In this document: in pieces, positions 1 through 26,552 of the stretch
Numbering within the stretch: position 1 is the first letter of the stretch
Layout of the letters: every line of letters starts with the position of its first letter
Origin: an uncultured virus (IMG/VR IMGVR_UViG_3300005747_000147)
Lineage: Duplodnaviria > Heunggongvirae > Uroviricota > Caudoviricetes
Virus record (IMG/VR): IMGVR_UViG_3300005747_000147
Strand: one strand, 5' to 3'
DNA length: 26,552 nucleotides
The notes under the pieces: model-generated
Database searches by the model: none
Told to the model about the DNA's origin: nothing
Seen by the model: the letters and a program-made list of their open reading frames with translations, nothing else
Translations under genes and position numbers: made by a program

Positions 1-249
1 CATACGAATAGATTTTACCGATTCTGTCTTTCCTTTCTTAATTTTACCACTTGTAAACTCTTCTCCACCGGCATTAGCATGAACCTTGTCTTGCTTAATA
101 CCATGCTTAGATGCTTTAGCCTTTGGTCGTTTAACCTTTTCAATAATAGGCTTAGTGTCTTCACCATCTCGTAGTGCTTCTAATGTTTCTCTTGCTTTAA
201 GAATTGCTAATTCGATTATTTTTTCTTCTCTTGTTACTTTTTCCGGCAT
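1..249 (-). CDS. Hypothetical protein, runs off the left edge (MPEKVTREEKIIELAILKARETLEALRDG...)
   Basis: Not in the ORF track. ATG at 249 overlaps the TAA of the upstream gene (TAATG); the frame is open for 83 codons to base 1. Confidence 0.75.
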   Translation of the reverse strand, partial: MPEKVTREEKIIELAILKARETLEALRDGEDTKPIIEKVKRPKAKASKHGIKQDKVHANAGGEEFTSGKIKKGKTESVKSIRM

Positions 250-488
250 TATTGTCCACCTACCTTTTCGACCATTTTATGAATGTCAGACCAGTCCATA
301 CTTCCAACATCTCCCATAGGAGAAGAAATACCGCTACCATTATTCATGTTTGGGCTTGGACTTTGAGAAACAACTAAACCGGACTTCATCAATAGATTAT
401 CCTGATGATATACTGTTTTTTCTAGATTTTCAATCTTTTCTGTTAAAGCCTTAAGAATGGCTAATAACTCTTCATTTTGTTCTGTCAT
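249..488 (-). CDS. Small coiled-coil hypothetical protein (79 aa)
   Basis: GGTGA RBS, ATGA coupling to the upstream gene, heptad-like N-terminus, WSDIHK near the C-terminus. Confidence 0.8.
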   Translation of the reverse strand: MTEQNEELLAILKALTEKIENLEKTVYHQDNLLMKSGLVVSQSPSPNMNNGSGISSPMGDVGSMDWSDIHKMVEKVGGQ

Positions 489-850
489 TTTTCATCACCT
501 TTTTTCTTTGGATAAACTAAATCTCTTAATTGCCGATACAGCAACTCGTAGTCCTTACGAAGTTCAGTAGCGGAAGCCACTATGTCAATGTTCCTATCAT
601 CCATTGACTTCATTTTTTTCTTGAGTTTATTATCGGACTTAACTAGGTCTAAGTCCTTAAGAACATCAATTAACTCACCCATTTGAGTAAAGTCCTTTCC
701 GAAAAATTCTGTCGGTTGTGCCGATTGTAGAACCTTTTTAAGACGCTTTCTTTGTTTAGCATCTAATCCGTCAAGCAGTTTTTTTGGCGTGTCTTTCTTA
801 TCCTCTTTGAGAATAATTTCTTTTCCTTCTTCGTAAAAATCCCATGTCAT
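485..850 (-). CDS. Hypothetical helical protein (about 121 aa, MTWDFYEE...)
   Basis: Track ORF 485..859; the ATG at 850 is the more likely start. Packed in the operon. Confidence 0.8.
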   Translation of the reverse strand: MTWDFYEEGKEIILKEDKKDTPKKLLDGLDAKQRKRLKKVLQSAQPTEFFGKDFTQMGELIDVLKDLDLVKSDNKLKKKMKSMDDRNIDIVASATELRKDYELLYRQLRDLVYPKKKGDEK

Positions 851-855
851 TGTGT

Positions 856-3750
856 TCAACCCTTTATTTTTTCATTCAAATCTTTTAGTCTCTTCCCTTC
901 TTCTTTTGAATGCTCTTTCCAAGAAGTAATAAAGTCTTCTAAGTCATCATCATCTAAGTCTATTACTTTTTCATATTTCTTTTCCAAATACTTAGCAATA
1001 TCAGCAATTGAAGATATTTTTTTCCCTTCATCATCAAAAATAGGATTGGCTCTAAAACTTTGAGTCAAAACATCTAGCATCTTTGGCTTTTCTTTAATTT
1101 TTTCGCCTGTCATTTTTGCTCTTTTAATCTCAAAGAATTGTTGTAGCAAAGAAACTTCTTCTCTTTCTTGAGTAGCAGTTTTTAGGAATTCTTCTATTTG
1201 TTTACTCTTCGCATATAGTCTTCTACCTTTAGTTTCAAGGGCTTTAATATCGGCATATAAATCCTCAACAGCGATAACTTTATTGTCATCAAATGCGTCA
1301 AACAATACATCAAACTCAAATTCCCTCATTCTGCCAATAAATTCTTCTCCTAACGATTCAAAATCTAAGTCTATTTCTTTAATAAACTCATTATAGTCTT
1401 TATTTTTTTCCGTTCTAATATTATATTTACTTAACATTTCTTCTTCTTTAAATTTCTGTAACAATTCTATTACCGCATTTTCTAAATCTCGTTTAGCAAG
1501 TAAAGCCTTTTTGACTCTTTTTATAAGACCGCCATATGGCCGTATAGGTTCATTTGAAATCACTCTACCTGAACGGTCAGTTTTTCTACCCCCCATAAAG
1601 TCTTTTCTTTTTTGTGGTGGTCTAAGAGATATAGGAACAGTTTTATCCCCTTTGTATGGTTCAAAACTTTCTGGTATTACTTGTTTAATTTTTTGTTTAG
1701 CAGATTGATATTTTTTCTTCATAATATTCATTTCATAAATAAATTCTGAGATTCTTTCAAACTCAGTAACATATTCTTTATTTTTCCCGAAACCACCTAC
1801 TATTTTATCTAATAACTTATTTGTTTCAGATAGCATTTCTTTATTTTCAGAATACTCCTTTAGTTCTTCTTCTGTAATAGCAATCATTCTTTTTTCATCT
1901 GCCGCCCAAGCAGAATCAATTGCTTCTTGTAACAATTTACCATGAGACTTACCAAACACTGTAAAATCCACATTCTTGCCGATAACTGTTTGAAACATGT
2001 TATTTAGATTTAGTCTTTTAGATGGTTTAGTGTCCATAGTGAAAGCATAATACTTTTCTAAATCCTCCACAATCTCTTCAATTAATTCATCATACTCTTT
2101 AAGTAAAACCTTTGGAATCTTCTTAACTCTCTTTTTAAGTTTAAGACCCTGCATAATTTCCTTTCTTCTATTAGCCATGTAACTTTGAATTTCTTTTTTA
2201 TCTGATTTTAATTTTGCTCTTGGAGTAATACCATCTCCCCTTTCAGCAAACTGTTTAATAACATCTAATAAATCAACATCTTTGAATTTTTTCAATCTGA
2301 ATGTTCTAGATATAGAATTAGCACTACTAAGAATTTCGGAATAGCCTTCAGATTGTGAACTATAAGGTTGATTTCTAATTATGATTTTATAATCTCCTTT
2401 ACCTTTTGAAATGTCAATCATTCTAAGAGTCCTAATGTATTCACTCGCTTTTTTAAGTTCTGATTTTTCTTCTTCCCTTGCTTCTTCTTCCCTTTTTTTG
2501 TCTTTTATGTCTTTTATACTAGCATAATTTGGTTTTACATATTTGGGGTCGAGAGTTGAGCCTCGGTCTAATACCTGAACCTTAGTATCTTTTTCATTTC
2601 TAAATCTCATCCATTCGGGAGTTGTTCTAGTTGGAGTTGTTCCCCTCGGTTGTTTTTCTTTAGTTGGTTTCTCCATAAGAACCATACTTTCTGGTATTCC
2701 TAAAGTCTTTGGAGTAACTCCACCAACTTTTCTCTTTTCACCTACTAAACTTAAAATGGCAACAATGAAATCTCCACCGTATGAAAGTAGTCCACTAAGA
2801 ACCTTTGCATTATGTTCTTCATTTCCTTTTAATGGAAGTCTTATAAGAGAAACATTATCTTTAAACTCTTTTTGTAATTTAGACCAGAAAGCCTTAGTAA
2901 CTCTATTAACTTTACTACTATCGTCAGTTGAGCCGTATAATTTATTCCTTGCCCTTTCTGCTTCTTTAGTTTGTTCCATCATTTCTTCATTTCTATTATT
3001 AATTAATCTAATAATGTTAGTTGCATTTCTCTTAACCTTAACATCTTTGCTGTCATCCTTTAATTTATTAAGTGCCTCTAGTAAATAAGTATTAACTTCT
3101 CTAGTTGCGCCCATTCCCTTAGCACCAGCACCGCCCTTTTGTCTAGTATTTCTACCAGAAGTTTTCAAAAAATCTGTTAATTTCTTTTTGTATTCTGTGC
3201 TATTTTTATCTACCTTACCACCTTTCATTGGTAAGCCATCATAAGGAAACTTTACAGCCACTTGTTTTAATCTACTTAAGTATTTTTTTGTCTCAGGTTT
3301 GTTTAAAATAGTTTTAAGTTCTCTTAGTGCAGTTTTATTATTCAAGGTAAGAAAGACTTCTTCTCCGGTAATATCAATACTTTTAGTATTTTTATCTCGG
3401 CTAAAATCACTAAGTCTAGAATCCATTTCTTTTCGACTTTGACGAAATTGTTCCTTATAATTAGAATCCTGTCTTGTTTCTTCTTCCTTCTTATATTGTT
3501 TGATTTTTGCCATAGATTCCCTTACTTTAAGTTCAAAACTCTTATAAGGTTTGTTATTTTTCTTTCTTTGCGCTATAATTTTTTTGTTCTTTTTAACTTC
3601 CTTTAAATACCTGTCTAATTCGGCTTGGTCTGTTTTAGAAGATGTTGCATATTCTTTTCTAATATCACTTTCAATATACTCAATAAGACACTTAATTAAA
3701 AATTCGGGGTCGTTCATACGACCTGCTATTTGCGCCTTGAGGAAGACCAT
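856..3750 (-). CDS. Large K/E-rich helical protein (964 aa), possible internal virion protein
   Basis: Long ORF two genes downstream of the portal; no catalytic motif recognised. Function is inference. Confidence 0.8.
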   Translation of the reverse strand: MVFLKAQIAGRMNDPEFLIKCLIEYIESDIRKEYATSSKTDQAELDRYLKEVKKNKKIIAQRKKNNKPYKSFELKVRESMAKIKQYKKEEETRQDSNYKEQFRQSRKEMDSRLSDFSRDKNTKSIDITGEEVFLTLNNKTALRELKTILNKPETKKYLSRLKQVAVKFPYDGLPMKGGKVDKNSTEYKKKLTDFLKTSGRNTRQKGGAGAKGMGATREVNTYLLEALNKLKDDSKDVKVKRNATNIIRLINNRNEEMMEQTKEAERARNKLYGSTDDSSKVNRVTKAFWSKLQKEFKDNVSLIRLPLKGNEEHNAKVLSGLLSYGGDFIVAILSLVGEKRKVGGVTPKTLGIPESMVLMEKPTKEKQPRGTTPTRTTPEWMRFRNEKDTKVQVLDRGSTLDPKYVKPNYASIKDIKDKKREEEAREEEKSELKKASEYIRTLRMIDISKGKGDYKIIIRNQPYSSQSEGYSEILSSANSISRTFRLKKFKDVDLLDVIKQFAERGDGITPRAKLKSDKKEIQSYMANRRKEIMQGLKLKKRVKKIPKVLLKEYDELIEEIVEDLEKYYAFTMDTKPSKRLNLNNMFQTVIGKNVDFTVFGKSHGKLLQEAIDSAWAADEKRMIAITEEELKEYSENKEMLSETNKLLDKIVGGFGKNKEYVTEFERISEFIYEMNIMKKKYQSAKQKIKQVIPESFEPYKGDKTVPISLRPPQKRKDFMGGRKTDRSGRVISNEPIRPYGGLIKRVKKALLAKRDLENAVIELLQKFKEEEMLSKYNIRTEKNKDYNEFIKEIDLDFESLGEEFIGRMREFEFDVLFDAFDDNKVIAVEDLYADIKALETKGRRLYAKSKQIEEFLKTATQEREEVSLLQQFFEIKRAKMTGEKIKEKPKMLDVLTQSFRANPIFDDEGKKISSIADIAKYLEKKYEKVIDLDDDDLEDFITSWKEHSKEEGKRLKDLNEKIKG

Positions 3751-3761
3751 ATTAAATCAAC

Positions 3762-3989
3762 TCAAAAAGGAATGTTCTCTTTTTTTCCACGACGCTTTGA
3801 AGGTGGTAAAATAACATCGGGAACATCATTAGAGGTTCTCATGCTTTTATGTGAAGTATCAGGAGGTAATCCACCAACTGAAAAATCTCGGTTCTTTCTA
3901 AGTGTTCTTCCATCGGCTGAGTTTTGAGACTTAACCTTAGCCAATTCTTTCTTCAATCGTATTTCTTTTTGCTTTAAATCTTCTGTCAT
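3762..3989 (-). CDS. Small basic hypothetical protein (75 aa, MTEDLKQKE...)
   Basis: ATG at 3989 lies just after the portal stop; the longer track ORF would overlap the portal. Confidence 0.75.
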   Translation of the reverse strand: MTEDLKQKEIRLKKELAKVKSQNSADGRTLRKNRDFSVGGLPPDTSHKSMRTSNDVPDVILPPSKRRGKKENIPF

Positions 3990-3990
3990 A

Positions 3991-5631
3991 TTAACCAACT
4001 CTTCGTTCTGTTCTTGAATCAACATTTTGATTTCCTGCTTCGGCAGGTAATCCAGTCATGCGCTTATCCGGCCCTACTTCGTTCCTCGCTTTATTCCTTG
4101 TGGCAGGTGGGTTTTCTTGGGGTTTAGAATTACCGCCTTGTAACTGTTGTTCTTGCATTTGTCCCATTTGTGAAGCATCTATGTTTGTTCCGGCATAAGG
4201 GTCTTGTTGTGATTCTTCACCTTCAGCCGGTTGTTCCGGTTGTTCCGGTTCGGGCTTCTTAAAAGTAAATTGTCCGTCTTCATCCATATCAACTTCAAAT
4301 CCTAGATTTTTAATTGAAGCAGCAATATTAACTTCTATCTCTCTTTTACGAAGACCCGCAATTTCATCTTCTTCTTCCGATGGAGGAAGTTTTAATTCCC
4401 AATCTGTAATACCAAATTGCTTTGTTAAGTAAGGGAAAACATAATTATTATAAACATTTTGTGCCATTTGAACTGCACGATTTGTAACAAGTATTTGCAT
4501 ACCTTCATTATTTAATCCACCACTGGTAGTATTGTCAGCCATGAATACTTTACTTACTCCATAGAATGCTGATATTCTATCTCTTAAGTCGTCTTTAACT
4601 GAAATGTAATCCATTTCTTTAAGAGAGTCCATAAACTTAATCCACTCAACTGCACCTTTACCGCCTTCGGCTTCAATTCCCATAACAGGAATAAAGTGAG
4701 GGTCGGCTTCCATCTTTTCTTTTACACCTCTCCAAAAGGCTCTCATCGAATCCATGTTTCGAGTTTGAACAGCCAAAAGACCTCTTGGCATTCTACTCTT
4801 AGTATATGCTGAATTAACATAATTTTCCATAGCAATAAGAGTCATAATGTGATTATATAGAGTAATAACAGGAGAGAACCCATAAAGACGACTTGGGCTG
4901 TATTTACTAAAGTGTAATACTTCTCCTTCTAAGAAGTATTGGTCTTCGCCATTTGCTCTATTAACAAAGTGAACTGGTTTCATATTAGAACCACAGGCTT
5001 CACAGGTAGCATAAGGTTCAGTAGATAGCATATTTCTATGGTTAATACAAGTAAATCCTTTTGTTCCTTTTACTCCGTTCTCATCTGCATAAATAAACAT
5101 AGTTACTGGGTCGCCTCGATAAATCTCTTTAATGCGGTGCATTCTAATTTTACCATTACCGTCTAAGAAATACTCCTTAACTAAAACAATATAAGCATCA
5201 TCCATAGTATTCAAATCATCTTCCAATTCTTTCAATACATCAATGAATAATTGTTCCGAAGGATTAACATATCCTTCCAAAAACTTTTCAGCAAATTCCA
5301 ACTGTTTAACATCAGGTATTCTCAAATCAGTAGATTCACAACGAGAACACTGTTGAACAGGTCTTTTGTGTTTTTTTCCACAATTGTTACAGATAGCCTC
5401 GAATGCTTTTTCCCAAACATAGCCTCTACGGTAAACTTCTTGTTTTAATTGAGTAATACAAGTTCTTACAATTACTGACTGTTGCACCATAGAATAAATG
5501 ATTGGTGCGGTCATCATGTAATTGTTTTGCCTTTCTTGAATACCCATATTGTATATCTGTCTATCAGCAGGTTTAGGAGTAGAACGCCTAAACAAGTTAG
5601 TAAAGGAAAATCTTCTTCTTTCTTCAGCCAT
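3991..5631 (-). CDS. Portal protein with two inserted Zn-ribbon motifs
   Basis: 546 aa, downstream of TerL. Portal-like segments LYGFSPV and RISAFYGVS, acidic/Q-rich tail, CxxC-x10-CxxC and CxxH-x11-CxxC inserts. Confidence 0.85.
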   Translation of the reverse strand: MAEERRRFSFTNLFRRSTPKPADRQIYNMGIQERQNNYMMTAPIIYSMVQQSVIVRTCITQLKQEVYRRGYVWEKAFEAICNNCGKKHKRPVQQCSRCESTDLRIPDVKQLEFAEKFLEGYVNPSEQLFIDVLKELEDDLNTMDDAYIVLVKEYFLDGNGKIRMHRIKEIYRGDPVTMFIYADENGVKGTKGFTCINHRNMLSTEPYATCEACGSNMKPVHFVNRANGEDQYFLEGEVLHFSKYSPSRLYGFSPVITLYNHIMTLIAMENYVNSAYTKSRMPRGLLAVQTRNMDSMRAFWRGVKEKMEADPHFIPVMGIEAEGGKGAVEWIKFMDSLKEMDYISVKDDLRDRISAFYGVSKVFMADNTTSGGLNNEGMQILVTNRAVQMAQNVYNNYVFPYLTKQFGITDWELKLPPSEEEDEIAGLRKREIEVNIAASIKNLGFEVDMDEDGQFTFKKPEPEQPEQPAEGEESQQDPYAGTNIDASQMGQMQEQQLQGGNSKPQENPPATRNKARNEVGPDKRMTGLPAEAGNQNVDSRTERRVG

Positions 5632-5642
5632 CCCTTACACCC

Positions 5643-5795
5643 CTACTTGTTTGCAGGTTTCCCATCCTCTATATACTCTTCGACTTTCACTATTGAAGGT
5701 TTGCCTTGTTTTTCCCAACAATCCTTACAAAAGCCAAAAGGTATGACTTTTCTATGTGATTGAGTGTAACAACGAGTACAATAAGTAAATGCCAT
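5643..5795 (-). CDS. 50-aa Zn-finger microprotein (MAFTYCTRCY...GFCKDCWEK...)
   Basis: Not in the track. ATG directly follows the upstream TAG, two CxxC motifs, fills the gap before the portal RBS. Confidence 0.8.
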   Translation of the reverse strand: MAFTYCTRCYTQSHRKVIPFGFCKDCWEKQGKPSIVKVEEYIEDGKPANK

Positions 5796-7151
5796 CTATT
5801 CCACTCCACCAATCTGTTCCATCGAATCCATCAAGGACATTTTACTATTGCCTTGAAGTTTAGCAATATCATCTAAATATATCCCTTCTTTAAGCCAATC
5901 AAAACCTACATGGTCTTTGTGATTTTCCCACTTCATAAGTTTGAATATTTCATCACAGCGGCCTTTATACCAGTCTTGTTTCTTATATGATTTTTTCATT
6001 CTTATTAACTCAAGGAGTAACTCTGCATTACCTTTCTTTAATCTAAAATGAGGCAAACATTTTGTTAATAAATCTGTAACATGGTCTTGCGAATAAAAAT
6101 TAAGTCTTTGAACAGGCCGTGTATCTTGCGGTGATTTTTGATTTAAATGTAATTTACCAAACCCAATTGATTTGTGCATTTCTTCCATAAATGCACGACC
6201 CCTATCTCCGGTAGCAATTAAACCGACTCTTGGGTTATGGTTTCTATCCATTGTAATATATCCATCGGAGTCAATAAATGCAGCAGTATAAGCCCAAATG
6301 TTCTTTTTGATTTCATTTGGCATTTTATAATATCCACCATTAACAACAGCGACATCTAATTTTTTAACCATTTTAGAAATCATATTAGAAGTAGTGTTCT
6401 TATGTAATACAGAAGGCATTTTATCATGGAGTTGTTTTGCTCCAATTCCGGGCTGTTTTCTTATTTCACTCTCTATGAAAGAAAGTACTCTTTCTTTCTT
6501 TGATTTAACAAGAGACTGGTCGGAAATGTTTTTAATTTCTGCTCTAAAATCTTTCTTTGCTAAACGGCAAGTCTTTTCGAGAGAAGAGTAATCTTTACCA
6601 TAAACCATATCTGCTTTCTTTAAGTCATGTTCCCAAAACTTACACAAAGCATCTACTACTTTTCTTCTTGATTTAACATCTCCCATTTTATTTAGTTTCA
6701 TCAAATCCTTTTCGTTAAATCTCATTTTGAGTAATGGTTCTTTATATGGACTTAACCAGTAAATAGAATCAATACACTTTGAGATATGGTCGGAGTAGCC
6801 ATCAATAACAGTATCAATTGCTTTAGCCATTCTTACTCTATCTTCTCCTTTTAGTTTTCTTCTTGCTTTACGCATCTTTCTTACTAAATCTGGAATATTT
6901 TCTCCATCAACAACATACTCATTAGGAAAAGAAGAAAGTTGTTTTCTTGCTTCACTAGCATTAATGTTTAGATTTTTAGATAGAGTATTAACTGCTTCAT
7001 AATCCGACATAACATAATCAGTAATGCCTTTATTTAGTTCAATGCCGACATCGCTAAGGGCTTGAACAACAGGTTTCTTTTCTTCCTGTAACTCTTCTAA
7101 TTCTTCAATTTCATCTTTTGATTCAATTAAATCTTGTTCTGTAACCATCAT
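5796..7151 (-). CDS. Protein with a long helical N-terminal region, a putative HTH and a C-terminal LAGLIDADG endonuclease-like domain
   Basis: YTAAFIDSDGYI (about 6255-6290) followed by typical LAGLIDADG elements (IGFGKLH; LLTKCLPHFRLKKGNAELLLE). GAGGTG RBS favours ATG 7151 or 7148. Confidence 0.8.
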   Translation of the reverse strand: MMVTEQDLIESKDEIEELEELQEEKKPVVQALSDVGIELNKGITDYVMSDYEAVNTLSKNLNINASEARKQLSSFPNEYVVDGENIPDLVRKMRKARRKLKGEDRVRMAKAIDTVIDGYSDHISKCIDSIYWLSPYKEPLLKMRFNEKDLMKLNKMGDVKSRRKVVDALCKFWEHDLKKADMVYGKDYSSLEKTCRLAKKDFRAEIKNISDQSLVKSKKERVLSFIESEIRKQPGIGAKQLHDKMPSVLHKNTTSNMISKMVKKLDVAVVNGGYYKMPNEIKKNIWAYTAAFIDSDGYITMDRNHNPRVGLIATGDRGRAFMEEMHKSIGFGKLHLNQKSPQDTRPVQRLNFYSQDHVTDLLTKCLPHFRLKKGNAELLLELIRMKKSYKKQDWYKGRCDEIFKLMKWENHKDHVGFDWLKEGIYLDDIAKLQGNSKMSLMDSMEQIGGVE

Positions 7152-7158
7152 AACCACC

Positions 7159-8592
7159 TCAAAAGTTCACACCTATGACTCCATTACTATGCCGCTTGTA
7201 CTTGTTGGTAGTGGGCGGTTCAAATATGCCTAAGTCGTCAAGGAGTATGAATGTTTCACTCATTGTATGTGTTGCCGCATTCGCCAAGGCAAGGCTCATC
7301 ACCATATCGTCATGCGCCCCAATGCCCTCAAACTTACCTTTTTCAGTGATAGCAAACATTGATAATTCTTCAAGTAAAGTCATTGAGACTCTTCTACTTT
7401 CTTCGTTACCATAAGGCAAGTTAATCTTTTGATTTTCAAAATTCATTTGGAGGCTCAAAATAATCTCTTCCTTTTTCTTTCGAGTAGTATTGAAGTCGTG
7501 AACATTCAAGTCGCTCACATTTCTTAATTCTTGAGTAAAAGATTTAGCGAAAGTATTTGTTTCAAATAGAACAACTTCAGGATGAAACATCTTTCCAATC
7601 AATCTAACCTTTTCTATGTTTTCTCTAAACTCTACATTCTTAGAACGGTCAATGAATACAATTGTTTTATTGTCGTGTTCATCCACTTCTAATACAGTAA
7701 TAACATTGTAGTCACCATCAGTAGAAATAGCAGGGTCTACTCCAACATAATACTTAAATCCTTCACGACGATGTGGCTTAAGAATATGTTCTTTACTCTT
7801 TGCTTTTTCTAAATACTCAGGATTAAACAAAGAAGTTCCAGTAGAGATAGGAACGCACAAGTATTCTCTTGTGAACATTAAAGAACCAACTTCAGCCTTT
7901 CTTGCCATTAGTGCATCATAATCCCATCTCTCCGGCCATAGTGGTTCATTGAGAGCATTGAAACAAGGATATGTTCGGACAGTATAAGCAGGATTTTCCT
8001 CAAGTTGTTGGTAAATATCTGTATAACTGAAAGGAGTTCCAATAACTCTCAATGAAGCGGTGTGGTGAAGTGTTGGTATCATGTCTCCGTAAAACCAATC
8101 TGTAACCTTTTGAATACCAGTCATACTAAACTCTTTCAAAGGGTCGTCAATAATAATTTCTTGAGGGTGTAATCCACGAATCTGTGAACCAACGGAACGC
8201 TCTAAGATTTGGTTTCCGTTTGTTAATGTAATATTACCAATAGCCCAACCCCTTGCAGGTTTAAATTGTTTAAGCATTGGGTGAGTAAACATCTTATCAA
8301 TGTCTCTCATGTGAACCATTGTCTGTTTTTGGTTCGATGAAATGTAAAGCATTTGATATGGAGGTTCTTGAAATATTAAATTCCAAACAACCCAACTGTG
8401 CATAAATACTGATTTTCCGTGGTCTCTTGAACAAACAATAACAGTTCTTTGTGTATCATTCATTAATTCAAGCCACTCTTGTTGGTATTTAGGAAACATA
8501 AAACCTAGAACATTTTGAAAGAAATAGGGGAAGGAGTTTTTGGATAACTCCATATCCATTTGATGTTCAAAGTTAAAGGCTTCTATTTCCAT
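7159..8592 (-). CDS. terL: Terminase large subunit
   Basis: Walker A-like SRDHGKS, Walker B IIIDD, motif III VIGTP, RNase H-like nuclease VGVDPA and HDDMVMS; 477 aa, no intein. Confidence 0.95.
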   Translation of the reverse strand: MEIEAFNFEHQMDMELSKNSFPYFFQNVLGFMFPKYQQEWLELMNDTQRTVIVCSRDHGKSVFMHSWVVWNLIFQEPPYQMLYISSNQKQTMVHMRDIDKMFTHPMLKQFKPARGWAIGNITLTNGNQILERSVGSQIRGLHPQEIIIDDPLKEFSMTGIQKVTDWFYGDMIPTLHHTASLRVIGTPFSYTDIYQQLEENPAYTVRTYPCFNALNEPLWPERWDYDALMARKAEVGSLMFTREYLCVPISTGTSLFNPEYLEKAKSKEHILKPHRREGFKYYVGVDPAISTDGDYNVITVLEVDEHDNKTIVFIDRSKNVEFRENIEKVRLIGKMFHPEVVLFETNTFAKSFTQELRNVSDLNVHDFNTTRKKKEEIILSLQMNFENQKINLPYGNEESRRVSMTLLEELSMFAITEKGKFEGIGAHDDMVMSLALANAATHTMSETFILLDDLGIFEPPTTNKYKRHSNGVIGVNF

Positions 8593-8601
8593 AATATCAC
8601 C

Positions 8602-9126
8602 TTATTCTGTAATTCCCCAGTCATCCACATTGTCTAAGTGTTCTATTCTTTCATTCATGTATGCTAATACATCATCAGGAATAGTTTTATGAGTTTTAGG
8701 TTTATTTAAGTCAAGTCCTAATTTTTTACGCATTCCAGTAAATCCTGCAATTCTTGGCATTCCTTTTATTGGAGTTAATGCTTTTTCTCTTACTTCTCTC
8801 ATTAATCCTTTACCTCGATAATCGGGGTGTGTTTTAGCACCACCAAAATAAGCATAGGGGCGGCCTTCTTTTCCTGTTTCAATTGCATTACCAACTACTG
8901 TAACTAATCTATTTTTTCCACCTTCTGTAACAATCATACCAAACCAATTATCAATAGGATATTTCCATTTATTCTCGGAACGAAGTGTATGTGGCATATC
9001 GGGATTGCTTGCATCCCAAAGTTCTTTCATAGACTCTTCATCACCAAGTTGAATAACTTTGATTTTTTCATCCCCTGCCAACCTTCTAAGGTCGGGATGA
9101 AACTTAATGATGTGCCACCAACTCAT
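8602..9126 (-). CDS. GNAT-family acetyltransferase with N-terminal W-tag (MSWWHIIK)
   Basis: Acetyl-CoA-binding motif A: THPDYRGKGLM. Confidence 0.75.
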   Translation of the reverse strand: MSWWHIIKFHPDLRRLAGDEKIKVIQLGDEESMKELWDASNPDMPHTLRSENKWKYPIDNWFGMIVTEGGKNRLVTVVGNAIETGKEGRPYAYFGGAKTHPDYRGKGLMREVREKALTPIKGMPRIAGFTGMRKKLGLDLNKPKTHKTIPDDVLAYMNERIEHLDNVDDWGITE

Positions 9127-9130
9127 AATA

Positions 9131-9580
9131 TCACCATTTTACTTTGTTTGCCCAATAAGCGGCACTTGTCGGGCCTCTCTTAATGTTCTTTTGATGTCGG
9201 CTCTTAAATGATTTGCGCTTGGCTTTCATTCTTTTGCTTTCACCTTTCTTTGGTTTTCCGGCTACACTTGCGCCTTGTTCACCAAATCGAATTGTTTTTG
9301 TTTTCTTGCCGTCTTTAACAACAACAACATGAGATTTCTTAGGATGCTTTGGTGTTCTCTTTGGCTTACTAAAACCGGAAACTCCTGCTCTCTTTAATGC
9401 AGGGTGTTTCTTTCTAAGTAGTTTAAAGTCCTCGGCATCCAACTTTCCGTTCTTATTTTTATCAAGTTTCTTTTGCTTAGGACTTAAAGCCTTATTTGTT
9501 TTCTCTCTACAAGTTGCACAATCGCAACCCATTTTTTCTGTGCCACAATGGGCTTTTAAAACTTCTTTCCATTTACTCAT
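9131..9580 (-). CDS. W-tagged basic modular protein (Cys cluster, EF-hand-like loop, basic C-terminal domain)
   Basis: Starts MSKWKEVLK; CDCATC; DKNKNGKLDAED loop; TIRFGEQG...RKSFKSRH...SAAYWA. Confidence 0.8.
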   Translation of the reverse strand: MSKWKEVLKAHCGTEKMGCDCATCREKTNKALSPKQKKLDKNKNGKLDAEDFKLLRKKHPALKRAGVSGFSKPKRTPKHPKKSHVVVVKDGKKTKTIRFGEQGASVAGKPKKGESKRMKAKRKSFKSRHQKNIKRGPTSAAYWANKVKW

Positions 9581-9978
9581 TTTTCTCGCCTCATTTGATT
9601 CTCTTTAGATTTTACATCATCATCAATTGGGCCACCTTTGGCCCAAGTATAACAAGTCCTTGCCGAATGGCATTTAAAATCGTGCATCCAACAATAACCT
9701 AAACGACCGTCTTTATCAGTAGATAGTGGCATACATTCATCCATTCTAGGAGATATGTCAAATGCAACGCAGTTACTACAATTAGATTTCTTAGCAACCT
9801 TGGCAGTAGTATTCCATCTTTTAGCGTATTCTTCCCAATACTTTTCATCATTTAGATTAAGAGGCCCATATTGAATATGTTTTTCTTTAACAGCCCTATC
9901 TCGATTTTTAGTATTTAATTTTAAGTTCTGTGTTGGCATAGGGCAAGAGAGTTCTTTTATAATTATTTCCCAACTCAT
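9577..9978 (-). CDS. W-tagged Cys-rich protein, HiPIP-like metal/Fe-S motif
   Basis: Starts MSWEIIIK; CSNCVAF...GYC...CYTW. Confidence 0.7.
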   Translation of the reverse strand: MSWEIIIKELSCPMPTQNLKLNTKNRDRAVKEKHIQYGPLNLNDEKYWEEYAKRWNTTAKVAKKSNCSNCVAFDISPRMDECMPLSTDKDGRLGYCWMHDFKCHSARTCYTWAKGGPIDDDVKSKENQMRREK

Positions 9979-10199
9979 CTTGTAAACGCCCCTCTTCTTT
10001 TAGGTTTGTGAGTATAAATGTCTCCATCTCGGTGCATAAATATTTTTCTTTTCTTTTGTAAATTAGATAGTGCGGCTTTAATTTCAGATTCTTCTCCAAA
10101 CTGTTTTAGATTCTTCATACCTAAAGCACCGCCTTCTTTTTTAATTTCAGCAAGAATCTTTGCTTCTATGTCCATTTTTAATATATCTTGCCAATTCAT
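9975..10199 (-). CDS. W-tagged small winged-helix-like protein
   Basis: Starts MNWQDILK; helix pattern ILAEIKKEGGALGMKNL...IKAALSNLQKKRKI then a beta-hairpin. Confidence 0.7.
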   Translation of the reverse strand: MNWQDILKMDIEAKILAEIKKEGGALGMKNLKQFGEESEIKAALSNLQKKRKIFMHRDGDIYTHKPKRRGAFTR

Positions 10200-10603
10200 G
10201 ATTTTCCCTTCCTTTTTGGATAAGTTTTACAAGCGGCACAAGTTGGCCTACATCTTCTTTTAGTTCCCTTAGAAGCATCTGTTCTTCCGCAAGGTTTTTC
10301 TCCTTTTTTATCATCTTCACATGATTGACAAGAAATCCAACCCTTCTGTCCATCTCCGCCTCTTCTTGAGAACCAACCGTGTAATCCCGATTCTTTTTCT
10401 CTTTTGAAATTATCTCCGCCTTTCTTTAGTTTTCCTTGACGGCAACGGGTCATATATCCTGATTTATATGCTGAACCTTTTAATCCATATGATTCATCAG
10501 CATTTAAAGCACAAGTATCTTTTTCCTCGCCCTTGCTGTTGTGAGTAGCAGTAGCCTTACCTGCCTTTTTCTTCTTTAATACTTCAAACCAAAGTTCAGT
10601 CAT
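10196..10603 (-). CDS. W-tagged basic Cys-rich modular protein
   Basis: Starts MTELWFEVLK; SAYKSGYMTRCR, GLHGWF, CQSC, KPCGR, CRPTCAAC. Confidence 0.8.
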   Translation of the reverse strand: MTELWFEVLKKKKAGKATATHNSKGEEKDTCALNADESYGLKGSAYKSGYMTRCRQGKLKKGGDNFKREKESGLHGWFSRRGGDGQKGWISCQSCEDDKKGEKPCGRTDASKGTKRRCRPTCAACKTYPKRKGKS

Positions 10604-11877
10604 TACTTTTCACCTCGGCTTTGGTCTTCAACATCATACCTTTCAGTGCTTGAGCGAAGCATTTCATCTTGAATACCTAATAAACAATTATATCTTCGTT
10701 CTGGAAACTTAAGACCAATATTCAAATACATATCCACCATGTTTTTATTAATCTTCCCTAAATTAGAATACCTAACAAACTTTTGTTTATTTCCCATTAA
10801 ATACTTGTCATCTCGAATAACTTTAATTAGACCTTTCCACATACCTTTAGTGATTTTTTTATTAGACATTTTAATTTTATTTTTTCGGGCCTTAACCAAA
10901 TCAAACCAACTCCCTGTATTAGACTTAATCCACTTTTGTACTTGGTCTGCGTATTTGGTATCTTTTAGTTCTTCTCGGATTTCTTCGGGAAGTTCTTCAA
11001 CTTTCATATCCGTAAATCCTCTTTTTCTAAATGAACCCCGTTCTGCTAATTCTTCATTAGCAACATTGATATACAAGGTTTTCCTTCCTTTCTCAGATAG
11101 AACCTTTTGAACACATAAACCAAATAGGCCCTTTCCTTTGTAGCCTTCTCTTGTATGAATACCTGCGCCAAGTAAGACACTCTTATACTTTGCTATTCCA
11201 CAAACTGCTACGGGAGTTTCACCATCAAATGCTACAAACATTGTTGCCGGTGCATTTGCCCAAATAGAATCCCTTGAAAGGTTTGGGCCATAGCGCATAC
11301 TTCTTTTCACATAATCAAAGTAGCCATCATCATTAAATGCTTTAACTGCGGCATCTTCGGACATCTCCTTGAAAGTAATATCACTTTCAGTATAGGTTTG
11401 CTTCTTGAAAGTAAGCCTTTGTCCTGTCGGGAAATCAGTAGAATATTCAGCATTTGCATCAAACACCATTGTTCTATATTTATCCTCTATTTTTCCTTCG
11501 GGCGTAACAAAACTTGCACCTGTTTCATTTTTATTAGAAACTGCTATGGATTGTTGTTTATATTTAGCAGACAATTTATGAATTTTTTTCATTAAGTCTT
11601 CGGGAACATTAGTAAGCATAAAAGAAGGTTCTAATTCCCATTCAGCATTACCGGTAGCACTTGTAATGGTAAACTGTGGCCTTTTCTTTTTTCTTAACTG
11701 TATATTTAACTCCTTTAAATCTTTAAGGAGAGCATCACTTAATCGGGATAATTCTTTACTTGGAGTCGGTTTGTTTGCTTCTTTAGCAGCAATAAAAACA
11801 TTACTGTTTTTCTTGCGAAGGTTTCTTCTTATCTGCTTCTTATTATAGGCAGGAAGAGTAGTCTGTCGCTTCTTCAT
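10603..11877 (-). CDS. Multidomain protein: SAM-lyase-like N-terminal domain, GNAT domain, C-terminal unit after an internal W-tag
   Basis: GNAT motif A HTREGYKGKGLF. aa 25-160 resemble the T3 SAM lyase pattern as I recall it. WFDLVK at aa 324. Confidence 0.65.
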   Translation of the reverse strand: MKKRQTTLPAYNKKQIRRNLRKKNSNVFIAAKEANKPTPSKELSRLSDALLKDLKELNIQLRKKKRPQFTITSATGNAEWELEPSFMLTNVPEDLMKKIHKLSAKYKQQSIAVSNKNETGASFVTPEGKIEDKYRTMVFDANAEYSTDFPTGQRLTFKKQTYTESDITFKEMSEDAAVKAFNDDGYFDYVKRSMRYGPNLSRDSIWANAPATMFVAFDGETPVAVCGIAKYKSVLLGAGIHTREGYKGKGLFGLCVQKVLSEKGRKTLYINVANEELAERGSFRKRGFTDMKVEELPEEIREELKDTKYADQVQKWIKSNTGSWFDLVKARKNKIKMSNKKITKGMWKGLIKVIRDDKYLMGNKQKFVRYSNLGKINKNMVDMYLNIGLKFPERRYNCLLGIQDEMLRSSTERYDVEDQSRGEK

Positions 11878-11881
11878 AACA

Positions 11882-14467
11882 TCACCTAAAGTTCGCTTTC
11901 AAAACATATACATGTTCTGCATCAATTCCGTATTCCTTAGCAATACCTTCAAAAGAATCTACTGCTTTAACTACTCCGATAATCTCACTGGCACTCATAT
12001 CAATGTTGAAATCTGTTTCCATCTTAGTAATCATGTTTTCCATATCATCATAACTATTTTCACTTTTCATTGAATGAATAACGGGTTTCGATTTTAATAT
12101 TCGTAAAGTATCATGTGCCTCAAGTAACTTTCGTTGTACTACGCTCTTAGTAACTTTATCCAACAACGCCAATAGTTGTTTAGCCTTATCACTAGAAAAA
12201 GTTTCTGTATCTCCTTTTTCAGTTCTAATTTGTAAATTAGTTCCTCTCGTTTTAATAACATCAACTAGGGCTTGAATTGGATATATGTCAGTTGGGTCAT
12301 TAGCATTCCTATCATCGTATAAATCACTCACCAATTCTTTATTTTTTGGGAATCTATTTTCTTTTTTACTATCTATTTCCCTTTGTCCATCTTTGGGTAT
12401 TAATCGGTAAATAGAACCCAATATTGAACCGATGTCCTTACTTAAGTTTTTAGTAACCTCATCATCATCAAAAACATTCTTTAAGGTAAATAATAAAGTT
12501 CTAGAATCTTCATATAGGTCAGAATAATTAGTGATATTATTTGAACCTGCTAAAGTCTGCAAATATTTAATAATATCCTCAATGTCTTCTTCTTGCAAGA
12601 ATGCAGTATCTCTTTCTAGTAATACTTTATTTATAGCAGTAATCGCTTTGTACTTTTCACCTATTGGCCTTGTTGCTGAAATTAACCTAATAGTAAAATC
12701 TCCCTCGAAGGGTAAACGAATACCTGCCCTGTATGGAGAAAATTGAGGGGCTAAGAAACAATTAGCCATAGTTTTTGAAATGAGATTAATTGATATGCTT
12801 ATTTCTTCATCTAAATCTTTTGCTTCTTTCATATCAGTTTTATCACTATCATATCTTTGAGAACCTTTTGAACCGGCTGCGTATTGCCCATAACTAAACC
12901 ATATGAACGGTTTACCTGAACCTCTACTTACCATTCTATCTTCGGGGTCTTTTGATATTGGTGTTGTTCCTGCACCTGCCATATTTACATTCACTTGGCT
13001 AGAAAGAGTAGTTTTATCTTTTTCTATGAATTCTTTAAATAACTTTAGGAATTCATTTATTGAATCTTCTGTGTTTCTCGCTTTTCCAGATAAAGCCCGA
13101 TATTCATTTGCTAAAGCAGAATCATTAGCCATAAATATAGGCAAGTACAATTCATCTCCAATGTCTTCCACAGATTCTAAACTTTCTAAAAAGTTTTCAA
13201 ATGTTATATCAACATCTTTTTCTTGCAGGGTAGGGTAATTTGCATTATTGTCAGAAAGGTCATCAAAATATTCTTTCAACTCTTCTTTTAATTCTTGTAA
13301 GTTGGTATTTACCATTCCGATTTCTTTTAATTGATTCCTGAAGTATATTAAACCTAATGGGTCTAATGGGTGCTTTTCATCAAGAGTTTCAGAAAAACCT
13401 TCTATTTGAGCAGGTAAAGAATCTTCTTCTATCTTTTCATCTATATCGCTCGACTGTTGCATTTGTCCTTCTTGGTTATAATACTTACTATAATCAATAT
13501 TTTCATATAACCCTACATCTTGAACTTCCATAATACCTCCGATATAATTTAAGAAACTTTCAAATGCTTCATAGGCAACTATATCTATATCTTTCACTGG
13601 TACTTCTGTTCTATCAAACTCATGTATATAGTTTAGTTTCTTTCTATTTTCTTCAAGTGAAATGAACTTATATAGGGCTTGCATTTCCTTATCCTTTTCT
13701 GGTATTTTATCCAACAGTTTAGACAATTGTAGTAATTCTTCATCTAATTGTTGAAAAGAATTATTTCCCTTACCTATGCCTATATTCTTCCAATATTCAT
13801 AGGTATCTTCTCTTTTTTCGAAGTTTTTCATGCTTTTTGCGTTAAAAACACTCTTAACATCGAAGCCAACAACCATTCTAGCACTGACTTGTTGGCTTTC
13901 TTTAGACTCTCTACGCCTACTATAAGAGTCCTGTATGCTCTCAAATAGACTACGCATGTTCCGTTTAATGACATTTGTTGCTTGTGTGTCAGCAACAAAT
14001 TCGCTTTTTTTGAGAATATTCTGCCATTTTCGCTTAATTTCATCCAAATCTATGGCTTTTTTACGCTTATCTCGCTTCATTCCACCATTAACTAACTCTA
14101 TCTCATCCGGCTCAAAGTCATCCCGTATCATATCAGTAGCCTGTAATTTTCTGCCCATATACCTAATTGCAGGTATGCTTCTAATTAAACCATTAAGTAG
14201 ATTTTCATAAAGGGTAGCAGGAGTAGAAGCCCTACCAACGCCTCCCTTTGCTTTAAAGTAATCTTTTATGTCTGCTATAATTTTATTTCTTGCTTTAATT
14301 TTGTCATCTCTATCTAAATCAATATATTTTTGGTTGAACATTGGCTCATATTTATTTCTTAACCTTCTAATTAGTCCAGCCTTAACTTTAGTTAATTCTC
14401 TATATTCATCATAATCTAGAACAGATTCATAATTATCTATATAGTTGGGCAAATACTCATATTGCAT
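11882..14467 (-). CDS. Large acidic helical protein (861 aa), possible internal virion protein
   Basis: Long ORF in the head region; internal WQNILK at aa 148; C-terminal ILKS, VVKA and VLKA sites. Confidence 0.8.
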   Translation of the reverse strand: MQYEYLPNYIDNYESVLDYDEYRELTKVKAGLIRRLRNKYEPMFNQKYIDLDRDDKIKARNKIIADIKDYFKAKGGVGRASTPATLYENLLNGLIRSIPAIRYMGRKLQATDMIRDDFEPDEIELVNGGMKRDKRKKAIDLDEIKRKWQNILKKSEFVADTQATNVIKRNMRSLFESIQDSYSRRRESKESQQVSARMVVGFDVKSVFNAKSMKNFEKREDTYEYWKNIGIGKGNNSFQQLDEELLQLSKLLDKIPEKDKEMQALYKFISLEENRKKLNYIHEFDRTEVPVKDIDIVAYEAFESFLNYIGGIMEVQDVGLYENIDYSKYYNQEGQMQQSSDIDEKIEEDSLPAQIEGFSETLDEKHPLDPLGLIYFRNQLKEIGMVNTNLQELKEELKEYFDDLSDNNANYPTLQEKDVDITFENFLESLESVEDIGDELYLPIFMANDSALANEYRALSGKARNTEDSINEFLKLFKEFIEKDKTTLSSQVNVNMAGAGTTPISKDPEDRMVSRGSGKPFIWFSYGQYAAGSKGSQRYDSDKTDMKEAKDLDEEISISINLISKTMANCFLAPQFSPYRAGIRLPFEGDFTIRLISATRPIGEKYKAITAINKVLLERDTAFLQEEDIEDIIKYLQTLAGSNNITNYSDLYEDSRTLLFTLKNVFDDDEVTKNLSKDIGSILGSIYRLIPKDGQREIDSKKENRFPKNKELVSDLYDDRNANDPTDIYPIQALVDVIKTRGTNLQIRTEKGDTETFSSDKAKQLLALLDKVTKSVVQRKLLEAHDTLRILKSKPVIHSMKSENSYDDMENMITKMETDFNIDMSASEIIGVVKAVDSFEGIAKEYGIDAEHVYVLKANFR

Positions 14468-14469
14468 AA

Positions 14470-16443
14470 CTATTCACTTTCCTGTTTTTTTTCCTTAAAT
14501 ATACGAGCATCTTTTAATAATTTAAAAGTTTCTCCTGAGAAAATGCCTGAATAAGATTCTTTATTTTTAATTAAGTAGTTTAAATGTAGTTTCAGTTCTT
14601 TCTTAAATAGAGTATTGACCTTTTTAAGCCCTATTAAGAGTTTTTTCGACAAGTCGCTTACTGCCTGTTCCAAGGTTGGGTCTGTAAGTGATAAGGCTTC
14701 TCCCTGCTCTTCTAAAATAGAGTCAATTTTTTCAACCTCACTATCTAAATTAGACTGGGCCACTTTAACTACTAGATAATAAGCCATAATAAAACAATCA
14801 ATAATATCATATTGTCTAGAGAGTCTACTGTAATATCTATCTAGATTACCGGAATCGAAAACCAAATCAGAAAGGGAGTTTTTTGTCAATATTGCCCTTT
14901 CAATTGCAAATTTAATAGAATTTGGTTTAATTTCTGCTTTTTCTGCCGAACCTAAGTCTTCTGGTTGTAATTCTTCTGGATTTTCTTTAATAAACTGCTT
15001 AAAGTTTCGTTCTATGCGCCTAATTGTATTTATTCCTTTTTCATCAACGGCATGGTAAGCATCTCCAACTTTAGAAAGGTCTTTTAAATCCTTTGATTCT
15101 GCAATTTCTTCGTAGTCGAGATAAATGTCCATCATTTTTTCAGATATTCTCCTGTTATTCAAATATCTTTCGTAATCTCTATCCAATGCTTCTTTAGCCC
15201 CTTCTTTATCTACATCAAAGTCTTTCCTTCTTTGAGAATACGCCACCGTAAATTGTTTTTTACCCATAGCAGGTGTTACTTGGACTCCTTCAGTAGCATT
15301 CTTAAAAATAGAATCATTGTTTGGTGAAATTAGAATCCCTTTTACGAATCTAATAGATGCGATTTTCTTTCCACCCGCAGGAAAGTGTATGACTCTTGAA
15401 ATTCTTTGGTTATTTAAGGTTCTCATATACAAATCTTTACTACCTTTGTTATTTACATTCCCTGCAAGCATTAAAACATTAAAATATTCTTCGATTTGCT
15501 TACCTGTTAATGACCCAATCACATCAACATTTTGTGAAGAGGCAGTTTCCATTTCATCTAATTTTAATCTAGCAGTAAATGGTTCTTTACCAAGTAATAA
15601 TGTTGGCAAAAATGGAGGAATACGGCTACTTATAGTTTCATCATCAGAAATATTACCTATTTTTTCTGCTAATTGTATAAATTCGCTACTTTCGGTCTTG
15701 CTTGAGCCACTTGGAGCATATTTTTCACTATCACTACTAGGAAAAACCTTTCTCCAAGTCTCGAAACTTCTGCCGGATATGTTTTTTTCTCCTTTTTCCC
15801 AGCCTTCTATCATTTCTTTACCGGAAGGTTCTGCTAAAGAAAGTTCCGCCAAGCCAAAATTATAAATTGGTCTTGCATTATCTAAAAACTCATCAACAGT
15901 AGGGGCATTTCCTTCTGGAATATTATTAACATATAACCTATAAAGCGGTTTTCTTTTTTCTTTAGGTATATCTCTAATAAGGTTATACATATATGTGTTG
16001 TTTTTAAACCTATTTGTTAAGTATTTAAATAATTTATCTAAGTTGGACTTAACATCCTTATTAGAAAAAATATTTTTTAGAGTAGAATCTAATGTTGAAA
16101 CAGAAGAAGAATATATTTTAGATATATGTTCCCTAATTTTAACAAAGTTATTAAAAATAGTATTGTTAATTTCTTCTCTACCTTTACCTTCATTATTTTC
16201 TCTATCTTTTTTGAGTTGAGTTACCCAATCATCATACAATTTCCTATATTTGTTTGATTTTTTGAATGCTCTTTTTAATGACTGATAGGAATTAATATCG
16301 CTAAACTCTTGAACCAATTCCATGACTGGTTCAATGTTTTTACTCCTGCCCTTTCTACCAGTAGTTAATGCTATTTGAGCATCAGTAGAAGCATCTGAAA
16401 CTAAAACTAATTTAGTCAAGTCAGAAATCGGGGGAAAACTCAT
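14470..16443 (-). CDS. Large hypothetical protein (657 aa)
   Basis: Long ORF, ATGA-coupled; no motif recognised. Confidence 0.8.
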   Translation of the reverse strand: MSFPPISDLTKLVLVSDASTDAQIALTTGRKGRSKNIEPVMELVQEFSDINSYQSLKRAFKKSNKYRKLYDDWVTQLKKDRENNEGKGREEINNTIFNNFVKIREHISKIYSSSVSTLDSTLKNIFSNKDVKSNLDKLFKYLTNRFKNNTYMYNLIRDIPKEKRKPLYRLYVNNIPEGNAPTVDEFLDNARPIYNFGLAELSLAEPSGKEMIEGWEKGEKNISGRSFETWRKVFPSSDSEKYAPSGSSKTESSEFIQLAEKIGNISDDETISSRIPPFLPTLLLGKEPFTARLKLDEMETASSQNVDVIGSLTGKQIEEYFNVLMLAGNVNNKGSKDLYMRTLNNQRISRVIHFPAGGKKIASIRFVKGILISPNNDSIFKNATEGVQVTPAMGKKQFTVAYSQRRKDFDVDKEGAKEALDRDYERYLNNRRISEKMMDIYLDYEEIAESKDLKDLSKVGDAYHAVDEKGINTIRRIERNFKQFIKENPEELQPEDLGSAEKAEIKPNSIKFAIERAILTKNSLSDLVFDSGNLDRYYSRLSRQYDIIDCFIMAYYLVVKVAQSNLDSEVEKIDSILEEQGEALSLTDPTLEQAVSDLSKKLLIGLKKVNTLFKKELKLHLNYLIKNKESYSGIFSGETFKLLKDARIFKEKKQESE

Positions 16444-16905
16444 TGTAATCTTTCCTTAATATAGTTTCTAATTTCTTGCATCTTGTCATTAGGTAATTTA
16501 AGGTTATGTTTGAAAGGCCAATAAAAATTTGACAATACTTTCCAAGCAGGTGCAAAATAATAGTCAAAATCTTCCATATCCATCACCCGATTTTTTGCCT
16601 TTACAAAATCAACTACTTTCTCTCTTTGTTTTTTCCATTTATCTTCATTACTAATTTGCATGTCTGGTCTTCTATCTTTAACGGCATCTTCGGGATTATT
16701 ATTTAACCATTCTTCAAGTATATTAAATATTTTTAGGCTATTGGGTTTAAATTTTTCCCATCTAAGAGTTTCAACCCTTTCCAATTCCTCTTGGTTAAGT
16801 CTTTCTCCTTCTTCTACCACTTTAGGGGCAAATCTCATTGTATCTCTAATAGCATCTTCTGTTGATATTTTTAATATACTTTTCCAACTCATTGTAATCT
16901 CTCCT
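16437..16905. repeat. 20-bp direct repeat AACTCATTGTAATCTyTCCT at 16437-16456 and 16886-16905
   Basis: 19/20 identical; both upstream genes end ERLQ-stop overlapping ATG AGT. Confidence 0.85.
16440..16892 (-). CDS. W-tagged hypothetical protein (MSWKSILK), flanked by a 20-bp direct repeat
   Basis: ATGA overlaps at both ends. Confidence 0.8.
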   Translation of the reverse strand: MSWKSILKISTEDAIRDTMRFAPKVVEEGERLNQEELERVETLRWEKFKPNSLKIFNILEEWLNNNPEDAVKDRRPDMQISNEDKWKKQREKVVDFVKAKNRVMDMEDFDYYFAPAWKVLSNFYWPFKHNLKLPNDKMQEIRNYIKERLQ

Positions 16906-17545
16906 GCATTTTCTTTTTAATATCAAGCCAAATCTCAGGATTGTTCTGTGCTAACACTTCTTGAACAACCTGCATTTGTGCGACAATAATTGTATCTTGT
17001 CTCTTGTGAACAAGTTTGCCTTTGAACTCAAGTAGATACTTTAATGACTCTCGAACTTCTTTTGCGAGTTTAGTAAGACTATCAATCTCTCTTGGTTCTA
17101 AATCTGTATTAAGGAACAAGTCATTCAATTTATCATCTAAGCGTTGAACATTCGCACTCAGCAAATCAATCTCATTAACTTCCTTTTTCGCTATGATAGC
17201 GGCTGCGGATTGCTGCACCAAAGGTGCTAAGTGGTGCTTCATGTGTCGTTGCACCTGTGTTTTTGTGATGTCTAAGGCTTGAGAAATACCCTCACTTGTT
17301 ATATTACCATTAGAAAGGGCTTCCTCGTAGTGTTTCCGCATAGGGTCAATACATAACTTGCATTTGGGGTTACTGCTGTTTGTATATTCACCCATGTGAT
17401 TTCTTTGATGTTGGGCCGCAGTACCACTTCTCCAATCATTTCTTGAATCTAAATCATCGCAACTTGTCATACCTTGTTCAATTGCGGCTTCCATACTTTC
17501 TCTATCACCATGCTGACAAAAGGCACATCTCTTTCTTGTTATCAT
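16889..17545 (-). CDS. Putative terminase small subunit with two tandem Zn-finger/HTH units and a coiled coil
   Basis: CAFC...HQRNH and CKLC...HMKHH units, the second enclosing a clear HTH-like segment (TSEGISQALDITKTQVQRH); helical C-terminus. GGTGA RBS favours ATG 17545. Confidence 0.55.
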   Translation of the reverse strand: MITRKRCAFCQHGDRESMEAAIEQGMTSCDDLDSRNDWRSGTAAQHQRNHMGEYTNSSNPKCKLCIDPMRKHYEEALSNGNITSEGISQALDITKTQVQRHMKHHLAPLVQQSAAAIIAKKEVNEIDLLSANVQRLDDKLNDLFLNTDLEPREIDSLTKLAKEVRESLKYLLEFKGKLVHKRQDTIIVAQMQVVQEVLAQNNPEIWLDIKKKMQERLQ

Positions 17546-17853
17546 TCTTTCACCCACATCGTTGTTTTTAAATCACTAGTGTTTCCGCTTAGTTCTTTTG
17601 TAGTATATCCGTAGTTTCTTAGTAATTTAGAATACGCTCTTAAACTTTCTTGCTTACCTTTTAGTCTATTAAGCCCTGCTTTTTCTTCTCTAGTTCCTAA
17701 TTCATTAACTACTTCAGTATAAGTTGATATTAGTTTTTCATCCAAATCTTTAGTGTTGATTCCTTTACCGTCTAATTCTTCTACAATTCTTCTAATTGTT
17801 TCTTTAACTAATTGAAAATTAAATTTCTTTCTTTTTAAGATACTGAACCAAAC
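17542..17853 (-). CDS. W-tagged protein (VWFSILKRKKFNFQLVKE..., about 103 aa) with an anomalous start
   Basis: The track ORF (17542..17745) extends upstream without a stop to WFSILK. The only nearby ATG (17855) is out of frame. Confidence 0.65.
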   Translation of the reverse strand, partial: VWFSILKRKKFNFQLVKETIRRIVEELDGKGINTKDLDEKLISTYTEVVNELGTREEKAGLNRLKGKQESLRAYSKLLRNYGYTTKELSGNTSDLKTTMWVKE

Positions 17854-17854
17854 A

Positions 17855-18970
17855 TCAATCCCTCCAAAGTTGTTCCATCCAAGATTTCTTTACTGGTTCG
17901 GGAACTTTAGTTTTACCCCTGATATCTAAGTAATTACCATTCTTAAGTTTATAAGTTTCTTTACCAATCACCTTCATAATTAAGGAAACCATAGCGGCCT
18001 TTCCAAATGGCTGTAATTGAAATGTTTCTATGGGACTAGCCAAATTAGGCAACTTACCCACATATTGAACAATCAACTGTGGTTTTGCAGACCTAGAACC
18101 AAAAGACTTTGTTCCGACAGCAAACTGCATACCCTGTAATATAGCAGCCATTTGTTGCAATTTAGGTTTACCTCCAGAAAATAAATCACTTCTCTTTAAC
18201 AAAGAAAAAACTTGTTTTCTTACAGAAGGTATAAGAGCCAAAGAACCCGCACTTCTTTGCACCTTGAGTTGGATATTAGGAATAGGTTTTTTTCGTATTT
18301 CTTGTATCGCTTCTGATATTATATCATATAGGCCTACTTTCACCAAGTCGCCCTTCCCATAAATAGCCTGTGCTAATGGGGGATTAGCAGTATTAGGAGT
18401 CTTACTCCACCAACCTTTCTTTTCAGCAAGACCGTATTTATCTTCAAAGTAATTATCTCGATAATGACCGTAAATTGTTTGTTTTTTATCATCTAATATA
18501 TCTATTTTATTTTTAGCACGACTACCTTTTCTTGGTTTCCCTTTACCTACTTTCCATCTTGTCGGTCTAGTAAAAATAGTATTTCTAGGATTAAGAGTGG
18601 GGCTTTTGGTAATACCATCAAGTTTTTCTTTCAATTCCAAAAAGTCTTCTAAGTCATCCACATCAAATACGCTTTTATTTGCTATTAATTCATAAATATC
18701 ATCTAAGGTTTCAAATATACCATCGCTACCAGTATTCTTAGAATTATCTCTAAGGTACTTTCTTACATGTTGTTGCAATTGTAAGTACAATGTTTTGGGG
18801 TAAGTTTGTCTACCAACTTTGGCGTAAGGACTTCCTGTACTTGCTATATCTTCGGAACTATGCCCATTACAAATTTTTTTCCAATCCAAAAACTTTTTCT
18901 TAAAATCATAAGAAGGGGCTTGTATTTTATTACCGTTAATATCAACTGTTGATTTCTTCGTCTTCGTCAT
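17855..18970 (-). CDS. Basic hypothetical protein (about 371 aa, MTKTKKS...)
   Basis: GGAGGTGA RBS precedes ATG 18970 (or 18976); the longer track start overlaps another gene. Confidence 0.8.
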   Translation of the reverse strand: MTKTKKSTVDINGNKIQAPSYDFKKKFLDWKKICNGHSSEDIASTGSPYAKVGRQTYPKTLYLQLQQHVRKYLRDNSKNTGSDGIFETLDDIYELIANKSVFDVDDLEDFLELKEKLDGITKSPTLNPRNTIFTRPTRWKVGKGKPRKGSRAKNKIDILDDKKQTIYGHYRDNYFEDKYGLAEKKGWWSKTPNTANPPLAQAIYGKGDLVKVGLYDIISEAIQEIRKKPIPNIQLKVQRSAGSLALIPSVRKQVFSLLKRSDLFSGGKPKLQQMAAILQGMQFAVGTKSFGSRSAKPQLIVQYVGKLPNLASPIETFQLQPFGKAAMVSLIMKVIGKETYKLKNGNYLDIRGKTKVPEPVKKSWMEQLWRD

Positions 18971-19109
18971 CTTCATCACCTCCGTATTTGATATTGAACT
19001 TTGAAGGGTCGCTACCATGACCCCCAAACGCTACACCTCCGGCTTCCTTATTCAAGTTGCCGCAGGATTCGCAACAAGAGCCTTTGATTATATCCCACCA
19101 AGTTACCAT
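18942..19109 (-). CDS. 55-aa W-tagged microprotein MVTWWDIIKGSCCESCGNLNKEAGGVAFGGHGSDPSKFNIKYGGDEDDEDEEINS
   Basis: Not in the track; translated by hand. Its ATG overlaps the end of the upstream gene, it carries the tag, and it fills the apparent gap. Confidence 0.8.
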   Translation of the reverse strand: MVTWWDIIKGSCCESCGNLNKEAGGVAFGGHGSDPSKFNIKYGGDEDDEDEEINS

Positions 19110-19663
19110 TTGAACATCAACTTCCTCAAAATCGTACCTATTTTGTCTTTACTGAAATCTTTTGTTTCAATCGTAACTATTCTTCTAACTGGGGAGCGGG
19201 AACTACCGTTATCATTCATAAATATCAAATGTAAAACAATATCTACATCTTCCTCTTTACTAGCAATAAGTTCGATTTTAATATTACCCTTTGAACTTTC
19301 AAAAGGAGTGTACTGGTAATGACTATCACCATAACCTTTCAATTCATGGTCGATTGCCATAACTAAACCAGAAACTAAAACATCTGCAAAACCTTCCTTC
19401 AAATAATCTAGTAATTCACAATATTCTTTTTCCGTCGCCTTGCGCTTATCGTTCAGGCTATACTTGTGCTTTATTAATAAAGATGGAAAATCAAATTCTT
19501 TTGGGTTTGTTTCATGTTCATGTTTTTGTTCCGAATACCAAGCATTGAAGTCCCTTTCGCAAGAATTATCCTCAACATTAACTTTAAGTCGAGAAGTATC
19601 TAGTTTACCACCAGTTTTTCCCTTGCCTCTAATTTTGGCATTTTTAAGAATATCCCACCACAT
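19103..19663 (-). CDS. W-tagged paralogue 1 (MWWDILKNAK...LDTSRLKVN)
   Basis: TAATG coupling at 19663; shares a leader of about 35 aa with the two upstream genes. Confidence 0.85.
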   Translation of the reverse strand: MWWDILKNAKIRGKGKTGGKLDTSRLKVNVEDNSCERDFNAWYSEQKHEHETNPKEFDFPSLLIKHKYSLNDKRKATEKEYCELLDYLKEGFADVLVSGLVMAIDHELKGYGDSHYQYTPFESSKGNIKIELIASKEEDVDIVLHLIFMNDNGSSRSPVRRIVTIETKDFSKDKIGTILRKLMFKW

Positions 19664-20313
19664 TATTCCCACCAACTATAACCAAATTTTCTTGCGTCAT
19701 AAAATCCAGAAACTTGATAAACATTATTAGGCGTTCCTCTCTCAAAATCCTCATAATAAGAATCAGTTCCTGCGCTTAAATCTTCTCCATTAGACCAACC
19801 AATCACAACTAATTGCATTTTATCTTTTGAAATAACCAATGAAGTGGTATTGGATTGAAATTCATAAAAACTATCAATAACTATACTATATCCGTCAATC
19901 TCTTCTTTGTCTTCACTACCATAATCACCAGTTGTAGATTTTTTAAGCATATCAATTGCTTTACATGCTACATTTTCGGGAACAGGTTCATATTTATAAT
20001 AAGTCTCTTCATATAAATAAGCATGACTACCCGAATCAAAGTCTTTAGAAGTTGGTTTTTGAAGAATAGTAAAATTTTTTGCCCTATCATTCTGTTCTTC
20101 TTTGAAGACTGCAAAGTGCTTTTTTAGCAATTCATTACCATTATAGCGTTCTCTCAAAAGCAAACTATAATTCTTTAATTTTCTTGCCCACGCTTGTAAT
20201 TGTTTATTACAATTATCATCTTGGATATTAACCTTTAATCTAGAAGTATCGAGAGTAGAACCTTTACCTTTGGCTTTGCCTTTGAGATTTTTTAGAATAT
20301 CGAACCAACTCAT
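19663..20313 (-). CDS. W-tagged paralogue 2 (MSWFDILKNLK...LDTSRLKVN)
   Basis: ATGA coupling at 20310-20313; shared leader; PENVAC. Confidence 0.85.
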   Translation of the reverse strand: MSWFDILKNLKGKAKGKGSTLDTSRLKVNIQDDNCNKQLQAWARKLKNYSLLLRERYNGNELLKKHFAVFKEEQNDRAKNFTILQKPTSKDFDSGSHAYLYEETYYKYEPVPENVACKAIDMLKKSTTGDYGSEDKEEIDGYSIVIDSFYEFQSNTTSLVISKDKMQLVVIGWSNGEDLSAGTDSYYEDFERGTPNNVYQVSGFYDARKFGYSWWE

Positions 20314-20690
20314 AGAAGTTTCCTCCATTCTTCCCAATCCTTAGAGAACACATATAATTCAAAAACCATTTTGTCCTCTAAGGTTATCTTTTTATTAACA
20401 ACACATTTTACCAATAAACCACCAGTGAGGCCAAATTCTTCATTAATAACATGATTCAATCTATTCCAATAACTAACTTCATACCCCATATAATTTTCAA
20501 CTTTCCGATTTTCAGAATCAAGTGTTATATTTTGAAGGTCTTTTATAATTAAACATGCTACCTCTTCAGGCATTTGTTCCCAGTTCTCATAGATGTGTGT
20601 GACAGAACTCAGCCGACTTTCCATTATTAGTTTTCTAAGTTTCTCTTTACATTCATCGTATTGAATATTAACCTTTAATCTAGAAGTATC
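20225..20690. repeat. 26-bp exact direct repeat ATATTAACCTTTAATCTAGAAGTATC at 20225-20250 and 20665-20690
   Basis: Encodes DTSRLKVNI in paralogues 2 and 3; a diverged third copy lies near 19575-19600. Confidence 0.9.
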
Positions 20691-20750
20691 TAAAGTTTTA
20701 CCTTTGCCTTTTGCAGACAACTTGGCATTCTTCAAAATATTCCACCACAT
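20310..20750 (-). CDS. W-tagged paralogue 3 (MWWNILKNAK...LDTSRLKVN)
   Basis: Shared leader; PEEVAC. Confidence 0.85.
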   Translation of the reverse strand: MWWNILKNAKLSAKGKGKTLDTSRLKVNIQYDECKEKLRKLIMESRLSSVTHIYENWEQMPEEVACLIIKDLQNITLDSENRKVENYMGYEVSYWNRLNHVINEEFGLTGGLLVKCVVNKKITLEDKMVFELYVFSKDWEEWRKLL

Positions 20751-20755
20751 TATAA

Positions 20756-21520
20756 TTACTTCCTTTTGCCTTCAAACATCTTATCTTTGTTTTTGGGTTC
20801 AATCATCTTAATTGACTTAGGAACAGAAGCACCACGCATATTACAGCGTCTAAGAATAACTTCTCCTTTAACATTACACTTAGTAAAATCAACGCCTCTT
20901 AAGTCGCAATCTTCAAATGTAACATTTCCAAGAGTAGCATTCTTAAAATCTGCTCTACTAAAGTTACACAGTTTAATTACACCGGCAGGGTCTTGCTTTC
21001 GATAAAAAGCAAAAAGAGCGTTCTTAAAACTACAACGCTTAAATGATATTTTCTTGAGTCGAATAGGAGTGGTTTTCTTTCCTGTCTTTCTTGTAAACTT
21101 ACCTTCGCCACTTGGTTTCGGTTCGGGTTTGGATAAATCCAATTCATACTTACCTTTCTTCTTTTGTCCGGTTTGAGCAATTCCTTCAAACTTAGAACGA
21201 CCAGTGCGACCTGTTCTATTACTTTCTTTTGCTTCCTTTCGGCTGACTCTTTCTTCTACCAAGCGACCTCTTTCATCTCGCTTAGGTGGATATTTCATTT
21301 CAGTATATTTAACAGACTTTCTTCGGTCTATCAGTTTACCATTGAATTTTTCACCATCAAAGGATTTACCATCCATAATCAAGTATTGTCCGGCAGGTAG
21401 TGTACTACTGAACTTTTCTTTTCTATCAACGAATCCCTCAACATGGCCTTCGTCAGTAACCTTTCTTTTCTTGGCTTCTATTTTATCCCACTTTCGCTTT
21501 AGAATACTTTGCCAACTCAT
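20756..21520 (-). CDS. W-tagged basic protein with C-terminal pentapeptide repeats
   Basis: Starts MSWQSILK; CNFSR ADFKN ATLGN VTFED CDLRG VDFTK; also CSFKN and CNMRG. Confidence 0.8.
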   Translation of the reverse strand: MSWQSILKRKWDKIEAKKRKVTDEGHVEGFVDRKEKFSSTLPAGQYLIMDGKSFDGEKFNGKLIDRRKSVKYTEMKYPPKRDERGRLVEERVSRKEAKESNRTGRTGRSKFEGIAQTGQKKKGKYELDLSKPEPKPSGEGKFTRKTGKKTTPIRLKKISFKRCSFKNALFAFYRKQDPAGVIKLCNFSRADFKNATLGNVTFEDCDLRGVDFTKCNVKGEVILRRCNMRGASVPKSIKMIEPKNKDKMFEGKRK

Positions 21521-21529
21521 ATAATCAAC

Positions 21530-22216
21530 TCACTCTTTAATAATACCTTTCCAATCCATTTTATTTGCCTGTTGAAAGGTTTCTGAAAACTTATCGCCAG
21601 TAATGTCAATATCTGGTTCTGTTTCCTGTGAAAGTTTTTTAGAGTCATCTACTACTTTACGAACAAGCGCACTTGTTAAAATAGCAATATAATCAACAAA
21701 TGCACCGCTTCTCATAACTGGAATAATTGCTTGGGTAAGTTCATGTCTTTTCATACTAGGGCTATCCGACATTTTTCTATCAACAATTTTAGTTATTTCT
21801 TTTCTAGACTCAACCATGACCTTTTCCGAAACATCGTTAATTACCTCTTGTAGTGATTGCATCAATTCCTCGGAATCTGGCTTTTCATCATCATTTGGCT
21901 TTTTTTCTTCTATGTTTGATACTGTATCTCTTTCTATAATATCTAACCTTTCTTCCATTTCTGGGTCGTTTAGCATATCTAATCCAACAAGCATCGGTTC
22001 TAATAGAAGAACTTCTGCCATTTTTCTTTTATCAGTAACAGTAAGACCTTCTTCATTTTCAAGTGCTTTAAGAGCATCACCTAAAAGATTTCCACCTAAT
22101 TCAGTCAATTGACTGGTAAGTTGAATTTTTCCGAGAACCTTAGCATAAATACCTCTAGAGTTTTTAATTACATCTCTAAACGAGAAGTCTGCTTTAATGA
22201 TGTTTTCCCAATTCAT
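21530..22216 (-). CDS. Acidic helical protein with the W-tag at both ends
   Basis: Starts MNWENIIK, ends MDWKGIIKE. Confidence 0.85.
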   Translation of the reverse strand: MNWENIIKADFSFRDVIKNSRGIYAKVLGKIQLTSQLTELGGNLLGDALKALENEEGLTVTDKRKMAEVLLLEPMLVGLDMLNDPEMEERLDIIERDTVSNIEEKKPNDDEKPDSEELMQSLQEVINDVSEKVMVESRKEITKIVDRKMSDSPSMKRHELTQAIIPVMRSGAFVDYIAILTSALVRKVVDDSKKLSQETEPDIDITGDKFSETFQQANKMDWKGIIKE

Positions 22217-22220
22217 TCTA

Positions 22221-22448
22221 TTATCCCTTCTGTTTCAGTAATTTTCTCATTTCGTCGAGCATACTCTCTAATTGTTTTATTACCGTAGTTGAGGGAGTAT
22301 TACCGTAAGCACCTTTATAATCATCATTAGCATCTTCCGTAAAGTTATTCAATTTTTTCAAAAAATCACTCATCGCTTGTGCATTTTTATCCATATAAAG
22401 TCTAAACTCTTTATCATCTTCTTCTTTTATTATTTCTTCCCAAGTCAT
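22221..22448 (-). CDS. W-tagged small helical protein (MTWEEIIK)
   Basis: GGGGA RBS; tag. Confidence 0.85.
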   Translation of the reverse strand: MTWEEIIKEEDDKEFRLYMDKNAQAMSDFLKKLNNFTEDANDDYKGAYGNTPSTTVIKQLESMLDEMRKLLKQKG

Positions 22449-22460
22449 GTTATTATCCCC

Positions 22461-22844
22461 TTAATCTTCTGAATCTAGTCGCTTGCTTTGTGCTAGTTCA
22501 ATTGAATCTATTCTAAACAATTTCTCATCATCTTTAAAATTAGTTGCTATAACAACTATTGTATCTTCATCGTATTTCCTGAGTTTGCCAGTTATTTTTA
22601 ATTTAGTCTCCATAAAGGTTTTATCTCTAAGACCTTTAAAAAATCTAGTGTTCGTAACTTTTACAGGATGCTTCTTTTCCATTGACCTAATCAATTTACC
22701 GAGTGCTTCCTTAGTTCCTTTATGCCCTCTAAGGTCATCTTCAACAGCATCAATTAATATTTGGTTAGCACTAAATAGCCTTTTATTTGTCCTACGGTTT
22801 CTTTCACCCATAACTTCTTTTCTAATTGTATCTTCCCAACTCAT
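22461..22844 (-). CDS. Protein with variant W-tag (MSWEDTIRK)
   Basis: AGGAG RBS; its start region is nearly identical to that of the downstream gene. Confidence 0.8.
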   Translation of the reverse strand: MSWEDTIRKEVMGERNRRTNKRLFSANQILIDAVEDDLRGHKGTKEALGKLIRSMEKKHPVKVTNTRFFKGLRDKTFMETKLKITGKLRKYDEDTIVVIATNFKDDEKLFRIDSIELAQSKRLDSED

Positions 22845-22848
22845 GTTA

Positions 22849-23160
22849 TTATCTCCTCTTTTTTTTGCTAAATAATTTATGTGTGTAATAGGCGTTCATT
22901 GGTTCTCCCATTCCAGTTACTCTTACACCCACATTATATTTTCCATCTCGAAGGTGAAATTCAACCTCAATTTCAGCATTAGGTAAAAAACCATCAAGTT
23001 CTTTTTGTAAGAATGTCTCTAATTTATCTGCTTCTTCTTTACTAGGTTCAACATGCCTTTTTAAATTACGATTAAGTAAATAGTCTATTTTACCCTTTAC
23101 CTTTTTCATAGCCTTTTCCCTATCTTGATAAGGGCCTTTGACTATTTCTTTCCAATTCAT
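22849..23160 (-). CDS. W-tagged protein (MNWKEIVK), first gene of the long minus-strand run
   Basis: AGGGGA RBS; tag. Confidence 0.85.
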   Translation of the reverse strand: MNWKEIVKGPYQDREKAMKKVKGKIDYLLNRNLKRHVEPSKEEADKLETFLQKELDGFLPNAEIEVEFHLRDGKYNVGVRVTGMGEPMNAYYTHKLFSKKKRR

Positions 23161-23294
23161 GCTATATCCCCTATTAAAATTAATGAAAAGTCGTTTTTGA
23201 AAAAATGTGGCGGAATTTTTGTGGCACTAGCAAAATTTTTTAATTGATTTATTATGTATTCCCAGTTTAAAAATAGTTATTTTAATAATAATAT

Positions 23295-23516
23295 TTAGAA
23301 TAGTTTTGTTTGTTTAGTTTTATTAGGATGCATTAGTGTTATAATATCTTCTTTTAATAGTTTTAGTTTTAATGCTATTTGCTGTAATTGCTTCTTATTA
23401 ACGCTATTAGTCTGTATATTACGCTTTGATGTAGATTGCCTTATATCTATTAGTATAGGAGTAATGATTTCAATGATGCGGTTTAATTCGTTTAATACCT
23501 CATTATCGTCAGTCAT
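23295..23516 (-). CDS. Small coiled-coil protein ending KQTKLF
   Basis: GGGGAG RBS 4 nt before the ATG; isolated gene in the AT-rich region. Confidence 0.6.
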   Translation of the reverse strand: MTDDNEVLNELNRIIEIITPILIDIRQSTSKRNIQTNSVNKKQLQQIALKLKLLKEDIITLMHPNKTKQTKLF

Positions 23517-23691
23517 ATGACTCCCCTGCTAATGCCTATCCGTATTGGGTATTAAGCGTATCGTTTTTAGGGGCAATAAGTTGAACTATGCGGCGTTTAT
23601 ATTAATAATAACATGTTTAATAGAGTTATATTCATTAAAATAGCCTTATAATATGTTATTTTAATAATAAATCAATAAATAAAAAATTTAG

Positions 23692-23710
23692 ACAAAGCCA
23701 TATGGTTGTA
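23692..23710 (-). promoter_or_regulatory. Leftward-oriented degenerate copy of the CCATATGG palindrome
   Basis: Minus strand reads TACAACCATATGGCTTTGT; no TATAC at the 25-bp offset. Confidence 0.55.
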
Positions 23711-23913
23711 TAACTTGAGGTAATTGCTGATAATGGTAGTCTATATAGACATATTTAGAAAGTATGTTATAACTAAATATAAATAGCAATAGACTAAATA
23801 TAAGCCAAATCTATACCAACGAAGGCCATAAAGCGCAATACATTCTATGGATAATAATGAAATCAAATGCCAATGACTACCATATCATAGACCTATATAG
23901 AACCTAATAGACA

Positions 23914-23956
23914 CAACCATATGGTTGCTTTGCTTCCTCAGACTTTATACCTATTG
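23914..23956 (+). promoter_or_regulatory. Cassette 1 promoter: CAACCATATGGTTG palindrome and TTTATACCTATTG TATA-like box
   Basis: Perfect 14-bp palindrome at 23914-23927; TATAC at 23946. Confidence 0.75.
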
Positions 23957-23984
23957 ACAACATAATAATACAGGAGAGAGAAAT

Positions 23985-24194
23985 ATGATAGAAGCACTAC
24001 AACGACACCTAATTGGAGCAATTACCCAACTGCATGTAATGAAAGCAGTCCAAGACGAACAATACGAGATAGCCGAGGAATACCCAGTTTGGGAAGAAGA
24101 AGGAACGCTTGATTTTCTGATAATGGCTTGGGATTTCGTACAATTTGAAGAATGGCGAGATTGGGCTAACCAATTCTACGGAGGCGGTCTTTGA
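23985..24194 (+). CDS. Small acidic Trp-rich hypothetical protein
   Basis: AGGAGAG RBS; first gene after promoter 1. Confidence 0.8.
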   Translation: MIEALQRHLIGAITQLHVMKAVQDEQYEIAEEYPVWEEEGTLDFLIMAWDFVQFEEWRDWANQFYGGGL

Positions 24195-24400
24195 TGTATT
24201 TGAGGAGTAGAATGCAATTACATGATGTGCCTTTGTCTTTGTTTGAAATGTGGACTTCATTACCGAATACAACAATTCACATTTCCAAGAATTACATATG
24301 GGCTACATGGTCGGACAACGGACAATTACTCGACCTTTGGCTAATTGATGAAGATGTTGCCGAATATAAGGAAAAATACCAATTGGAGGAAGAAGAATGA
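24194..24400 (+). CDS. Small hypothetical protein (68 aa)
   Basis: GGAGG RBS and TGATG coupling at 24194. Confidence 0.75.
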   Translation: MYLRSRMQLHDVPLSLFEMWTSLPNTTIHISKNYIWATWSDNGQLLDLWLIDEDVAEYKEKYQLEEEE

Positions 24401-24885
24401 AAACAGAACAAATGAAGAAAGAAGTGAGAATATATCCATATGAACATATTATGATGGATGACGACTTGGGCGGTGTAGTTATTTTTACTAATCCCGAACA
24501 TCACCCCGACGACCATTATCGAGGAAGAGGAATGTATCATAATTGGAGTATGGAGTCTTGGTCGCATGAAAAGTTTGCTATGCAAATGCTATTCGACTTA
24601 ATCCAAGTCACAGATATTCCTCAACAGATTTATGTCACTGAAATACAGAAAATGGTGAAATGGCAAAAAGTAGAGGCATTGTATGAAACATATGGTAAAC
24701 GAGGTAATATCACCGTCGAAAAATGTCCTTATTGTGATTCAAAGAACATTGAGTATGATGGTGACATGGAGACTGATGGTTGTTCTGCTGATTGGGCTAC
24801 TTGGGCCTATTGGAGTATCAATTGCAACGATTGTGATTTCGGCATCAATGGAAAATATGTGGAGTCATCCGGTGGTAATTGGTAA
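24397..24885 (+). CDS. Hypothetical protein with C-terminal Zn ribbon
   Basis: ATGA coupling; CPYC...CNDC. Confidence 0.8.
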   Translation: MKTEQMKKEVRIYPYEHIMMDDDLGGVVIFTNPEHHPDDHYRGRGMYHNWSMESWSHEKFAMQMLFDLIQVTDIPQQIYVTEIQKMVKWQKVEALYETYGKRGNITVEKCPYCDSKNIEYDGDMETDGCSADWATWAYWSINCNDCDFGINGKYVESSGGNW

Positions 24886-24912
24886 TCAATACCTGCATCA
24901 ATTCGTGAATTA

Positions 24913-24955
24913 GGGGAGAATCGGCCGTAATTGGTCGGTTCTCTCCATTTTTTTT
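24913..24955 (+). terminator. Hairpin + poly-T terminator
   Basis: GGGGAGAATCGGCC / GGTCGGTTCTCTCC 14-bp stem (3 G-U), then A and T8. Confidence 0.85.
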
Positions 24956-24977
24956 GTTTTCGGGGTTTGCTACGCTA

Positions 24978-25025
24978 CAAAGCACAACCATATGGTGTGC
25001 TTTGACGGCCTGATTATATACTATT
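24978..25025 (+). promoter_or_regulatory. Cassette 2 promoter: CAAAGCAC-A-ACCATATGGT-GTGCTTTG palindrome and TTATATACTATT
   Basis: Extended palindrome at 24978-25004; TATAC at 25017. Confidence 0.75.
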
Positions 25026-25039
25026 CGCACCAATAGTAT

Positions 25040-25642
25040 TGCTTCGTGGCGAAGTGGCTTAATTATTCGGTTGTAACTGAATAGGAAAGGTGAAAAATAT
25101 GGACAAACAAAAATATGATATGAAAGCAAACGAGATTTTAGTATGGTTGAATGTGAATGATGCAGGTGCTTTAGGCCCAGTTATCGAAGCGACATTGAAG
25201 GCCGGATTGACAGCAGACAGCGATGAAGACCGAGATAAGTTTTGGTCGTCGGTTCGGTCATTGTGCGGTACTCTCCCAAACTCCCCGATTCGCAGAGGTA
25301 TTCAATCCAGCCTCACAGCGGAACAGAGTGCAAATGTGGATTCTGTAATCAATCGTATCGAGAGTGCATTTGCTTCAATTGGTGAAGCAGACCTCATTCT
25401 TGATGTAATGCACCCACGACAGCGTGGCGATTCAATCGGTCATTATGGCTCAATTGAAGATTGGGCTTCAAACATGGCTCAATCTGTCGAGCGACAGTTG
25501 AAACTTGCAATTAAGGAAAACCGTTGGTCAGGCGAATTGACTGACGGACTAACAAACATGGCCCTCAAAGAGCCAAAGGCAACAGATACGGAGGATTCCT
25601 CCGAGGAATGATTGAGTAATTGAGACACTTCGCCATGTCGCA
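25040..25642 (+). repeat. 33-nt imperfect inverted repeat (25040-25072 / 25610-25642) enclosing one gene
   Basis: As plus-strand RNA: 24 Watson-Crick pairs, 6 G-U pairs, 3 mismatches, no gaps. Confidence 0.85.
25099..25611 (+). CDS. Hypothetical acidic helical protein (170 aa, MDKQKYDM...), sole gene of cassette 2
   Basis: AGGTGA RBS favours ATG 25099; visibly more GC-rich than the structural genes. Confidence 0.85.
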   Translation: MDKQKYDMKANEILVWLNVNDAGALGPVIEATLKAGLTADSDEDRDKFWSSVRSLCGTLPNSPIRRGIQSSLTAEQSANVDSVINRIESAFASIGEADLILDVMHPRQRGDSIGHYGSIEDWASNMAQSVERQLKLAIKENRWSGELTDGLTNMALKEPKATDTEDSSEE

Positions 25643-25682
25643 CCCCTTCCTGCCCAAATCGGGCGGGGAGGGGCTTTTTTTT
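25643..25682 (+). terminator. Hairpin + poly-T terminator
   Basis: CCCCTTCCTGCCC / GGGCGGGGAGGGG 13-bp stem, then C and T8. Confidence 0.85.
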
Positions 25683-25712
25683 GGATTTCAAAAAAGGTTG
25701 GTCTAAAGACCA

Positions 25713-25762
25713 CAAAGCACAACCATATGGTTGCTTTGTTTCCCTGCATAATATACCTATTG
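25713..25762 (+). promoter_or_regulatory. Cassette 3 promoter: CAAAGCACAACCATATGGTTGCTTTG and AATATACCTATTG
   Basis: Perfect 14-bp core at 25720-25733; TATAC at 25752. Confidence 0.75.
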
Positions 25763-25790
25763 CATACTAAGTATCATGCGAAAGGAGATT

Positions 25791-25901
25791 ATGTGCGAAT
25801 GCAACGAAACAACATGGTATGACGATAATGGCGGAACGGTGGCATTTGTTGATGCCATGCGTTATGTTTTGAGTATCTGTAAATGTGAGGTGAAAGAATG
25901 A
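25791..25901 (+). CDS. 36-aa Cys microprotein MCECNETTWYDDNGGTVAFVDAMRYVLSICKCEVKE
   Basis: Not in the track. AGGAGA RBS; an in-frame ATG at 25776 could be a leaderless start; ATGA-coupled to the next gene. Confidence 0.65.
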   Translation: MCECNETTWYDDNGGTVAFVDAMRYVLSICKCEVKE

Positions 25902-26026
25902 GTGTGCATAACGGAAACTGCGAAGTATTTGTTGATTGTGCTAAGTGTAATGCTTTCATCAGTAATTGGACTTATCACAACAAAGCGTATTTTTGTATAA
26001 ATTGTATTGATGAGGTGACTGAATGA
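25898..26026 (+). CDS. 42-aa Zn-finger microprotein (CAKC...CINC)
   Basis: Not in the track. GAGGTGA RBS; ATGA overlaps at both ends. Confidence 0.75.
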   Translation: MSVHNGNCEVFVDCAKCNAFISNWTYHNKAYFCINCIDEVTE

Positions 26027-26238
26027 AATGTAAAAAACCAATGAAACACCGCCCTGCTATGGAGGGCGTGAATAACTGCAAGGAATGTGAACGGGAAAAA
26101 TCGGAAGAACACATGCAATTATTGACTGCTTTTGGTTGGAGTCGAGAGAAATTAGAAAACTTGGCCGATACAGAAAAGAAAGAGAGAGATAGATGCGGAT
26201 ATTTGTATTTTCCTTGGTTGTATCAATGGAGTGAATGA
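26023..26238 (+). CDS. Small Cys-containing hypothetical protein
   Basis: GAGGTGA RBS; CKEC. Confidence 0.7.
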   Translation: MKCKKPMKHRPAMEGVNNCKECEREKSEEHMQLLTAFGWSREKLENLADTEKKERDRCGYLYFPWLYQWSE

Positions 26239-26479
26239 TATGGATGATATGAAAACAGTAATTGAGCATTTAGATGAAAGGTATTCAAATTGGGAGGTGG
26301 TGATTATGGCACTTGTCGAGGATATACTACCGGATGAGGTTTATGAGCAAATCACTGAGATGTTGGCCCAAATGGTATGTGATGAAGAACACCCGCTTCA
26401 ATTAACTCATTTGAGGGAATTGTGCGATTCAAAGAACATGAACGATGTTATCATGTGCATGATTCAAGGATTCAGTTAA
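26231..26479 (+). CDS. Small acidic hypothetical protein
   Basis: Last gene before the terminator; start uncertain (GTG 26231 or ATG 26240/26249). Confidence 0.75.
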   Translation: MNDMDDMKTVIEHLDERYSNWEVVIMALVEDILPDEVYEQITEMLAQMVCDEEHPLQLTHLRELCDSKNMNDVIMCMIQGFS

Positions 26480-26506
26480 TCTGCAATTGTTCAAAGTGGT
26501 GGATTT

Positions 26507-26548
26507 GAGGGGAATGGGGCGAAATGCCCCGTTCCTCTCTTTTTTTTT
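26507..26548 (+). terminator. Hairpin + poly-T terminator
   Basis: GAGGGGAATGGGGC / GCCCCGTTCCTCTC 14-bp stem, then T9. Confidence 0.85.
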
Positions 26549-26552
26549 GATT

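Follow-up and report, generated by a model that had tools for sequence, protein, structure and literature searches.

Segments that flank a functional RNA on its 5′ and 3′ sides pair with each other in archaeal rRNA processing stems (bulge-helix-bulge) and in the panhandles of segmented RNA viruses. Within mRNAs, one of the closest described cases is the short monocistronic hbs mRNA of Bacillus subtilis, in which the 5′ untranslated region (UTR) pairs with the 3′ UTR over 14 bp that overlap an RNase Y site; this pairing tunes the access of nucleases, and mRNA stability is linked to translation (Braun, Durand and Condon 2017, PMC5737220). According to the account in PMC9841398, the full-length hok mRNA is closed by a 5′–3′ stem, after the nascent 5′ element has first paired just downstream in a metastable hairpin; the closed form masks the Shine-Dalgarno sequence of mok and is re-opened by slow 3′ trimming, the antisense RNA Sok acts on the mRNA, which encodes a small toxin of about 50 aa. 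For icaR of Staphylococcus aureus, a UCCCC anti-Shine-Dalgarno motif is described that covers the ribosome-binding site and brings in RNase III (PMC7821165, PMC3868564), and the pairing of RNAIII/hld is given as 7 bp (PMC7821165). For haloarchaeal mRNAs, a joint requirement for both UTRs was shown functionally, in an account that defines no base-paired helix (Brenneis and Soppa 2009, PMC2636863).

The locus described here lies in a DNA stretch of 26,552 nucleotides (hereafter the window) from an uncultured virus (IMG/VR record IMGVR_UViG_3300005747_000147) and comprises one gene, for a 170-aa protein, enclosed by a helix between its two UTRs. As in hbs, pairing joins the two UTRs of a short monocistronic mRNA; unlike there, the helix measures 32–37 bp and is known from sequence comparison, begins at or near the predicted first base, includes the stop codon and abuts an end hairpin, and the virus is probably archaeal. 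An analogy to hok-type mRNAs, drawn in a first-pass annotation of the sequence, holds for the 5′–3′ stem, which full-length folds retain for 49 of 50 loci, and for the metastable local hairpin, predicted here as HP1. It does not hold for Shine-Dalgarno sequestration, since this sequence is free in the closed form, nor for the small-toxin criterion, the product being a predicted soluble, helical, acidic protein of 170 aa; an antisense RNA comparable to Sok is not evident at the locus. In contrast to icaR, the 3′ UTR does not pair to the Shine-Dalgarno sequence, the 5′ arm ending upstream of 25083–25093, and the helix is far longer than that of RNAIII/hld. The archaeal setting is shared with the haloarchaeal mRNAs, but here a helix is defined, from aligned sequences. 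Differing from the archaeal rRNA stems, none of 42 helices contains a bulge-helix-bulge and the product is the mRNA of a DNA virus, to which the replication role of the segmented RNA virus panhandles does not apply. The hok, icaR and bulge-helix-bulge models each miss a defining feature, and no match to any of 4227 Rfam families was found in the window at E ≤ 1.

Geometry of the helix in the window

The transcription unit comprises the following features (window coordinates, 5′ to 3′):

24979..25003, no strand assigned: palindromic element with the core ACCATATGGT (repeat families D1 and D2; inverted pairs I5 and I14–I18)
25013..25020, plus strand: TATA-box-like ATTATATA, last base 19 nt ahead of the first paired base (TATAC = 25017–25021)
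25040..25074, plus strand: 5′ arm of the end-to-end helix (pairing, fold, shuffles, pair probabilities, alignment)
25041..25055, plus strand: hairpin HP1 inside the 5′ arm, GCTTCG-TGG-CGAAGT (fold of the isolated leader, 11/11 clade representatives)
25063..25084, plus strand: hairpin HP2, abutting the Shine-Dalgarno sequence (isolated leader in 7/11 representatives)
25083..25093, plus strand: Shine-Dalgarno-like AGGAAAGGTGA, unpaired in the closed fold
25099..25611, plus strand: ORF of 170 aa plus stop codon, predicted all-helical with an acidic tail, no known family
25608..25642, plus strand: 3′ arm of the end-to-end helix, holding the stop codon TGA (25609–25611) and occupying the entire 3′ UTR up to the hairpin
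25643..25682, plus strand: 13-bp, GC-rich end hairpin with T8 tract, the predicted transcript end signal, beginning right after the last paired base

Positions 25040–25072 pair with 25610–25642 without gaps on the plus strand (24 Watson-Crick, 6 G-U, 3 mismatches); in the identical register, the minus strand has 24 Watson-Crick pairs, no G-U and 9 mismatches. The full-length transcript (25036–25682) was folded with programs that take neither ribosomes nor helicases into account, and the minimum-energy and centroid structures both paired 25040–25074 with 25608–25642, giving 32 bp arranged as 3 + 12 + 17; the z-score of the whole fold was −8.2, based on 20 shuffles only. The Shine-Dalgarno sequence is unpaired in both structures, the closed fold leaves the start codon unpaired too, and the loop contains no more than the ribosome-binding site and the ORF. 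Folding of the whole transcript, which the first-pass annotation had proposed as a check, kept the helix, and its reading of the locus agreed with ours on the arm positions and pair counts, on a 3′ arm reaching from the stop codon to the terminator stem, on a ribosome-binding site outside the helix, on the distance of 23 nt between TATAC (counted from its start) and the arm, and on the local hairpin at 25041–25055, which forms in the isolated leader.

RNAduplex gave −43.6 kcal/mol for the 5′ UTR (25031–25098) with the 3′ UTR (25606–25645). None of 2000 dinucleotide shuffles of both arms was as stable (mean −17.9, s.d. 3.5, best −35.6), and the best alternative partner among 5,272 other 40-nt windows of the plus strand reached −33.8 kcal/mol, so that chance pairing is not the explanation. 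When upstream and downstream regions were compared for all 91 ORFs of at least 50 aa in the window, the duplex of the 170-aa gene was the strongest (−45.1; runner-up −29.1, median −14.0). Comparable pairing is missing from the units on either side, TU1 (−8.8) and TU3 (−11.3), whose values fall inside their own shuffle ranges, for which reason a general trait of the early units of this virus was rejected.

Conservation and co-evolution of the arms

A duplex between 5′ UTR and 3′ UTR was present in all 42 distinct complete homologous loci, drawn from 70 rows examined, with energies of −31.9 to −56.7 kcal/mol; per locus, 0 of 200 shuffles matched it, the mutual relatedness of the loci meaning that shuffle controls overstate independence. 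By full-length minimum-energy folds and pair probabilities, at least 15 such pairs were kept in 49 of 50 loci. The remaining one, L080, loses the helix in its minimum-energy fold, and in L080 and L081 20 of 200 shuffles equalled the observed duplex. The helix is also present in 11 more distant family loci, each with its own arms, and a tandem paralogue (L065, 732–1220) has arms of its own as well (duplex −46.1). The median length is 33 paired rungs (range 24–42, 51 loci).

Arm sequences are unrelated between clades: cognate arms pair with a mean of −45.7 kcal/mol, arms mixed across clades with −16.6 to −27.3. In an unfitted MAFFT alignment of 26 transcripts, the 30 pairs of the helix were 88.1% paired versus 79.7% after shuffling (0/500), with changes on both sides in 12 of the 30 (shuffles 7/500) and 69 both-side-changed cells versus 26.4 expected (0/500); registers slid along this alignment were 31–45% paired. 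RNAalifold recovered the outer helix unaided, and a structure-anchored count gave 15 of 33 paired columns as compensatory, with 95.7% of cells paired. The plus-strand duplex is the more stable of the two strands in 37/42 loci, and the strand-neutral cores hold 41 G-U against 6 A-C, which points to plus-strand RNA as the selected form; both strands are equally complementary in L020–L027. Since dozens of related viruses preserve the pairing by matching mutations, the comparison strongly supports the end-to-end helix as a real, selected plus-strand RNA structure around a one-gene transcript. That the helix is selected as single-stranded nucleic acid and encloses a single-gene transcript had been proposed in the first-pass annotation, together with covariation of homologous arms as a check; conservation, compensatory changes and strand asymmetry now bear this out.

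The position of the helix relative to the gene is likewise conserved. In 42/42 loci the 3′ arm starts 1–3 nt ahead of the first base of the stop codon, which the helix thus includes, and 12–27 nt separate the end of the 5′ arm from the ATG (23 nt in the window). Among clade A loci, the end hairpin begins 0–2 nt past the arm and is followed by T7–9 in 25 of 26; overall, a hairpin directly after the arm was found in 33/51 loci and is a clade-A trait.

Two local hairpins compete with the helix. HP1 and the long helix are mutually exclusive. HP2 and the inner end of the helix draw on one and the same 5′ strand, and conservation extends to both pairings; HP2 itself has 6 pairs, with 156/156 cells paired and both-side changes in 2 pairs. 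An extension of HP2 reaches the Shine-Dalgarno sequence in 3/11 representatives, and in most open folds of isolated leaders this sequence and the start codon are unpaired. HP1 with the U-rich run, terminator-like in a scan, was rejected as a leader attenuator, the T run being interrupted and not conserved. An upstream hairpin (25021–25040) was, by eye, not conserved across loci.

Virus, transcript and protein

The major capsid protein matched archaeal tailed viruses only (11/11 records). An HK97-type, halovirus-like capsid module is present with portal, terminase and protease; an 840-aa ligase-domain protein is encoded beside protease and capsid, terminase and portal flank an HNH-like ORF, and PolB is present. 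An ATP-dependent DNA ligase and a nuclease gene within the structural module and a family-B DNA polymerase are among the traits given for magroviruses (PMC5434244). MCM, RFC, clamp, primase and RadA were not found among the Pfam-scanned ORFs of at least 120 aa in an incomplete viral record. The uncultured marine tailed virus looks magrovirus-like, and its host is thus probably archaeal, a Marine Group II archaeon.

This assignment affects how the promoter is read. The first-pass annotation had presumed a bacterial promoter, which the capsid and the ligase/PolB gene content speak against; in a probably archaeal virus, TATAC more likely belongs to a TATA box, and an arm near the transcript start becomes more plausible. 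Among 47 distinct upstream regions that match the TATA-like sequence at 5/7 or more, the gap to the helix is 16–22 nt in 39 (median 19), and with a TATA box about 19 nt upstream, transcription would begin on the first paired base. With a bacterial host, transcription would start about 11 nt ahead of the helix and leave a free 5′ tail, counting against protection of the end. The palindromic element with the core ACCATATGGT, located upstream of the promoter, precedes all three plus-strand units and also recurs in related loci; it probably serves as a regulator site. A minus-strand sigma-70 scan over the locus gave 11 sites versus 11.9 expected, archaeal promoters being outside this model.

RNA data were used as assembled contigs, in which ends, strand and level are not readable and rare forms are dropped. 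Contigs from runs X1, X2 and X11 cover parts of the unit, the X1 contig ending at 25676; a contig of a variant extends 97 nt upstream of 25039, and another reaches 25718, beyond the T tract. These overruns of the predicted ends may reflect read-through or DNA. Circularisation, which had been suggested for the transcript, found no support: a bulge-helix-bulge occurs in 0/42 helices, and no joint within 25040–25682 was seen among the assembled contigs of four RNA runs, where rare forms are dropped.

The 170-aa protein is predicted to be soluble and helical with an acidic C-terminal tail; the structure model from 83 sequences was good (pLDDT 93.1), that from 5 sequences, made earlier, poor (55.6). 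It belongs to no known family by the searches made: PHROG and Pfam gave no family for the window protein (two stray sub-threshold Pfam matches only across 83 family members), the PDB sequence search no relative, and Foldseek no match in the PDB at E ≤ 0.001. Matches in BFVD were two unnamed viral proteins only, and in the VIA-align wide comparison residues 2–66 resembled generic three-helix bundles only (Z ≤ 8.6, below what is stated as noise for helical bundles). No usable match came from the ESM Atlas; blastn and tblastn of unit and protein against 50,697 phage records gave no match, a scan of genome contigs with alignment A3 no relative, and the P0022 search no locus; alignment A4 was too diverse for locus scans. 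No conserved ORF overlaps the gene.

Possible functions of the helix

Among the functions that the first-pass annotation had offered, nuclease protection is in our judgment the best inference, and it is argued from geometry and analogy. With moderate confidence, we propose that the helix hides the 5′ end and both UTRs from nucleases, opening being coupled to translation. The 170-aa gene would form a self-contained transcription unit whose mRNA closes on itself, with the GC hairpin and U tract directly beyond; the duplex would bury the 5′ end and both UTRs and could stack on the 3′ hairpin, although stacking would not be universal, given that a hairpin right after the arm is a clade-A feature (33/51 loci). 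5′-to-3′ exonucleases and endonucleases requiring single strands would find no entry, and the message would thereby be stabilised. In the nascent RNA, HP1 and HP2 would form first and be displaced by the 3′ arm once it is transcribed. As the stop codon lies within the helix, each terminating ribosome would have to re-open the inner turns, upon which HP2 could re-form, so that the state of the clamp would follow translation. A precedent for protection via 5′/3′ pairing is the hbs mRNA (PMC5737220), and aRNase J is described as a 5′–3′ exonuclease conserved in Euryarchaeota (PMC7144898).

Control of translation is a distinctly less probable account. Here, HP1 and HP2 versus the helix would act as a timed, hok-like switch of access to the ribosome-binding site, or a closed loop would re-use ribosomes, the helix setting the terminating ribosome beside its own Shine-Dalgarno sequence. 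The constant inclusion of the stop codon, the short distance from the 5′ arm to the ATG, the 5′ strand shared by HP2 and the inner helix, HP1 in 11/11 isolated leaders and the contact of the HP2 extension with the Shine-Dalgarno sequence in some representatives are all consistent with it, as are the joint need for 5′ and 3′ UTRs in haloarchaeal translational regulation (PMC2636863) and termination-reinitiation, reported for archaea and bacteria (PMC6728339). However, no on/off masking is predicted, since Shine-Dalgarno sequence and start codon are free in the closed and in most open folds; a precedent for ribosome re-use across a helix was not found, and the equal conservation of the outer half of the helix is left unexplained. 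In an elaborated closed-loop version, independent of cap and poly(A), the ribosome would melt the inner helix, HP2 would form and the ribosome would be handed back to its own start site, while the outer helix ties and protects the ends. The stop codon would be paired to the leader at a distance of about 10 nt to the Shine-Dalgarno sequence, amounting in effect to circular translation in an archaeal virus, an idea that we regard as improbable.

That the helix is a processing site is also doubtful. A dsRNA- or motif-specific endonuclease would cut it, with end trimming, triggered decay or ligation into a circle as the outcome. The geometry recalls rRNA processing stems, in which 5′ and 3′ flanks pair around the product. 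The median of 33 rungs suffices for RNase III-type enzymes (the 32 bp in the window exceed the substrate length of about 20 bp), and an irregularity is conserved 3–4 bp from the outer end, as a 2×2 loop in the motif GCUUC / G-Y-N-GC in 37/51 loci. Against cleavage stand the missing bulge-helix-bulge motif (two 3-nt bulges on opposite strands, 4 bp apart; 0/42 helices), the absence of an RNase III domain (PF00636) from the 66-kb viral record, 72% complete, and the lack of a joint across the unit in the contigs of the four RNA runs; to our knowledge, RNase III is moreover absent from most archaea.

Similarly little credence is given to the helix with its near-terminal loop as a protein-binding site, possibly for the encoded 170-aa protein, which would then feed back on its own message. 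The structure tracks the gene family, each paralogue and clade having its own arms, neighbouring genes lack the helix, and sequence conservation marks the outer motif, the remainder of the helix being variable; yet the motif pair is missing in 14/51 loci, and the protein has an acidic C-terminal tail and no recognisable RNA-binding fold or family. A role of the arms as DNA, whether as paired sites for protein binding or as the terminal inverted repeats that bound a mobile cassette, is very improbable: they are the longest DNA-level inverted repeat within 23400–26552 (29 nt, 79%) and equally complementary on both strands in L020–L027, but the strands are not equivalent overall (see above), both arms are transcribed, lying downstream of the promoter and ahead of the end signal, the stop codon fixes the inner end, and no transposase or recombinase is enclosed.

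The end-to-end element is a candidate for a new cis-regulatory RNA family. Known 5′/3′-UTR pairings are mostly short and described in one organism each, whereas here a helix of 32–37 bp encloses a whole gene and is supported by dozens of related loci with their own arm sequences, from a large family of viruses that are abundant in the ocean. The fixed geometry of the helix, from the inferred transcript start over the stop codon to the end hairpin, sets it apart from these pairings. If the host is archaeal, the helix would give concrete, testable access to the question of how, lacking cap and poly(A), archaeal mRNAs are protected or re-used, and the UTR pair might be usable as a ready-made stabiliser for expression in archaea.

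Pairing of leader and trailer in the 170-aa gene transcript

The right end of the window is formed by three tandem plus-strand transcription units, each carrying a palindrome and a TATA-like box and ending in a GC hairpin plus T run. The unit with the helix is the middle one and holds a single ORF. Its elements are:

25040–25074, plus strand: 5′ arm of the helix
25041–25055, plus strand: local hairpin HP1
25063–25084, plus strand: local hairpin HP2
25083–25093, plus strand: Shine–Dalgarno-like sequence
25099–25611, plus strand: ORF of the 170-aa protein
25608–25642, plus strand: 3′ arm of the helix

The first-pass annotation held that two 33-nt stretches flanking the gene pair without gaps, and this was borne out: 24 Watson–Crick pairs, 6 G–U pairs and 3 mismatches, as against 24, 0 and 9 when the minus strand was read in the same register. 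Using RNAduplex, leader (5′ UTR, 25031–25098) and trailer (3′ UTR, 25606–25645) gave −43.6 kcal/mol, a value reached by 0/2000 dinucleotide shuffles (mean −17.9, sd 3.5, best −35.6); the best rival partner among 5,272 other plus-strand 40-nt windows gave −33.8. For each of the 91 window ORFs of ≥50 aa, the upstream and downstream regions were likewise paired, and the duplex was by far the strongest for the 170-aa gene (−45.1; runner-up −29.1, median −14.0). When 25036–25682 was folded, the long helix appeared in the minimum-energy structure and in the centroid alike, as three blocks of 3, 12 and 17 bp (32 bp altogether) separated by one 2×2 loop and one single mismatch. The pairing was absent from both flanking units (−8.8 and −11.3 kcal/mol, matched by 363/500 and 282/500 shuffles), so the helix is a trait of the 170-aa gene and not of early transcripts generally.

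The 5′ arm is self-complementary. HP1, already proposed from the sequence, was predicted in the isolated leader of 11/11 clade representatives and HP2 in 7/11; HP2 was paired in 100% of 156 alignment cells, and at two of its pairs both sides had changed. The 5′ strand of HP2 is also the inner-end sequence of the long helix and is kept paired there too. As this strand is common to both folds, nascent RNA can form HP1 and HP2, and finished RNA the long helix, whose inner part a ribosome at the stop codon would have to re-open. The ribosome-binding site was correctly placed outside the helix: the closed fold and most of the open ones leave the Shine–Dalgarno-like sequence unpaired. No simple masking switch is predicted by the folds. 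A perfect 6-bp hairpin (CGGAGG-ATT-CCTCCG, 25589–25603) lies in the last ORF codons, just 5′ of the stop codon and 3′ arm, and is kept in part of the window's clade (columns 586–600 of A2, an alignment of transcripts of the window's group).

Conservation and co-evolution of the arms

Relatives of the 170-aa protein were found in IMG/VR (5) and at 68 loci of marine metagenome contigs (42–100% identity). The window, these 68 loci and one IMG/VR locus were examined (n = 70); without incomplete flanks and exact duplicates, 42 distinct complete loci remained. Complementary flanks were found in 42/42 (−31.9 to −56.7 kcal/mol), with 0/200 shuffles reaching the native duplex in each. In 42/42 the 3′ arm starts 1–3 nt 5′ of the stop codon, and the 5′ arm ends 12–27 nt before the ATG. 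Whole-transcript folds contained at least 15 leader–trailer pairs, both in the minimum-energy structure and at pair probability >0.5, in 49/50 loci, L080 being the sole exception. By profile search the family comprised 143 cluster representatives, and complementary flanks recurred in 11 loci of two far more distant subfamilies (~27–35% identity); shuffles were as good in 0/200 for 8 of these, in 1/200 for one, and in 20/200 for L080 and L081.

Arm sequences fell into at least four unrelated groups. Cognate arms averaged −45.7 kcal/mol, whereas a leader combined with the trailer of another group gave −16.6 to −27.3, near shuffle level. The arms of the tandem paralogue at locus L065 are different again (−46.1). 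In some viruses two or more paralogues lie near one another (L065, 732–1220 and 1501–2031; the IMG/VR contig behind L079 and L082), each with its own promoter and a distinct arm pair.

Covariation was assessed by pair count on A2, a plain MAFFT alignment of 26 whole transcripts on which only a simple anti-diagonal register was imposed. Across 30 pairs, 88.1% of cells were paired, against 79.7% after partner shuffling (0/500); sliding the register by 1–3 columns left 31–45%. Changes on both sides were seen at 12 of the 30 pairs (7/500 shuffles as high) and in 69 cells (26.4 expected; 0/500), and the covariation score was 0.287 against 0.161 shuffled (0/500). RNAalifold found the outer helix unaided, with four pairs changed on both sides. 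A structure-anchored count, which is biased towards structure, gave 33 paired columns, of which 15 were compensatory, 11 invariant and 7 altered on a single side, and 95.7% paired cells against 86.9% shuffled. Since the loci are mutually related, the shuffle controls overstate independence; the unrelated arms across clades and paralogues are the stronger argument.

The plus-strand duplex was more stable than the minus-strand duplex in 37/42 loci (means −45.7 and −37.9), and in gapless cores, defined without regard to wobble pairs, non-Watson–Crick positions comprised 41 G–U, 6 A–C and 27 others. The end-to-end element is thus regarded as a real, selected RNA structure, and a conserved plus-strand helix as nearly certain. 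On these comparative grounds, the predicted helix was shown to tie the leader to stop codon and trailer throughout the 170-aa gene family.

Transcript boundaries, regulatory signals and virus

Of 50 distinct upstream regions, 47 contained a TATA-like heptamer (matching TTATATA at ≥5/7 positions); the helix begins a median of 19 nt after the last base of this box (16–22 nt in 39/47). Archaeal promoters start transcription some 22–27 nt from the TATA-box centre, which would place the start at ~25040 and the very first bases inside the helix; a bacterial −10 reading would instead give a start near 25029 and an 11-nt tail. Since the outermost 3–4 pairs vary between clades yet remain paired, transcription must include them. 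In 25/26 loci of the window's clade, the last paired base is followed after 0–2 nt by a strong hairpin (−20 to −29 kcal/mol) and then T7–9, so that the 5′ end would abut the hairpin base. Other clades have ~100 more nt before the end signal.

In the more distant clades the 3′ arm and end hairpin are ~100–150 nt apart (L056, 2056–2210; likewise L051, L060, L062 and L064), with conserved stretches including GTTAAAATTACAAT...CTGAAC; this spacer had no Rfam match and may represent a small RNA or a structured domain of the 3′ region. Weak manA RNA motif matches (L056, 3164–3414, minus strand, 26.2 bits; L060, 1–194, minus strand, 21.4 bits) lie under the gathering score of 55.2 and may be chance.

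Marine metatranscriptome runs contained parts of the stretch as assembled contigs, which indicate presence in RNA libraries and not ends, strand or level: 25039–25676 in run X1 (735 nt, stopping at the T tract, with 97 nt further upstream in a variant), 25098–25718 in X2 and 25100–25343 in X11 (0 differences). No joint inside the unit was found in these contigs.

Given the same TATA geometry, the flanking units (23944–23990, 25749–25795) would have leaders of only ~15 nt, so a leader of 59 nt, as in the middle unit, is unusual for this virus. Copies of the palindrome, core ACCATATGGT(TG), are located at:

23689–23709
23908–23927
24979–25003
25714–25733

It lies 15–30 nt 5′ of the TATA-like box in each plus-strand unit, with one extra copy in the divergent region, and is found ahead of the homologous genes in almost every related locus; it probably serves as the operator for an early-gene regulator of viral or host origin.

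The window corresponds to 39313–65864 of a 66,179-bp virus record (estimated 72% complete). Portal, large terminase and, between them, an HNH-like ORF lie in the window; elsewhere the record encodes a family-B DNA polymerase piece, an ERCC4/helix-hairpin-helix nuclease, tail tube, SU10-type capsid protein and prohead protease. Two genes are listed:

Window 5796–7157, minus strand: HNH-like ORF, 453 aa, between terminase and portal
L092 (rest of the virus record) 16394–18916, minus strand: 840-aa protein with ATP-dependent DNA ligase domain, adjoining prohead protease and capsid genes

Each is an unusual intrusion into the structural module, a pattern described for magroviruses. In the phage collection, the capsid protein matched archaeal tailed viruses only (11/11 records, from Haloarcula viruses or viruses assigned to methanogen-related lineages). 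Magroviruses, as described in PMC5434244, are 65–100 kb, have PolB and carry a ligase and a nuclease embedded in a halovirus-like structural module; they are presumed viruses of Marine Group II archaea, a host assignment itself indirect. The gene set here is that of the hallmarks listed there. Further observations were a 2,280-aa ORF with no Pfam match (L091, 11854–18696, minus strand) and a pentapeptide-repeat protein (Pfam E = 3e-11; window 20756–21520, minus strand) among minus-strand genes.

Putative function and relation to known pairings

The helix would clamp the message, holding the 5′ end and both untranslated regions double-stranded, with the ribosome-binding site and ORF alone accessible, and would deny entry to 5′–3′ exonucleases and single-strand endonucleases. 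We infer this protective role as, on balance, the probable one. Precedents are the hbs mRNA, in which a 14-bp 5′/3′ pairing limits RNase Y cleavage (PMC5737220), and aRNase J (PMC7144898), a 5′–3′ exonuclease conserved in Euryarchaeota.

A possible but unlikely alternative is a translational switch or a loop for ribosome re-use. The helix as a processing site is improbable; a bulge-helix-bulge processing stem was ruled out, the motif being present in 0/42 helices. Equally improbable is a protein-binding or autoregulatory site. The 170-aa protein had no PHROG, Pfam or PDB sequence match; its structure was predicted confidently (pLDDT 93.1, 83-sequence alignment) to consist of helices only, three of them bundled at the N terminus, with an acidic tail, and structural searches with this model gave no informative match. 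Both arms sit between promoter and end signal, with the inner end tied to the stop codon. This placement agrees with a helix in the plus-strand RNA and disagrees with terminal inverted repeats or paired DNA sites; a DNA-level repeat is hardly credible.

By analogy, the element resembles the few known same-molecule 5′/3′-UTR pairings. The likeness to hok mRNAs drawn in the first-pass annotation holds for the closing stem and metastable 5′ hairpin; Shine–Dalgarno masking and the small toxin, as described in PMC9841398, have no counterpart here, and for the antisense RNA a sigma-70 scan gave minus-strand sites at background level (11 found, 11.9 expected). An icaR-like element was ruled out, as there is no anti-Shine–Dalgarno pairing of the kind described in PMC7821165. 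No Rfam family matched the element, and searches of the open-access full-text literature turned up no phage or archaeal virus described with such a helix. Closest in logic is hbs (PMC5737220); the helix here is more than twice as long and its ends are fixed. The end-to-end helix is a new form of a rare but known 5′/3′-UTR pairing, with a presumptive function.
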